A stretch of DNA of 64,000 nucleotides from Thermoplasmata archaeon (GCA_021816725.1 JAKAXD010000001.1:313257-377256), one strand, 5' to 3'. Numbered from the stretch's first letter, positions 1-64,000 are shown. Translations and numbers: made by a program. The notes: generated by a model from the sequence alone, not told the origin.

Positions 1-2
1 CG

Positions 3-581
3 TTCCAGAACGACCTTGACAAGAAGGAACATGCTGCGTTTATCCGAGGGAACGTCTTTGGACAAGAGGATGTCCCCGTCAGAATTCACTCAGAGTGCCT
101 TACAGGAGATGCAATAGGATCTCTCAGGTGTGACTGTAGGGAACAACTCGAGAAGTCACTAACCATACTTGGGAAGATGGATTTCGGTGTATTGCTTTAC
201 TTGCGACAGGAGGGAAGGGGGATAGGATTTGTAAATAAAATCAGGGCCTATCAACTTCAGGATGACGGCTATGATACCTTTGAAGCAAATAGGGCCTTGG
301 GGTTCAAGGAAGACGAAAGGGACTATGCAATTGCAGCTCACATGCTCTGGTCATTAGGCGTAAAATCTATTAGGCTTATGACAAACAATCCAAAAAAAGT
401 GGAAGACCTAAAATTTCATGGTGTCAAGATTACCGGAAGAATTCCCGTCATCATAAAACCCAACGAACATAACTCTTTCTACCTAGAGACCAAAAAAAAC
501 AAGGGTGGCCATTTGCTCGATAAGAATGAGGAAGAAAATTATATAGAGCAAGACGACGACCTAGTTGATTTCAGGTTGTGA
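3..581 (+). CDS. ribA: GTP cyclohydrolase II (riboflavin biosynthesis), 5' end cut by window edge
   Basis: The frame is open from position 3 and reads VRIHSECLTGDAIGSLRCDCREQLEKSL ... LYLRQEGRGIGFVNKIRAYQLQDDGYDT, the RibA zinc/GTP signature. The listed ORF 177..581 is only the portion after an internal Met. Confidence 0.9.
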   Translation, partial: FQNDLDKKEHAAFIRGNVFGQEDVPVRIHSECLTGDAIGSLRCDCREQLEKSLTILGKMDFGVLLYLRQEGRGIGFVNKIRAYQLQDDGYDTFEANRALGFKEDERDYAIAAHMLWSLGVKSIRLMTNNPKKVEDLKFHGVKITGRIPVIIKPNEHNSFYLETKKNKGGHLLDKNEEENYIEQDDDLVDFRL

Positions 582-1407
582 GGATAATGGCCTTGAATAA
601 AAGGAACTAGAGTTCAATTATCTGTTAGGTAGTATATCATTACTCGCATAACTAAGAAATGGATTTAGATTAACACTCAGCCCCAAATGCTGTTTTCTCC
701 CTTTTAACGTATAACTACAGTTATACATCGTTTTTTAACCCTGCAAGAATAACAGAATTTGACTATTTTTATTGGCATACGCTTTAAAATTAATATTTGA
801 GGTTAACTTTACTGTAGGCGAGTATTTGTACGTTTTATACTCCCAATTTCGTTAATTTGAATGTTGCCACAACTTGGTTCGTATGGGAGAGATGTATGTA
901 TCCAGACTGAACATTTGTTTGTAATTTGTCTTTGCTCGAATTTGAAATGAATTATCTATACTCTTACCTTACAGCCTTTTTCCTTCAAAGCTACCTGTTA
1001 CAGCTAACGGCGTAAATAAGAAGGTCTGAATGAAATAAGCCACCAAGAGTTAATGACTAACGACTAACGTATTATTGGGTCCTTTAGTCATTCAGAACTT
1101 GTTTGAGAAGCACGATCCAATTTAACATCAAAGATTATGCTAACTTGATAGACCCTTAGTTCCAGTCCTTATATCCCAATTCATTTTCGTCTTTCTTTTT
1201 CTAAGTGGCCACAATTTTGAGATATATCTTATTTAGTTAATTTTGTCTATTGACTCCAGATATTATATCAATAGTATTCCTATTTATATTTAAATATTCA
1301 GATATAATATTAATCGAATCGAAATTGTTAAGTATTGGTTAAAGAATTAATTTCTATGGCTGAAAGTTTGCATCTGAAAAAGGCGCTTTTTTGGCGACCT
1401 TCTGATT

Positions 1408-2955
1408 TTGGGAATTGCTGGGGCTGTCGGCACTGGTATCTTGTTTTCGAGTGCTGCTATGACTGGAATTGCAGGTCCCGCAAGTATTTTGGCATGGTTG
1501 CTAGGGGGAATTTTCTATTTTTTCATCGGTTTAACTTATGTTGAACTATCTGCAACATACCCTGAGGCAGGAGGGCCATCAAGGTATGCCTTGTACACGC
1601 ATGGGTGGTTTACAAATTTAATCAACTCCTTTGCAGATCTCATATGGTATCTTTTCATTGCACCGATTGAATCGTTTGCCATTGTTTATGGATTAACCCT
1701 ATTCTATCCGAATTTAGTGACAGCCAAGGGATTCCCGACTATTGTTGGCGCTGCTTTAGCGGTCGTACTGCTGCTCATAATGATACCTTTCAACTACTTT
1801 GGTACAAGAGCGTTTGGGAAATCTACATTTTACTTCGGCTCAGTGAAACTAATCTTCTACCTAGCAATGGCGTTTGGACTTGCTGCAATATTCTTCCATG
1901 CTGCAAACTTCGCGATTTACGGCGGTGTTGCACCGTTTGGCTTTGCCGGTATTTTCGCTGCTACCCCTTTTGCAATGTTCGCCTTTGGCGGTATCAGGGT
2001 TCTTCCTGATTATGCGGAGGAGGCTCACAACTATCGCAGACTTCCTCTTATAATCATTTTAGTTGTCGTAGGGCAGCTCCTTATTTACCTGCTTATAGAT
2101 GCGGTCTTTGTTGCAGGTATCAACTGGTCGAAGCTAGGAATTACTCCCGGCAACTGGGCAGGAGTGGCAGGAATTTCCGGGAATCCATTTATAACCATGT
2201 CAAACAGTTACAATGCTCCTTTTCTGCTGGTTATCACTCTGATCATAGGTATCATTGGTCCATTTGTTGTGGGGTACGTATACCTGGGCGGTGGTTCCAG
2301 AATTATTTATGCAATGAGCAGGACAAGAATAATGCCACAAATTACAAAGGTGCTTCACAAGAGGTTCGTGATACCCTACTGGGCGATAATCCTTATAGCT
2401 GCTGTAGGTGCCTTCCTTGCCTTCCTATCTGCTCCCTTACCAAACATATACAGCCTCATAGAGGATGCAGTCGTGGCGGGATACATTGGCTTCTCTGTTA
2501 ACCCAGTGGCATTGATAGTGACCAGGAGACAGGGACAGGCCAAGTACAAACTCCCGGGTGGTAACATTATAGCACCCATTGCTTTCGCTGGTGCGGCGCT
2601 TATAATATTCTGGAGTGGATGGATCACTGTTTACTATGCCGTGCTTATACTGACCGGTGCAGTCATAGTATTTGGACTGATCTTGCCTGCAGCAAGACAC
2701 ACGGCACAGAGGGATCTTAAGAACGTGATGAATTCAGTCTGGTACATATTTTACATAATCTTCCTGCTTGTCATGACATACATCGGAAGCGACGGGGCTC
2801 TGAGCATACTGTCATTCTATGTCGCAACACTGGTAACTGTTGTAGTTTCACTTGTTGTGTTCTATCCACTAGGTATTCTCTCCGGCCTTAAGAACAAGCT
2901 TGATTTGCCCGAGTACAGAGGAGATGTGCAAGAGAGCGCTACCCCTGGGAAATAA
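1408..2955 (+). CDS. APC-superfamily amino acid permease, with the N-terminus disrupted (see finding)
   Basis: 515-aa polytopic membrane protein. GIAGAVGTGILFSSAAMTGIAGPASILAWLLGGIFYFFIGLTYVELSATYPEAGGPSRY matches the APC TM1-TM3 pattern and the paralog at 44080..45750. The TTG start at 1408 falls inside TM1, and the missing N-terminus is in another frame at 1356..1394. Confidence 0.85.
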   Translation: MGIAGAVGTGILFSSAAMTGIAGPASILAWLLGGIFYFFIGLTYVELSATYPEAGGPSRYALYTHGWFTNLINSFADLIWYLFIAPIESFAIVYGLTLFYPNLVTAKGFPTIVGAALAVVLLLIMIPFNYFGTRAFGKSTFYFGSVKLIFYLAMAFGLAAIFFHAANFAIYGGVAPFGFAGIFAATPFAMFAFGGIRVLPDYAEEAHNYRRLPLIIILVVVGQLLIYLLIDAVFVAGINWSKLGITPGNWAGVAGISGNPFITMSNSYNAPFLLVITLIIGIIGPFVVGYVYLGGGSRIIYAMSRTRIMPQITKVLHKRFVIPYWAIILIAAVGAFLAFLSAPLPNIYSLIEDAVVAGYIGFSVNPVALIVTRRQGQAKYKLPGGNIIAPIAFAGAALIIFWSGWITVYYAVLILTGAVIVFGLILPAARHTAQRDLKNVMNSVWYIFYIIFLLVMTYIGSDGALSILSFYVATLVTVVVSLVVFYPLGILSGLKNKLDLPEYRGDVQESATPGK

Positions 2956-3891
2956 GTGAACCTGACCATGAGGACAATCTCTGACGATGGCATCCCTGAT
3001 AATGTGAATTATCAAGATGTGGTCAAGGAAATGAGAAGGGAATTCCTCATGGTTTCAGAAGGCAAGTCAAAAATACTTCACAGGAAAAGAATGTCTGCCG
3101 GGGATGGTACGCTTGATGTCATGGGGGCCATGAATGAAGTGGACAAGATAGGGGTGGTTAAACACTATTACTACGGGAAGAACATTGAATTCCTTATTTC
3201 CCTCTTCTCAATGGAAACCTCGGAAATTTTGCTTGCAGTCACTGGAAGAAAGCTTACTCGAATAAGAACTGCAGCTGCAACTGGCCTTGCAACAGATATC
3301 CTTTCCAGAAAGGATTCAAAAGTTCTCGGCTGCATAGGAAGTGGGTTCCAGGCCATAGAACAGATAAAGGCAATTTCACAGTTAAGGGGCATTGAACGTA
3401 TCATGATTAACGATATCAATGGCTCAAGGATGGAACACACCAGGGATATTCTGAAGGGAGAAGTGGATGCAGAAGTGGCCTTACTCCCAAAGGTTGACGA
3501 CAATTTTGCAAATGCAGACATTATAGTCACTGCAACTACCTCAAGAACTCCAGTCATTGAAGATAGATTTATAGGAAACAGGGTCCATATAAACTCAATT
3601 GGCAGCTATTTGCCAGAGATGATGGAAACTGAAACCGAGACCATATGCAGTTCCAGGATAGTCGCAGTCGACTCTATAGAAGAGACGGCAAACAGCTGCG
3701 GAGAACTTATTTCTTCCTTGTCGGCCGGATGCATTTCTAAAGGGGAAATAAATGAGTTCACTGATCTAGTGAAAGGTGATATCAAGATAAGGGAAGGTAC
3801 GGCGAGGGGTAACACATATTTCAAATCTATCGGTGTTGGTGTGGAGGACCTAGTGATAGCGAGGATGCTGTTCGAGGGTAAGTTGTCTTAA
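2956..3891 (+). CDS. Ornithine cyclodeaminase / mu-crystallin family NAD(P) enzyme (alanine dehydrogenase or ketimine/pyrroline-carboxylate reductase type)
   Basis: 311 aa with Rossmann motif GCIGSGFQAIEQIKAI and family-typical IIVTATTSRTPVI and INSIGSY. The GTG start directly follows the permease stop; an alternative ATG is at 2968. Confidence 0.8.
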   Translation: MNLTMRTISDDGIPDNVNYQDVVKEMRREFLMVSEGKSKILHRKRMSAGDGTLDVMGAMNEVDKIGVVKHYYYGKNIEFLISLFSMETSEILLAVTGRKLTRIRTAAATGLATDILSRKDSKVLGCIGSGFQAIEQIKAISQLRGIERIMINDINGSRMEHTRDILKGEVDAEVALLPKVDDNFANADIIVTATTSRTPVIEDRFIGNRVHINSIGSYLPEMMETETETICSSRIVAVDSIEETANSCGELISSLSAGCISKGEINEFTDLVKGDIKIREGTARGNTYFKSIGVGVEDLVIARMLFEGKLS

Positions 3892-3911
3892 ATTTCTATC
3901 TTTATTTAGGA

Positions 3912-5111
3912 TCAGTACATAGTTCCAATTTCTTCGAACTTGGATCTTATCGGTTTCCCCTCCGCAAACCTGTGAGGCCTGAAAGCCCTCCAGTCGAAAG
4001 ATGCCTTATCTGGGTTGATCCCGGATACCATCTCAGAGGTAATCAAACCGTATGCGGGAGAAAGCTTAAAGCCGTGTCCACTCAATCCAGCACAAACGTA
4101 AACTCCTTCGAGACCCAGATAATCTAGGGGACTTATGATTGCCTGCCCATCGGGGGTCATATCATAAAGCCCATTTAAGGATGAAACGATTGTAGATTCA
4201 CCCATCTTGGGGATTCTGCTGACAAGTCTGGACATGTAGTCCTCTATGTAATCATACCCAGCTTCCTCAGGTACGGGCTTGTCAATGTCAACCATTTTTT
4301 TATCTATTGCAGGATCGAGACTTCCCACTGCACAGAGCGAATCTCCTTCCATCTTGTAATATGCAAGATTTGGAGGGTCCCATAATACAGGCTTGACCCC
4401 CTTCAATGATGTCGGTCTTTTCAGGTAAATAACTGAATGGAGTGATGCACCGATGGGAAGTAGACGTTCCCCTGGAATCCCGGAATCAGAGAGCAGCTTA
4501 TTTGTCCACACGTTTGTGGCCAATATTACCTTCTTGGCGGTGAACTTGTTCCCATTTCCTGAGGTTACTGTCACAATGTCGCTGTTTGACTCAACTGAAG
4601 AGACATTAGTTCCAGTCTTGACTGAAACGCCCCTCGATTGGGCTGACTGAATGAAGGAATTAGTGACGGCTACGGGGTCAGCATATCCACTCCAAGGCTC
4701 TGAAAGTACATAATCAAAATCATTCAGTGATACTCCAGGAAAGTACTTTTCAATCTCCTTAGGCGGCATTTCTTCCTCTTCAAGCCCAAGGTCTCTCAGC
4801 ATTGCTGCGTTCTTGCGAGCCAGCTCCTCTTCACTCCTGCTGAAAGGGAATATCATTCCTGTCTTGTGAAACCCGGAAAAACCGACAGAATCAAAATTAG
4901 AGATCACCCCGTATGAATACTTTGCCATTGAGGCAATTAAATCGTTGCTGTAATGAGTCCTGATTAACGCACTTGACTTTCCCGTGTTCCCTCCGGCAAT
5001 CCCCCCCTTTTCAAGCAGGAGAATTTTTCCCTTCAATCCTGATAGGTAATAGGAAATGCTAGCACCGGTGCTCCCTCCCCCAATTACGATGAAATCAAAA
5101 TCAACTGCCAC
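3912..5111 (-). CDS. FAD-dependent oxidoreductase, DAO family (sarcosine/D-amino-acid/D-proline dehydrogenase-like)
   Basis: 399 aa. N-terminal dinucleotide fold FDFIVIGGGSTGASISYYLSG...LLLEKGGIAGGNTGKSSALIRTHY. Confidence 0.8.
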   Translation of the reverse strand: MAVDFDFIVIGGGSTGASISYYLSGLKGKILLLEKGGIAGGNTGKSSALIRTHYSNDLIASMAKYSYGVISNFDSVGFSGFHKTGMIFPFSRSEEELARKNAAMLRDLGLEEEEMPPKEIEKYFPGVSLNDFDYVLSEPWSGYADPVAVTNSFIQSAQSRGVSVKTGTNVSSVESNSDIVTVTSGNGNKFTAKKVILATNVWTNKLLSDSGIPGERLLPIGASLHSVIYLKRPTSLKGVKPVLWDPPNLAYYKMEGDSLCAVGSLDPAIDKKMVDIDKPVPEEAGYDYIEDYMSRLVSRIPKMGESTIVSSLNGLYDMTPDGQAIISPLDYLGLEGVYVCAGLSGHGFKLSPAYGLITSEMVSGINPDKASFDWRAFRPHRFAEGKPIRSKFEEIGTMY

Positions 5112-5131
5112 TATTTTGCATGTCTTCTGCT

Positions 5132-5989
5132 CTATTTAGTTGTTGTCTTCTTCTTAGATATTTCCTTTATCATATCCCATTGTTCGTCAGAAAGTACAGA
5201 AAGGCCACTAAACTCGCCAGCGCCCCTCAACCACTCCCCTCCATCTATTGTCACAACCTCTCCGTTTATGAATGACGCCTCTTCAGAAACCAAGTATGTA
5301 GCAAGGTTCGCTATTTCATCCAGCTTCCCCGTTCTTCCCAGGGGTATGCGTTCCAGCATAGCCTGTTCCATTCCTTCCAGTGGAAACAGATTCTTCCTAG
5401 TAGCGGGAGTTGGGAATGCTCCCGGTGCAATAGCGACGTGTCTGATTCCATATTTTGCCCACTCAACGGCAAGGGATCTGACGACAGCCAAAACACCTGC
5501 CTTTGCAGCTGCAGACGGTACAACGTATGCTGAGCCTGTCCAGGCATAAGGTGTAACTATGTCCAATACTACCCCACCCCTCCTGCTTTTGATCCAGCGT
5601 TTCCCCATTTCAAGTGTCATGTATATTGTTCCGTGGAGAACGATGTTAAGGATAGAATCTACGGCATGAGGGGACAATTTCTCAGTGGGCGAAACGAAAT
5701 TCCCTGCAGCGTTGTTGACTAGTACGTCAATAGGACCTATTTCCTCCTGAAAGAAATCAAGTGTTTGGGATATCTGTTCCGGGTTCCTCACATCGCAGCT
5801 TCTGTAAGATGCGGTAATTCCATTTTTCCTGAAGTCATCAACTGCCTCCTTCAAGACATCCTCGCGCCTACCAAGGATTGCTATCTTTGCCCCCAGAGAG
5901 CCGTACTTTCTCGCAATACTGTTTCCTATTCCCGTTCCACCACCTGTAATCAAAATGGCTTTGTCCTTCAGCAGATCATTCCTGAACAT
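5132..5989 (-). CDS. Short-chain dehydrogenase/reductase (2,4-dienoyl-CoA reductase-like SDR)
   Basis: 285 aa. ILITGGGTGIGNSIARKYGSLGAKIAILGRR (TGxxxGxG), NNAAGNF, SAAAKAG. Confidence 0.8.
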   Translation of the reverse strand: MFRNDLLKDKAILITGGGTGIGNSIARKYGSLGAKIAILGRREDVLKEAVDDFRKNGITASYRSCDVRNPEQISQTLDFFQEEIGPIDVLVNNAAGNFVSPTEKLSPHAVDSILNIVLHGTIYMTLEMGKRWIKSRRGGVVLDIVTPYAWTGSAYVVPSAAAKAGVLAVVRSLAVEWAKYGIRHVAIAPGAFPTPATRKNLFPLEGMEQAMLERIPLGRTGKLDEIANLATYLVSEEASFINGEVVTIDGGEWLRGAGEFSGLSVLSDEQWDMIKEISKKKTTTK

Positions 5990-6078
5990 GATTTCTGATA
6001 TGCATTAACTACAATAAATAATGGCTGGAATCGATAGATGGAAATTAGTTGCCGTTCACTATTGTTTTATAAATATTG

Positions 6079-8187
6079 TCAGCTAAGAACCTGCCTATCT
6101 TCTGACGACCTCTTGATTATTGTTCTTCTTCCTTCCCAAGCTCTGCCTATTTTCCTCGTAAGGGTAAGTGAATTCAGGACTACAGAAGTTGAGCTCATCC
6201 CCATTGCAAGTGCTGCGAGCATAGGCAGGAAGGAGTATATTGAAAGCCCAAAAAAGGGAACAAGAATACCGCCAGCTACCGGTATGAGAACTGAGTTGTA
6301 TCCTACTGCCCATCCTATATTCTGTTTGATTTTTGATATCGTTTTTTCGCCTATTATTTTCACTAGCACAAGCTGTCTAAGGTCGTTATTTAGCAGAATT
6401 ATGTCACCGCTCTCCCTTGCAATATCCGTTCCTGAACCCATTGCTATCCCAACGTCTGCTGTTTCTAATGCTACGCTATCGTTTATTCCATCTCCTGTAA
6501 ACATTACATAGTCCCCTTCGTTCTGGTAATTCAGGACTATGTTCGATTTGCCTTCAGGGAGAACCTCTGCATGAACGCTGTCTACCCCCAGCATTCTTGC
6601 TACCCTCATTGCCTCGGTTCTGGAGTCTCCGGTGATGATAGTGGTCTTGATCCCCATCTCCTTCATCTTGGATATAGTCCATGCGGCACCTTCCCTAATC
6701 TTGTAATCAAGGGAGATTGTGCCGATTTCCTTTCCTTCCATCCGTACAGAAACAACGGAACCAGCAGCACCGCTTGATCTGTTCACACTGATTTCGCTTC
6801 CATTCACTCTTCCTGAGATACCCAATCCCGGCGTTTCCTTGATGTCAGTAGCAGGTTCCATTTTAACACCTATCTTTTTTGCTTCTCTAACTATGGCCTT
6901 CGCTATCGGGTGATTTGATGATGCCTCTACTGAAGCAGCTAGAGATAGAATCTTGCTCTCGTCTAAATCTGAAGTTTGGGAAGTGCCCATTATTGTCGGA
7001 TCAGACTCAGTCAAAGTTCCAGTCTTATCGAATATTGCCCTCGTCACCTTCGACAACCTATCTAGCGAACTAGTATTCTTGATTATTATACCGTTCCTGG
7101 AAGCGTAATTCGACGAAATCAAAAGCGTAATTGGCCCTGCCAACCCTATTGCACAAGGGCATGCTATCACAACAACCGATACAAAGACAAGTATTGCCGT
7201 TTCGAACGGCTGAGGGTATACTGTACTTGAAAGATAAAAATACCAAAACAAGCTGGAAAACAGCGCAGCTATTAACACAACTGGCACGAATATTGAGGAA
7301 AAGACATCCGCAATCCTTTGGACCTTTGCCCTCCCTGAAATGGCCCTCTGTATCAGTTCATAAATCTGTCGAATCGTGCTGTCTTTTCCTGTTCTTTCGA
7401 TTACGATCTTTAAAACTCCGTTTAAATTGGAGGTACCGGAAGTAACCTTCTGACCGACTGTTCTCAACACCGGGTGTTGCTCGCCGGTCAGCATTGATTC
7501 GTCAACGTCGCTCTCTCCATCGTAAATGGTACCATCGGCCGGAATCGTTTCTCCTGGCTTGACCATTATCTTATCACCTTTCCTGAGTTCATCTGTCTTC
7601 TTGTCTATCATCTGTCCGTCTTCCAATATCTTGTGAGATACATTTGGAACAAGAGAGAGAAGCTTTGAAGCTGATCTGTTTGCCCTTGTCTTAGTAATAT
7701 TCTCAATGAAATTTCCGGTAAGGATGAGAGTTATGATGAACGCAGATGCATCAAAAAATACGTCAGGATTCTGCGCTACCCCGTGAAAAAAAGTTACATA
7801 CGAGGAGTAAACAAAGGCAGTGATGGTCCCTAATGAAATCAGTACGTCCATGTTTCCCATTCTGCTTCGGATTGCATGGTATGCCCCCTCATAAAATCCA
7901 AATCCTGAGTACAGTTGAACCGGGATAGCTAGAATGAAAAGGAGAATGTCCTTCGTGATATAGCCGTTTAAAATTGCAGGTGAAACTGAATAATTTATAA
8001 CGATTATGGGGATAGCGAGAATCCATCCTACAAGCAGCCTCCTCTTAAGTCTTATGGCTTCTTTTTCAGGTGAGGTGTACTTCTCCTGGCAGCCTTTGGA
8101 GCAGAAATAAAATGTTTGTCCATCTATGGTTGATGTAATTGACCCTTCTTCAGGCACATACATTCCACAGACCGGGTCAGTTGGCAT
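6079..8187 (-). CDS. copA: Copper-translocating P1B-type ATPase with N-terminal YHS/TRASH metal-binding domain
   Basis: 702 aa. N-terminus PVCGMYVPEEGSITSTIDGQTFYFCSKGCQEKY (YHS/TRASH), TM CPC motif ACPCAIGLAGP, phosphorylation site FDKTGTLT, SNHPIAKAI, GDGINDS. Confidence 0.93.
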   Translation of the reverse strand: MPTDPVCGMYVPEEGSITSTIDGQTFYFCSKGCQEKYTSPEKEAIRLKRRLLVGWILAIPIIVINYSVSPAILNGYITKDILLFILAIPVQLYSGFGFYEGAYHAIRSRMGNMDVLISLGTITAFVYSSYVTFFHGVAQNPDVFFDASAFIITLILTGNFIENITKTRANRSASKLLSLVPNVSHKILEDGQMIDKKTDELRKGDKIMVKPGETIPADGTIYDGESDVDESMLTGEQHPVLRTVGQKVTSGTSNLNGVLKIVIERTGKDSTIRQIYELIQRAISGRAKVQRIADVFSSIFVPVVLIAALFSSLFWYFYLSSTVYPQPFETAILVFVSVVVIACPCAIGLAGPITLLISSNYASRNGIIIKNTSSLDRLSKVTRAIFDKTGTLTESDPTIMGTSQTSDLDESKILSLAASVEASSNHPIAKAIVREAKKIGVKMEPATDIKETPGLGISGRVNGSEISVNRSSGAAGSVVSVRMEGKEIGTISLDYKIREGAAWTISKMKEMGIKTTIITGDSRTEAMRVARMLGVDSVHAEVLPEGKSNIVLNYQNEGDYVMFTGDGINDSVALETADVGIAMGSGTDIARESGDIILLNNDLRQLVLVKIIGEKTISKIKQNIGWAVGYNSVLIPVAGGILVPFFGLSIYSFLPMLAALAMGMSSTSVVLNSLTLTRKIGRAWEGRRTIIKRSSEDRQVLS

Positions 8188-8200
8188 TCAGGTCAGCCCA

Positions 8201-8341
8201 TCATCTGGTGTATTTCAAGGGGTTTTTGTCAAATTCCATTTTGCAGTGGTTGCTGCAGAAATAGTAGGTTTTTCCTTTGTATTCAGTCCTGATTTCTGTG
8301 TCTTCCTTCACTTTCATTCCGCAAATAACATCTATTGCCAT
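8201..8341 (-). CDS. Small YHS/TRASH-domain metallochaperone (CopM-like), 46 aa, absent from the supplied ORF track
   Basis: My translation of the minus strand gives MAIDVICGMKVKEDTEIRTEYKGKTYYFCSNHCKMEFDKNPLKYTR*. It has the same CGM...FCSxxC motif as the CopA N-terminus. ATG at 8341, TGA at 8201-8203, 13 nt upstream of copA. Confidence 0.75.
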   Translation of the reverse strand: MAIDVICGMKVKEDTEIRTEYKGKTYYFCSNHCKMEFDKNPLKYTR

Positions 8342-8416
8342 AGAAGGGCAATATTTCCCTTTACTTAACGTTGTACTATACGAAATGTTAAAATAAGAAT
8401 TTAGCTTGTTTCCATT

Positions 8417-8947
8417 GTGAGAAGAAATTTTACAGACTTAGAACAAAGATTGATTGTATTGTTAAAGAAAAACTCAAGAATTACAATAACAGAAATTTCA
8501 AGGGAATTAAGTGTGAGCAGAATAACGGCAAAGAAGGCACTTGACTCATTGACAAAGAATGGCAGGATTAAACATTTCACCGTAACACTTGAGGATGAAG
8601 ACAGAGAAATGGTGCTCGTTAGAACGGATAACGCATCAATAATACCTTCAGAATATGTAATTGAAAGGTTCAGGCTTATTGACGGATCCTTTATCAGCGT
8701 ACTTTTTTATGAAGATCTCCTCTCAATAAAAGATGCCCATATCAAGGGTGTGGACATTGCCGTTTCAAGGGAGCAGAATGAGAATGTGTTCAGGATGGAG
8801 GGGATCCATTGCGACTATTGCGGCAATGAAATAAAGGGGAAGCCCATAATAGTTGATATCGGTGGAAAGACATATTATGCCTGCTGTCCCAATTGTGAAC
8901 GGGATCTCAAGAAGAGAAGGGAACTAATGCCAAATGTGGAAGGATGA
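8417..8947 (+). CDS. Lrp/AsnC-type HTH regulator with C-terminal TRASH domain (CopR/CopT-like copper-responsive regulator)
   Basis: 176 aa. N-terminal wHTH LEQRLIVLLKKNSRITITEISRELSVSRITAKKALDSLTKNGRI. C-terminal CDYCGNEIKGKPIIVDIGGKTYYACCPNC (C-x2-C...C-x3-C). Divergent from the chaperone/copA pair. Confidence 0.8.
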   Translation: MRRNFTDLEQRLIVLLKKNSRITITEISRELSVSRITAKKALDSLTKNGRIKHFTVTLEDEDREMVLVRTDNASIIPSEYVIERFRLIDGSFISVLFYEDLLSIKDAHIKGVDIAVSREQNENVFRMEGIHCDYCGNEIKGKPIIVDIGGKTYYACCPNCERDLKKRRELMPNVEG

Positions 8948-9150
8948 ACCTCCCGTTTCCATAGAGTATTCTGATAAGGAAGAGAAGATGAGCAATATTC
9001 AGATTTTTCTAGTTTACAAAATGTTAACGAACTGCAGAACTGAATAGTCTCTTTGTAAAGACACAGATTATGTATTACTCTTGCATCATTATAATTAAGC
9101 AATGAAAGTCAACGATCGACAGGATACCCATCTCCGGAAGTGATTAATCA

Positions 9151-9498
9151 ATGGTAGGTGTTGATGGAAAGAAAACGAGGACGATCAAAGTGGGCAAAGG
9201 GGTAGTTCTAGTTGATGAAGATGTATTAGTGTATGCAATAGGTAAAACACTCATGATGGACTTGGCGGCTGAGAAAGGACCTTGCACGGATGATTACTGT
9301 AAGCTGATAATGAGCTTAAGTCTTGAAGTTCTGACCGACCTGCCTAACAAGAATTTGAAATTGTTTGATATGGGGAAGTGCGTCATAGCAATGACGGAGG
9401 CAGTGTACAGGTCTATCGACAGGGGGAGGGAGCAGGTTAAAATAAGTAAGACCTTCTCAGGAAATCTCTTGGCCAAAGGTTTCTCCCTGACAAAATGA
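9151..9498 (+). CDS. Hypothetical protein (115 aa), no recognisable domain
   Basis: Only ORF of this size in the interval, with balanced composition. I recognise no motif. Confidence 0.45.
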   Translation: MVGVDGKKTRTIKVGKGVVLVDEDVLVYAIGKTLMMDLAAEKGPCTDDYCKLIMSLSLEVLTDLPNKNLKLFDMGKCVIAMTEAVYRSIDRGREQVKISKTFSGNLLAKGFSLTK

Positions 9499-9579
9499 GC
9501 AAACTTTTGTCAAAGTGGAAGTTCTATTTGTCCCCCATTAGGAAGAGAAAGTAGATAATCTAGTTCATCTTCGTGATTT

Positions 9580-9726
9580 ATGGCGCTCGGAAAGAGGGAC
9601 CTAGACCGAAAGAAAAAGAACTTGGAGAACAAGCTCAAAGAATTAGAGGAAAAAGCTAGGAAAAACCCATTAAACAAAGCACTGCAAGAAGAGGTCGCAG
9701 AATTTAGAAAGAAATTAAAAGAATAA
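9580..9726 (+). CDS. Possible small Lys/Glu-rich coiled-coil protein (48 aa)
   Basis: My translation gives MALGKRDLDRKKKNLENKLKELEEKARKNPLNKALQEEVAEFRKKLKE*. It has heptad-like charge periodicity. It is below the track cutoff and has no homology support. Confidence 0.25.
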   Translation: MALGKRDLDRKKKNLENKLKELEEKARKNPLNKALQEEVAEFRKKLKE

Positions 9727-9762
9727 AAAAAGAATTTAGGGCTTATTCACCTGATGATGGCT

Positions 9763-10380
9763 CTAGATATAGTCATCTGAAGATTCTGTTGCATCTTTTT
9801 CTCTTATTATCTTCTTGAGTAGGGGGTGCGGGTCCACTGGCGGTGTATAATCTACTTCTTTTGGCGTCAAAGCCTTTGAATCATTATGTATCGGATGCTT
9901 TGCAGAAAGTACGCTTTTCTTTTCAGTATCCCTTACCAACAGCTCTGACATCGCTCCTCCCACGAATCCAAATGCAACAAGCACCGCCCAATTAGATGGG
10001 AAAAATGCAAGGTAATATGGGAAGCTCGAAAACATTTGCCCGATTGCGGAAACGAACCATGCTCCATATGGGGATACAGTTCCAAGATGATAGACTATTG
10101 TTGAAGACAGGAAGTAGGTTACGGAAGTTGGAACTTGGACTATGTAAGTGAATATGAAGGAAACTACTCCGATCATACCTGCGACTATGGCCGTTATCAA
10201 AAGACCCTTGTATTTTGAGCCAGAAGTTCTGCCTGATACGTATCCTGAAACCATTGGGCCGAATATCGGCAACCACCATAGCAGTAGCGTGGCAACTAGT
10301 GCAATGACAAGAGAGGACCTCCAGGAATATTTCCCCTTTTCCTTATATCTATGCCACCCTTTCAGCAGTATGTGTGACAT
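9763..10380 (-). CDS. Hypothetical integral membrane protein (about 4 TM) with hydrophilic C-terminal tail
   Basis: 205 aa with hydrophobic segments such as LVIALVATLLLWWLPIFGPMV and LLITAIVAGMIGVVSFIFTYIV. No family recognised. Confidence 0.6.
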   Translation of the reverse strand: MSHILLKGWHRYKEKGKYSWRSSLVIALVATLLLWWLPIFGPMVSGYVSGRTSGSKYKGLLITAIVAGMIGVVSFIFTYIVQVPTSVTYFLSSTIVYHLGTVSPYGAWFVSAIGQMFSSFPYYLAFFPSNWAVLVAFGFVGGAMSELLVRDTEKKSVLSAKHPIHNDSKALTPKEVDYTPPVDPHPLLKKIIREKDATESSDDYI

Positions 10381-10513
10381 TAGTCAGACAATATATAATA
10401 AGGATAAAAGCTTTTCCTACTATTCGGCATTATCTTCTTGGTCGGACGATTGTTATTTTGAATGCAATATTATCCAATACAGGGCGCGTTATAAGCACTC
10501 TTATGAAATCCCT

Positions 10514-11527
10514 CTACTTTTCTAATTCTAATTCATGGTAAATAGAAATTAGATCGTCAATCTCCTTTTCTCTGGAGAATTGAATTGCTCTTTTACGCAG
10601 CGTTTCCGGGTCCTTCCTGTACTTCAAAGCGATTGCGATAGATTCGTCGAAATTCTCCGGCTTGGAAAAAAATCCAAAATCGCCTACAGTCTCCCTGAAT
10701 ATTGGAAGTTCATTAAGGAGAACATTTGTACCGCAAGCCATGGCCTCTAACGGTGGTAGACCAAATCCCTCTGCTTCTGAAATGTAAACAAATAGGTCTG
10801 AATTGGAAAGGTACTTCCTGAGGGTTTCGTCATCTACCTCACCGAGAGGGAAGATGTTTCCTGCTTTCTTTGCAAAATCAATTAATCTGTTCGCTCGATC
10901 CTTCCATGAGTTGATCGGACCTATGTGGTATAGTTCATATTCCTTGTTCCTGGACACAACGTCGTAAAGTATGTCGAACCTCTTTCTAGGATTGTAATCT
11001 CCAATCGTAACCAGATGAACCTTCCCGTTGTCTGGAAATAAGTTAACCTCGTCTCGATAGAGCTTAGAACTGTCTACTCCCCGGTATACAACCCTCACTC
11101 TGGCATCATCGAGGCCAAGAGCGTTTAATAATTCTTGCTTTACTACTTTAGTTGATACTAGTAGTATCTTCGAATTGAGTGCCCTCCCGAACATCATATT
11201 GTAGGCGGACCTGTCATACCCCGTTTTGATGAACTCTTCGCGCTTAAGAAAAGGTATGATATCATGGACAGTGACCACATCAACCTTGTTGGGGCTAACT
11301 TCTGGAGCCAGAGCGTGAATTGGGTGAACTAGTCTCCTGTGAAGCATGGTTCCAAATCTTTGGGAAGCAATTCCTCCAACTGGTTCACCAAATGGGGAAA
11401 ATTCCACTTTCCTTATGCCTATAGGCTTAAAGGGATAGTTGATTTTCGCTAGCCCCTGTAGGACCGTATCGACATATGTCTTAATACCGCTATGAACCTT
11501 TATAATTGGGTATACTACAGTGATCAC
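10514..11527 (-). CDS. Glycosyltransferase, GT4 / group 1 family
   Basis: 337 aa. C-terminal retaining-GT motif YISEAEGFGLPPLEAMACGTNVLLNE (E-x7-E). Confidence 0.85.
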   Translation of the reverse strand: MITVVYPIIKVHSGIKTYVDTVLQGLAKINYPFKPIGIRKVEFSPFGEPVGGIASQRFGTMLHRRLVHPIHALAPEVSPNKVDVVTVHDIIPFLKREEFIKTGYDRSAYNMMFGRALNSKILLVSTKVVKQELLNALGLDDARVRVVYRGVDSSKLYRDEVNLFPDNGKVHLVTIGDYNPRKRFDILYDVVSRNKEYELYHIGPINSWKDRANRLIDFAKKAGNIFPLGEVDDETLRKYLSNSDLFVYISEAEGFGLPPLEAMACGTNVLLNELPIFRETVGDFGFFSKPENFDESIAIALKYRKDPETLRKRAIQFSREKEIDDLISIYHELELEK

Positions 11528-12001
11528 TTCGTGTCTATTATTACATCTTATTAATTCTTAGCTTCCAGAGCTGAAGTGGCAGGGAAACAGAGAATTCTTT
11601 CCTCTTTTGTCTTTGATACTTGCAACCAGTTAGCAGATCGTCAGTGAGTATAATCTCCATTCGCGCTTAAATGGTATATAGTTACATCGGAACCCCTTAT
11701 TTTTGGAGATGGAGCTGACATTTGGTTGGACTGCAAATCTCGTTAATTTACTCAAAAGAAAAAGGAATAGCATAAGCCCAGGAATGCAAGGCTCTGTCAC
11801 GCCTATTCACCATACTTCAATTTAACTTTCTTGAGGGCAATAGCAATTGAATATGTGTAAAAAAGAGGTCTGTTGTTTTTCAACTTTATAAGTAGATTCG
11901 ATTTCATAAAGTAGCTTTCTACGCAAGGCATGTCGTACAAGAGACTGCTGTAAACTCTCTAGGCTAGGAATAGTATTTGTATAAAGAGATATAGGAAGTT
12001 A

Positions 12002-12253
12002 ATGGATGTTTTTTCGGCCCTGAATGTTTACGGTTCCATCGCGCTCGTAATAATGATGGTATTTTACATGTTCGAGAATCGGTCGCCAATTTACACTTTG
12101 CTTTTTGGCCTGATGTGCATTACAACTTCTGTATATGGGTTCCTAGCGGGCACTTGGCCGTTTGGAGTTATTGAGCTTGCCTGGTTCGTAGTAGCGGTTA
12201 GAAAATACCTGAGGATTAGGAATGGAGATAGAGTCGCAGTTAATGCCGGATAA
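12002..12253 (+). CDS. Small 3-TM membrane protein (83 aa), function unknown
   Basis: Three hydrophobic helices (VYGSIALVIMMVFYMF, IYTLLFGLMCITTSVYGFLAG, FGVIELAWFVVAVRKYL). Sits 8 nt upstream of the GT2 gene. Confidence 0.55.
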   Translation: MDVFSALNVYGSIALVIMMVFYMFENRSPIYTLLFGLMCITTSVYGFLAGTWPFGVIELAWFVVAVRKYLRIRNGDRVAVNAG

Positions 12254-12261
12254 ACCAGCAA

Positions 12262-13155
12262 GTGGAAAATCCATGTGAGAAATCGAATAGATCAAAGACA
12301 TTGATGTTGTTGCGGACCTTTAAAAGGTTTTATAAGAGCTTTCGTTTACAACCCGTGCAATCTGATTCTTTGGGGCGAATTTCTGTCATAATTGCCTCAC
12401 TCAACGACCCTAGAATCTCAAAGACACTTGAATCTCTCTCTTTTCAGACAGTAAAACCCTATGAGATAATCGTTGCCGACGGTGGCACAACCTGGAACAT
12501 AGAGGATGTATGCAGGAAATACGGTGCCAGACTTGAGCATCTTCCAGGAAACATAATCGAATCCAGAAACCAAGCATTATCCCTGGTAAGCGGTGATTTG
12601 ATAGCCTTCATCGACACTGATGAAACAGCAATTCCAGAATGGCTAGAAAGACTTTCAATGCCCATACTAGAAGGTAGAGCTGATTTCACGGGCGGTCCGA
12701 TGAAACACTTTGAGCCGAAGTATGGCCCGGAGAGATACGTGAACATGATAGAAGATTATATCTATGAATACCAGGTTCCCGCAAACATTGCGTTCCTGCC
12801 CCTCGGGAATACCATGTGGAAGAAGACAGTATTTGAGAAACTCGGAGGATTTGACGAATCCATCCCGTATGGAGAAGACTACGATATCAACATCAGAGCG
12901 ATCAACGGAGGATTTAGGGGGACTTACATACCAGATGCAGTGATTTACCACGACCATTCAGAATTTGACTCATACTATAAACTGCTGAGGAAGCGATACG
13001 CATACTTAAGGGCGGCTGCAAAGGTATTCATCAAGAATAGGTCATTAAGGATGAGAATGAACTCAAAGACAGGGGGGAAGGTCAATCACCCTTTCCACAT
13101 CATAGAAACTTTATTGAAGCCGGTTGCCCTGATTGACGCGTTTATCAGAAGTTGA
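12262..13155 (+). CDS. Glycosyltransferase family 2
   Basis: 297 aa. ISVIIASLND...YEIIVADGGT and the DxD motif in IAFIDTDET. Alternative ATG start about 14 codons downstream. Confidence 0.85.
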   Translation: MENPCEKSNRSKTLMLLRTFKRFYKSFRLQPVQSDSLGRISVIIASLNDPRISKTLESLSFQTVKPYEIIVADGGTTWNIEDVCRKYGARLEHLPGNIIESRNQALSLVSGDLIAFIDTDETAIPEWLERLSMPILEGRADFTGGPMKHFEPKYGPERYVNMIEDYIYEYQVPANIAFLPLGNTMWKKTVFEKLGGFDESIPYGEDYDINIRAINGGFRGTYIPDAVIYHDHSEFDSYYKLLRKRYAYLRAAAKVFIKNRSLRMRMNSKTGGKVNHPFHIIETLLKPVALIDAFIRS

Positions 13156-13188
13156 TATGTATTTATACGATACGTTAATGCGCTTGGG

Positions 13189-14601
13189 ATGAAGGTTGTT
13201 GTTATTGGGCTAGACGGAGCCTGCTGGGATCCGATATTACCCTATATCAACAAAGGCGAGCTCCCCGGCTATGCGCAATTCTGGAAAAATGGGCTTCACG
13301 GCTCTCTCCTTTCCACAATTCCTTATCTTACACAACCTGCATGGAAGTCATATTCATTGGGTAAAAATCCTGGAAAGACGGGCGTATATCATTGGACAAG
13401 GATTGACTGGAAGGAATTCAAGTTTAGGAGCCTGAACTCACTCAGTTTTCACGGGGATGACTATTGGGATATACTATCAGAGAAGGGTCACAGGGTTTCC
13501 ATAATTGATATGCCTTCGACGTTTCCTCCGGACAAGGTGAACGGTGTAATGATATCAGGTATGAACCATGGTGATGGACCGTGGACTTACCCCGAAGATT
13601 TTGAAAAGCAGATTCCATCTTCATTTGTTAAGGACGGGATACATCTCTTCAGAAGGAACCAGGACCCAGAAGTGACAATGGATGGAATTGAGTCAGAGAT
13701 AAAGTCGAGATTCGAAATGGCTATGCAGCTATGGGATGCAGACCTCATCCATCTTTCGGTTGAGATGAATGATCATGTTGCTCATTTCATGTGGAATAAT
13801 GACCACATAATGTATCGAAATTTTAGGGCCAACGATGAGGGAATTCAGAAGATACTCAAAGAAAACAAGGAGGGGTATACTATTCTAATGAGCGACCATG
13901 GAAACGGGCCGATTGAAGATGAATTCTATACAAACGAATTTTTGGCCAAGGAGGGTTTTCTATCTCTGAAGGAGAGTGATTCCAAGGGCGTTTCAAGAGA
14001 ATCTATTGTGAATTTTGGTACGAAATTGAGACTGGACAGGGTAGTGAACAAGCTGCCTAACAGTATTCAGAACAGGATAGTGAAGAGGATCAGGTTGATA
14101 GATAGTGTGATGGAATCAGACCCAGAGAAGAGGATAAACTGGAAGGAATCGAGAGTAATAGCACTAGACGAGGGATTGCTCTATATCAATCCTATGTATC
14201 AGGAGGAAAAAGAACAGATCATAGATGAACTTACAAAGAAACTTTCATCTTTAAAATCAAAGTCTGGGAAGAGCGTTATCAAGAATATTCTCAGGGGAAA
14301 TGAAGTCTACTGGGGTCCCTACGTATCCGATGGCCCAGACCTAGTTGCCATTTCAAACGAGATATACCACCAAAGACTCCCGCTATCCGGCTACTTGTGG
14401 GCTTCAGACATTCCGGAGGAAAGTTGGGGGTATCGATTCCCTCAAGTAGGGCACCACAGGATTAAGGGCATATTAGGAATGGTCGGGCCTGGAATTGGCC
14501 CAAGGGAAGTCAATGCAAGCATCTATGATCTTGCGCCAACAATTCTCAAACTATTCGGGTGCGAGATCCCTGACGACATGGACGGCAAACCTATCATCTA
14601 G
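13189..14601 (+). CDS. Alkaline-phosphatase-superfamily protein (type I phosphodiesterase/nucleotide pyrophosphatase-like)
   Basis: 470 aa. MKVVVIGLDGACWD metal-ligand strand, TQPAWKS nucleophile region, LMSDHGNGP. Paralog of 29858..31246. Confidence 0.8.
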   Translation: MKVVVIGLDGACWDPILPYINKGELPGYAQFWKNGLHGSLLSTIPYLTQPAWKSYSLGKNPGKTGVYHWTRIDWKEFKFRSLNSLSFHGDDYWDILSEKGHRVSIIDMPSTFPPDKVNGVMISGMNHGDGPWTYPEDFEKQIPSSFVKDGIHLFRRNQDPEVTMDGIESEIKSRFEMAMQLWDADLIHLSVEMNDHVAHFMWNNDHIMYRNFRANDEGIQKILKENKEGYTILMSDHGNGPIEDEFYTNEFLAKEGFLSLKESDSKGVSRESIVNFGTKLRLDRVVNKLPNSIQNRIVKRIRLIDSVMESDPEKRINWKESRVIALDEGLLYINPMYQEEKEQIIDELTKKLSSLKSKSGKSVIKNILRGNEVYWGPYVSDGPDLVAISNEIYHQRLPLSGYLWASDIPEESWGYRFPQVGHHRIKGILGMVGPGIGPREVNASIYDLAPTILKLFGCEIPDDMDGKPII

Positions 14602-14708
14602 AAAAGGAGTTAAATAGTACGGACAAGAGGAATGTTTTTATCATCTCCATCGGGTCTTCCATAAGGACATTTGGAACAGGTGGAGTCTGGAGCTTCACGC
14701 CGCTATTC

Positions 14709-15794
14709 ATGAAGAACGAACTCCAGATATCGCTGTTACTGATCGGATTGATTTTTGCTATTAACGCAATCTTTGGGGGGTTCGTCCAGATATATGCGGG
14801 CCACCTTGGTGACAAATATGGTTTCAAGAGAATTATACTTATTTTCGCATTTACGTATATCCTTACGCTGCTCCTTCTCTTCTCAAGCGCCTTGTTCTTC
14901 CCAATCCCAATGGTATTTGTCTTATTGTTCATCATCAATCAGGCGGTGGGAAGCCTTATAATGCCTTCGCTGAGTGCATTGTTATCCATTAGCAGCGACG
15001 TGCCGCTCGCGGGCTTCTCCTACATGAGGGTCGCCTCGAACCTTGGCTGGGCATTTGGCCCTGCATTGGCGGGTGTGATAGCCGGTACCCTTGGCTATCC
15101 GTACATATACTTCGTTGCAGCACTCACTGCAATAGGCACATTCCCGTTGTACTTCTTCCTAAGGGAGATGAAGGTCGAAGGGAAGGAAGTTGAGAGATTT
15201 TCGTTTCACAAGGTAAACAAGGAACTGTACCTATTCGGAATAGGAGTGGTTTTCCTGTTCGTCGTTGTTTCCCAGTTTTCTGTTACCCTATCAATCTACG
15301 CAAACAATTTTGTAGGTCTCAGCACAAGTGCTATAGGCCTTATTTATTTTGTAAACGGTATTTCCGTTGCAGCATTCCAGCTGCCGATATACCGGCTAGT
15401 CAGGAGAATCGGCTTATGGAACGGCATGATCATTGGTTCCGTGCTTTATATCATTGGCTATTTCTCAATGGCCTTAGACCACAGTCTCTGGCAGTTCATG
15501 GTATCCATGCTCATTGTGACGATGGGGGAAAACTCTGTTACCCCCACGGGAAGCGCAATGGTTTCGAAGATAGCAAATGGAAAGTCCCTTGGAGCCCACA
15601 TGGGCGTTTACAACTTTTTCATGTCCCTAGGGAGAGGCATGGGACCAAGCTACGGTTCTTTCCTACTTTCATACCTCGTCAGTCCGTTTGATATCTGGGG
15701 GCTGGCAGTAGTCCCTGCAATGGTCGGGATAATCATATTTGTGACAAGGCGATCTGAAGAGAATAAAAGGAATCCTTCTATGCCGTTTGCCTAA
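14709..15794 (+). CDS. MFS transporter; the true N-terminus (TM1) lies upstream without a canonical in-frame start (see finding)
   Basis: 361 aa from the first ATG. Motif A GHLGDKYGFKRIIL sits where the TM2-TM3 loop should be. The frame stays open upstream to 14574 and encodes a TM1-like FIISIGSSIRTFGTGGVWSF. Confidence 0.8.
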   Translation: MKNELQISLLLIGLIFAINAIFGGFVQIYAGHLGDKYGFKRIILIFAFTYILTLLLLFSSALFFPIPMVFVLLFIINQAVGSLIMPSLSALLSISSDVPLAGFSYMRVASNLGWAFGPALAGVIAGTLGYPYIYFVAALTAIGTFPLYFFLREMKVEGKEVERFSFHKVNKELYLFGIGVVFLFVVVSQFSVTLSIYANNFVGLSTSAIGLIYFVNGISVAAFQLPIYRLVRRIGLWNGMIIGSVLYIIGYFSMALDHSLWQFMVSMLIVTMGENSVTPTGSAMVSKIANGKSLGAHMGVYNFFMSLGRGMGPSYGSFLLSYLVSPFDIWGLAVVPAMVGIIIFVTRRSEENKRNPSMPFA

Positions 15795-15971
15795 AATTTT
15801 GCGTCTAAAGTCAATCTTTCATTAAGTTTAGCATAAATGCTGATATCAACCATATAATCCCGATCAGATCAAAAAGTATCTGATTGGAATAAATGCCGTA
15901 CCCGAATATACCCAAGGGTAAGATATAAAATAGAAGAAATAGAATAAACGATCTCGGGTTCATTCAGCTAT

Positions 15972-16277
15972 CTACCCGAACAAAGCACCGAGTCCAGCGA
16001 CTGCTTCTTCTTCGCTCTTTTCGTCCTTCTTTTCCTCTTTCTTCTCTTCCTTCTTTTCTTCCTTCTTCTGAGGCTCTGCCTGCGCTACCGGCTGGGCGGC
16101 CACCATGGATGATTTTATTGCCTCTTCTATGTTGACTCCCTCCAGGGAAGCAACAAGACTCTTCACTCTAGCAGGGTCTGGTGTGACTCCTGCTGCCTTG
16201 AGTATCTGCGTAATACCATCTTCGGTGATCGGTTTTCCGACAGAGTTCAGTATCAGTGCGCTGTATATGTATTCCAT
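15972..16277 (-). CDS. rpl12: 50S ribosomal stalk protein P1 (L12e)
   Basis: [31 protein letters not shown]... with a KE-rich hinge and the conserved C-terminus [13 protein letters not shown]. The ATG at 16277 is preferred over the upstream GTG at 16286. Confidence 0.95.
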
Positions 16278-16330
16278 ACTTTTCACCCCTAATTACTCCA
16301 AGATAATAAACTAAGCGTCTTAAACATTTT

Positions 16331-17185
16331 CTATGCACCCCTTGGAACCTTGCCTTCCAGAGACTTTGCAATAGAGTTGCCTTTTGCAAGTAGCATTTTG
16401 ATATTCTCCTTTGTAGGATATGAAGCAGCCAAGCTGACCGCAATTGCATTTTTGTAGGCATTGGAAATGAAAATCGGTGCTGTTTCCCTGTTGTAGTAGT
16501 TGATGTGCAACGACAGGCCTATGGCCATGGAATGGCCGGAAACAAGTCTGTTTACGAAGTCCTGCGTTGATGTCCCAAGTACGCTCTTGTCGAAGACTAT
16601 GCCTTCTTCATATGCAGCCCTGAAATCCAGGCCTATCTCAAGGGGCATGATTTCTAGTTTTGCCATTGCAATGGCTTTCTCCCTTGAAATTTTCTCTCCC
16701 TTCTTAACAAGAACTGTCTCCTTCCTGATGACTACCTTCCCCTGGTCTATAGACGCGGGTATCCCTGCCTTCTGCAGCTCCCCGACGACTGGTCCAGGTT
16801 TGAGACTGGTTGGTTTAGCTTCCAAGACAATGTCCTCTGGTGCAGTCTCTCCGCCCTTCGCAGGAGCCTTAGTCCTGCTGCTCTCAATCTCCCTGAAAAG
16901 TTTGAATGGATTCTCCTTTGAGAATATTGCAGCAACAGGTCCGTCCATGTAGTTTTCCATTCCCCTTATTGCTTCAATGTTCATCTCTTCAAATGCCCTC
17001 TTGAGGAATGTTTTCTTTACAACCTTTATCTTCGCTTTTCCCCTCAGTGCTCTTCGTATTTCCTGGAACTGCCTACCTGGTACTCTCTCGATACCAACAA
17101 GTGCTATTGACTTTGAGTTTCGAATTTCCTCTGAAAGTGACTTTATCGCATGGTCCTTGTATTCAGAGAACCTGTTTTCCTTCAT
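16331..17185 (-). CDS. rplP0: 50S ribosomal stalk protein P0 (L10), short form lacking the acidic C-terminal tail
   Basis: 284 aa. SIALVGIERVPGRQFQEIRRALRGKAKIKVVKKT is typical P0. It ends ...LAKGNSIAKSLEGKVPRGA*. Confidence 0.92.
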   Translation of the reverse strand: MKENRFSEYKDHAIKSLSEEIRNSKSIALVGIERVPGRQFQEIRRALRGKAKIKVVKKTFLKRAFEEMNIEAIRGMENYMDGPVAAIFSKENPFKLFREIESSRTKAPAKGGETAPEDIVLEAKPTSLKPGPVVGELQKAGIPASIDQGKVVIRKETVLVKKGEKISREKAIAMAKLEIMPLEIGLDFRAAYEEGIVFDKSVLGTSTQDFVNRLVSGHSMAIGLSLHINYYNRETAPIFISNAYKNAIAVSLAASYPTKENIKMLLAKGNSIAKSLEGKVPRGA

Positions 17186-17830
17186 TTACTTCACCTCAAC
17201 CTTTACTGCAGGACCCATCGTCGTCTTCACATATACTGTCCTGATGTTGTCCCCACCCTTCTCTAGCTTTGACTCTATCCTCTTTATTACTTCCAGCCCG
17301 TTCTCGACTATTTTGTCAACTTCCATGTCTTTAGTGCCTATAGGTACATGAACTACTGGTCTCTCTTTGCTCCTCGCTTTCACTGTTCTCCTCAGATTGT
17401 TTATTATGGGAACTGGATCTACAGTAGCTGGAATCGGTCTAGGCATCTTTCCTCTTGGACCCATTATACCACCCAGTATCTTACCAACCCTGGGCATCAG
17501 TGCTATTTCAGCAAGGAAAAAATCAGTCTCGTTGACCATTTTCTTGGTCGCTCTCTTGTTATCGCTCATCTTGTCGAGTTCTTCGGCGGAAATGAATTTA
17601 TCAACTGAACCCTTTGCCTTAGATGCCATTTCATTCCCAGAAATCAGTCCGATCTTTACCTTCCTCCCTCTTCCATTGGGGAGTACAATCTCCTCGTTGA
17701 TTCTGTTCTTTGGATTTGACAAATCAACATCCTTGAGGTTTATCGCAATATCTATTGTCTCCCCAAAATTCCTCTTGGGAGACTTATTTATTGCCTCCTC
17801 TAGACTCTTCTTTAAAGTTTCACTTTCCAT
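17186..17830 (-). CDS. rpl1: 50S ribosomal protein L1
   Basis: 214 aa, in the conserved position between L11 and P0. Family-typical PRGKMPRPIP and PVVHVPIGT. Its stop abuts the P0 start. Confidence 0.95.
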   Translation of the reverse strand: MESETLKKSLEEAINKSPKRNFGETIDIAINLKDVDLSNPKNRINEEIVLPNGRGRKVKIGLISGNEMASKAKGSVDKFISAEELDKMSDNKRATKKMVNETDFFLAEIALMPRVGKILGGIMGPRGKMPRPIPATVDPVPIINNLRRTVKARSKERPVVHVPIGTKDMEVDKIVENGLEVIKRIESKLEKGGDNIRTVYVKTTMGPAVKVEVK

Positions 17831-17874
17831 TAGTATACACCAGAGTAGTCTCGCGAGCGAAGGGCTCTTCTACT

Positions 17875-18342
17875 CTAGATGGCGATTGACCCGTCTTTAA
17901 TAAGTTTTTGTATCTCCCTAGGATCCTTGCCATCAACTGTAATACCCATCGATACGCATGTTCCTAGCACTTCCATCACCGCTGATTTTATGGAACTCGC
18001 AGTCATGTTGTCTATCTTCATTTCTGCAACCTTCTTTATCTGGCTTACCTTGAGGTCCCCCGATATTTTTGTCTTGGAGGCACCGGTAGCAGTCTCAATT
18101 CCAAGCTCCTTCTTCAGGAGTGCTGAGACTGGGGGTTTTCCAACAGATATTTCAAATTTCTTTGTCTCCGGATCTACTATCACCTTTACGGGTACCTGCA
18201 TACCAGAGAACAGTTTCGTCTTGTCGTTTATTTCCTTCAGCACGAGGCCAATGTTCACACCCATTGGTCCAAGTGCTGGTCCTAGTGGCGGTCCAGCAGT
18301 TGCCTTTCCACCTTCAACCATTACAGATATTTCTTGCGGCAT
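17875..18342 (-). CDS. rpl11: 50S ribosomal protein L11
   Basis: 155 aa. VEGGKATAGPPLGPALGPMGVNI signature. Confidence 0.95.
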   Translation of the reverse strand: MPQEISVMVEGGKATAGPPLGPALGPMGVNIGLVLKEINDKTKLFSGMQVPVKVIVDPETKKFEISVGKPPVSALLKKELGIETATGASKTKISGDLKVSQIKKVAEMKIDNMTASSIKSAVMEVLGTCVSMGITVDGKDPREIQKLIKDGSIAI

Positions 18343-18345
18343 TCT

Positions 18346-19161
18346 TTACACCTCTTTCTCCAACAATTTGACAGAATCAGCTTTCACAGTGAGCGGAATT
18401 GGCACAATGGCATTCTGAAGTTCAAGCGTTATTTCATCCTTCTGACTGTCTACATGGGTAATCCTTGCCTTCTCCCCCTTGAATGGTCCTTCAGTCACCT
18501 CGACGAAATTGCCTACTCCAAGGGACTCCACTGCTGGCTTGGATACCAGATAATTCTCAATCTCAGATAGCTGAACCTCTCCCGCTATCATGTTCCTTGC
18601 CCCTCTCACCGTCCGGAGCAATCCCATGGTCCTATCAGGGTAGAGCGTTTCAATAAAAATATAACCTTTTACGTCCGGCGGAACGAGTATCGAGAATATG
18701 TACTCCTGTTTCTCTATTTTTGCCTTCAGTCCAATATCTCTTGCAATCTTGATCTCCTGGCCAATTGTCGTCTTGACGACGATAATTGTCTGTTTCACCT
18801 TAATGGAGAAGAGATTGCTGGAATTTCCATCGGATTTCAGTACAACTGTTGCGTAATCCCCTATTTCCCCTCCCTTTGGCGTCTCAACGGAGAGCGAATG
18901 GACCTCAATTGCCTTGGGCTTCAGCTTGTATTGTATCTTCAGCAAGTCCTGGTTCTTAGGTGATATAGCTACCTGCTTACCCCTCTTCTGTTCCTCAATC
19001 AAGAACCATTCTATTTCTTCCTTCTGTTCGTGGACATCTAACGAAAGTTCTAAGGATCCTTCTTTCTCCGCTGCTTCTTCATTTTCTATGACCAGGTTGA
19101 ATGGCACCTTCTTATTGGTGCCAACTTCAGAATCCTTGCCGTCACAGCTCCATTTGACCAT
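18346..19161 (-). CDS. spt5: Transcription elongation factor Spt5 (NusG) with an unusual 121-aa N-terminal extension
   Basis: The C-terminal 150 aa are a canonical NGN plus KOW (IIVVKTTIGQEIKIARDI...GYIFIE...; KOW VGNFVEVTEGPFKGEKARITHVD). The ATG at 19161 directly abuts the secE stop (19162-19164). The frame is open for 121 codons ahead of the NGN domain. Confidence 0.85.
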   Translation of the reverse strand: MVKWSCDGKDSEVGTNKKVPFNLVIENEEAAEKEGSLELSLDVHEQKEEIEWFLIEEQKRGKQVAISPKNQDLLKIQYKLKPKAIEVHSLSVETPKGGEIGDYATVVLKSDGNSSNLFSIKVKQTIIVVKTTIGQEIKIARDIGLKAKIEKQEYIFSILVPPDVKGYIFIETLYPDRTMGLLRTVRGARNMIAGEVQLSEIENYLVSKPAVESLGVGNFVEVTEGPFKGEKARITHVDSQKDEITLELQNAIVPIPLTVKADSVKLLEKEV

Positions 19162-19386
19162 CTACGGCACCTTGAAAAGGACGTTCATAAGGAGGTAGAT
19201 GATGAACCCAACCCCCCCTATAATTATAATTCCAATTCCTGTAATCAGTGAAGACTTTCCGAATTCATCCCTGGTTGGCTTTTTTGCCATTTTGAGAATT
19301 CTGGAATACTTTCCTCTACCTATCCTCTTTACTCGTTCTGTAATAGAATCTTCTAGATCCTCTATCCTATCATCCATATCAACCAT
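19162..19386 (-). CDS. secE: Protein translocase subunit SecE (Sec61 gamma)
   Basis: 74 aa. KMAKKPTRDEFGKSSLITGIGIIIIGGVGFIIYLLM gives a single C-terminal TM. Conserved position upstream of spt5. Confidence 0.9.
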   Translation of the reverse strand: MVDMDDRIEDLEDSITERVKRIGRGKYSRILKMAKKPTRDEFGKSSLITGIGIIIIGGVGFIIYLLMNVLFKVP

Positions 19387-19398
19387 ATATGGCTACCT

Positions 19399-20391
19399 CT
19401 AAACGTACTTGTTTTTGGCTCCCACCAATATGGCTAATACCTTTATATCATTTTTCATAGTCTCATCGATCCTTGCGCCCCAGATAATTCTCGCATTTGG
19501 GTTTATCCTCTTCTTTATTTCGTCAAGAACTGTATGCGCCTCTTCTACTGACATGTTTGAACTGCCGGTAACAGAAACTATTGCTGAGGTGGCAGTTGAT
19601 ATTTCGAGGTCCAGCAGTGGAGAACTTAGCGCCTTCTTTGCAGCCTCCAGAGCTCTCTCCTGTGAACCCGATTGCCCCATACCGATCATGGCTGTTCCCC
19701 CATCCTTCATAACAGTCTTCAAATCGTTGAAATCAAGATTTACCAGTCCCGGCTTGGTGACGAGTTCAGTCAATCCCTTTATGGATTTCATGAGGGTCTC
19801 GTCTGCGAACCTGAAGGCCTCATTTAGGGGCAATCTTGGTACTATCTCCAGAAGTTTATCGTTGGGTATGATAACAATCGTATCTGATTTCTCCTTCAGT
19901 TTTTCAAGTCCCCACAGGGCATTCTCCTTCCTCATAGTACCCTCTGACGAGAATGGAGTGGTTACGACTGAAATTACCAGGGCCCCTGCATTCTTCGCCA
20001 CTTCCGCTACAACTGGTGCTGAGCCTGTGCCTGTTCCCCCTCCCATGCCTGCAGTTATGAACACGATATCTGCCCCTTCAACTGCCTCGTTGATGTCTAT
20101 TTCTGCCTCCCTTGCAGACATTTCACCTATCTGTGGTATTGCCCCGGCTCCGAGCCCCCTAGTTGTCCTCTTCCCCAGTAAGATCTTCTTGGAGGCCTGA
20201 GTGAGCAGCAGATGCTGCGCATCCGTATTTGCTGCTATTATGTCTGCGCCCTGTATTCCCTCCTCCATTATCCTGCTGATGGTGTTTGATCCTGATCCTC
20301 CGCAGCCGAAAATTTTGATGCTTGTTTTCAAGCTTTTCAAAACTTCTATTAACTCCGCGTCGGTGTCTTGAAATGTTTCGTTGTCAGGCAT
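19399..20391 (-). CDS. ftsZ: Cell division GTPase FtsZ (canonical, full length)
   Basis: IKIFGCGGSGSNTISRI, NTDAQHL, GMGGGTGTGSAPVVAE (tubulin signature), TTPFSSEG, T7 loop VNLDFNDLKTVM. The ATG at 20391 is preferred over the GTG at 20403 because of the TATA-like atataaatat (minus strand) at 20421-20430. Confidence 0.93.
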   Translation of the reverse strand: MPDNETFQDTDAELIEVLKSLKTSIKIFGCGGSGSNTISRIMEEGIQGADIIAANTDAQHLLLTQASKKILLGKRTTRGLGAGAIPQIGEMSAREAEIDINEAVEGADIVFITAGMGGGTGTGSAPVVAEVAKNAGALVISVVTTPFSSEGTMRKENALWGLEKLKEKSDTIVIIPNDKLLEIVPRLPLNEAFRFADETLMKSIKGLTELVTKPGLVNLDFNDLKTVMKDGGTAMIGMGQSGSQERALEAAKKALSSPLLDLEISTATSAIVSVTGSSNMSVEEAHTVLDEIKKRINPNARIIWGARIDETMKNDIKVLAILVGAKNKYV

Positions 20392-20494
20392 ACTAACTAC
20401 CACTTTGACAAATTATTTCGATATTTATATGTGATGCTGCAAGACCAAGTTATAATCCCAATATCATGAAACTCATCTTCGATAGGAAAAGATG

Positions 20495-21301
20495 TCAGTC
20501 GTCCTTCCTCGCATATCCATGCGCCATGGACTTATTCGCTAGGACAAACGATTTCTCCCCGTAGAATCCAACGGCACCTAGGGAATATTTCGAATTGCCT
20601 GCGATCGATTCCCATTCTTTCTCAAGAGTGTCCCTGTTACAGTAGAGATCATAGGATAACTGTCTCCTGATTATCTCCTCTCCGATCCCAGTTGCGGCTA
20701 TGCCAAAGCCATTCTTCACCAGAATCCCAGAGCCGGGAATGGGAGTGTCTCCAACCCTTCCCCTCATCATCGGGCTGGAACCCCCAGTGGACAGTGCTGC
20801 CGCAATCTTTCCGTTGAAGTTTGCAACAGCGCCAACTGTGTCCACAGACATTGCCTCTTTGTAGAGGAACCTGGGATCCTTTTTTGCTTCTGCCTTCGCC
20901 TCTTCCAATCTCTTCCTTGCTTTATCTGTCGTAGGATCATACATGGGATGGCCTTTCTCCCTGGCAAACTTGGTTGCTCCGTCTGCGCATAAAATAACGT
21001 GGGGGCTACCCTCCATAACCTCCCTCGCGACCTGGACTGGATTCTTAACGAATTCTATGTTTATAACAGCTCCGAAATTACCATCTATCATCACAGCGGC
21101 ATCCATCTGGATGCTTCCATCCAGCCTCATTACAGAACCTGTGCCGGCGTTGAAGTTAAGGTCGTCTTCCATGTATTTTACTGCGGCTACTACGGCATCA
21201 ATGGGATCTTGGTAGTTGATTGCATACGACGCGTATTTGTTAAGCAAACCGCTCAGCTCATTACTACTTCCGACACCGCCATGAAGAATGATCTGTCTCA
21301 T
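20495..21301 (-). CDS. Isoaspartyl peptidase / plant-type L-asparaginase (Ntn hydrolase)
   Basis: 268 aa. NAGTGSVMRLDGSIQMDAAVM and the autocleavage/nucleophile site DTVGAVA. Confidence 0.88.
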   Translation of the reverse strand: MRQIILHGGVGSSNELSGLLNKYASYAINYQDPIDAVVAAVKYMEDDLNFNAGTGSVMRLDGSIQMDAAVMIDGNFGAVINIEFVKNPVQVAREVMEGSPHVILCADGATKFAREKGHPMYDPTTDKARKRLEEAKAEAKKDPRFLYKEAMSVDTVGAVANFNGKIAAALSTGGSSPMMRGRVGDTPIPGSGILVKNGFGIAATGIGEEIIRRQLSYDLYCNRDTLEKEWESIAGNSKYSLGAVGFYGEKSFVLANKSMAHGYARKDD

Positions 21302-21320
21302 GGGACTGAATGCGTCAAGG

Positions 21321-21332
21321 ATAAATATTTAT
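21321..21332. promoter_or_regulatory. Palindromic TATA element likely serving both divergent genes (asparaginase and pyrB)
   Basis: ataaatatttat is a perfect 12-bp palindrome. It is centred 25.5 bp from the ATG at 21301 (minus) and 25.5 bp from the ATG at 21352 (plus), in a 50-bp intergenic gap. Confidence 0.5.
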
Positions 21333-21351
21333 TACGCGCGTTGTTCAATAA

Positions 21352-22275
21352 ATGATGTGGTTAAATCGTGACATCGTTTCTATTGGCGACTTCAGCGTTG
21401 ACGAGATAATGGAGATAATTGACAAAGCGAACAAGATGGTCCAATATGCAAGTTCAGGCCATCCTGAAAGACCACTTTCTGGCAAAATAGTTGCTACGTT
21501 GTTCTACGAACCTAGTACGAGAACGAGGCTGAGCTTTGAGTCTGCAGCAATGAGGATGGGTGCAAGGGTGCTCGGGTTCGGATCGCTTGAGGGGAGTTCT
21601 GTCGCTAAGGGGGAAACGCTCTCAGACACTATAAGGATAGTCAACAGTTATTCAGACGCAATTGTGCTAAGGCACCCTGCCGAAGGGGCTGCCAGGCTTG
21701 CCTCAGAATTCGCAGACGTTCCAGTTATAAATGCAGGAGACGGTGCTGGGCAACATCCAACCCAGGCACTCCTGGACATTTTTACCGTATGGAAGGAATC
21801 CGGTCCTGTGAACGGAAAAAGCATTGGCTTCGTAGGAGATTTGAAGTACGGACGGACAGTGCATTCACTCAGCAAGGCCCTCTCGATGTTCGACGTCTCC
21901 CTTTACTTCATTTCACCTGATGAACTGAAGATTCCAAAACACATAAAGAAAGACATTGAAAAGAGGGTTCCTGTAAGGGAGACTAGGAATTTAGAGGATG
22001 TGATCGAGGAGCTGGACGTTCTGTACGTCACAAGGATCCAGAAGGAGAGGTTCCCTGACATTGAGGAATACAAGAAAGTTGCGGGAATATACGTAATAAG
22101 GCCATCTCTCATATCGAGGGGTAAAAAGAACCTGATCATAATGCATCCGTTGCCAAGAGTAGATGAGATACCTCCTGAGATAGACCATCTCCCTCAGGCC
22201 AGATACTTCAAACAGGCATCCTACGGTGTGCCAGTCAGGATGGCAATTCTTGATCTTATACTGAGGGGTGAGTAG
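21352..22275 (+). CDS. pyrB: Aspartate carbamoyltransferase catalytic subunit
   Basis: 307 aa. STRTRLSFE, HPTQALLD, HPLPRVDEI. Confidence 0.96.
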   Translation: MMWLNRDIVSIGDFSVDEIMEIIDKANKMVQYASSGHPERPLSGKIVATLFYEPSTRTRLSFESAAMRMGARVLGFGSLEGSSVAKGETLSDTIRIVNSYSDAIVLRHPAEGAARLASEFADVPVINAGDGAGQHPTQALLDIFTVWKESGPVNGKSIGFVGDLKYGRTVHSLSKALSMFDVSLYFISPDELKIPKHIKKDIEKRVPVRETRNLEDVIEELDVLYVTRIQKERFPDIEEYKKVAGIYVIRPSLISRGKKNLIIMHPLPRVDEIPPEIDHLPQARYFKQASYGVPVRMAILDLILRGE

Positions 22276-22746
22276 ATGACAGAAGAGAAGATGCTGAAGG
22301 TCGAGAAAATAAGACGTGGGACTGTGATCGACCACATCCCAGTTGGAAGGGCATTCAAGGTGCTCAAGATATTGAAGATCTCAAGCGATCCAGGGGTGAC
22401 TGTTAGCATTGCTATCCACGTGAAGAGCAAGAAGATGGGATTGAAGGACGTTGTAAAGATAGAAGACAGGATACTGGATTCATCGGAGCTCAACAAGATT
22501 GCGCTCATAGCAGATGGCGCAACAATCACAATAGTTGAGGATTACGGCGTTATCAAGAAGTTCGTCGTTAAGCTTCCAGACATAATTACAGGAATACTCA
22601 AATGCAGCAACCTAAAGTGTGTATCCAACATGGAAGGGAGCATAATCCCGTCTTTTACACTTATTTCAAAAGAACCGCTTACGATAAAGTGCCACTACTG
22701 TGAAAGGGAGATGGAAACGGAAGAGATTGTTGAGAATATCCTTTAG
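22276..22746 (+). CDS. pyrI: Aspartate carbamoyltransferase regulatory subunit
   Basis: 156 aa starting immediately after the pyrB stop. VEKIRRGTVIDHIP and a C-terminal zinc site CSNLKC...KCHYC. Confidence 0.95.
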   Translation: MTEEKMLKVEKIRRGTVIDHIPVGRAFKVLKILKISSDPGVTVSIAIHVKSKKMGLKDVVKIEDRILDSSELNKIALIADGATITIVEDYGVIKKFVVKLPDIITGILKCSNLKCVSNMEGSIIPSFTLISKEPLTIKCHYCEREMETEEIVENIL

Positions 22747-22756
22747 ATAGACTGCC

Positions 22757-23416
22757 TCATCCCTCCTTGTGGATGGTGATCTCTATCTTGTCTCCATCCT
22801 TCAGTCCATACTTCGACCTGAGATTGCTTGGTGAAATTACCTCAAGCACCCTGTCATAATGTGTCCTTTCCGGGAGTACTACCCCGACTGGAGCGTCGAA
22901 CATCTGAGCCTTTAGGAGTTTTATTGCACCGAACTTCCTCCCATCCTGCTCAAATGGTTCCACCTCGAACCCGGGTATGTTGTTGATAATTGTGCTGAAA
23001 GTCGAATATTCCTCTGTGAATCTCAGATTAAGCGTCCCAGGGAATGGCTCAAAATTAAGGTATTCCTTGATCTTGCTGACGTAACCGCCTCTAGAGATGT
23101 AGTACGATCCTTCCCCCAGTCCCGTGAAAAGTGTTCCTTCTACTATTATGTCATTAGATTCGCTCAAAATATATCGTATGGTGTTAAGCTGATCCTTTAG
23201 TTCATCAAACGTCTTCTCGGTAAGCGTGATCTCTTCACCACGAGCTACCCTTCTTCTGACGATGTAACCCTCTCTTTCAAGTGTAATCAGGTATCTGGAA
23301 ACAGATTGCTGGGAAATACCCAGTTCCCTCGCAATATCAGAAGTGTTGAGAATTTTCTTTCCCCCTCTGTGATTGAGAGCGATAGTCTTAAGGAAATCAA
23401 GTATCACAGGTTTCAT
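22757..23416 (-). CDS. ribK: Bifunctional HTH regulator / CTP-dependent riboflavin kinase (RbkR type)
   Basis: N-terminal wHTH TSDIARELGISQQSVSRYLITLEREGYI. C-terminal archaeal riboflavin kinase domain with PGTLNLRF. The ATG at 23416 forms an ATGA overlap with the upstream PIN gene stop; the ORF-track start at 23458 is probably too long. Confidence 0.85.
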   Translation of the reverse strand: MKPVILDFLKTIALNHRGGKKILNTSDIARELGISQQSVSRYLITLEREGYIVRRRVARGEEITLTEKTFDELKDQLNTIRYILSESNDIIVEGTLFTGLGEGSYYISRGGYVSKIKEYLNFEPFPGTLNLRFTEEYSTFSTIINNIPGFEVEPFEQDGRKFGAIKLLKAQMFDAPVGVVLPERTHYDRVLEVISPSNLRSKYGLKDGDKIEITIHKEG

Positions 23417-23745
23417 ATCTTTCTCACTACACCCTTCGAGACTGATGTGACTCTGCAATTCAAGTTCCTTAAGGTGGTCGTAAGCGCCCTGTCATTAGTT
23501 ATAACCGTTCCGCCATATTTCATTGCGGCTTCTATGATCCCCCTATCGCCACTTGATTCCACATTAAGTATTTTGTACCTGCCTGTGGTCTCCAGCGCTA
23601 GTCTTGCATTTGAATCCTTCACTGACAATTTCTTCAGTTCCCTTATCGCTGAAGTTGGGATCCCTATCTCCTCACTGATGAATTTCTCCAGAGGAATCTT
23701 TTCCTTTATCGAGTAAATAAGGGCGTTTGTGTCCAGTATTATCAA
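23413..23745 (-). CDS. PIN-domain protein (Fcf1/VapC-like, housekeeping archaeal type)
   Basis: 110 aa. N-terminal IILDTNALIYSI acidic PIN strand and TNDRAL near the C-terminus. The TTG start overlaps the aIF2-beta stop (TTGA). Confidence 0.7.
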   Translation of the reverse strand: MIILDTNALIYSIKEKIPLEKFISEEIGIPTSAIRELKKLSVKDSNARLALETTGRYKILNVESSGDRGIIEAAMKYGGTVITNDRALTTTLRNLNCRVTSVSKGVVRKI

Positions 23746-24359
23746 TTCTTTTTCACCAATATGCCAAGGGCGTAGTTCTTCCTGATTCTGTCTATCCTGA
23801 CCGTCACCTTCTGTCCTTTCTTAGCTCCAGGAATTATCACCGTTATGTCTCCCTTTATCGAAATTCCATCCCCGTCCCTGTTTAGGTCCGTGACCTCAAG
23901 TTCGTACGTCTTCCTTTCTTCAATCTTCTCCTCTGAATATTTTATCTCTTTATGGGCATGAAGTGGCCTCTCTGCCCCACACGCCTTACACCGTATAACT
24001 TCATTCCTGAACTCCCTTATCATCTCAGTGTCGTAGTTACCGCATTCATAGCACTGCACGTAGGTCCTCAGATATTCCTGGAAAGCTTTCTCTATACTCC
24101 CTTCTGGAGGTTTTCCCTTGAATATGAGCCTACCATCTGATATGTCCCCGGACAGACCAAACTGTTTGATAAGGAACTTGTAAACATGAGACTCATCCCT
24201 GTTGATCACATCGACAATTTCCTTGAAATTTTTAATTATCGTCAGTTTTCCTTCCGTTATAATTTCTGGTTTGGGAATTTGGAATCTCTTCTTTTCCTCC
24301 CTTTTCTGTACAGAGGATTTGACCTTCTTAAGCATCTCAGAATAATCTCTTTCTTCCAC
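23742..24359 (-). CDS. eif2b: Translation initiation factor aIF2 beta subunit with C-terminal TRAM-like extension
   Basis: 205 aa. Core with zinc ribbon CYECGNYDT...CKACGAERP, followed by about 60 aa (YELEVTDLNRDGDGISIKGDITVIIPGAKKGQKVTVRIDRIRKNYALGILV) resembling a TRAM beta-barrel. Confidence 0.88.
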   Translation of the reverse strand: MEERDYSEMLKKVKSSVQKREEKKRFQIPKPEIITEGKLTIIKNFKEIVDVINRDESHVYKFLIKQFGLSGDISDGRLIFKGKPPEGSIEKAFQEYLRTYVQCYECGNYDTEMIREFRNEVIRCKACGAERPLHAHKEIKYSEEKIEERKTYELEVTDLNRDGDGISIKGDITVIIPGAKKGQKVTVRIDRIRKNYALGILVKKN

Positions 24360-24671
24360 TCAAAGAGATTGGAACCTGCTTAAAGAATTTTTACAAGTGT
24401 CAGAAATTTAGCATCATGAATGACAACATTTGACACTTGGCAAACATAGTCACGTCAGATGACATCTCCTGTATGACATTAGGAAAAGAACGTGTCGAAC
24501 AATTTCACTCGGCTATTGATTAGAGTTGATATAAATATTACATATTAGAGCTAAAATTTATTTTATTATAGTTAGATTTATTTTAGGTAACTACTAAATT
24601 GGTTGTACGCCATGATTAGAAATATTTAAATACAGTTATGTTTATGTCATACTCAAGAGGATTGATTCAAA

Positions 24672-25094
24672 GTGGATTCTAGTAGTACCAGGAGAATTGC
24701 CCTTCGTCTGACACCACAGGAGGATGATGAAATCAATGACTTTCTCAGCACATCACTGCGATTCAAGACAAAGTCTGAATTGATACGAGCTGCAGTCTAT
24801 TCGTATATTCAGCATCCCCAGACACAACAAGCACCTGTCGAGACTTCTGAGATGAAACTTTCAAAAGCAACTCTAATCACTTTGGATCAGATGGTCATGA
24901 AGGGCCTCTTTAAAGATAGGTATGATGCAATAGAATTCATCATAAGGAAGGTCAATGAAGAGCACTTCCTGCCCATGTGGCTTAACAAACTTGTCAGGGG
25001 ATACCTTGACGACAGGAACCTTTTGAATTTCGAAGATCTTCAATTCGAAGAAAAAGGTGGGGAACGACAGAAGGGTGAAAAAAGTGATAGATGA
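24672..25094 (+). CDS. Ribbon-helix-helix DNA-binding protein, apparently two RHH repeats in one chain
   Basis: 140 aa. Repeat 1 is RRIALRLTPQEDDEINDFL...KSELIRAAVYSYI. Repeat 2 is KLSKATLITLDQMVMKGLFKDRYDAIEFIIRKV. Acidic/basic tail. The GTG start is preceded by tttaaata about 40 nt upstream. Confidence 0.7.
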   Translation: MDSSSTRRIALRLTPQEDDEINDFLSTSLRFKTKSELIRAAVYSYIQHPQTQQAPVETSEMKLSKATLITLDQMVMKGLFKDRYDAIEFIIRKVNEEHFLPMWLNKLVRGYLDDRNLLNFEDLQFEEKGGERQKGEKSDR

Positions 25095-25845
25095 AAATAG
25101 ATCCGGTCTATTATACAAAGTGAAAAGCGGCCTTAAGAGTGATAGAAAATTTCTAGAACCTTCCATAGTGTGCGTAGGCATTGGTGGAGGGGGTTGCAAT
25201 ATCGTGTCTGAATTGAGCAACAAGAGAAGGGAGGTTAACTTGTACTGCCTTAACACCGATGCTCTTTCCAATGCAAAGCGTAGCGACGTTACATCAGTAA
25301 ATGTTGGTGCAGATTACATTCTGGACAACAGGGATTCTGGGGGGTATGTAGAAGTTGCAAAAAAGGCATTCAAGGAAGATTCTGCGATGATAGACGTCCA
25401 GGTACTTAGAAGAGCGGACCTGGTACTTGTTGTTACAACTCTTGGCGGTGGAACTGGATCAGGCGGTGTGATTGAAATTGTGAGGCTTCTTAAGATGGAG
25501 AACACGCCCTTCAAGATATTTGCGGTGAGACCATTCGAATTTGAGGATAAGAGGAAAGAAGTAGCAGATCTGGCAATTGCCCAGCTCAGGAAAGAGACAG
25601 ATCACATCGATATATACGATAACAATGAGTTTGAGTCAATAGCAGAAATAAACAAGAGGATCAAGGAGGATATGGATTCAACAATTGACAGTCAGTTAAA
25701 GCTTTACGACACAATCTATGGGAAGTACAGCGATTCATTTGATCGTATCATAGAAGAAACATTGGATGAAGTGCTAAACGAGGAAGTCGTTACGATAGAT
25801 ATAGAGGTTGATCCAATAGAAACACAGGTCTCCAAACCTCATTAA
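25057..25845 (+). CDS. Truncated FtsZ-like GTPase (N-terminal nucleotide-binding domain only)
   Basis: 262 aa. VCVGIGGGGCNIV (T1), NTDA, VVTTLGGGTGSGGVIEIV (tubulin/FtsZ signature), AVRPFEFEDKRKE (compare FtsZ PFxFEGxxR), IYDNNEF. No T7 NxDxxD loop and no C-terminal domain. Overlaps the RHH gene by 11-38 nt depending on which GTG (25057, 25075 or 25084) is used. Confidence 0.75.
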   Translation: MGNDRRVKKVIDENRSGLLYKVKSGLKSDRKFLEPSIVCVGIGGGGCNIVSELSNKRREVNLYCLNTDALSNAKRSDVTSVNVGADYILDNRDSGGYVEVAKKAFKEDSAMIDVQVLRRADLVLVVTTLGGGTGSGGVIEIVRLLKMENTPFKIFAVRPFEFEDKRKEVADLAIAQLRKETDHIDIYDNNEFESIAEINKRIKEDMDSTIDSQLKLYDTIYGKYSDSFDRIIEETLDEVLNEEVVTIDIEVDPIETQVSKPH

Positions 25846-25936
25846 TCTTTTTTATATATTTCCCCTTTATACCAGACATTTTCTAGGCCCCCCGCATTAA
25901 GGAAAATACATATTGGCTGTTTTCATTACAATTCAA

Positions 25937-26686
25937 ATGGCATTCCTAGAAGTTTTATTAAAACAGATTAACCCTGTTAACGGAGTTGAGGCAAATGAAA
26001 GGATAATAAATAATACGTTGCATGAGAAATTTGACATAGCCATATTCCCTGAAATGTTCTACTCTGGATATCTCTTAAGGGATGAAATAAACTTCTTTTA
26101 TGTTAACCAGGATTTTGTTCGTACCATACAGAAGAGGATTGGGGGGAGGATGCTTATCTTCGGTGCCCCGCTAAAGGAAGGGTATCTCTATAACACAGCC
26201 TTTGTCGTAACAGCTGATTCAGTGAAGATATACAGGAAAAGGCACCTACCGAACTTTGGGCCCTTTGAGGAGATGAGATACTTCCAGCGCGGTAGGCAAC
26301 CTTTAACTGTTGATTTCAAGGGTCTTAGGGTTGGAATAGAGATATGCTATGATCTCTTCTTTTCAGATTCGGTGGAGAAGGGAATAGATATTCTTGTCAA
26401 TATTTCTGCATCCCCTTTCACCTCTTACCCATTTTTCGAAAAGATGCTTCCTGCGAGGGCAATTGAATCCCAGTCTTATGTCGCATATGTGAACACTGCT
26501 GGCCTCCAGAGAAATCAGGTTTTCTGGGGAGGAAGTCGGGTGCTTGACCCGGATGGAAAGGAGGTGCTGTTACTGAAGAAATTCAGGGAAGATTCTGGAA
26601 CAGCAGTTATTGATACGTCGGTAATTGAACTAGGCAGGAGGAAGAGGAGGGTGTTGAGCGAGGTACTTGATGAGCTTTCGGAATGA
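25937..26686 (+). CDS. Carbon-nitrogen hydrolase (nitrilase superfamily)
   Basis: E-K-C triad contexts FPEMFYSGY, YRKRHLP and GIEICYDLFF. ATG at 25937 preferred; the track gives an in-frame TTG at 25913. Confidence 0.82.
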   Translation: MAFLEVLLKQINPVNGVEANERIINNTLHEKFDIAIFPEMFYSGYLLRDEINFFYVNQDFVRTIQKRIGGRMLIFGAPLKEGYLYNTAFVVTADSVKIYRKRHLPNFGPFEEMRYFQRGRQPLTVDFKGLRVGIEICYDLFFSDSVEKGIDILVNISASPFTSYPFFEKMLPARAIESQSYVAYVNTAGLQRNQVFWGGSRVLDPDGKEVLLLKKFREDSGTAVIDTSVIELGRRKRRVLSEVLDELSE

Positions 26687-28223
26687 TCTGTTCCTTGCAA
26701 AAGTTTTGAACACTGAGCTCAAGTACCAGTACTTGAAAAATACGCCCAGGTTCCAGAAAAACGATAAGCAGTCTATAGCAAGTTCAAAGAAGTACCTGAC
26801 AAATACAGTCAGGTCGTCAATATATGTAAACACAATTATCTATGCAATAATATCCATCTCATTCGGAGCAATTTCGACTGAATCAAATGCATCCAATAAC
26901 AGCTTCATCCTGTTTCTCCTCCTTCTTATACTTGCAATAATGAGCGATACCCAGTTTTACAGGGGGGTCTGGGACATGAAACTTCTTACCCCTCTTTCTC
27001 AGCTTCCATTGAAAGTAGAGAAAAGGGTTGTCCCATTCTCCCTATTTCTATATAACGAGCTATACCTCCCCTTTGTAACTATACCAGCTGGCGTTGTGAT
27101 ATCGATTGGAATGAGAAGCCCTCTTCCAATAGTTGTTTTTTCCCTCTTTACGGTACTTTTCATTTACGTCGCGAGACTCGTCTCTCTCCTATTGGGTGTC
27201 ACATTCATCAAAACAAATACAAACAGGAGAACAAAGAGACTATACCTGGGTCAGGTTTTCCAGGTGGTAATTTTTGTTATCTTTATCCTGGCAATTGAGA
27301 TTGCTGCTAACCCGTCTTTTCAGGGTTACGTTAAAATACCACCATTCCTCTATTATTTTGTCCCTGTTGCTTCGCAGTACATTTCTACCCTTTCTGTGTA
27401 TCCATTCGCATCGTTTGGCATGGTGTTTGCGATTGTTTACCCTTCATATCTTTACGTTCAGAAAAGAAGTTTCACCGAAAGGATGGAAACATTTGCAGAT
27501 GTATCAGGGGGTGCGAAAAAGAACTTAGCGCTCAAGATAAGTAAACCTGTGAGATCCCTCATGGACAAGGATTTTAAGGTGATACTCAGGAGGAGGGGCG
27601 CAATCATGATAATGGTCGTACCTGTCACATTCATAATTCCAATCATTCCAACCCTGCTTACTGTCTCTTCTGGGACGCTGGAATCAGTATTCTACATACC
27701 CTACATTTCTCTTGTCTTCCTCATTGATTTCGTGCTCATGATCGGCCTTGAGGGAAAGGCTGCCTGGCATCTCTCAGCACTACCGATCACAAGGAGGCAG
27801 TTCTTTTTCTCAAAGCTCTTAAGCATATTCATCATCGGCCTGGTATATTACGGCGCTATAGTTGCAATAGTCGGCGTAGTAAACAAGGGAATGGTTTCGT
27901 ACATGTTGTTCAATTACCCTTTCTTCGCCATCATACTGACTGCCGTGCTTTTCGCAGGTGGTACATATCTTGTAAATGCCATACCTAATGAGGTCTATAC
28001 GCTCTCCCAGGAAGGAATAGGGGGGAGATGGGTATTCATGAAGACATTCATCATCGGCCTGCCGATCATTGTACTAAATGCGCTCGCGTTTGAATTTGCA
28101 AAATACATTATAGCATTCAGCATCTCCTATTACATCAAGGGGTATGCACTGACTATAGCCATAGATGCACTGGTCTCGTATCTATTTCTCAGGTTTTTCA
28201 TAAGGAAGGGGGCTCACTTTTAG
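26667..28223 (+). CDS. Polytopic membrane protein (about 12 TM), possible ABC-2/exporter-like permease, function unknown
   Basis: 518 aa. Basic cytoplasmic N-terminus followed by many hydrophobic helices. Its start overlaps the CN-hydrolase 3' end by 20 nt. Confidence 0.65.
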   Translation: MMSFRNDLFLAKVLNTELKYQYLKNTPRFQKNDKQSIASSKKYLTNTVRSSIYVNTIIYAIISISFGAISTESNASNNSFILFLLLLILAIMSDTQFYRGVWDMKLLTPLSQLPLKVEKRVVPFSLFLYNELYLPFVTIPAGVVISIGMRSPLPIVVFSLFTVLFIYVARLVSLLLGVTFIKTNTNRRTKRLYLGQVFQVVIFVIFILAIEIAANPSFQGYVKIPPFLYYFVPVASQYISTLSVYPFASFGMVFAIVYPSYLYVQKRSFTERMETFADVSGGAKKNLALKISKPVRSLMDKDFKVILRRRGAIMIMVVPVTFIIPIIPTLLTVSSGTLESVFYIPYISLVFLIDFVLMIGLEGKAAWHLSALPITRRQFFFSKLLSIFIIGLVYYGAIVAIVGVVNKGMVSYMLFNYPFFAIILTAVLFAGGTYLVNAIPNEVYTLSQEGIGGRWVFMKTFIIGLPIIVLNALAFEFAKYIIAFSISYYIKGYALTIAIDALVSYLFLRFFIRKGAHF

Positions 28224-28259
28224 CCTTATTTTTATAACATCGCTTCACATGAAGGTCCA

Positions 28260-29252
28260 GTGGAAAATGTTCGAAAGGTCGATCCAGTCAACCCAGACAT
28301 AAGGGTGATGGATGAAGCAGGTGCCATAATTGCAGGCGGAGGGACGGTAGCATTCCCAACAGAAACCGTGTATGGACTTGGAGCTAATGCACTGGATGAT
28401 GATGCGTGCAAGAAAATATTCGAGATCAAGGGAAGGCAGCAGGATAATCCCATAATTGTTCACATAAGCGACTTTGACCAGCTCGACTACGTATCCCAGG
28501 GTCTGTCGGGGAAGATTAGGGAGGCCTTTGAGATGATCTGGCCAGGACCGCTCACAGTAGTGTTGGATAAGAAGAATGTTGGCTCAGTTCCGACTGCCGG
28601 CCTAGGTAGTGTTGCTGTCCGGATGCCCGCACACAGGGTTCCTCAGGAGTTGATTAGAAGGAGTGGATACCCCATTGCTGCTCCCAGTGCAAATAAGTCA
28701 GGTCGTCCAAGTCCTGTTTATGCATCAGAGGTAGTGGAGGACCTTGGGAAAAAGGTTGATATGATTCTGGATGGTGGCCCGGCGTCATTCGGAGTAGAGT
28801 CTACTGTAATAATTTTCAGGAAAGACGAAGTTGTTATCCTAAGGCCTGGTGCGTTCTCGGCTGAGGATATCAAGAAATTTTTCAATATTAAAGTCTCAAT
28901 CTCTGGAGAAGTGCCTGACGCCCCTGTTTCGCCGGGCATGAAGTACAGGCATTATGCCCCCGAGAAGGAGCTTGTCTTGGGTACGGATGAAGACAGGATT
29001 ATAGAGGAGTGCAAGTCTGGAAATGTCTTATTCATCGGTAGCTCTGAACTCGCAAAGAAGGTGAATTCAGAATCCGTTATATTGGGATCCAGGGAAAACC
29101 TTTATGAGATTGCTAGAAATTTATTCCCTTCTTTCAGGGAACTTGACAGAAGCGAATATCCGAGGGGGATAATTGAAGGGTTCGAGGAAAGGGGTATAGG
29201 TCTAGCTATAATGAACAGGATAAGGAAGGCCACTGGGGGGAAGGTAATATAG
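28260..29252 (+). CDS. sua5: L-threonylcarbamoyladenylate synthase (Sua5/TsaC, t6A biosynthesis)
   Basis: 330 aa. GGTVAFPTETVYGLGANAL and RMPAHRVPQELI...PIAAPSANKSGRPSP, plus a Sua5 C-terminal domain. Confidence 0.92.
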   Translation: MENVRKVDPVNPDIRVMDEAGAIIAGGGTVAFPTETVYGLGANALDDDACKKIFEIKGRQQDNPIIVHISDFDQLDYVSQGLSGKIREAFEMIWPGPLTVVLDKKNVGSVPTAGLGSVAVRMPAHRVPQELIRRSGYPIAAPSANKSGRPSPVYASEVVEDLGKKVDMILDGGPASFGVESTVIIFRKDEVVILRPGAFSAEDIKKFFNIKVSISGEVPDAPVSPGMKYRHYAPEKELVLGTDEDRIIEECKSGNVLFIGSSELAKKVNSESVILGSRENLYEIARNLFPSFRELDRSEYPRGIIEGFEERGIGLAIMNRIRKATGGKVI

Positions 29253-29331
29253 ACAGTTTCATCGGCCATGGGGTGGGTTAACGGGTCCCCCTCAATTTCT
29301 GAAATGCGCAGCTAAAGGTAGACGACCTTTG

Positions 29332-29868
29332 CTAACCTTTGTAGTAACCCCTGAATTTGAGATATTCCAGGATCGTGTTCACGCTTTCATCAACTGTCTG
29401 TTTGTTGGTATCTAAAATAATTTCTGGGGATAGAGGCTCTTCGTATGGGTCCTGAAGGCCTGTCAGGTTCGTGATCTCGCCTGCAAGTGCCTTCTTGTAA
29501 AGGCCCTTCGGGTCCCTCTTGATGAGTACTTCTAGGGGGCAGCGAACAAAAATTTCAATGAAGTTTGGAATTTCGCTTCTTGCCTTTGCTCTAACCTCCC
29601 TGTACGGGGAGATAAGTGGGACTAATGTTACCACCCCGTTCCTTGATAGGAGTTTAGCTACGAAAATGACCCTCTCGTTATGTTTCTCCCTATCTTCCTT
29701 CGAGAAGCCAAGGTCTTTTGAAAGTCCTTTTCTTATCTCGTCGCCATCAAGTATTTCCACCCTTGATCCTTTTTCATTTAGAATTACCTTAAGTCGTTCA
29801 GCAAGAGTTGTTTTACCTGCCCCGGGAGGGCCTGTAAACCAAAGCACGTATCCCGGCTCACTCGACAT
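29332..29868 (-). CDS. cysC: Adenylylsulfate (APS) kinase
   Basis: P-loop WFTGPPGAGKTTLA and LDGDEIRKGLSKDLGFSKEDREKHNERV. Start taken at the ATG at 29868 (MSSEPGYVLWF); an upstream in-frame ATG at 29904 is also possible. Either start overlaps the upstream AlkP gene. Confidence 0.92.
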   Translation of the reverse strand: MSSEPGYVLWFTGPPGAGKTTLAERLKVILNEKGSRVEILDGDEIRKGLSKDLGFSKEDREKHNERVIFVAKLLSRNGVVTLVPLISPYREVRAKARSEIPNFIEIFVRCPLEVLIKRDPKGLYKKALAGEITNLTGLQDPYEEPLSPEIILDTNKQTVDESVNTILEYLKFRGYYKG

Positions 29869-31246
29869 ACTCGGTCCCCTCCAATGGCTCCCCTTTGATG
29901 CCATACTTCTTCCTTACCCTATAAAGTTCGAGAATGGTAGGTGCTATTCGGTATATGCTAGAGTCAATAATTTTGCCAATTTTCTTGTTTTTTCTGTACA
30001 TGATGTAAATCCCGTCATAGTCATGAACCGCATCGTCCGGACCTGTATCATTCTCGAGGAGGTAGTCTGTGTCATACCCGAGCGTTCCAGCTGTTCTCCA
30101 GCTCAGATCATCTAGGTAGACAAATAGATCTGACCTGTCTCCGTTAACAACGGGATATACTTCCTCCGGTTCAAACACCTTAGTGTTCCACTGCTCCCCG
30201 TTCGGACCTTTTATTGATCTAAGTTTCTCCTTTAGAGTTTCAAGTTCCGACCTAACATTTCCTTTTTCTATGAGTCCTTCTGGTTCCCTGCCCTTGATAT
30301 TAAGGAAGACCCTTGCATAATATCCTCCCCATGCCCAGGCCTTTGAGTGAGCCCAATCGACGTCAAGGTCCTCCAGGGAAACGCCAGCCTTCTCTACAGG
30401 GGATTTCAGTTTGAGATACCCCTCCTTGATGAGCCATTGATTAATTGCAAATGCGCCTTTCATATGTTTTGCGCCATGATCCGAAACAACAAGTACAACA
30501 GTGTCATCGTCAAATTCATCCAACATTTTTCCAATATGCGAGTCTACCATCTTGAAGTAAGAAATGAACTTCCCTCTCATTTCCTTGTCATCCTCGTATA
30601 AATGGCTCTCTTGGTCTATGTATCTCCAGAATGCGTGATGAATCCTGTCAATTCCTATCTCGACCATGAAGAAGAAATCCCATTCCTTTTCCATCAGCAT
30701 CTTCTCAGCCATCCTGAACCTGGTATCTGTCATCTTGTAAATTTCGTCAATTATCTGCTTCTTTTCTGGTTTCCTAAACTTCACGTCAAACTGGTAGTCC
30801 GGGAAGTCCCTAAGTATTTCATTCTTCAAGCCCGGAGGGTAAGTGAATTCCTTGTCTTTTCCTGGGGTCAAAAAGTCCGAGACCATCAATCCAGGTATTG
30901 GCTTAGGAGGATAGGATGGAGGTACTGCTATAATTATGCTTTTCTTGTTCCTCTTGCCTAATATGTCCCAGACTGTATCGAATTTAATGTCCGATGAAGT
31001 TGGAATCTTAATCCCGTTGTAAGAATTTGGGATTCTAGACCTAAATCCGTAGAGACCCAGCTCTCCCGGTGATCTACCGGTAGACATTACCATCCATGCC
31101 GGAACGGTTATAGGAGGATCTGAGCTTCTTAGTTTTCCTGATATACCCTCTGAAGCCATTTTAGATAAGACTGGAAGATCTTCCTTCAACTTTTTAAATA
31201 TCAAGTCAGGTGCGGCACAGTCCAGACCAATGACAGCTACTCTCAT
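29858..31246 (-). CDS. Alkaline-phosphatase-superfamily protein (phosphodiesterase/sulfatase-like fold), paralog of 13189..14601
   Basis: 462 aa. MRVAVIGLDCAAPD, TVPAWMVMSTGRSPGELGLYGF, VLVVSDHGAKHM. Confidence 0.8.
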   Translation of the reverse strand: MRVAVIGLDCAAPDLIFKKLKEDLPVLSKMASEGISGKLRSSDPPITVPAWMVMSTGRSPGELGLYGFRSRIPNSYNGIKIPTSSDIKFDTVWDILGKRNKKSIIIAVPPSYPPKPIPGLMVSDFLTPGKDKEFTYPPGLKNEILRDFPDYQFDVKFRKPEKKQIIDEIYKMTDTRFRMAEKMLMEKEWDFFFMVEIGIDRIHHAFWRYIDQESHLYEDDKEMRGKFISYFKMVDSHIGKMLDEFDDDTVVLVVSDHGAKHMKGAFAINQWLIKEGYLKLKSPVEKAGVSLEDLDVDWAHSKAWAWGGYYARVFLNIKGREPEGLIEKGNVRSELETLKEKLRSIKGPNGEQWNTKVFEPEEVYPVVNGDRSDLFVYLDDLSWRTAGTLGYDTDYLLENDTGPDDAVHDYDGIYIMYRKNKKIGKIIDSSIYRIAPTILELYRVRKKYGIKGEPLEGTEYVE

Positions 31247-31255
31247 GATTACACC

Positions 31256-31474
31256 TCAATCCAGATAGCCAAGGGACCTGAGTCTGTCCTTCACTTTCTT
31301 CTCATCTTCTGCATTAAAAGCTTCTTGTTCACTTCCATGTGTCAGGATCTCCCTAAGTACAAAAGTAACGTAATCGCTTACAGAGGTAAATCCTGTCCCT
31401 TTGATTTTCTCCTGAATCTTTTCAAAAAGTGGGGTAGGCAGTGAGACGGTCGTATACTTCTTATCCGTTGCCAT
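31256..31474 (-). CDS. CopG/RHH-family small DNA-binding protein
   Basis: About 72 aa from the ATG at 31474. YTTVSLPTPLFEKIQEKIKGTGFTSVSDYVTFVLREIL fits a beta-strand plus two helices. Sits 9 nt upstream of the AlkP gene. Confidence 0.7.
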   Translation of the reverse strand: MATDKKYTTVSLPTPLFEKIQEKIKGTGFTSVSDYVTFVLREILTHGSEQEAFNAEDEKKVKDRLRSLGYLD

Positions 31475-31753
31475 AGGGTAAAAGAACAATATGATATTTA
31501 TAATTTACTTTAATTACATACCTTATATACCTTCAATTGAATCCTCCAATATCCTAATTATTTTGGTGTCCTTTTCTCACCATTCAACTAATGGCCTCAT
31601 TCTTAATTCAGTTTTGATGCAAAATCATTCTTTAAACAATTAAGGATACCAACCAGTTATTGAGATAAAGGATTTGCTATGGGCTTATGACCAGTTTCTT
31701 AAAGTAGACAAGGAAAGAATTATATATGATTTGATACTTGGACAATCCTGGTG

Positions 31754-32041
31754 ATGAACGTGGCAGATAACAACACAATATTCATCGGGAAAAAGCCGAC
31801 GGAAAACTACGTTTTTAGTACAATAATGCTCTTTACAAATGGAGCAAGCGAAGTATCAATAAAAGCAAGAGGTATGGCAATAAAAAGAGCGGTAGACGTT
31901 GCTGAAATCGTTAGGAACCGAATGGAATCGATGATGAAGACTCAGGTGAAGTACCAGGACATAAAGATTGCTACAGAAAAAGTACAGAGGGAAGATGGAG
32001 AGAGCAACGTTTCCTCGATAGAGATTGTCCTAAAGAAGTAG
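31754..32041 (+). CDS. albA: DNA/RNA-binding chromatin protein Alba
   Basis: NTIFIGKKPTENYVFSTIMLFTNGASEVSIKARGMAIKRAVDVAEIVRNR is the Alba fold signature. Confidence 0.92.
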   Translation: MNVADNNTIFIGKKPTENYVFSTIMLFTNGASEVSIKARGMAIKRAVDVAEIVRNRMESMMKTQVKYQDIKIATEKVQREDGESNVSSIEIVLKK

Positions 32042-32084
32042 GTGATTTTCCACCTACAATTAATTTTTTAATTTTAACGCTTAA

Positions 32085-33881
32085 ATGTTCCAGATTCTCC
32101 ACAGGGATGGACTTGCAAGGATTGGAGAGCTGGAAGTCAAAAATAGAAAAATATTGACCCCCGTCCTGTTGCCGGTTCTTCATCCATTCAAGATAGATCC
32201 TTGGATCTCTGTTGTTAAACAACTGAAACTAAATGGAGTGATCACAAATTCCTACATTCTTAAGAAGGGAGGTTTCCAGGAAGGGAAGGATGTTCATGAT
32301 CTTCTAGGCTTCAGCGGGATCGTCATGACAGATTCTGGAACTTTCCAGGAGCACATGTATGGCGAATTGAATGTGACTAACCTTGAGATGGTGAGGTATC
32401 AGGAGAGCATCAATTCAGATATCATAACCATAAGGGACATTTTTTCAGAGATGGATCACTCTGAAGAGAAGATAAGGGAAGACATCAGAGAGAACTATAG
32501 GAGAGGAAAAGAAGCTATATCAGAGACGGGGAAATACGTAGCCCTACCAATACAAGGGGGGGTATATCCGGACCTAAGGAAGGAAAGCGCAAGGATGATG
32601 GGCTCACTTGAAAGTGAATATTTTCCGATTGGCGGGATAGTACCGTTCATGGAGAGATACATGTATTCCCTTGTCATCGAATCCATCTTGAATTCAAAGA
32701 GTAACCTAAAGTCTTCTGCTGTTATTCATGCCTTTGGGGCGGGTCATCCCATGTTCTTTCCGCTCCTCTTCCTTGCTGGAGTAGACGTGATAGATTCTTC
32801 TGCCTACATTAAATACGCTAGGGACAATCGGATTCTAACTGAAACTGGCACAGCGGACCTAAGTGGTTTTGCAGAAGAGCTGCCACCTTCACCATACCTG
32901 GACAGATTTAATGCGAAGGAACTGCTGTCCCTGTCTCAGGATGAGAGAACTAACGTCCTTGGAATGCACAACCTCTATGTCTCAGTGAAGGAATTAGAAA
33001 ATATTAAACAGCAGATCAGGTCAGAAAACATGTGGAATTATGCAGAATATAGGGCACATTCCCATCCACTCCTGCTCGAGGCACTTAGAAAATTTGATGA
33101 TTTTTATGGGTATATCGAGCGTTTTGAGCCTATGTCCAGGAAAAATCCTGTTTTCTATACGGGGGAGGAAACACTGAAGAGGCCAGATGTAAGAAGATTT
33201 ATTTCCAAGGCCATCGAGAGTAGACAAGGAGTCAAGATTGACAAGAAACCTTACTCATATTACTCTGATTCGCCTAACGTCCTAGTCCAAAGCCAATTCG
33301 GTGCAGTACCTCTGTTCCTAGATGAAACATATCCTGTTGCACAGTCACTTTTCCCTGGGGAGTATTACGAGAGTTCAAAGGACATTACGAAGTTTGAGAA
33401 GCCAGAATGGAAGGAGTTCCTCATCAACAAGGTTGACAGAATATTTGAATACCAATTCGGAAGAAAACTCTATTCAATCCTGGACAGGGATAAAATAACC
33501 CTGCAGAGAAGCAAGAATACAGGAAAGATCAGGAATGTATTTTACGGCGGAGAACAGATACTTGCACTCCGGGCGTCAGACGGATTGTTCAGTCTGACTT
33601 ATAATGGATCGGTTTTGATTCGTTCCAACTTCCATTTCCCTCAACACAGGGTAATAGTGGACAAGGAAGTCAGTGAGTTCATAAGGCAGGGAAAGAATGT
33701 TTTTGCAAAATTTGTCGAGGATGCTGATATATCGATCCGTCCACACGACGATGTGATTATTGTTGACAGGGAGGATAACCTTCTGTCATACGGCAGGGCT
33801 ACATTGAACAGGGAGGAGATGATTGAATTCAAAAGGGGAATAGCCGTAAAGAATAGACTGAAATCTGATGATGCCAGTTAA
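32085..33881 (+). CDS. tgtA: Archaeosine tRNA-guanine transglycosylase (ArcTGT) with C-terminal PUA region
   Basis: 598 aa. MFQILHRDGLARIGELEVKNRKILTPVLLPVLHP, MTDSGTFQ, and FGAGHPMFFPLLFLAGVDVIDSSAY. Confidence 0.92.
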   Translation: MFQILHRDGLARIGELEVKNRKILTPVLLPVLHPFKIDPWISVVKQLKLNGVITNSYILKKGGFQEGKDVHDLLGFSGIVMTDSGTFQEHMYGELNVTNLEMVRYQESINSDIITIRDIFSEMDHSEEKIREDIRENYRRGKEAISETGKYVALPIQGGVYPDLRKESARMMGSLESEYFPIGGIVPFMERYMYSLVIESILNSKSNLKSSAVIHAFGAGHPMFFPLLFLAGVDVIDSSAYIKYARDNRILTETGTADLSGFAEELPPSPYLDRFNAKELLSLSQDERTNVLGMHNLYVSVKELENIKQQIRSENMWNYAEYRAHSHPLLLEALRKFDDFYGYIERFEPMSRKNPVFYTGEETLKRPDVRRFISKAIESRQGVKIDKKPYSYYSDSPNVLVQSQFGAVPLFLDETYPVAQSLFPGEYYESSKDITKFEKPEWKEFLINKVDRIFEYQFGRKLYSILDRDKITLQRSKNTGKIRNVFYGGEQILALRASDGLFSLTYNGSVLIRSNFHFPQHRVIVDKEVSEFIRQGKNVFAKFVEDADISIRPHDDVIIVDREDNLLSYGRATLNREEMIEFKRGIAVKNRLKSDDAS

Positions 33882-33887
33882 GAATTT

Positions 33888-34673
33888 ATGGAAGGTTGCA
33901 TTTTCAAGAAAGTGGAAATAAGGCGAGCAGAATCGGTAGAGGAATACAAGGTCGTAGAGAACATTCAAAGGGATATATGGGGAATGGTTGAAGAACCACC
34001 TGTACCCCTTCCAATCCTGGTGGCCATAAATTCTAACGGAGGCCTTGTTGAAATAGCAAAGGACGAGAATAAGATAGTGGGTTTCAGCTTGGCCTTTCCT
34101 GGAACAAACGGAAAATACAGATATCTCTATTCCCACATGGCTGGTGTGCTGCATGAGTACAGGAACAAGAATGTGGGTTATGACATTAAGATGCACCAGT
34201 TTGAGCAGGCTAAGAAAATGGGGTATACCGAGGTCAGGTGGACATTTGACCCAATGAAGGCGAGGAATACTTTCTTCAACGTGAGCAAGCTGGGTGCATA
34301 CGCTTATGATTACAAGATAAACTATTACGGAATCATGGGTTCCAAGGAGAACCAGGGGGTAGAATCTGACAGAATCGAGGCCCACAAGTTCCTCGACAGG
34401 GAGAAAATTTCTGCCTCAAATTTCGAAATCGTTGCTCATATAACTGATTTCCCTAGACCATGGCAGGACTTCAGGATAAATGGAGAATCTTTAGCTGTAG
34501 AGGTACCTAGCGACCTAGGAAGCAATGACATAGAACTTGCCAGGAATTGGAGGATTGCACTCAGAAGAGCTATAACACTCCTTGAGGAAAATGAATTCGT
34601 GATGAACGATGTCATCAAGGAAGAGAGATCAGTGTTGCTGATATTTACACTTCGGAAGAAACTAGGAATTTGA
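33888..34673 (+). CDS. GNAT-fold acyltransferase-like protein (uncharacterised predicted-acetyltransferase family)
   Basis: 261 aa. YLYSHMAGVLHEYRNKNVGYDIKMHQFEQAKKMGYTEVRWTFDP resembles the GNAT acetyl-CoA-binding region. Starts 6 nt after the tgtA stop. Confidence 0.6.
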   Translation: MEGCIFKKVEIRRAESVEEYKVVENIQRDIWGMVEEPPVPLPILVAINSNGGLVEIAKDENKIVGFSLAFPGTNGKYRYLYSHMAGVLHEYRNKNVGYDIKMHQFEQAKKMGYTEVRWTFDPMKARNTFFNVSKLGAYAYDYKINYYGIMGSKENQGVESDRIEAHKFLDREKISASNFEIVAHITDFPRPWQDFRINGESLAVEVPSDLGSNDIELARNWRIALRRAITLLEENEFVMNDVIKEERSVLLIFTLRKKLGI

Positions 34674-34907
34674 TTAAATCGAGAAATCTTCTACTTCAGT
34701 CTCCTTCCTCTTTTTGGGTATCTTCTTTGTCTTCCAATAGGTAGTAACATAGCCTGCCACGAGATTCCTAAGCTTTTTTGAGGCGTCAGGTATTACTTTG
34801 TCCACTATTTCCTTATTGCGTTCAAAGTCTTTCCCCAGGTGCTGTTCATATTCGTCGTATATCTGTCTCGCAACTGTTTTAACAAGTGTTGGCCTAATGG
34901 CTCCCAT
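34674..34907 (-). CDS. rps17e: 30S ribosomal protein S17e
   Basis: MGAIRPTLVKTVARQIYDEYEQHLGKDFERNKEIV...LRNLVAGYVT. ATG at 34907 chosen (canonical MGxIR start). Confidence 0.9.
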   Translation of the reverse strand: MGAIRPTLVKTVARQIYDEYEQHLGKDFERNKEIVDKVIPDASKKLRNLVAGYVTTYWKTKKIPKKRKETEVEDFSI

Positions 34908-34941
34908 TGCTCTCGATATATTCACAAACTAATTAAATATT

Positions 34942-35994
34942 TCATTTGGCCAGTCCAACGAATTCGGCAGACCCCTTCAAAACGGCAAATAGTGAAGAAT
35001 AGGCAGGGAGTACGTACTTCCCCTCCTGAAGTTCTCTCTTCTCGCCATCAAACTCAATGGAAATCCTCTTGGTTATAGCAATTTCATAATCGTCATGAAA
35101 AGTCTGTGGTATCGCATCATTCAAAGGGTCGAACTCGTCCAGCTTCTCGAATTGCACCACCTTGACCGTCAGGCCAGATTTCCCGTGGAGGCTCCCAGGC
35201 GTTCTTATCAACCTATGGATGTCTATCGTAACTGGCTCGTCTATTCTGGAGGAGAATTTCTTTACTGCTAGCTGCCTTGCATTCCTCTCGACATACTCGC
35301 TCTTTTTAATTTCCCTCTTCCCAAGGTTGTCTGTCATCTCCCCAGTTGCCTCCTCAATTTTCTGCCGCCATTTCCTGTCCTGGGAATCGAGGATTTGCAT
35401 CAGGGAATCCTTCACCTTGTTTATCCTCTCGTCCCATCTTGTCTTCGCTATAGGTCTATAACCAGAGGAAATGCACCTTCCTGAGATATAATCAACAATC
35501 TCCCTCCTCTCCTGTGATTCAAGACCTTCAAATATGGAATAAACGTGGACATGGTAACCTCTGCTTCCAGAGAAAACAATCTCCAGGTTTTTCCTGTCAA
35601 TGCTCAAATCGTCAGTAAGCAGAGAAAGGAGCTTATTCAACTCACCTTTTACTGCTATTAGCATCTCAGAGTAACCCATTGCCTCAGCTCCTTCAATGTG
35701 ATCTCCGTCAATGTCAAAGATCAGGTCCGCTCCTGTCCATTTCTTGTTGTCCATTGATGCCTCTGGATTCTGATAATATGCACTCGAATAATAGAAGTGC
35801 AATGGGGTGTTATTTCTCACGTAGTCGACGAGTGAAACCATGTCAGGGAATGATGTATGCCTCACCATACCCTGCTTGCCAAATGCAGTGAAGGCAAGTT
35901 CCCTGTTGCTTATCCTTCTTATGTCAAATGAATCAACGGTAGAATAGTACTTCTTGAAAAGGTCTTGGACGATCTTCCCAGACAGTTCATTCAT
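34942..35994 (-). CDS. priS: DNA primase small (catalytic) subunit PriS
   Basis: ADLIFDIDGDH catalytic DxD and FSGSRGYHVHV. The ATG at 35994 (MNELSGK) forms ATGAATGA with the upstream stop; the track start at 36030 is a TTG. Confidence 0.9.
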   Translation of the reverse strand: MNELSGKIVQDLFKKYYSTVDSFDIRRISNRELAFTAFGKQGMVRHTSFPDMVSLVDYVRNNTPLHFYYSSAYYQNPEASMDNKKWTGADLIFDIDGDHIEGAEAMGYSEMLIAVKGELNKLLSLLTDDLSIDRKNLEIVFSGSRGYHVHVYSIFEGLESQERREIVDYISGRCISSGYRPIAKTRWDERINKVKDSLMQILDSQDRKWRQKIEEATGEMTDNLGKREIKKSEYVERNARQLAVKKFSSRIDEPVTIDIHRLIRTPGSLHGKSGLTVKVVQFEKLDEFDPLNDAIPQTFHDDYEIAITKRISIEFDGEKRELQEGKYVLPAYSSLFAVLKGSAEFVGLAK

Positions 35995-36538
35995 CTTTCT
36001 TCCTATTGAAGATGAAGTACAGGGCAACAATGGATACTACAACCCCTCCAGCAAATATCCAGCCATAGAGGGACCTAACGCTTGGGTTATTAAAACTGGT
36101 GGGTGTAGAATTTGAGAAACCCGGAAGAGCACCTGCGTTGAGCTTCTCCTGATTCGTGTAGCCTGAGTTCGTAGCATCCAGGGGGGCAATCTTTTCGAAT
36201 GCAATGGTTACGTTCTCTTCAGTCAGGTTGCCCGTTGCTTCCATTGCAGCTATGAATTCCGCGCCGTAAGGGTTGAGGCCGGTCATTCCATAATCGAATA
36301 GTATGTAGTTCTTCAGAGGGCTATCCCTCCAGTTGTACGTAGAGAAGTTCTTGCTGAATATCACCGGATATACAGTGCTGTTCCAGGTGCTTGCTATTAT
36401 AGTTACTGTGTAACCGTTAAAGGTATGGTAGGTCACTGTTGGATAATTGGCACTGGACTGCGCATAGCTCTGACCATTAACTACTATTACTGCAGCTAGA
36501 AGAATGATGACAATTACTGCGAATAACCTTCTGTTCAC
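35987..36538 (-). CDS. Hypothetical exported protein with N-terminal signal/anchor, C-terminal TM anchor and multiple N-x-S/T sequons
   Basis: 183 aa. MNRRLFAVIVIILLAAVIVVNG at the N-terminus and WIFAGGVVVSIVALYFIFNRKKDE at the C-terminus. Sequons NST, NFS, NLT, NVT, NST. Confidence 0.6.
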   Translation of the reverse strand: MNRRLFAVIVIILLAAVIVVNGQSYAQSSANYPTVTYHTFNGYTVTIIASTWNSTVYPVIFSKNFSTYNWRDSPLKNYILFDYGMTGLNPYGAEFIAAMEATGNLTEENVTIAFEKIAPLDATNSGYTNQEKLNAGALPGFSNSTPTSFNNPSVRSLYGWIFAGGVVVSIVALYFIFNRKKDE

Positions 36539-36561
36539 TGGAAAGGGTATGGCTAGCTCAA

Positions 36562-37353
36562 TTAAAATTTTTCTCTTACGAAACTCACGGCGCTTGAGAA
36601 AAAGCGACTTCCCATTCCTTCCCTCTTCTCCGTTCTCGTCCAGTCTGATTCGGTGACGTAGTGGAAAACTCTTTCCGGATGGGGCATTATTCCAAGGACG
36701 TTCCCCTGCTTATTGCAGAGCCCCGCAATGTTCTGCTCAGAACCGTTTGGATTCCAGGGATATCCTTGCGGTCTCCCCAACTCGTCAGAGTATGAAACGA
36801 CATTCATCCCGTTCTTTATTATTCCTTTGAGTATGTCTGGGTCCCTTGTCACAAATCTACCTTCAGAATGCGCTATCGGCAATTTCACGACTTCCTCATC
36901 AATGAAATCCTTCAGGAACAGGCAATTACCCTTATTGATCTTTAAATAGACCGTTCTCGCCTCAAACCTGTTAGAAATATTCGGAGCGAGGGCTGCCTCT
37001 ATGCCGTATTCTCCTTCCACGTTTGGTATCAGGCCCAGTTCCACCAGCACTTGGAAGCCATTGCAAGAACCCAATACCGGTTTGCCGCTTTCAACAAGCT
37101 GCTCAAGGTCCTTCAGCAGGGTTGACCTTAATCTGGATGCCATTATTGCACCAGCTCTCACGTAGTCGCCTCCGGAGAAACCCCCAGGAAAAAACAGGAT
37201 GTCGTAGTCTTCGAACCTCTTAATCTTGTTCTCAAGCTTCTTAAGGTGCACGATCTCAGGTGATGTGCTGGAATGCTTAAACGACAGGAATGCCTCCTCC
37301 TCGTTGTTTGTCCCCTCCATTGTAAGCACAGCTACCTTGATTTGCCTGTTCAT
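36562..37353 (-). CDS. purQ: Phosphoribosylformylglycinamidine synthase, glutaminase subunit
   Basis: IKVAVLTMEGTNNEEE, GGFSGGDY, GSCNGFQVL (Cys nucleophile), MPHPER. ATGA overlap with the purL stop at 37350-37353. Confidence 0.93.
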   Translation of the reverse strand: MNRQIKVAVLTMEGTNNEEEAFLSFKHSSTSPEIVHLKKLENKIKRFEDYDILFFPGGFSGGDYVRAGAIMASRLRSTLLKDLEQLVESGKPVLGSCNGFQVLVELGLIPNVEGEYGIEAALAPNISNRFEARTVYLKINKGNCLFLKDFIDEEVVKLPIAHSEGRFVTRDPDILKGIIKNGMNVVSYSDELGRPQGYPWNPNGSEQNIAGLCNKQGNVLGIMPHPERVFHYVTESDWTRTEKREGMGSRFFSSAVSFVREKF

Positions 37354-39614
37354 TGGTATCCCTTCTTCCATTTGCTGAGTATCTTATCAATACCGACGTC
37401 CATAACCTTCCCTTCCCCTGACGTGACTGAAAACGAACTTCCATGAGTGTAGCCGATGAGGATAGCATCCTCTCCCAGTATCTCCAAGAACTTCTCTTCA
37501 CCCCCCTTCCTCACTTCGACAATCCAGCTCGATTGCGGTTCAGAAAAGAGAGCAAAATCAGTCCTCAGTCCAAGCGGGGATAGGTCGATAGACGCTCCAA
37601 TTGATGAACCTACAGTCATCTCCGAGATTGAAATTGCAATCCCGCCATCTGAAACGTCATGCATTGCACTGACGGTATTTTCATTAATCGCCTCAAGAAG
37701 ATTCCATCCCCTTTTCTTGAGCACCCTGGGATCCGAGTATGGGACCCTCCCACCATCCCTCTCCAAGCGCCTGAAGTAAAGTGATCCTCCTAGGTCAGTT
37801 GTGGGGATTCCGACAACATATATTGAGCTTCCAACTTTCTTGAAATCGGGCGTAATGGATTTTTCAATGTCTCGTACCTTACCTACCCCGAGAATTGTCG
37901 GGAATGTAGGGATTCGTTTCCTCCCAGTTTCATTGTAGAAAGAAACGTTCCCCGAAACAAAGGGGATATTCAATGAGAATGCAGAATCGTGAAGCCCCTG
38001 GAGCATTGAAATGAACTCCCCCATTATTTCAGGTTTTTCAGGGTTTCCTGCATTTAGGCAGTCCGAGAATCCAAGCGGCTCAGCACCAACCGAGATTAGG
38101 TTCCTCACAGTTTCGTCCACTGCCGCCATGCCACCACGATATGGATCCGTATGAGAATAGAATGGGTTAGACCCGTGCGTAATTGCGACACCGACTTTTT
38201 TGTTCCAGTCAGGTCTTATCACTGATGCATCTGTTGGGCCTTCTCTCCCAACTATGCCGCTGAAAGGTCCAATTACTGTGCTTCCCCTGACAGTATGGTC
38301 GTACTGTCTTACGGCATATTCCCTTGTTCTGATGTTCTTATCTGAAAGCATGCTTAGCAGCAGCCTGCTAAAATCTGAGGGCTGCTTTGGCAAAAATTGC
38401 ACCACGTTTCTCTCTAACCTTGAATATGGCCTTTCATACAATATGGGGGATGTCATGAACTCGGTCCCGAGATCAAGTACCTTCTTCCCCCTGAAGAAAA
38501 TTTGCAATCTTTTCCCCTTTTGGCTTTCACCTATCAGTGCAGCAGTGATATCCCAGTCATCCATTATCCCAAGAATCTTATCCACATTTTCCCTCCTGAC
38601 CGCAAGGAGCATTCTCTCCTGGCTTTCAGAGATCCATATTTCCCACGGTTTCATGCTAGATTCCTTCAGGGGAACTCTATCAAGATGTATAATTCCCCCC
38701 ATTCCTCCCGATTCAAGCATCTCTCCAACTACACTGCTAAGCCCTCCTCCTCCCAGATCCTTTAGGCCGTATATCAGTCCCTTCTCGTTAGCCTCAAGAA
38801 CAGCGTGAATAAGCGGTTCCTTAATGATAGGGCTTCCTAGCTGCACTGTCGTTATATCTTCTTTCCCCTTTTTCATCTCTGCTGATGCCATATTGACGCC
38901 GTGTATTCCATCCCTACCTGTTTTACCTCCTGCTAGAATGAGCTGAATTCCTGGTTCTGAAATTGCTGAGGACCTGATTCTATCCTTCCTGACAACACCA
39001 ACGCAACCCACATTGACAAGGACGTTTGGTGAAAAGAAGTCAGAATAAACGATGCCTCCTGCCACAGTTGGGATTCCAACGCGATTCCCATAATCCCTTA
39101 TCCCTGAAATTACCCCAGTTTCGATGAATCTTGGTGATGGAAAACCTTCCATCTTCTTTGTTCCGAAATATAGGGCATCGGTCACTGCTATAGGTTGAGC
39201 TCCCATGCTTAATATATCCCGTAGAATCCCGCCCACTCCAGTCGCAGCCCCCCCATAGGGCTCTATCGCGGACGGATGGTTATGGCTTTCAATTTTGAAT
39301 GAGATCGCAGTTTCGTCATCTAAAGCAACCAGGCCTGCATCTCCCTCCGCAACGATCTTCTCTTTCCCGATCCCAAATATGTATTTCTTTAGATGAATTT
39401 TTGAACTCTTATAACTGCAGTGTTCACTCCATGCCTGTGCAATGGCCTGGATTTCCACATCAGTTGGATTTCTTCCTTCATTTTCAAAGTATGACTTGAT
39501 CCTGGACATTTCATCTGTAGATAGCCCCAGGTTCATCTCCGTTGAAATGGCTCTTAGCTGAGCTGATGACATTTTAACTATCGGTATTTCAATCGAGAAG
39601 TCAGGATCACTCAT
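37350..39614 (-). CDS. purL: Phosphoribosylformylglycinamidine synthase subunit II
   Basis: About 754 aa. ESHNHPSAIEPYGGAATGVGGILRDI and typical duplicated PurM-like domains. Start at the ATG at 39614 or the GTG at 39623; both overlap the purS 3' end. Confidence 0.94.
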   Translation of the reverse strand: MSDPDFSIEIPIVKMSSAQLRAISTEMNLGLSTDEMSRIKSYFENEGRNPTDVEIQAIAQAWSEHCSYKSSKIHLKKYIFGIGKEKIVAEGDAGLVALDDETAISFKIESHNHPSAIEPYGGAATGVGGILRDILSMGAQPIAVTDALYFGTKKMEGFPSPRFIETGVISGIRDYGNRVGIPTVAGGIVYSDFFSPNVLVNVGCVGVVRKDRIRSSAISEPGIQLILAGGKTGRDGIHGVNMASAEMKKGKEDITTVQLGSPIIKEPLIHAVLEANEKGLIYGLKDLGGGGLSSVVGEMLESGGMGGIIHLDRVPLKESSMKPWEIWISESQERMLLAVRRENVDKILGIMDDWDITAALIGESQKGKRLQIFFRGKKVLDLGTEFMTSPILYERPYSRLERNVVQFLPKQPSDFSRLLLSMLSDKNIRTREYAVRQYDHTVRGSTVIGPFSGIVGREGPTDASVIRPDWNKKVGVAITHGSNPFYSHTDPYRGGMAAVDETVRNLISVGAEPLGFSDCLNAGNPEKPEIMGEFISMLQGLHDSAFSLNIPFVSGNVSFYNETGRKRIPTFPTILGVGKVRDIEKSITPDFKKVGSSIYVVGIPTTDLGGSLYFRRLERDGGRVPYSDPRVLKKRGWNLLEAINENTVSAMHDVSDGGIAISISEMTVGSSIGASIDLSPLGLRTDFALFSEPQSSWIVEVRKGGEEKFLEILGEDAILIGYTHGSSFSVTSGEGKVMDVGIDKILSKWKKGYQ

Positions 39615-39834
39615 CAACCGCACACTCGTTGATTACAGGGTTAGCCAGCAACTTTTCGCAGAACTCCTTTGCAGTTTTCCTATTCCCCTTTGATAGGGTG
39701 ATGAAGTAGACCTTTCCAGTTCTCACATCAGTGACGTTCTCATAACCAAGAAGCCTCAGTGCCTTCAGAACAGAACTTCCTTCAGAATCCTCGACAGTTT
39801 TCTTGAAGGTTACGGTGATCCTAAGTTCCACCAT
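39607..39834 (-). CDS. purS: Phosphoribosylformylglycinamidine synthase subunit PurS
   Basis: MVELRITVTFKKTVEDSEGSSVLKALRLLGYENVTDVRTGKVYFITL. ATG at 39834 preferred over the TTG at 39870. Confidence 0.88.
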   Translation of the reverse strand: MVELRITVTFKKTVEDSEGSSVLKALRLLGYENVTDVRTGKVYFITLSKGNRKTAKEFCEKLLANPVINECAVDE

Positions 39835-39870
39835 ACATACAGATATTTTTTTGATAGATAAACTTGACAA

Positions 39871-41841
39871 TCAACTGTACTTAATCACGAGGTCCATGAA
39901 TATGTCAGAAACGTCCTCGCATTTGTCAGTTACTGTTTCCAGGTACTCATATATCTCCTTCAGTTTCAGCAATTTGATCGCATCATTCATGGCAAATATT
40001 TCCTTGTAGGATTCCTCAAGGACGTCATCTGCCTTGTTTTCAAGTTCATTAATCTTCACGGTCTCAGCCAATATGTCTGCCATGTCGTTATTGCTGAAAT
40101 TACCAAGCAGATTAAGTGCCTTGTTAACTTCAGTGACTGATTCCAGTATTATTCCGCTGAACACATCCATGTACCGTGTTTTCTCCACCTTGAACAGAGA
40201 TATCCTCTTGGCGACTGCATTGATGAAGTCAAGAATGTCATCATACTTGGTTGCGAGGTTTCCGACATCGACTGATTCAAGCGGTTTCTTCATGTGATTA
40301 ACCTTTGTGTAAATTTCATGGACAATGCCATCTGCTTCATGCTCTATCCTCCTTATGCGCTCTGCTCTTTCGTGGAGATTGTCATACTTGGAGGTCATCT
40401 CAGCCAACTCGATAGCACCCTCTTTTACCTTTTCTCCTATTTTCTGGAGATATTTGGAAAATTCAAGGAATACTATTGACGAATCTTCGAGCGATAACCC
40501 TTTCGCTTCTGTCCCAAGCAACCAAGTAAACAAAGCACCTAGAAGCATGAAAACAAAAACAAGGAGAAAGAGATTGTTCCATCCATAATAGAGTTCAAAT
40601 ATTGGGAACATCAACGTTCCAAAGACAGCTCCCAATCTGCTGAACCCGGAAGCCGTACCCTGGGCGGTAGCCCTTAGACGTGTTGGGAATATTTCAGTAG
40701 GCACAATCCAAGTCGTCAAGTTCGGGCCTACATTTTCGAAGAATTGATATGCCGCAAGGACAAGAACCATTATATAAATGCCGTGGCCAAAAGTTAGGGT
40801 AAAGGTAAGTGCAGCCGCAGCCATGCCTAAGAACCCAATTTCCTGAAGCTTCAACCTACCTAGTCTCTCAATAATGAAGAGTGCAACAATGAAGCCTGCA
40901 AGCACTACCACATCCAGTACCATAGTACCGATGATTGCGTGAACCTTGTCCTGAATTGTAGTCCCACCGAATCCGACCTTTTCCAGTATAAGTGGGATTG
41001 AGATACCAACGCCATAGACGCCTATGTCCATGAAGAACCAGGGGATCCACGTAAACATTGTCCTTTTTCTGTATGTGCTGCCGAATAGTTCAGAGACTCT
41101 TCCTTTACGTTCCGGTTCCACGCTGGAGAGGTCCTTGGTATAGTCTATCTGATATTTCTCCTTTATATGCTCTATCACCTCTTTGGCCTCGTCACCTCTG
41201 TTATTTGTAAGCAACCATCTAGGAGACTCCGGCATAGTTCTCCTAAGGATGAGGACGACAACGGCAGGTATAACACCAGATGCCAGCATTATCCTCCAGG
41301 TTGCAACTTGCATTCCAAATATATTAAGGAATTCGAATCTTCCAACGCTAAACCCAACAACTGCTGCAACCAAGGACCCAATGCCCCAAAACATGAACGT
41401 TCTTGTTACTAGCTTCCCCCTCATCTGTTTCGGAGAAAACTCAGCCACGTATGTGGAAGAGATGGGGTAGTCAGCTCCTATTCCTATCCCAAGAAAGAGC
41501 CTGAAAATGATCAATTCATTTATATTGGTTGCTAGAGAGGTAAGAAAACCAAAGAAAATGAAGAAGATCAGGTCGATTATGTAGAGCGTCCTCCGTCCAA
41601 CCCTGTCTGCATACCGGCCAAGGAAAAGCGCTCCGAAAAACATCCCTATAAGTGCTGAGGATTGCAGAAGGCCAAGTTGCACCGCACCCAGCGTTTTTGG
41701 TGCCAGCCAATTCTGGGATTCAACGTAAATAAGTGCTACAGAAATAATGAAAAGGTCGTAACCATCAAGGAAAACACCAGCCGAAGATAACGAAACGACC
41801 TTTCTCAGGAATCGATTTTGTTTCTTGGTGACCTCTTCCAT
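39871..41841 (-). CDS. MFS transporter (sugar-porter / phosphate:H+ symporter-like) fused to a C-terminal DUF47 (PhoU-like, Pit-accessory) domain
   Basis: 656 aa. The first roughly 450 aa are a 12-TM MFS with GRYADRVGRRTLY and PESPRWLL. The last roughly 200 aa (RIRRIEHEADGIVHEIY ... INELENKADDVLEE ... LKLKEIYEYLETVTDKCEDVSDIFMDLVIKYS) match the two-repeat DUF47/PhoU helical pattern. Confidence 0.85.
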   Translation of the reverse strand: MEEVTKKQNRFLRKVVSLSSAGVFLDGYDLFIISVALIYVESQNWLAPKTLGAVQLGLLQSSALIGMFFGALFLGRYADRVGRRTLYIIDLIFFIFFGFLTSLATNINELIIFRLFLGIGIGADYPISSTYVAEFSPKQMRGKLVTRTFMFWGIGSLVAAVVGFSVGRFEFLNIFGMQVATWRIMLASGVIPAVVVLILRRTMPESPRWLLTNNRGDEAKEVIEHIKEKYQIDYTKDLSSVEPERKGRVSELFGSTYRKRTMFTWIPWFFMDIGVYGVGISIPLILEKVGFGGTTIQDKVHAIIGTMVLDVVVLAGFIVALFIIERLGRLKLQEIGFLGMAAAALTFTLTFGHGIYIMVLVLAAYQFFENVGPNLTTWIVPTEIFPTRLRATAQGTASGFSRLGAVFGTLMFPIFELYYGWNNLFLLVFVFMLLGALFTWLLGTEAKGLSLEDSSIVFLEFSKYLQKIGEKVKEGAIELAEMTSKYDNLHERAERIRRIEHEADGIVHEIYTKVNHMKKPLESVDVGNLATKYDDILDFINAVAKRISLFKVEKTRYMDVFSGIILESVTEVNKALNLLGNFSNNDMADILAETVKINELENKADDVLEESYKEIFAMNDAIKLLKLKEIYEYLETVTDKCEDVSDIFMDLVIKYS

Positions 41842-42008
41842 TTATTAACGAATTACCACATATCATAATTAAATTATCCATTGTTTGAAGTGTTATAGAA
41901 GGTTGAAATTGTTTGACTTAAGGAAATAGACATGAACTATGTCATCCGTCAGGCCCAATAACGTTTCCAATTTTTCAAGAAGAAAGTGACATTTCACGTC
42001 CCTTCCAA

Positions 42009-43820
42009 TTAAGATGTCAACTTTGAGCTGAATTCTTGATGCGCCTTGAATATGGCGTTCCATGTAACCAAACCAATCACCTTATTATCTTCCTTAGTTA
42101 CAATGGGAATATGAGAAATATTGTTTACAGAAAGTTTTTTCATGACGTCCAGAAGAGTTTCGTCTTCATGAGCATATACCACATTCCTCGTCATTATGTG
42201 TGAGACAGACTCCATGTCCTGGTGAATCAATTTCACCTGGACCAGATCGGATTTTGTCACAATTCCCACAAGCTTTGAATTCTCAGTAACAGGTATACCC
42301 GTTACTCCTCTATCTTCCATAAGTCGCAGTGCATTCGAAACAGGTGTTGCAGGATCTATTGTTGGAATGTCGGTCGCCATTGCGTCCCTTGCTTTAAGGT
42401 ATGACAGAACAGGTATGTTATACTCCCCTCTGTGTGCCTGGGATTCCGACCTGTTTCTAACCTGACTTCTGTAGATTGAGTATTTATATCCCACCATATA
42501 GTAAGATATTACAACTGCAACCATCGAGGGTATCATTACCTCCAGGCTACCGGTCATCTCGCTCACCATAAGAACTACTGCAATTGGAGTCCTTCCAACA
42601 CCTGCGAACAACGCCATCATACCAACCAGCACGAATGGTGCAGGCGAAAGAACTAAGGTGGGGTTGATCATATGAACTCCAGTCCACGTCGCTGCCCCTA
42701 CAAATCCGCCAATTACCAGAGATGGAGCAAATACACCAGCACTACCGCCGGAAGAAATTGTAAATGATGTGGCTACTATCTTTGCGAAAGCGACTATAAT
42801 TAGGGCTGCCAGTATCGGGACAACAAAGTAGACCGGTTCAGCCGATTTTAAATTACCATCCATCAGGTATTGGAGATATCCGTAGCTCATTCCGACAGTC
42901 TGTGGAAAGAACATTGCAATAATTCCAGCGACAGCACCGCCAATCATGGGCTTCAGGAACTTCTTCACCTTCAATTTAGCGAAGAGTCCCTTTACCCAGT
43001 AGAAGAACGAAGAGTAGAATTTTCCAACCAGTCCGCATATAATTCCAAGAACTGCGTAAAGTATGAGGTTCAAGGGATGATCGAAAGTATATGGGGAGGA
43101 AAGGCTGAACATGGGTGAAAAGTTGGTTAGGGAGGCAAATATAACGTAGCCAACTGGTGACGCAATGAACGCTGGAGTAAGTGCCTCAACTTCCATATCC
43201 CCCCCACTGTATAGTATCTCGGCACTCAGTATGGCACCAGCGAATGGAGAACGGAAAATTGCTCCAATCCCAGCCCCAATTCCAGCTGCAACCGCTATCC
43301 TCCTGTCCCTGTTTGACATTCCGAATGCAGTTGCAACGTAAGAACCGAATCCAGCAGATATCTGAGCCGTTGGTCCCTCCCTGCCTCCGCTGCCACCAGA
43401 TCCGATTGTGATGGCAGAGGCTATCATCTTCACTATTGGAACCCTCTTCCTTATGACGCCATTCCTATTGTGGAATGCGTCTATCGCTGCATCAGTGCCA
43501 TGACCTTCAGCCTCTGGAGCGAAGTAAAAAATGATAAGACCAACAATAAGCCCGCCCAATGCAAGGGAAACTGGTATTAGGAAGTAATGCGGGGAAATCG
43601 AGGGAGGGGCAGCGAGCTCTCCCGCCGGGTTGGGAGGGTAAAAGCCCGTTATCCTTCCAAGGAAATTATTGGTGGAGAATTGGATTAGATAATAAAAGAT
43701 GGTGGCACCAATGCCTGCAACAATCCCGATTAGTAGGCCGACGATAACCCATTTACCGAGGTAGCTTGAATTTATAAAGTTCTTGAAATCCAGCCGTTTG
43801 TGCCATCCTCCTTCAGTCAT
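42009..43820 (-). CDS. ClC-family chloride channel / H+-Cl- antiporter with C-terminal CBS pair
   Basis: 603 aa. GSGGSGGREGPTAQISAGFGS and GSAGVFAPSLVIGG selectivity motifs. C-terminal tandem CBS (VTGIPVTENSKLVGIVTKSDL; ISHIPIVTKEDNKVIGLVT). Confidence 0.92.
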   Translation of the reverse strand: MTEGGWHKRLDFKNFINSSYLGKWVIVGLLIGIVAGIGATIFYYLIQFSTNNFLGRITGFYPPNPAGELAAPPSISPHYFLIPVSLALGGLIVGLIIFYFAPEAEGHGTDAAIDAFHNRNGVIRKRVPIVKMIASAITIGSGGSGGREGPTAQISAGFGSYVATAFGMSNRDRRIAVAAGIGAGIGAIFRSPFAGAILSAEILYSGGDMEVEALTPAFIASPVGYVIFASLTNFSPMFSLSSPYTFDHPLNLILYAVLGIICGLVGKFYSSFFYWVKGLFAKLKVKKFLKPMIGGAVAGIIAMFFPQTVGMSYGYLQYLMDGNLKSAEPVYFVVPILAALIIVAFAKIVATSFTISSGGSAGVFAPSLVIGGFVGAATWTGVHMINPTLVLSPAPFVLVGMMALFAGVGRTPIAVVLMVSEMTGSLEVMIPSMVAVVISYYMVGYKYSIYRSQVRNRSESQAHRGEYNIPVLSYLKARDAMATDIPTIDPATPVSNALRLMEDRGVTGIPVTENSKLVGIVTKSDLVQVKLIHQDMESVSHIMTRNVVYAHEDETLLDVMKKLSVNNISHIPIVTKEDNKVIGLVTWNAIFKAHQEFSSKLTS

Positions 43821-44021
43821 TTAGACACATTTTTGGATAATGTAATCTTACTTATTATTTTCCAGAGGCTTTTACCATTATTTTAGAATTAACTCCACTT
43901 GTAGGACAAACATCCTTGGAAGTACTCCCTAAGTTGTTATTCTGAAAAATACCGTATTCCTCCGATCGCTCAGTAAGATGTTGTTCTTTCAGCCCAATAA
44001 GACATCAAAGGAACGCTAAAA

Positions 44022-44049
44022 CAAATAAATAAAAAAATAATAAAAAATC
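44022..44049 (-). terminator. T-rich tract (T6 and T7 runs on the minus strand) downstream of the APC permease
   Basis: The reverse complement reads gattttttattatttttttatttatttgt, 30-55 nt after the stop at 44080. Archaeal terminators are oligo-T tracts. Confidence 0.4.
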
Positions 44050-44079
44050 TGGGATACCTTTCGTGAGGATACTTTACCC

Positions 44080-45750
44080 TCATTCCTCCTGTGTTACATA
44101 CTGTGTTCCCAAGGTTGCGATCTCTTCAATGTCTTCAGTTCTGTAACCGCTATAGAGTGACCAGAAGTAGAACACAAGAGCTACTACAGCAACTACAATG
44201 AGATCGATCGGGAACTTTAGAATGCCGATTCCACCAAAAGTTTTCCCTCCGATGTAGGACAGTATTACTAGTGCTATGATGTAAACAGGTACCCATGCCC
44301 CGGCTTTCAGGTCCTTTGCAGAGAACGAACCAGGAGCCTTAAATCCATAGACCATTACTGCCCACACAATAAGGCCTATGCCAATCGCTATAGCAAGGTA
44401 ACCCACTAGTGGCCATCCGCTCCAGTATACTATCTCTGATGCGCCTATGAATGCAATCGGGGAAAGAATCGATGCAGCTCCTAGTCTGAATGGTCTCTTG
44501 AAGTCTGCAGCATGTTTTCTGAAAGTCATCAAGGCGCTTCCACCTACAATGTATGTGAATACTGTTGCACTAGTTATGAAGCCTACCATTTTGTACCAGC
44601 TGGGGAATGGGGCAAAGAAGACAAAGCCGATTATGAGGGAGATGAGCAGTGGAAGGAATGGTATCCTGTGTTTTTCGTTGATTTTGATCATTCTCTTAGG
44701 GAAGAATCCTAACGTTCCCAGTCCATACAGGGTTCTCTGTGAAGTACCAAGATAAACGTTAAGGGTTCCAGATGGAGAAACGTACGCATCTGCGAACAGA
44801 AGGTATGTTAGCCAGACCAGTCCTGCCGAAGAGGCAAGCGTAGCGAATGGGGCAGTTACCACCCCCCCTGATAGTAAGTTCCATGAGCCTGGGCTTATTC
44901 CAATTGAAGCCCAGTTGACCTGCCCTATGAAAACAACCTGCAATAGTGTGTAAAGAACAATTCCTATGAGAACGGAACCAACTGTTGCTATTGGAATTGA
45001 TCTCTGTGGCGTCTTGGCCTCCCCTCCATAGTCAAGTGCCTGCCTGAATCCCAAGAATGAGAAGACTATTCCTGAAAGGGATACAGCCGCGAATACGTTT
45101 GCCCATCCGTATGGGACTAATCCAGTATGAAGGACAAAGTTTCCAATGTTGAAATGAACGGCAAACAACAACAGCACTGTACCTAGCGGTATTATAAGTT
45201 TCCACCATGTCATTCCCGTATTCGTCTTTCCCATTATTTTAACGCCCAGATAGTTCAGGAAGAAGAAGAATATCATCAGCAGGGCTGCTAGTATTATTCC
45301 GACTCCCGACAGTACGGCAGATGGAGTAACCAGCCCGGGTATGTAAGTACCCGCATAGGTTATAACAGCTTCTGCTTCTATAGCAGGCACTGAAACGGCA
45401 GACAGGAAGTAAGCCCACCCAAACAAGTATCCTGCAAAAGAGCCGTGTGAGTACTGCCCGTATCTCACGATTGCACCTGATCTTGGTAGCATTCCGCCTA
45501 GCTCAGCGTAAACGACCGCTATCGATAGGACAATCAGTCCCCCAATTATCCACGCGAATATAGCTCCTGGACCTGCGAGTATTGCTGCACCGGAAGCCGC
45601 AAACAGCCAGCCTGACCCTATTATTCCACCTAGACTGAGGAACAATAAATCCCAGGTCGTGAGTGCACGCCTCAGTTTTTTGTCAGATTTCACCGCAGTC
45701 TCTTCAACTGCTGCCTTGGTGACATTTCCTGACGTTTTTTCTATTGTCAA
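44080..45750 (-). CDS. APC-superfamily amino acid permease (intact paralog of 1408..2955)
   Basis: 556 aa. LRRALTTWDLLFLSLGGIIGSGWLFAASGAAILAGPGAIFAWIIGG... followed by 12 or more TM segments. Confidence 0.9.
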   Translation of the reverse strand: MTIEKTSGNVTKAAVEETAVKSDKKLRRALTTWDLLFLSLGGIIGSGWLFAASGAAILAGPGAIFAWIIGGLIVLSIAVVYAELGGMLPRSGAIVRYGQYSHGSFAGYLFGWAYFLSAVSVPAIEAEAVITYAGTYIPGLVTPSAVLSGVGIILAALLMIFFFFLNYLGVKIMGKTNTGMTWWKLIIPLGTVLLLFAVHFNIGNFVLHTGLVPYGWANVFAAVSLSGIVFSFLGFRQALDYGGEAKTPQRSIPIATVGSVLIGIVLYTLLQVVFIGQVNWASIGISPGSWNLLSGGVVTAPFATLASSAGLVWLTYLLFADAYVSPSGTLNVYLGTSQRTLYGLGTLGFFPKRMIKINEKHRIPFLPLLISLIIGFVFFAPFPSWYKMVGFITSATVFTYIVGGSALMTFRKHAADFKRPFRLGAASILSPIAFIGASEIVYWSGWPLVGYLAIAIGIGLIVWAVMVYGFKAPGSFSAKDLKAGAWVPVYIIALVILSYIGGKTFGGIGILKFPIDLIVVAVVALVFYFWSLYSGYRTEDIEEIATLGTQYVTQEE

Positions 45751-46024
45751 AGGAACACCTCAACGTTGATTATGAAACTACTATTATTTAATCATTGCCA
45801 GAATCCTGAGGTTTAGTTTAAATACTAAAGGCTTGACAGCCTTCTATAGACCAGCTAAATTGCCCTTGCCACAGGCGTCTTTATTTGAAATACCAGTTTG
45901 CAAAATGAACACTTTGATTTAGCAAAAAGAAGTAACAACCCCGCTTCTAAATTCACGAAAATTAAAGCAGTCTAGTCTGCTGAAGTATTCCTGATGGACA
46001 TTTGAAAATACTAGAGTGTAATTC

Positions 46025-46843
46025 ATGGGTATAGTGATATTTGCATTCGTTGGTAAAGGGGGCGTTGGGAAGACGACTATTGCATCAGCGGCTGCTTTGG
46101 GTCTTTCTGCAAGTGGAAGAACAGCATTGGTGTCCAGTGACTTCATGCCTTCGCTTAGATACCTGTTTCCAACAAATCCGAAAAACCTTGAAGTTATTGA
46201 GTTAGGCCAGGAAGAAGTGTCAGAAAGATGGAAGAAGACATACGGCGACGAGGTTGTTACCGTCCTTAAAAATCTTTTTGAGGTTGAGGACTGGGTTCTT
46301 GACCATATCGCAGAAAGTCCAGGTGTCGCAGAAGAATTTATGATCTCTAATATAATGGAACTTGACGTTTCTAAAGGATATGATTATGTAGTGTGGGATA
46401 CAGCTGCGTCGTCATCAACTATGCACCTTATTTTCCTTCAGAAGGAATTTTATGACCATCTGAGCAGGGATGTAAAAATCTACTTGAAACTAAGGGATAC
46501 GGTCAGGTCTGACAAAATCCTTTCCCTTCTAGAAGGCTGGAGAACACTTGCCACGAATGTCTGGAAACAGCTACTTTCTACTAGGTTCTTTCTCATAACA
46601 ACCGGCGATGAGCTAAGCATGGTTCAGGCAGACCAAATTCGTGACGATCTAAAGAAGATGGGGATTGAAGTGGTCTCCACAATATGCAACCGTGTTTCTA
46701 CAGGATGTAAGGGGAATATGAAAATCAATGTTCCGGAGACCAAGGGTTCTGCAAGAGATATAGTTTATTCGCTATCTAGATATCTCGAGGATAATGGAAT
46801 AATCGGGTATCTTCAAGATATTGCAAATGACCAAAAAGCTTAG
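46025..46843 (+). CDS. ArsA/GET3-family P-loop ATPase (short, single domain)
   Basis: 272 aa. Deviant Walker A FVGKGGVGKTTIASAAALGLS and DTAASSSTMHL (switch region). Confidence 0.75.
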   Translation: MGIVIFAFVGKGGVGKTTIASAAALGLSASGRTALVSSDFMPSLRYLFPTNPKNLEVIELGQEEVSERWKKTYGDEVVTVLKNLFEVEDWVLDHIAESPGVAEEFMISNIMELDVSKGYDYVVWDTAASSSTMHLIFLQKEFYDHLSRDVKIYLKLRDTVRSDKILSLLEGWRTLATNVWKQLLSTRFFLITTGDELSMVQADQIRDDLKKMGIEVVSTICNRVSTGCKGNMKINVPETKGSARDIVYSLSRYLEDNGIIGYLQDIANDQKA

Positions 46844-46875
46844 TAAGTAGCACTATTCCTAAATGATAACTCAAT

Positions 46876-47310
46876 ATGATAGACATCAGTGAAAAGGAAG
46901 TTGTCAAAAGGGAGGCAGTAGCAGAGGGATTTATATCCCTGAAGAAGGCAACCATCAACGCAATCCTAAACGGCAAGGTGAAAAAGGGGAATGTTGTAGA
47001 GGCTTCAAAAATTGCCGGTGTTCTCGGAGCAAAGATGACGCCTCAAATAATCCCTCATTGCCATCCTATTCCACTGGAATCAGTAGATACCCAGGTAGAA
47101 ATTAATGAGGATAGGGTGACTGTAATCTGCACTGTCAAGGCAAGGTACAAGACGGGGGTTGAAATGGAGGCTTTGACTTGTGTCAACTCTATGCTTCTGA
47201 CTATATGGGATATGGTAAAATACCTGGAAAAAGATAAAATGGGACAATACCCAAACACTCAAATTTCAGGAATAAAAGTTCAAATGAAAAAGAAATCTAA
47301 GAACTGGTGA
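46876..47310 (+). CDS. moaC: Cyclic pyranopterin monophosphate synthase accessory protein MoaC
   Basis: 144 aa. KGNVVEASKIAGVLGAKMTPQIIPHCHPIPL and TGVEMEALT. Confidence 0.93.
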   Translation: MIDISEKEVVKREAVAEGFISLKKATINAILNGKVKKGNVVEASKIAGVLGAKMTPQIIPHCHPIPLESVDTQVEINEDRVTVICTVKARYKTGVEMEALTCVNSMLLTIWDMVKYLEKDKMGQYPNTQISGIKVQMKKKSKNW

Positions 47311-47786
47311 GTATGGTACACAAAGAAGAGCAGGATAGGAAGTTCAACATCCTAATAGTCGTTGTATCAACATCCAGAACAGCGGAATCCGACACTTCTG
47401 GCGACGCTCTATTGAAAGTATTCCGTGGAAGAGGCCATTCAGTCAGGAAAGTGATTTGCAGCGATGATGAGGCACAGATTAGGGAAGCATTCGAATCTAA
47501 TCCTGGTAACGAAATTTTTATTTTCGTTGGTGGAACAGGCCCAAGCAGAAAGGACGTTACTGTCCAGAGCCTGAGGAAGATTGCAAACAAAGAGATGATC
47601 GGGTTCGGGGAAATGTTCAGGAAGGAATCAGGTCAAGTATTTGCTTATCTTTCTAACTCAACACTATTGATAAAGGATAGAATGCAGATTTACTGCATTC
47701 CAGGGTCTCCAGATGCAACCTCTACCTCATTTACATTGATCAATTCTATCATGGGACACGTATATCACGAGCTGAACAAGGAATAG
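47307..47786 (+). CDS. moaB: Molybdopterin adenylyltransferase-type protein MoaB/MogA
   Basis: 159 aa. VVVSTSRTAESDTSGDAL and IFIFVGGTGPSRKDVT. Overlaps the moaC stop by 4 nt. Confidence 0.88.
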   Translation: MSMVHKEEQDRKFNILIVVVSTSRTAESDTSGDALLKVFRGRGHSVRKVICSDDEAQIREAFESNPGNEIFIFVGGTGPSRKDVTVQSLRKIANKEMIGFGEMFRKESGQVFAYLSNSTLLIKDRMQIYCIPGSPDATSTSFTLINSIMGHVYHELNKE

Positions 47787-47803
47787 GCAAAATTATGGCT
47801 CAT

Positions 47804-49711
47804 TCATCCCTCAATGATTTCACCGATGTTTCCGGGGAATTTGTAGCCCGGGAAATCTTTACGGAAACGTGTTGACTTCCTCAAAACTTCCAAAAATCTT
47901 TTGCCAGCATAAGAATCATAGAATTCAGTCCTCATAAGTATGTCATAGTTTTCATCCCTTATCTTGTTGAAGGCTAGGTTCAATTTTTTTGCATAGAATT
48001 CTATGGAGATGCCGGCATCTGCCCTTCCCTGTTGCACCGCCTTCGCTACTGCAGCATGGCTCTTAGCTTCCCAGAAGTATCCCCTGACATTCTCTCTCTG
48101 AAATTTCTGACCTAATTCCTTATCTATCTCAGAGTCGATTAAGTCCCTCGTTCCAGATCCCTTGTTCCTGTTGACAAATATTAGGTCCTTTGCTATTATC
48201 TCCAGGAAGCTAGATGTCCCATCTCTGGATACAAATCCTTGCGTCCTTGAGAACCCTCTTACCATTATGTAATTCCTCTTCTTGTCTTCCCTGAGGAGGA
48301 AAGAATTGTATTCCCCTTTCTTTAGAAGGTGTATGCCGCTAACATCTGCTTCCCCCATCCTTATTGCTTCTACTCCACCCCACGAACCAGCATTAATCAG
48401 CACGGGGGAATTTGACGAATCAGATATTACCCTCTCTATCAGGGGGTCGTTTGAGCCAATAAATAGCAAGTCCCTTTTATTGTTGTGAAGGGGGAAGTAA
48501 AGGACTTCGTCATTCTCATCATAAAAATTCCTTTCTGACTTCAAAACTACAAACCCGTCAGCATACGCAAGCCTACTGATTGAGCCAGACTCCCCGAAAA
48601 TAGGGTATGCCCGACCACTCCTCCCTTTGATTGCAGGCAACACCAGGTCCTTGCCCCTTTCAGAATTTATCCTGAATGGTACCTTAACTGAAGACATCTC
48701 CTCATCGAGCTGCCCAAATGCAGACTGGATGGAAGGAACTACAATGTATTTCAAGACTGAGGCTGCAGAGAGAGGAAATCCTGGCATCCCTAATATGATG
48801 CCCTTCCCAAGCGATGCAAGGAAAGTTGGCTTCCCTGGCTTTATTGAAATACCATGAAACTCCATCCTTCCTCCTAGATTCCCAATAGCACGATATAACA
48901 AATCATGAAAGCCTGCAGAAGTGGAACCTGAAGAAATCAGGATGTTAAATTTGCCCAAGTTTTTCTTAATGAACATTTCCATTGATTTCTCGTCGTCTTT
49001 TAACGTTCCAAGAATTGAGCAGACTGCGAGGCCTGTTCTTTCAACGGCCGCCTTGAAGTAATAGGAGTTGCTGTCAAAAATCTGACCAACTCTGATAGGA
49101 TTTCCTGGACTTATGAGCTCGTTTCCTGTGGAAATGATCCCAACGCTCAATCTTTCCATGACTTTGATTTTCCCGATTCCAGAAGAAGCCAGGAGTGCAA
49201 CCATTTCTGGCGTTATGATCCTTCCCTTTCTGACTAAGACTTCTCCGACAAAGAAGTCAGATCCAGCATGGGCAATGTTCTCTCCTGCATTAACAGATCT
49301 GTAGATCGCTGCTGTTCCATCATCAGTGGATGTGTGTTCTACCATGACCACAGAATCCGCGCCTCTTGGGATAACTGAACCAGTGGGAATATATGCAGCT
49401 TCCCCAATCCCAATTTCAAGATTCGATTGCTTTCCTATCTCAATTTCACCCACTATTCGAAGCTTCTTAGGGGAATCCTCATCCGCTCCGACGACGGACT
49501 GGTGATTCACTGCATAACCATCCACCTCCGACCTGTCGAAAGGTGGTATGTCCTCTGTGGAAAATACGTCTTCAGCTGCTATCATCCCACTGGCATTTTG
49601 GATTTCCTCAGTTTTCTGCTTGATCACATCTCCAAATCTCTCTCTCAGTAACTGTTTGGCTTCGTCAGGGCTCACAAGTAAATGAAAAATCTTGGCTCCC
49701 ATTTCTACCAT
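47804..49711 (-). CDS. moeA: Molybdopterin molybdenum/tungsten transferase MoeA fused to a C-terminal periplasmic-binding-protein-like domain
   Basis: 635 aa. PPFDRSEVDGYAV and ISSGSTSAG in the MoeA core. The last roughly 220 aa (LLFIGSNDPLIERV...NKGSGTRDLID...) resemble an oxyanion-binding PBP fold. Confidence 0.85.
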   Translation of the reverse strand: MVEMGAKIFHLLVSPDEAKQLLRERFGDVIKQKTEEIQNASGMIAAEDVFSTEDIPPFDRSEVDGYAVNHQSVVGADEDSPKKLRIVGEIEIGKQSNLEIGIGEAAYIPTGSVIPRGADSVVMVEHTSTDDGTAAIYRSVNAGENIAHAGSDFFVGEVLVRKGRIITPEMVALLASSGIGKIKVMERLSVGIISTGNELISPGNPIRVGQIFDSNSYYFKAAVERTGLAVCSILGTLKDDEKSMEMFIKKNLGKFNILISSGSTSAGFHDLLYRAIGNLGGRMEFHGISIKPGKPTFLASLGKGIILGMPGFPLSAASVLKYIVVPSIQSAFGQLDEEMSSVKVPFRINSERGKDLVLPAIKGRSGRAYPIFGESGSISRLAYADGFVVLKSERNFYDENDEVLYFPLHNNKRDLLFIGSNDPLIERVISDSSNSPVLINAGSWGGVEAIRMGEADVSGIHLLKKGEYNSFLLREDKKRNYIMVRGFSRTQGFVSRDGTSSFLEIIAKDLIFVNRNKGSGTRDLIDSEIDKELGQKFQRENVRGYFWEAKSHAAVAKAVQQGRADAGISIEFYAKKLNLAFNKIRDENYDILMRTEFYDSYAGKRFLEVLRKSTRFRKDFPGYKFPGNIGEIIEG

Positions 49712-50898
49712 CTCAGCATTTCAACTTTTACAATCTGCCCCCGCTCCATCCCCTCGAGATTCTCATCAATGACCATGATACCATCAGCATCTATGACAGA
49801 ATAAATTACCCCGGAGCCTGTCACCCTCGAAGGTATCACTTTCATCCCCCCCTTTCCCTCCTCGATCTTGACCCTTACGAAACTCTTAAAACCAAGTGCA
49901 TTTACTACGCTCCTCTGCAACACCCCTTCCCTGACATCCCCTGCTCCAGTGAGAAGGCCGAACCAATTTTCAATGACCCTCAGAATGAGGTTCTCTGATG
50001 CTACTAGTGCTGCAACAGGCAGTCCAGAGAGCATGAAAACTGGTTTTCCTTTCATGATGGCCAATGATGTCGTTCTTCCAGGCCTAATTCTCAACCCCCT
50101 GAAGACGTACTTCCCCTGTTTCTCTACAACATATGGAAGATAATCCCTTTCTCCGGGTCCGGTTCCACCTGTTACAATTAGAATGTCTTCGGTCATCGAA
50201 TCTAACCTTTTTTCTATTTCTCCTATGTTGTCCTCGACTGCCCCATACCCCCTGGCCTGCAGTCCTTTGCTCAGGAAATAGGAAACAAGCATAGGTTGGG
50301 TAGAGTTCACTACCTCCCCCGTGACTAACTCGTCTCCTGTTGAAACGATACCTATAGACATGGAGCATACCTCAATCTCATTGATCCCACATTCATAGAG
50401 TGCGGCAACGTGAGGTGGCGTGATTCTTTCCCCACTTCTAATTATCGTGATGTTTTTCATCATGTCCTCCCCCTTCCGGCTGACGTTCTGGAAGGGCCTG
50501 ACTGGGGAGAATACTTCAAGTAGATTCCCAGACTCCTTTGTGTCTTCCATCATTACCACAGCATTTGTACCTGCAGGTAGTGGAGCACCAGTCATGACCT
50601 TGACCGCTTCCCCCTTTCCCACAGAGTATGTAACCCTTGAAGATGGGTAGAGTCCACCTTTGACCGTGAATACGGCTGGATTTGTCTTGCTCGCAGAAAT
50701 TGTTTCATTGGAATTTAAAGCAAATCCGTCCATTGCGCTCCTGTCCATCTTTGGAAAATCTTGCGGTGACTTTACTTCTCGCATTGAGTACTTCCCAACA
50801 GCTTCCATCACAGGGACTGTTTTGTGTTCCACCTTCGGAAGGTATTTCGTACCTCTTGAAATTGCATCATCGAGGGAAATAAAAGTCTTAAATTCCAT
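49705..50898 (-). CDS. moeA: Molybdopterin molybdenum/tungsten transferase MoeA (second copy)
   Basis: 397 aa. PKMDRSAMDGFAL and LIVTGGTGPGERDY. Overlaps the downstream moeA-PBP start by 7 nt. Confidence 0.9.
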   Translation of the reverse strand: MEFKTFISLDDAISRGTKYLPKVEHKTVPVMEAVGKYSMREVKSPQDFPKMDRSAMDGFALNSNETISASKTNPAVFTVKGGLYPSSRVTYSVGKGEAVKVMTGAPLPAGTNAVVMMEDTKESGNLLEVFSPVRPFQNVSRKGEDMMKNITIIRSGERITPPHVAALYECGINEIEVCSMSIGIVSTGDELVTGEVVNSTQPMLVSYFLSKGLQARGYGAVEDNIGEIEKRLDSMTEDILIVTGGTGPGERDYLPYVVEKQGKYVFRGLRIRPGRTTSLAIMKGKPVFMLSGLPVAALVASENLILRVIENWFGLLTGAGDVREGVLQRSVVNALGFKSFVRVKIEEGKGGMKVIPSRVTGSGVIYSVIDADGIMVIDENLEGMERGQIVKVEMLRW

Positions 50899-51018
50899 AT
50901 GTAAAAAATTACTACTTACCTAAAACGTTTGCTGCATGGAGGAAGCTGATTTAATTCGATGAAGCTCACATTTAATTGTAATTCTTTAGTAGTATGGACG
51001 CAATGATTTGAGAAAGCC

Positions 51019-51912
51019 CTAATAAATAAGCTCCCTTGCGAGGTCTGGCAATAATCTCAGGTATCTTCCGGTAGGGATTGCTTTTATGGACGCGAAATAA
51101 TAATTGCCGTCTATGCTGAACCTTACATATCTATTTTCGTCAGTTCCAACAATCTCGTAATCATTGCCGGATATGTCATTGAACTCAATTGACTTCTCAG
51201 TAAGAAGGTAATACCGTCCGTTCAATGATGCAAGATTCTTGTAGTCTAGCAGTGAAAGGGTTCTGTAATGTGTGATCTTCGAAACGGAATCTACTACTTC
51301 CACGACTTTCCCTTCATCAATTGAAATGAGTGACGAAAAGCCCACTTCAAGATCCTTTGCATTGTGCGTGGCGTAGACGAAGTCAAAGTCGTATTTCCTT
51401 GAAAATTCATCAATAAGACTGATCAGTCCTAGCCTGGATATCTCATCCTGAAACGAGAAAGGCTCGTCCATCAGCAATACTGAAGGCCTTGAAATTATCG
51501 CCCGAGCGATAGCCACCTTCTGGGCTTGTCCCAGCGAAATCTCATTTGTCCTCTTCGGTAGCAAGGGATCAAGACTCATTCTGTCAGTCACTTCCCTATA
51601 TACTTCAATGTCCCCATTCCCATACCTTATCGATGAGAGGAGGTTCCCTTCCACTGTCATATTACCAAAAAGGAGCAGGTCCTGGGGGATATACCCAATT
51701 TTCCTTTTCTGGGGCTCCAATGAGCTTATACTTCTCCCATTTACTTCAAATTCCCCCTTGCTCTCGATCAATCCTGCCATGGACTGAAGGAGGGTCGTCT
51801 TTCCAGCTCCGTTCTTCCCTATGATAAAATTCCTCTTCCCGTCCAATGTTATGTCTGGGATGAGTAAGGTGAAACTCCCTCTTTTAACTGAATAATCTTT
51901 CAACTTAATCAT
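51019..51912 (-). CDS. ABC transporter ATP-binding protein (molybdate/tungstate-type importer, C-terminal TOBE-like region)
   Basis: Walker A GKNGAGKTTLL, signature LSLGQAQKVAIARA, Walker B LLMDEPFS. The ATG at 51912 forms an ATGA overlap with the permease stop. The track's 67-aa N-terminal extension is Cys/Trp-rich and overlaps the permease gene. Confidence 0.88.
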   Translation of the reverse strand: MIKLKDYSVKRGSFTLLIPDITLDGKRNFIIGKNGAGKTTLLQSMAGLIESKGEFEVNGRSISSLEPQKRKIGYIPQDLLLFGNMTVEGNLLSSIRYGNGDIEVYREVTDRMSLDPLLPKRTNEISLGQAQKVAIARAIISRPSVLLMDEPFSFQDEISRLGLISLIDEFSRKYDFDFVYATHNAKDLEVGFSSLISIDEGKVVEVVDSVSKITHYRTLSLLDYKNLASLNGRYYLLTEKSIEFNDISGNDYEIVGTDENRYVRFSIDGNYYFASIKAIPTGRYLRLLPDLARELIY

Positions 51913-52700
51913 TTTTCTCTCTCCAGAATCTTTACAAGCAAGAGGGCTACCAGTCCTGTAAGGATTAGAATGGAAGATGAGGCAACAGCAGTCGGTAGGC
52001 CAACAGATAGAAATTGGTAATAAATTAAAACTCCAGCTAAATGGATGCCGCTCGGAAGGATGGAGAATGCCACAATCAAAAGACTGCCAACTTCCGAAAC
52101 AGACCTGGCCCATGAAAGAATAAGCCCGCGAAGGAGCGCCTTTGCCATGGAAGGTATACCGATCACGAAATAGCTTTTCAGTGGGGTCATTCCTAGGGTC
52201 CTTCCGATGTCTTCATATTTCATTACATCCCTTGAGTATGAAATCTGTACAGCCCTTATTGCATAGGCTGAGGATAGAAAGAAAAGTGACACTATCACAG
52301 CAAGGAACGTATCTAGGAATTGATACCCTGGGTATATTCTCGATATCAGCTTTCCTATGGGCATGTCAGGTTCAAACGTTATTAACATCATGATCCCGAC
52401 GACTGTGTGTGGGATCATTATTGGCAGCTCTACGAGGCTGTCTAGGGATTTCGTGACTACATGCTTACTCCTGGAAACAAAATATACATAAGGGATTGAG
52501 AATCCTACTGATATGACCGCGACTAGAAGTGCAAGCAGGTATGTGTATTCCAGGCTCTCAAAAATCCCATTTGAACTCGCTCTCACAATACTTTCGAAGC
52601 TTTGGAAGGTAAGAGTCCTGATTACTGGTGTAAGAATAAACAGGATGTAAACTGCGAAGAATGGGATGAAAAGATAGTAGAGAGAATTTACTCTCTTCAT
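51909..52700 (-). CDS. ABC transporter permease (ModB/CysTW-type)
   Basis: 263 aa with 6 TM. EAA-like loop YEDIGRTLGMTPLKSYFVIGIP. Confidence 0.85.
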   Translation of the reverse strand: MKRVNSLYYLFIPFFAVYILFILTPVIRTLTFQSFESIVRASSNGIFESLEYTYLLALLVAVISVGFSIPYVYFVSRSKHVVTKSLDSLVELPIMIPHTVVGIMMLITFEPDMPIGKLISRIYPGYQFLDTFLAVIVSLFFLSSAYAIRAVQISYSRDVMKYEDIGRTLGMTPLKSYFVIGIPSMAKALLRGLILSWARSVSEVGSLLIVAFSILPSGIHLAGVLIYYQFLSVGLPTAVASSSILILTGLVALLLVKILEREK

Positions 52701-53923
52701 ATCTCTTCGTAGGATGAGGTAGGAATGTAACTGGGAACAGGTTGAGTGATTTCATCCATGAGGGATGGAACGGATTGGTTTATTGAATAGAGGAGTGGGG
52801 ATGGAATTGGATTGAAGTCAGAAGAGACTAGCAGAGTTGAGCCAAGACCACTTACAAGATAGTAAATCAGCTGTTGTGCTTGGGCAGAATTTTTAGAAGA
52901 ACTGAGGATGGTTGCTGAGTAGAGTATTGGTCCTCCTGGGAAATTCCCTATATTGCTGTATCCTGGTCCCTGCGATGTTACGGCCCCGTAGAATGTTACT
53001 ACATTGCTGCTCAGGTTCCCAAGGTTTATCCAGAGTGAGAGGCCATTGGATCCCTTATCATTCTGGTAGTAGTAGAGGTGCTGATTTATGGCCTGAGACC
53101 TATAGGTGAGCGCATAGTCCACAGACTTCGAAGTGAGGTAAGCATCAAGCCCGTATTCTTCAGTAGTCGTTATTAGGTTTCCGTGTTTATAGGAATAACT
53201 GAAAAGTTGGTCATAAAGAGCCATAGGGTCGTTTTCAGGATATCCTCCCCCATACTTTTCCCTGGACAATGTTCCATTCAGCCCGAACCAGCTGTTCCAC
53301 GCAGAATTGTACATTCCATACAAAGCTGAATTGTTGCCCCACGCTTGGTGTACAAAATAGCCAACGGTATGCCCGCTGTTACCCAGAATGGTGCTGTTAT
53401 TGTACTGAGTGTAAAGTATCCCGGCAAGCTTTAGCATCTCGATAGCCTGGAAACCGCTTGGATCGAGGCTTGCATTCGAAACGCCAACCTTGATGCCGGG
53501 TGCCGTGAGATTATCGAACCAGTAAGGTGATGAGATAGCGTAGCTACTGTTCAACCAGGCAATTGCCATTTCGTTGGATGCAAAAATTACCATCCAGGAG
53601 GCTGTCTTGTTGGGGAAAAGGTACTGAGGTATCACTCCTGCTGCAGCAGAAATGAAAACATCAAAAGGTGTTCCTGCATCGATCTCGCTAGCGCCAGAAA
53701 CCGAGCCTCCGAAACTAGGTACTACTTTAATTCCAGTTGCGTTCTCGAACTTTGGAAAGAACTGATCTCCGAGGACGTAGGTCAAAGACCCTGCTGCAAA
53801 TACAGTAACAGGCTGTGTCTTTTCTTTTGAAGTGGAATAGAGAGAATGGCCAATTGTGATACCAGCCCCCATCCCTATCAAAAGAAATACAACGACGATT
53901 ACAGCAGTCGATTTATTTGACAT
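52697..53923 (-). CDS. Extracellular oxyanion (molybdate/tungstate-type) binding protein, membrane-anchored
   Basis: 408 aa. N-terminal anchor VIVVVFLLIGMGAG, then VTVFAAGSLTYVLGDQFFPKFENATGIKV, typical of ModA/WtpA-like SBPs. Many N-x-S/T sequons. 4-nt overlap with the permease. Confidence 0.75.
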   Translation of the reverse strand: MSNKSTAVIVVVFLLIGMGAGITIGHSLYSTSKEKTQPVTVFAAGSLTYVLGDQFFPKFENATGIKVVPSFGGSVSGASEIDAGTPFDVFISAAAGVIPQYLFPNKTASWMVIFASNEMAIAWLNSSYAISSPYWFDNLTAPGIKVGVSNASLDPSGFQAIEMLKLAGILYTQYNNSTILGNSGHTVGYFVHQAWGNNSALYGMYNSAWNSWFGLNGTLSREKYGGGYPENDPMALYDQLFSYSYKHGNLITTTEEYGLDAYLTSKSVDYALTYRSQAINQHLYYYQNDKGSNGLSLWINLGNLSSNVVTFYGAVTSQGPGYSNIGNFPGGPILYSATILSSSKNSAQAQQLIYYLVSGLGSTLLVSSDFNPIPSPLLYSINQSVPSLMDEITQPVPSYIPTSSYEEI

Positions 53924-54044
53924 CCAGTCAGGATTTTCTGGTGTTATTTAACATTTATAGAGTTTCTGAGGGGAAATCCATTTAACTCCGCGGGAATCCG
54001 CCGGCACAGACAAATAAATATATTCAATTATCAATCACAAAGTT

Positions 54045-55898
54045 GTGTATGGAGTTAATGGAAAAATATTGTGGGTAAATTTGGAAGATGCGAGTTTTCG
54101 GGAGGAAGTGATCCCAGAGGAGATCTACAGGAAATATTTGGGAGGATATGGTCTTGGAGCTTATATATTAAACAGGGAGATGTCCGGGAGTGAAGACCCC
54201 TTAGGCCCAAAGAACATTCTTGGCGTTATGAGCGGTATATTCAATAGCCACGGCGTTCCCCTTGGAGGGAGGCTAGAGATTGTAGCGAAATCACCTGCTA
54301 CTGGCACATGGGGAGATGCAAACTGCGGGGGGAAATTCGGACCAGAATTGAAGAACAGCGGTTTTGATGCAATATTCTTCAGAGGGATTTCAAAGGACCC
54401 GGTTTACCTTAAGATAGTGGATGGCAGATACTCACTTGAGAGTGCAGCCGAAATATGGGGAAAGAACGCATACGTTACTGAAGACTATCTCAGGAAGGTA
54501 GAACCAAGGGGGCAGGCATTGGTAATAGGAGTTCCAGGAGAGAAAAAGTTGCTGATCTCTTCTATAATGAACGACTATGGAAGGGCTGCAGGCAGGTCAG
54601 GGCTGGGAGCCGTAATGGGTTCAAAGAAGGTGAAAGGAATAGTTGTAAGGGGAAGTGGAAAGATCGCTCCGTTTGACAGGGAAATGCTTGTTCAGACAAA
54701 TAAGGAGATACAGGTGATGTTCAACAAGAACATTGATTTAGCAAGACCATGGCAACTGTATGGCACTACCTCAATAACGGAATCTGCCCATCTGAACGGC
54801 GACACCCCAATAAAGAACTGGTCAGGTTACGGTCTCAGGGATTATGGGGAGGAAAATGCAAAGAAGATCAGCGACAAGGAGATTGCCAAGGACAAGCTGA
54901 GGTCATACGGCTGTGCGCAATGTACCCTTGCCTGCGGAGGTCATGTCAGGAGGAATACCAGGTACGGACCTATAGAAGGGCATAGGCTGGAATACGAAGG
55001 AACTGGTTCTTTTGGAGGCCTGAACCTGAATTCCGATCTCGATGCCATGGCCATGGCTTTTGAAATATGCAACAGGGAGGGGATAGACATCATTTCAGCT
55101 GGAGCTGTCATCGCATTTGCGAATGAGTGTTATGAAAAGGGGATACTCAAGGAGGAGGACATAGGGTTCAAGATAGGATTCGGGGACCCGGATGCAATTG
55201 TAAGGATGGTAAAACTGATTGCCGCTGGTGAAGGAATAGGAGGCATTCTTGGAATGGGGGCTGAGGTGGCATCCAAGGTGATTGGAAAATCCAGCGACAA
55301 GTTTGCAATGCACATTCACGGCCAGGACCTCCCGATGCACGACCCTAAACTCATGCCTAGTCTTGCAACTACATATATCGCTGACCCTACACCCGGAAGG
55401 CACACAGCAGGCGGAATAGGCTTTGACGAAGGGGGAACTTTGACATTACCGTTTGAATATGAAGGTTCCGGGACAAAAATAGATCGGTACGACTACGACA
55501 CGAAAGGAAAAATGCAGTCCCTCTCAACATATGGGATGCAGGTGATGAATGCTACTGGAATGTGCCAGTTCTCAACTGCCGTCTGGCCGAACAGCTACCC
55601 ATACCTAAAGCTAATGAAGGCAATTATGGGATGGGATATGACCGCTGATGAACTAATGGAGATAGGAAAGAGGATACAGGTTGCGAGGCATCTATTCAAC
55701 TACAAGGCAGGGGTAAACCCCTGGAATGTAACACCGCCAGGTAGGGTTGTAGGCAACCCGCCCCTTGTAGGGGGGCCTACTGGTGGAGTTTCTGTTGATT
55801 ACCGTAGACTCGTCAAGGACTATCTTGAGGAGGTCGGAATCGATCAAGATGGAAAGCCAAATGAAGAAGTTCTCAGACGGCTAGGAATAGAGGCCTAG
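54045..55898 (+). CDS. aor: Aldehyde:ferredoxin oxidoreductase family tungstopterin enzyme
   Basis: 617 aa. MYGVNGKILWVNLEDASFREEVIPEEIYRKYLGGYGLGAYIL (AOR N-domain), a Cys-rich stretch GCAQCTLACGG near the expected FeS region (ligand assignment not verified), and DPKLMPSLATTYIADPTPGRH. Confidence 0.9.
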   Translation: MYGVNGKILWVNLEDASFREEVIPEEIYRKYLGGYGLGAYILNREMSGSEDPLGPKNILGVMSGIFNSHGVPLGGRLEIVAKSPATGTWGDANCGGKFGPELKNSGFDAIFFRGISKDPVYLKIVDGRYSLESAAEIWGKNAYVTEDYLRKVEPRGQALVIGVPGEKKLLISSIMNDYGRAAGRSGLGAVMGSKKVKGIVVRGSGKIAPFDREMLVQTNKEIQVMFNKNIDLARPWQLYGTTSITESAHLNGDTPIKNWSGYGLRDYGEENAKKISDKEIAKDKLRSYGCAQCTLACGGHVRRNTRYGPIEGHRLEYEGTGSFGGLNLNSDLDAMAMAFEICNREGIDIISAGAVIAFANECYEKGILKEEDIGFKIGFGDPDAIVRMVKLIAAGEGIGGILGMGAEVASKVIGKSSDKFAMHIHGQDLPMHDPKLMPSLATTYIADPTPGRHTAGGIGFDEGGTLTLPFEYEGSGTKIDRYDYDTKGKMQSLSTYGMQVMNATGMCQFSTAVWPNSYPYLKLMKAIMGWDMTADELMEIGKRIQVARHLFNYKAGVNPWNVTPPGRVVGNPPLVGGPTGGVSVDYRRLVKDYLEEVGIDQDGKPNEEVLRRLGIEA

Positions 55899-56647
55899 AG
55901 AAAGAGCTCTGGTTCTGTCATCACTTCCGAGTAATTGAAAATTGGGCCATCCTCACACGCATATCTATGCCCCACGTTGCAGTGACCACAGACACCGATA
56001 CCACACTCCATGCGTCTCTCCAGAGAAATGAAAATTCTGTCCTCCCTGTATCCAAGACTGACTGCTTCCTTGACTGTGTTCTTCATCATCAAGGGAGGAC
56101 CTATGACGAACATCGCAGCCTTCCTGCTGAAATGGCTGTCTTTCAATAGGGTAGGTACAAATCCTACCTTCCCGTTCCACCTATCATCACCCCTGTCTAC
56201 TGTTAGATGGACGTCCACAGATTTCATCCATTCATTTATCTCCTTCTTGTAAACGATATCGGAGGGGGATCTGGCGCCATACATTAGCTCAATGTCCCCT
56301 TCCCTCTTCGCATCAATCATTTCCTCTATGAGACTTCTTATCGGGGGAATTCCAATTCCTCCCGCAACTGCTACAATTTCGTTGTATTCTTTCCAGGGCC
56401 ATTTGGAACCGTAGGGTCCCCTTACACCTATTCTCCCTTCCCCCATTGCTCTTGAAGTCACTGACCCTATGCTCCTAATGGTAAAAATTAAATTCCTTCC
56501 AAAACCGGAAGCAACTGAAATCGGTGCCTCACCTACACCTTGGACGGATAGCATGTAAAACTGACCCGACTTCCCCTCATTTTTTGCTCCAAGTTCCAGA
56601 GTGTATATTTCCGGTGCCTCGTCAATCCTTCTGGATACTGTGACCAT
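55895..56647 (-). CDS. FAD/NAD(P)-binding, [2Fe-2S] oxidoreductase subunit (sulfhydrogenase gamma / AsrB / PyrK-like)
   Basis: 250 aa. VAVAGGIGIPPIRSLI and C-terminal CGIGVCGHCNVG. Confidence 0.82.
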   Translation of the reverse strand: MVTVSRRIDEAPEIYTLELGAKNEGKSGQFYMLSVQGVGEAPISVASGFGRNLIFTIRSIGSVTSRAMGEGRIGVRGPYGSKWPWKEYNEIVAVAGGIGIPPIRSLIEEMIDAKREGDIELMYGARSPSDIVYKKEINEWMKSVDVHLTVDRGDDRWNGKVGFVPTLLKDSHFSRKAAMFVIGPPLMMKNTVKEAVSLGYREDRIFISLERRMECGIGVCGHCNVGHRYACEDGPIFNYSEVMTEPELFL

Positions 56648-56660
56648 TCTTGGAATGTAT

Positions 56661-57578
56661 TCATTCGTTTGAGTAGTCGTGAGTTATCACCTCCTTTATG
56701 TCTATTCCAACTGGGCAGTCTTCAACACACCTGTTGCAGCCTGTGCACAAGAATTCATCCTTTGACTTTTTGAAGTAAACAAACTTATGGTAAAACCTCT
56801 GACGTAGCCTCTCGTCTAAACCATTCCTGATGTTTCCTGCAGACGAAGACGTGAATCCGGAAAGGACGCAAGAATCCCATTCCCTTTTTCTTTCGTCGCC
56901 GTCATCATAGAGGTCGAAACAGTAACAAGTGGGGCAGGAGTAATTGCAGGCACCACAGGAGATGCATCGGGATGCGAACTCTTTCCATATAGGGGAATTC
57001 CACTTTATCCTGCTTTCCAGGCCATCGACTTTTAGAGGTGGCATCTCTGTGTTGAATTTACGCTTGAAGTCAGTGAAGTATGAACCATCATCATTCCTGC
57101 AGCCGTTGAAGTATTTGTCATACTTGTCAGATGCCATTATGTGGTAATCATTCCCCTCTCTCAATACCTGAATATCAAATTCATCAAGAACTGGTCCGCC
57201 GAACGAGGAACAGAATCCGCCCTCACAAGGGGTGTTGCATACATAGTTCACAAAGAGGGTCTTGTTCCGCCTCTCCGTATAAAAAGGATCTCTGTTAAGT
57301 ATCTGCCTGTCCATAAGATAGAATCCCTTTAGGTCGCAGCTCTTTATGCCAAATACAGCCTTCCTCTGCTGCTCCTCAAGGTACAAAACGTTCTCATTCC
57401 TTCTAATCAAGAATTCTTTCGGTGCGTATCTAGACCGATTTTCAGAGACCTCAGCAAGGCTGTGGACCCTATCGAATAGGACTTCCCCCTCTTTCTCCAC
57501 TGCTCCATATGTCTCAAAGTCCCCTGAAATTGCAGCAAAAACTCTTTCCATCTCCTCTTTGCTCAATATATAGTTCAA
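56661..57578 (-). CDS. 4Fe-4S cluster subunit (sulfhydrogenase beta / AsrA-like)
   Basis: 305 aa. CISCGACNYSCPTCYCFD and CTGCNRCVEDCPVGIDI. Confidence 0.8.
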   Translation of the reverse strand: MNYILSKEEMERVFAAISGDFETYGAVEKEGEVLFDRVHSLAEVSENRSRYAPKEFLIRRNENVLYLEEQQRKAVFGIKSCDLKGFYLMDRQILNRDPFYTERRNKTLFVNYVCNTPCEGGFCSSFGGPVLDEFDIQVLREGNDYHIMASDKYDKYFNGCRNDDGSYFTDFKRKFNTEMPPLKVDGLESRIKWNSPIWKEFASRCISCGACNYSCPTCYCFDLYDDGDERKREWDSCVLSGFTSSSAGNIRNGLDERLRQRFYHKFVYFKKSKDEFLCTGCNRCVEDCPVGIDIKEVITHDYSNE

Positions 57579-59587
57579 GCAAACACCCTCACTGCTACTA
57601 CCTTGAACTCTGGTATCTTCGAGAGCTTGTCAACTTGCTTTCCTACCAGCCTGTTTACTCTCGATTCATCGTAATGAAACGGTACAAACACGATGCCAGG
57701 GGGAACCTTCTCTGTTATCCTCGCCTTTGTCCTGATTGTTCCGTGTCTGGACTCAACGGTTACAGTCTGAGAATTCCTGATACCCAGTCTCCTTGCGTCA
57801 ACGGCATTTATCTCGACGTACGGCTCGGGAGACTCCCTTTCCAGTATGTCCGTCCTCCTGCTCATTGTTCCAGAATGGTAGTGGAAGTAATTCCTTCCTG
57901 TGGTCATTATCATATCGTATTTCTCATCGACGGATTCTGCAGGTGGTGCATAGACTACCGGGACGAACTTTGCCCTTCCGAGGGGGAAGGTCTTGGTGTG
58001 CAGGATTTCCGTCCCTTCCGGATTTTCTGCGTTTATAGGCCACTGCTTCCCTGTCGGGTAAATGTTCTCGTACGTTGCACCTGCATATCCAGGGATAGCC
58101 TGTCTTATTTCCTCGAAAATCTCTCTCGGTGATTCATACCCCTGGATGCCCGAAATCCTCTTTCCAATCTCATTGAGTATCCACCAGTCTGGTTTGGCCT
58201 CGCCTGGGCTTGGGTAAACTGCATTTACCTTCTGGATCCGCCTCTCAGTATTTGTAAAAGTTCCCTCCTTTTCCAGAGATGTTGAAGCGGGCAATACTAT
58301 GTCAGCCTCTCCTGCAGTGAGAGTCATGAATATATCCTGTACCACAAACAATTCTAGGTTGTGTATGGCGGTTTCAACGTCACTAACTGAAGCCTCTGTA
58401 ACTAGAGGATTTTCCCCCATAACATATATCGCCTTTACCCGTCCTTCAGCCGCTGCATCGAACATTTCTGAAAGGGCCAGCCCCTTGTTTCTTGGGAGCC
58501 TTTTATTCCACAGTTTTTCGAACCTTTCGACCCTTGGGGAGTCAACAGGCACGTACCCTGGGTACCACTCTGAAAGTACACCCATGTCTGATGATCCCTG
58601 GACGTTGTTCTGCCCCCTTAACGGGAATATGCCGGATCCCCTAACCCCAATGTTGCCTGTAAGCAATGCAAGATTTGAAACGGACATAACATTTTCCGTA
58701 CCGTGAATATGCTGAGTTATTCCCATTGCATATAATATCGACGTTGGCCTATCCCTTGCAATCAGCCTGGCAGCTCTTCTTAACTCCTCTGGCTTAATTC
58801 CTGTAATGCCTTCAGTTATCTCGGGGGAATGCTTATCTATAGCCTTCCTGAACTCCGGGAATCCCTCGGTTCTATCCGAAATGAACTTCTCATCCTCAAG
58901 GTGCTCTTCCAATATCACATACATTATTGAATCCAGGAGAGCTACGTCAGTGCCCGGGTTGAATTGGAGATGTATGGTAGCGAGCTCTGCGAGCTGGGTT
59001 CTTCTTGGGTCTGCGACAACAAGATTTTTCCCCTTCTTCCTCTCAGTTACCAACTTTGTCCCAATGATTGGATGTTGTTCTGTAGTGTTAGAGCCAATGA
59101 CAAAGTAGGTTCTCGATGCACTCAGGCTCTCTATCGAGCCGGTCGCTGCCCCTGCGCCAAGCGTTGTTATAAGTCCGAGGGCAGTTGGACTGTGGCAACT
59201 CCTAGCACAGTGGTCTACATTATTCGTTCCTACCACTCTAGCTATCTTTTGCATCAGGTAGTTCTCTTCATTTGTGCACTTAGCTGATGCCTGGAACGCT
59301 ATAGAATCCGGTCCATATTGCTTAATTATTTCAAGCAGCCTATCAGCTGTCTCATCCAGTGCTTCCTTCCAGGATGCCCTAACAAATTCTCCATCCCTCT
59401 TTATCATCGGATGTTTCAACCTGTCGCGAGAGAAATTGTATGAGAGACCTGAATAGCCCTTGATGCAAAGCTTTCCTGCATTCACAGGTGATCTAGAATA
59501 ACCAGTGACACGCTCCTCAGTACCCTGTTCATTGACGACGATCTGACATCCCGTTCCGCAATATGGGCAAACGGTAAGAACAGACAC
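57575..59587 (-). CDS. fdhA: Formate dehydrogenase catalytic subunit (molybdo/tungstopterin, Cys-type)
   Basis: 670 aa. N-terminal FeS CPYCGTGCQI. Active-site region NNVDHCARSCHSPT has Cys where FdhH-type enzymes carry Sec. 4-nt overlap with the downstream FeS subunit. Confidence 0.88.
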   Translation of the reverse strand: MSVLTVCPYCGTGCQIVVNEQGTEERVTGYSRSPVNAGKLCIKGYSGLSYNFSRDRLKHPMIKRDGEFVRASWKEALDETADRLLEIIKQYGPDSIAFQASAKCTNEENYLMQKIARVVGTNNVDHCARSCHSPTALGLITTLGAGAATGSIESLSASRTYFVIGSNTTEQHPIIGTKLVTERKKGKNLVVADPRRTQLAELATIHLQFNPGTDVALLDSIMYVILEEHLEDEKFISDRTEGFPEFRKAIDKHSPEITEGITGIKPEELRRAARLIARDRPTSILYAMGITQHIHGTENVMSVSNLALLTGNIGVRGSGIFPLRGQNNVQGSSDMGVLSEWYPGYVPVDSPRVERFEKLWNKRLPRNKGLALSEMFDAAAEGRVKAIYVMGENPLVTEASVSDVETAIHNLELFVVQDIFMTLTAGEADIVLPASTSLEKEGTFTNTERRIQKVNAVYPSPGEAKPDWWILNEIGKRISGIQGYESPREIFEEIRQAIPGYAGATYENIYPTGKQWPINAENPEGTEILHTKTFPLGRAKFVPVVYAPPAESVDEKYDMIMTTGRNYFHYHSGTMSRRTDILERESPEPYVEINAVDARRLGIRNSQTVTVESRHGTIRTKARITEKVPPGIVFVPFHYDESRVNRLVGKQVDKLSKIPEFKVVAVRVFA

Positions 59588-59788
59588 TATACTAAATCGC
59601 TTTACGCTATAAACACTTAACTAAGGTGTCCGTGGCCAGATGACAGGTCTAGGAACATCCTTGCTGTTTATTGACTGCTAATTGAACGGTTTCAAATATT
59701 GGATAACTTTCATAGTGAAAACACTTGAATCTGGAAATGAGCACTCTTTTCCATTATTTCACTGTCCTTTATAATAACAAAGATGCCA

Positions 59789-60346
59789 TCACACTTCCCT
59801 GCAACCGGCCAGTTTCCTTGCCATTTTTAGGTCTTCCACAGTGTTTACATTCAACAATTTTGAGCTGAACTCACTGTCCAGCACAATGTGTCTAAACCGT
59901 TTGCCTACAAATTCGTATATTCTCTTACTGCTGCGGGAGTAGCTTAGAAGATCATCGTATATCGAATCATTATATATTGCCAACAAGGGTTCCACCGTTC
60001 CATCAGGATTGATAGCGACAATTGGATCATTGTGGTAACTCCGGACAATTATCGATATTGTCTTTCTGTCAAGGAGAGGCAAATCTCCTCCTACCGCGAG
60101 AAATTCATCATATTCAGCAATAGCACTCAATAACGAATCTATGAGGGTCCCTTGAGTTCTGTCTCTTTCAATTTTGCAACCGCTTACGTCCAAATCAGAA
60201 TACTTTGAATATATCAGCGTATCGTTAAAAAATCCAGTACAAAGTAACGTGTCGTAGATTCTCTTTATCATTGGTTGACCACATATGTCCATCATGTGTT
60301 TTCCTGGAAGTCTTTCGCTCTGCTTGGCAAATATTACTGCCCTCAC
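59789..60346 (-). CDS. mobA: Molybdenum cofactor guanylyltransferase MobA
   Basis: From the GTG at 60346 the protein reads RAVIFAKQSERLPGKHMMDICGQPMIKRIY... then LAVGGDLPLL. The track's upstream extension (MKVKFLSWGLGF...) has no MobA counterpart. Confidence 0.72.
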   Translation of the reverse strand: MRAVIFAKQSERLPGKHMMDICGQPMIKRIYDTLLCTGFFNDTLIYSKYSDLDVSGCKIERDRTQGTLIDSLLSAIAEYDEFLAVGGDLPLLDRKTISIIVRSYHNDPIVAINPDGTVEPLLAIYNDSIYDDLLSYSRSSKRIYEFVGKRFRHIVLDSEFSSKLLNVNTVEDLKMARKLAGCREV

Positions 60347-60527
60347 ATTACCACTCTTAGGCTTTTTGAAGCAAGTCGGCCAATCACCGACTGATCCAAA
60401 TCCAAGTCCCCAAGACAGAAACTTTACTTTCATAATAAATTATTCGAGAACTGAGAAATGAATTCCTAGATGAAATGCTTCATTCAACCAGTGGATATTA
60501 TAATAGTAAGTTCACATTTAACGTCAG

Positions 60528-61976
60528 ATGACAACTGCCTTGAACAAGATAGATGACTGCAAATACGAAATACCAATGGATAGGGGAAAGGGAATGAATG
60601 TCCGGGGCATTGTCTACAGCAACGATGAATTGCTCAAGGGCATCAGAGATGATGAATCCCTGAACCAGGTTGTCAATGTTGCAAAATTACCAGGAATTGT
60701 CGGAGCCTCAATGGCTATGCCCGATATTCATCTGGGGTACGGCTTCCCAATTGGGGGTGTGGCAGCTTTCGACCTAGAAAATGGTATTATCAGTCCGGGA
60801 GGGGTTGGGTACGATATCAACTGCGGGGTTCGACTGATAAGAACATCCCTTAATTATGAGCAGACTAGAAATCAAATCAAGGATATTGTGAACGAGATAT
60901 TCCAGAATGTCCCATCTGGGGTTGGAAGGGAGGGGAAAATTAGCCTAAGTCAAAATAGCATGGAGGAATTCCTGAGCGACGGCGTGAAGCACGCGATCAG
61001 GGAAGGGTTCGGGTGGTCCAAAGACCCAGAAAGGATAGAGGAAGGGGGTTCGATCTCGTTCGCAGACAGGACCAAGGCATCGCAGAAAGCGAGAAATAGG
61101 GGCTTCCCGCAACTTGGTTCACTTGGTGCAGGCAATCACTTTCTTGAAATCCAGGCGGTTGAGATGATATATGATATAGATGTTGCAAGGAAATTCGGGT
61201 TGACTTCTGAAGGTCAAATCACCATAATGGTCCATACTGGGTCGAGAGGGTTTGGCCATCAGGTCGCAACAGATTACCTTGAGGAGATGGAGGAGGCAAT
61301 GAAAAAATATAACATAACGGTACCAGACAGGCAGCTTGCTTCTGCCCCTTTTTATTCCAAGGAAGCGCAAGATTACATAGGAGCTATGGGTGCTGCAGCA
61401 AATTTCAGTTATTCCAACAGGCAGATGATTACCCACTGGATCAGGGAAAGTTTTAAGAAAGTTCTAAGGAGAGACCCGGAAGAGATGGGAATGGACATCG
61501 TCTACGACGTGTCCCACAACATGGCAAAGATGGAAGAACATCTGGTAGACGGGAGGATGAAGAAGGTGTTGGTCCACAGGAAGGGTGCAACAAGAGCATT
61601 CCCTGCCGGTAGGAGGGAGCTTTCCAATCCTTTCCTCGAGACGGGACACCCTGTGTTGATACCGGGGACTATGGGAACAGCCTCATATGTTCTAGTTGGG
61701 ACGGAAAGAGCGCTCAAGGAAACTTATGGTTCAACCTGCCATGGCTCTGGAAGGGTAATGAGTAGAAGCAGGGCGGTGAGGCAATATACGAATCAGGCCG
61801 TAAGTGAAAGCCTTGCAGGAAAGGGAATATACGTCAGGGCTGCTACGAAGTATGTCCTCCAGGAAGAAGCACCGCTCGCTTACAAGGATGTTAACGAGGT
61901 AGTGAAATCGGTAGAGTGTGCAGGAATTTCAAGGATAGTCGCAAAACTTAGACCAATCGGAGTGATGAAAGGATAA
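60528..61976 (+). CDS. rtcB: RNA 3'-phosphate splicing ligase RtcB
   Basis: 482 aa. PDIHLGYGFPIGGV, GYDINCGVR, GAGNHFLEIQ, HTGSRGFGHQ, CHGSGR. Confidence 0.96.
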   Translation: MTTALNKIDDCKYEIPMDRGKGMNVRGIVYSNDELLKGIRDDESLNQVVNVAKLPGIVGASMAMPDIHLGYGFPIGGVAAFDLENGIISPGGVGYDINCGVRLIRTSLNYEQTRNQIKDIVNEIFQNVPSGVGREGKISLSQNSMEEFLSDGVKHAIREGFGWSKDPERIEEGGSISFADRTKASQKARNRGFPQLGSLGAGNHFLEIQAVEMIYDIDVARKFGLTSEGQITIMVHTGSRGFGHQVATDYLEEMEEAMKKYNITVPDRQLASAPFYSKEAQDYIGAMGAAANFSYSNRQMITHWIRESFKKVLRRDPEEMGMDIVYDVSHNMAKMEEHLVDGRMKKVLVHRKGATRAFPAGRRELSNPFLETGHPVLIPGTMGTASYVLVGTERALKETYGSTCHGSGRVMSRSRAVRQYTNQAVSESLAGKGIYVRAATKYVLQEEAPLAYKDVNEVVKSVECAGISRIVAKLRPIGVMKG

Positions 61977-62604
61977 GGATCAGGGCGTATGCAGCGCATA
62001 TGAACGACACCAGTGGGATCTTGTAGACCACCTTAGAACCCTTAACCCAATATTTGCTTGTATTCAATTGGGTTGAAGCGGAAGATCCTGGAGATCCCAG
62101 TGTTTTATTCCCTACATATTTGCTTTTGGCAAAGATGAATGATGAAGCCGTTCCCATAAGGCTCGCCATTAACACAACTGCCATTACCGGAGGAAAGAGG
62201 GAATCGAGCAAAGGAAGATGAGGATAGAATGGAAGCGTCACTGCCAATGTCTGCAGCACCTTCACATCCCCTCTTCCAAAGTTCTTTATGATTACACCAA
62301 ATGTTTTCACCAACAGTATGGAATAGGCTATGGATACTGTCAGTATCGACATTTCAAAGTAAAGCGGAACTATAAGTAAGGCATATGAAACAAATGAAAA
62401 CCTTTCCAAAAAGTATTCTGAAACAATCGGTATGATGAAAAACGCAAGCCAGAAGTTAAAGAAAACAAAATAAAAGAACAACAGCACATCAAGTGCAAGG
62501 AAGGTTATAGTTGTTATTTTCCTCTTTCTAAGGTCCTCCAATGCTGCATAAATCAGTACCATCAGTAGGATAACTGCAATGTAAGGATAGTTCCAAGGAA
62601 GCAT
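61948..62604 (-). CDS. A24-family aspartic peptidase (prepilin/preflagellin peptidase, FlaK/PibD-like)
   Basis: 218 aa polytopic. First catalytic Asp context AALEDLRKRKI and second in FGRGDVKVL (GxGD). Confidence 0.75.
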   Translation of the reverse strand: MLPWNYPYIAVILLMVLIYAALEDLRKRKITTITFLALDVLLFFYFVFFNFWLAFFIIPIVSEYFLERFSFVSYALLIVPLYFEMSILTVSIAYSILLVKTFGVIIKNFGRGDVKVLQTLAVTLPFYPHLPLLDSLFPPVMAVVLMASLMGTASSFIFAKSKYVGNKTLGSPGSSASTQLNTSKYWVKGSKVVYKIPLVSFICAAYALILILSSLRLV

Positions 62605-62610
62605 CCCGAG

Positions 62611-63360
62611 CTACCTCTTTGCATTTGCGAAGAACTCTATCTTTCCCGACTCCGTTCTCCTTGATACGCCAAATTCTGTCATCTTAAGTACTTCTTGCAG
62701 CTCGAAAATTGTTCCATCCTTGCATACCCTGATGCCGTTTATGCTGCAACTGTCACATATGCCAACACCGCACTTCATCAATCGCTCAAGTGAGAAGAAT
62801 ATCTTTGCCTTCGCCTTCTTGTCTATCCTGTCTATAAGTGACTTCACCATGGGTTCTGGTCCACAGACGAATACATAATTGTATTCACTTAAGTGAGGAA
62901 CGAATAGATCGACCACCGTTCCCTTGAAACCCAGAGAGCCATCATCTGTAGCGACCTTGTACTCATCCCTTATCAAGAACAGGTCGTCCTTTGTCCTCGC
63001 TCCGGCAAATACGTCTCCGTCGTACTTCAATATCATCGAATTTAGCGATGCCAGACCCGTTCCGCCCCCAACATATGCAACCTTCCCAGTTGGTTTTGGG
63101 TAGCTGTTGCCGTAAGGTCCCCTGAAAAATATTCTGTCCCCGGGCTTTAAGGTTGCAAGTGTTCTGGTAGTTTCTCCAAAGGTTCTGAACGTTATTGCTA
63201 GGGGGTTTGAAGTACTTGACAGGGACATGGGTATTTCCTTCCCACCGGGAACCCAGATCATGATGAACTGGCCAGGTTCTGCGGAAATTTTCGAATCAAA
63301 TACCAACGTAAATACGTCTTTATTATCTCTCTTAATACTAATCACCTTTGCGTGCAGCAT
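62611..63360 (-). CDS. pyrK: Dihydroorotate dehydrogenase electron-transfer subunit
   Basis: 249 aa. VAYVGGGTGLASL and C-terminal [2Fe-2S] CGVGICDSCSINGIRVCKDG. Confidence 0.92.
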   Translation of the reverse strand: MLHAKVISIKRDNKDVFTLVFDSKISAEPGQFIMIWVPGGKEIPMSLSSTSNPLAITFRTFGETTRTLATLKPGDRIFFRGPYGNSYPKPTGKVAYVGGGTGLASLNSMILKYDGDVFAGARTKDDLFLIRDEYKVATDDGSLGFKGTVVDLFVPHLSEYNYVFVCGPEPMVKSLIDRIDKKAKAKIFFSLERLMKCGVGICDSCSINGIRVCKDGTIFELQEVLKMTEFGVSRRTESGKIEFFANAKR

Positions 63361-64000
63361 TGTTCACCATCACCCCCACTATGTCCTCGAGTTTTGAGAA
63401 CCCCTCCGAATCAAGGTATTTATTGATTCCATCCTTAATGTCTGAGTATATGCGATAGTCATCGTAAAGGAAGGCCGTTCCTACCTGTATGGCTCTTGCT
63501 CCGAGGAGGAAGAATTCAATTGCATCCTCCCACGTTGTAATCCCCCCAACCCCAACTATATCCTTTCCTGTCTCCTTGTAAACGTCGTATACAGCCCGTA
63601 GCGCAACAGGTTTTATCCCTGGTCCGGAATACCCTCCCACAACGTTTGAGAGGGCAAATTTCCTGGAATATATCTCCACCCCAATAGCCCTTATCGTGTT
63701 TATCAGGACGAGTGCATCAGCCTTTTCAGATGCCTTGGCAAGTGAAACGATGTCTGTTACGTTCGGCGTCAATTTAGACCATATTTGGAGATTTGTCCTC
63801 CTCTTGATCTCATTTATTATCTCTTCGACCAGGTCCACATCCTGTCCTACCTCGGATCCAACCCCCTGAACGTGTGGGCAGGACAAATTGAGCTCGACTT
63901 TGTCAAATCCCGCTGCCTCCACTCTCCTCGATAGGGTGACGAACTCTTCAACGCTTCCACCAAAAATTGATACTACGGTCCTTTTCTTTTCTGGGAAATC
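63338..64000 (-). CDS. pyrD: Dihydroorotate dehydrogenase (class 1B) catalytic subunit, 5' end beyond window
   Basis: The frame is open to position 64000 and reads ...SIFGGSVEEFVTLSRRVEAAGFDKVELNLSCPH ... GGYSGPGIKPVALR ... IVGVGGITTWEDA. Overlaps the pyrK start by 23 nt. Confidence 0.93.
   Translation of the reverse strand, partial: DFPEKKRTVVSIFGGSVEEFVTLSRRVEAAGFDKVELNLSCPHVQGVGSEVGQDVDLVEEIINEIKRRTNLQIWSKLTPNVTDIVSLAKASEKADALVLINTIRAIGVEIYSRKFALSNVVGGYSGPGIKPVALRAVYDVYKETGKDIVGVGGITTWEDAIEFFLLGARAIQVGTAFLYDDYRIYSDIKDGINKYLDSEGFSKLEDIVGVMVNNAARKGD

Follow-up and report, generated by a model that had tools for sequence, protein, structure and literature searches.

The N-terminal extension of the Spt5 protein analysed here is very probably a genuine third domain, an Ig-like beta-sandwich fused in front of the NGN-KOW core, and the same extension is found throughout the Thermoplasmata Spt5 proteins that we could recover. 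The gene lies in a stretch of 64,000 nucleotides from a Thermoplasmata archaeon (GCA_021816725.1, JAKAXD010000001.1:313257-377256), hereafter called the window. The original prediction, made from this sequence, had proposed a real extra domain on Spt5, and the proposal is upheld by a long reading frame in 79 of 79 complete loci, by a dN/dS of 0.042 in the extension and by a confidently predicted fold.

Table 1. Features of the spt5 gene and its operon (positions are those of the window)
Feature	Coordinates	Strand	Details
spt5 ORF	18346..19161	-	271 codons plus stop, ATG start; Ig-like domain, NGN and KOW
N-terminal Ig-like beta-sandwich, aa 1-122, nine predicted strands	18796..19161	-	AlphaFold2, alignments, dN/dS
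NGN domain, aa 126-205	18547..18786	-	Pfam PF03439, 51.3 bits against a cut-off of 22.4
KOW motif, aa 216-247	18421..18516	-	Pfam PF00467, 32.4 bits against a cut-off of 22.3
Long-form ATG	19159..19161	-	Abuts secE stop TAG 19162-19164; read in sequence
Shine-Dalgarno-like AGGTG	19168..19172	-	6 nt upstream of ATG, inside the final secE codons
In-frame internal GTG, codon 122 (V122)	18796..18798	-	Preceded by 121 codons
secE, 74 aa, upstream operon gene	19162..19386	-	Pfam PF00584, 26.8 bits against a cut-off of 22.7
L11 gene (ribosomal protein), directly downstream of spt5	17875..18342	-	Pfam
L1 gene	17186..17830	-	Pfam
L10 gene	16331..17185	-	Pfam
ftsZ	19399..20403	-	Pfam

The long spt5 gene and the conservation of its extension

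By each sequence criterion tested, the window protein belongs to the Spt5 family. It has an NGN domain and a single C-terminal KOW motif, it scores 124.7 bits against the archaeal Spt5 equivalog TIGR00405 (cut-off 69.95) over aa 128-270, which correspond to model positions 2-143 of 145, and its gene is part of the order secE-spt5-L11-L1-L10, which Pfam matches to the neighbouring genes extend in the window to ftsZ-secE-spt5-L11-L1-L10. The coordinates of the ORF (18346-19161 on the minus strand, giving 271 aa from the ATG at 19161) were verified in the sequence, and the NGN-KOW core does occupy approximately the last 150 codons, as had been described (Table 1). Ahead of this core, neither aa 1-121 nor aa 1-122 of the window protein has a match in Pfam, and aa 1-121 have none in NCBIfam. 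The window holds no second NGN-KOW gene, no Spt4-like zinc-ribbon ORF and no Rfam family, and a promoter and terminator scan of it gave results at background level, the models being of bacterial type and not applicable to archaea.

In a search of 5.8 billion proteins we recovered approximately 70 homologues of 271-314 aa, which cover 86-100% of the query at identities down to 34%; those with names are annotated as Spt5 or NusG of Thermoplasmatota MAGs. One of them (P0001) is 100% identical to the window protein, with 22 member sequences at 100% identity. When one genome per GTDB species was considered, 80 loci were found, of which the closest is that of 'Thermoplasmatales archaeon I-plasma' (98% identity). 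An uninterrupted frame of 271-349 codons was found in 79 of these 80 loci; the remaining one is cut short by a contig end, and the number of complete loci is accordingly 79. All cultured Thermoplasmatales have the long form, including Acidiplasma (299 aa), Ferroplasma (297-298 aa), Picrophilus (285 aa), Thermogymnomonas (293 aa), Thermoplasma acidophilum (299 aa), T. volcanium (288 aa), Oxyplasma (293 aa) and Cuniculiplasma (292-293 aa), and Aciduliprofundum/DHVE2 genomes have the long form as well. The alignment of the window protein with that of T. acidophilum runs from residue 4 onwards. The ortholog alignment that had been suggested as a check of the extension consequently found it to be lineage-wide, in 79/79 complete loci and in all cultured Thermoplasmatales. 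These comparisons show that the extra domain is common to every Thermoplasmata Spt5 recovered, from Thermoplasmatales and Aciduliprofundum/DHVE2 to further uncultured lineages. In more divergent Thermoplasmata proteins, the Ig domain of Spt5 is itself preceded by a conserved MGL(L/F)DD(F/L) motif and by a low-complexity tail, either acidic or rich in Lys and Pro; the window protein has no such tail in front of its Ig domain.

Stop codons in orthologues, or a lack of conservation upstream of the core, had been named as observations that would speak against the original prediction. There is no stop in the 79 loci, and the extension can be aligned as protein down to approximately 15-20% identity. 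Relative to the closest relative, the extension has a dN/dS of 0.042; for distant pairs dS is saturated, and dN in the extension is 0.07-0.44, far below saturation, exceeding the dN of the core 4-7-fold. On this comparative evidence, the extension is a coding region under purifying selection that evolves faster than the core. In an alignment of 63 full-length homologues, W52 and P95 are invariant and N27, E51, G101 and D102 nearly so. The conserved residues are mostly scaffold positions that are usual for the Ig family of NEW3/FixG_C type.

It had also been argued that 121 open codons are unlikely by chance in AT-rich DNA. The improbability was confirmed, with P ~7e-4 for 121 stop-free codons at window composition (stop probability per codon 0.058); the description of the DNA as AT-rich has to be softened, as the window is ~45% GC and only moderately AT-rich. 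Taken alone this probability is suggestive, and taken together with the conservation data we regard it as decisive for a coding extension.

Start codon usage

The long-form ATG is flush against the secE stop, as had been noted, with TAG at 19164-19162 and ATG at 19161-19159, and the upstream ORF is SecE as judged by PF00584. Translation of the long form would probably be coupled to that of secE, because the secE stop abuts the ATG and AGGTG lies 6 nt upstream. The same arrangement is seen elsewhere: AGGTG (AAGGTG in the window, with a 6-nt spacer) stands ahead of the long-form start in most loci of the I-plasma clade (L001-L020), many of the more distant loci have an AGGTG(A) that overlaps the secE stop, and abutment or near-abutment of the secE stop and the spt5 start recurs in relatives. 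In Oxyplasma meridianum (L032), for example, the long form starts with GTG at 2968, directly after the end of secE at 2967, and the two are flush as they are in the window.

The in-frame GTG at 18798, with 121 codons ahead of it, is present as codon 122. Among the 13 close sequences compared, this codon is GTG in only three (the window, L001 and L010), and is GTA, GTC, GTT or ATA in the other 10 relatives. No Shine-Dalgarno-like motif was found upstream of GTG 18798. A hairpin at 18762-18788, beside the internal GTG, was considered and rejected as a signal; it is unconserved, and is a by-product of the quasi-palindromic codons for TIIVVKTTI. Annotation pipelines sometimes trim long spt5 genes to the short form, and near-identical genes, within a 90% cluster of 314-aa proteins, are sometimes recorded in NCBI at 153-154 aa. 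Mass spectrometry data are available, as peptide counts, for the long-form orthologue of Cuniculiplasma divulgatum, CSP5_0224, for which 16 peptides were observed. Fully cleaved tryptic peptides of 7-30 aa number 6 in the core of this protein and 15 in the full protein, and the count weakly favours the long form; with one missed cleavage the core could give 22 peptides, such that the 16 observed are also compatible with the short form.

These observations bear on whether a Spt5 of ~150 aa, initiated at GTG 18798 or nearby, might be the only product of the gene, with the 121 upstream codons left untranslated or forming a separate leader. This would fit with TIGR00405 and all solved archaeal Spt5 structures spanning the core alone, with the NCBI entries of 153-154 aa, and with the presence of GTG at codon 122 in the window itself. 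However, only three of the 13 close sequences have a start-type codon at position 122, which is not preceded by a Shine-Dalgarno motif, the upstream codons are kept as protein across the class with a dN/dS of 0.04, the extension folds confidently with its last strand continuing into the first strand of the NGN domain, and no stop codon separates the two parts in 79 species loci. We regard exclusive synthesis of the short protein as very improbable, and the alternative raised in the original prediction, in which an upstream cistron shares the frame and initiation occurs at GTG 18798, is disfavoured by the same features of codon 122, of its upstream sequence and of the uninterrupted frame. Somewhat less improbable, but still poorly favoured, is the synthesis of two isoforms, the long Ig-Spt5 from ATG 19161 and a minor short Spt5 by internal initiation, in which case the cell would have both the canonical and the modified factor. 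Codon 122 is GTG in the window and its two closest relatives, and GTG, ATG or TTG codons are scattered near the junction in many distant loci; against this, the candidate codons are unconserved in position and in presence, a Shine-Dalgarno motif accompanies them in two loci only, codons for V, I and L are expected in a beta-strand in any case, and the hairpin beside the GTG is not conserved. An open frame arising by chance, or by an artefact of assembly or annotation, has in its favour only the prior that long ORFs can so arise, and can be given practically no weight in view of the probability calculated from composition, the 100% identity among 22 member sequences and the occurrence of the protein in hundreds of independent assemblies.

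Fold, kinship and origin of the extra domain

The extension had been described as beta-rich, and AlphaFold models it as a confident all-beta domain. For the full-length protein (AlphaFold2, 63-sequence alignment) mean pLDDT is 89.5, with values of 88-96 over residues 1-130; the isolated domain, for which structure prediction had been proposed, is predicted by AlphaFold2 to be a beta-sandwich of nine strands with a pLDDT of 94.8 and a pTM of 0.87. In the full-length model a strand at residues 113-122 is followed by two residues and then by the NGN strand at 125-131, and pLDDT at this junction is >93. Spt5 and NusG dominated the Foldseek matches of the full-length model, which did not inform on the extension, and the search was repeated with the isolated domain. 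Against the PDB, this returned only Ig-like or beta-sandwich matches of a generic kind (E 1e-4 to 3e-3, TM 0.36-0.63), including the CEP192 ASH/PapD-like domain, major sperm protein, GH123, GH3 and arrestin, and also complement proteins, Spo0M and AlkC. When the domain profile was searched against PDB sequences, the only matches were ASF1, SYF2 and glucokinase, at E ~0.8-0.9. An Ig fold of ASF1 type, with which a 'LEW' strand is shared, was considered and rejected (PDB profile E 0.79, hhalign probability 29%, outside the top 50 Foldseek matches).

Sequence families gave a more specific kinship. Pfam FixG_C matches 5 of 24 orthologous domains, with a best E of 5.6e-6, and NEW3 matches one weakly. 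Precomputed annotation places FixG_C (PF11614) ahead of NGN in P0511, P0514, P0515 and P0519, and several Thermoplasmatales proteins have a precomputed match to FixG_C or WxLIP_PGBD in front of NGN. A HMMER search of 1.84 billion representative proteins with a profile of the domain yielded 59 matches, 56 of them new. These new matches include 17 proteins with an Spt5 core (213-406 aa, several truncated) and five short fragments that resemble contig-end pieces of Spt5, the others being mostly large proteins with several matched stretches. All seven of the non-Spt5 matches that were scanned carry NEW3, FixG_C, CARDB or DUF11 domains, and in one non-Spt5 protein (P0138) the match covers nearly the full length of the domain with the same motif pattern. 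Neither a free-standing copy of the domain nor a fusion to another cytoplasmic protein was present among the profile matches. The domain would be best described as a diverged single copy of an Ig repeat of NEW3/FixG_C type that has been co-opted onto Spt5, an assignment made from the orthologues and the profile search, as the window sequence itself falls below all Pfam thresholds.

A possible ancestral arrangement is seen in another lineage, at locus L081, where a short Spt5 of 149 aa is encoded in the same ftsZ-secE-spt5-L11-L1 operon and overlaps secE by 4 nt. Such a short, operon-borne spt5 is plausibly the ancestral state into which the domain was inserted. We infer that the domain was recruited from an Ig repeat of the NEW3/FixG_C/CARDB type found in archaeal surface proteins, and that it entered between secE and the NGN-encoding part of an ancestral short spt5.

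Possible role on RNA polymerase and comparison with known systems

We consider it likely that the explanation holds as a whole, namely that a single polypeptide made from ATG 19161 carries a recruited Ig domain. The 271-codon ORF would be translated from this ATG in one piece, and the Ig-like beta-sandwich of aa 1-122 would be joined almost without a linker to the first strand of the NGN-KOW core. It is established in the literature that NGN binds the clamp coiled-coil of RNAP and bridges the DNA cleft. Because NGN is bound at this site and the Ig domain is tightly attached to the NGN N-terminus, the Ig domain would be expected to ride on the outside of the elongation complex, on its clamp side, and to offer there a contact surface specific to the lineage. 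The partner could be an RNAP subunit, of the clamp or the stalk for example, or another factor, and the contact may stabilise or modulate engagement of Spt5. We put forward this mechanism of protein contact tentatively. A protein partner is more likely than nucleic acid because the domain is always neutral to acidic; across 63 orthologues the N-terminal part has a median net charge of -4, and in none of them is its charge positive.

Direct binding of the Ig-like domain to nucleic acid, either upstream DNA or the non-template strand, is in our view unlikely. NGN residues near the N-terminal strand of Pyrococcus furiosus Spt5 contact upstream DNA according to the literature, extra domains of NusG have been proposed to bind nucleic acid, and AlkC, which has an Ig-like domain in DNA-bound structures, is among the Foldseek matches. 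However, the neutral to acidic character of the domain holds in 63/63 orthologues, AlkC is one of many generic Ig matches (E ~2e-3), and no conserved basic patch is evident in the alignments. There is very little to recommend the proposal that the Ig domain stands in for Spt4, in the manner of the Aquifex NusG mini-domain at the Spt4 position. The Spt4-Spt5 fusion presumably joins the C-terminus of Spt4 to the N-terminus of NGN, in which case the NGN N-terminus is near Spt4. Replacement of Spt4 is nevertheless unlikely, given that a species with the long Spt5, C. divulgatum, keeps an annotated spt4 gene (CSP5_1268) beside rpoE'. In addition, the NusG proteins of Aquifex and Thermotoga are outside the top 50 structural matches of the domain.

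Two papers report that the Thermoplasmata are without TFE-alpha and TFE-beta, and TFE competes with Spt4/5 for the RNAP clamp coiled-coil. Given this competition, the pairing of TFE loss with Ig-Spt5 is a lead and no more. That the Ig-like domain is an adaptation tied to the loss of TFE, a proposal drawn from co-occurrence at the level of the class, would be a long shot. Were it true, the Ig domain could contact the clamp or stalk region that is normally used by TFE, and Spt5 might be a combined clamp-control factor that acts already at initiation or promoter escape, or might bind RNAP in a mode not open to canonical Spt5.

We found no description of an Ig-like domain on Spt5 in the literature searched by full text or in reviews, and neither Pfam nor NCBIfam has a model for the Ig-like domain of the window protein. 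Archaeal Spt5 is treated in reviews and structural work as a minimal two-domain protein of ~150 aa. Public databases have contained the long-form sequences of Thermoplasma and related species for years, without remark; the T. acidophilum entry bears the name 'probable transcription termination-antitermination factor related protein'. An entire lineage of archaea, among them cultivable and biochemically tractable species such as T. acidophilum, would have a third folded Spt5 domain at the end of a protein that is seated on the RNAP clamp. This would provide a handle on customisation of the elongation complex in a lineage that is also without TFE, and a natural experiment on additions to the N-terminus of NGN, beside the acidic region of eukaryotes and domain II of bacteria. 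It would also be a case of a typically extracellular Ig repeat being co-opted into the core transcription machinery. For annotators, it is a warning against cutting these spt5 genes down to the short form, a fault already present in some records.

Canonical archaeal Spt5, as in Methanocaldococcus jannaschii, P. furiosus and Thermococcus kodakarensis, has the same core of NGN and a single KOW as the window protein. The two cores share 35-44% identity (3lpe_A, 4zn3_A, 3p8b_B and 9bct_G), with Foldseek TM scores of 0.85-0.90 for NGN and a TM of 0.90, on target, for the M. jannaschii NGN (3lpe_A). The secE-spt5-L11-L1-L10 operon is also shared, and at least one species with the long form still has Spt4. 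The earlier statement that characterised archaeal Spt5 proteins are of about 150 aa proved accurate, with solved proteins of 138-147 residues. The difference is at the N-terminus: canonical proteins, of 138-152 aa, begin at the first strand of NGN, in contrast to the window protein, which adds a folded Ig-like domain of 122 aa.

The nearest analogue in concept is domain II of bacterial NusG (Aquifex aeolicus, 1m1g/1npp; Thermotoga maritima, 2xhc), which is likewise a lineage-specific extra beta-rich domain with a function that is unknown or accessory, and which a review locates near the position of Spt4. Domain II is inserted within NGN, whereas the Ig domain of the window protein is wholly N-terminal to NGN strand 1. 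Kinship with domain II found no support, as a Foldseek search with the isolated domain has neither 1m1g nor 2xhc among its top 50 matches; with the full-length model the two entries are matched at E 3e-6 to 1e-4, with a TM of only 0.16-0.34. NusG domain II is an independent acquisition. The acidic region of eukaryotic Spt5 is also N-terminal to NGN, and the analogy is one of position only: that region is disordered and acidic, in contrast to the compact beta-sandwich of the window extension, and the two have no sequence relationship. The only relatives that could be detected are Ig repeats of the types NEW3/NPCBM_assoc (PF10633), FixG_C (PF11614) and CARDB (PF07705), with which the window domain has in common its strand pattern and signature positions, namely an N that ends an early strand, an E-W within a strand in the middle, and, ahead of the final hairpin, P-x-G-x-x-x-G-D. 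Such domains usually occur in tandem within large surface proteins of archaea and bacteria. Unlike such surface Ig repeats, the domain of the window protein is present as a single copy, has no hydrophobic N-terminal stretch, and is fused to a transcription factor.

Short forms of Spt5 and the internal GTG

Some annotation runs appear to cut long spt5 genes back to the canonical core, since two NCBI records of only 153-154 aa lie inside the 90%-identity cluster of P0291, a homologue of the window protein, whose members are 314-aa Spt5 proteins. A short Spt5 is also encoded at two loci, L081 and L082, in the same ftsZ-secE-spt5-L11-L1 operon as that of the window gene, with a 4-nt overlap between the start of spt5 and the 3' end of secE. 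This 149-aa form may mark the boundary of the trait of carrying an N-terminal Ig-like domain (hereafter Ig domain), or alternatively may come from outside the phylum.

Beside the in-frame GTG at codon 122 of the window gene, which the original prediction had raised as an alternative start, lies an inverted repeat that arises from the quasi-palindromic codons for TIIVVKTTI. The fold predicted for this repeat varies between close relatives, and it is therefore probably without function.

Spt5 features in the window and in homologous proteins (P) and loci (L)
Feature	Location or proteins	Size
Short Spt5	L081 3001-3450 (GCA_027051165.1); also L082	149 aa
Short-annotated Spt5, P0291 cluster	P0374 = TLZ55114.1	153 aa
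Short-annotated Spt5, P0291 cluster	P0378 = TLZ65283.1	154 aa
Inverted repeat	window 18762-18788, close to and 3' of GTG 18798, at the beginning of the NGN coding sequence	11 bp
Charged NGN insert	T. acidophilum P0447, T. volcanium P0458, Picrophilus P0428	~10-12 residues
MGL(L/F)(D/E)D(F/L) start	P0068-P0070, P0127, P0133, P0137, P0139, P0148, P0151

Insertions and tails in other Spt5 proteins

The Spt5 architecture of the phylum is evidently still plastic, given the inserts seen in three relatives. P0151 and P0215 (363-380 aa) have an additional segment of ~50-80 aa within the Ig domain that is helical-looking from its sequence, while P0148 (406 aa) has ~100 additional aa in NGN, between the first helix and second strand. 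A much smaller charged insert, for example KDREDRSGDGKKLPSE, occupies the interval from first NGN helix to second strand in the Spt5 of Thermoplasmataceae and Picrophilus, in contrast to the Spt5 of I-plasma, the lineage of the window, which is without it. Alignment also revealed an NGN insert of ~45 aa in two unrelated archaeal Spt5 proteins, P0109 and P0111 (228-231 aa), with a C-x2-C ... H-x3-C pattern (CPWC...HMKGC) that looks like a zinc finger. The C-terminal tail of these two proteins is acidic, and P0096 and P0098 have long C-terminal tails that are Lys-rich and acidic.

TFE and the extreme N-terminus

TFE-alpha and TFE-beta, of the factor that competes with Spt4/5 for the RNAP clamp, have both been reported missing from Thermoplasmata as a class (PMC4495717, PMC7289017). 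This is the same class whose Spt5 bears the Ig domain.

In more divergent Thermoplasmata Spt5, outside the window, the peptide MGL(L/F)(D/E)D(F/L) is conserved at the N-terminus and is separated from the Ig domain by a low-complexity tail, acidic or Lys/Pro-rich, with a net charge as low as -27. Judged by appearance, the peptide resembles a short linear motif and the tail an acidic region, an arrangement with a positional likeness to the N-terminus of eukaryotic Spt5.
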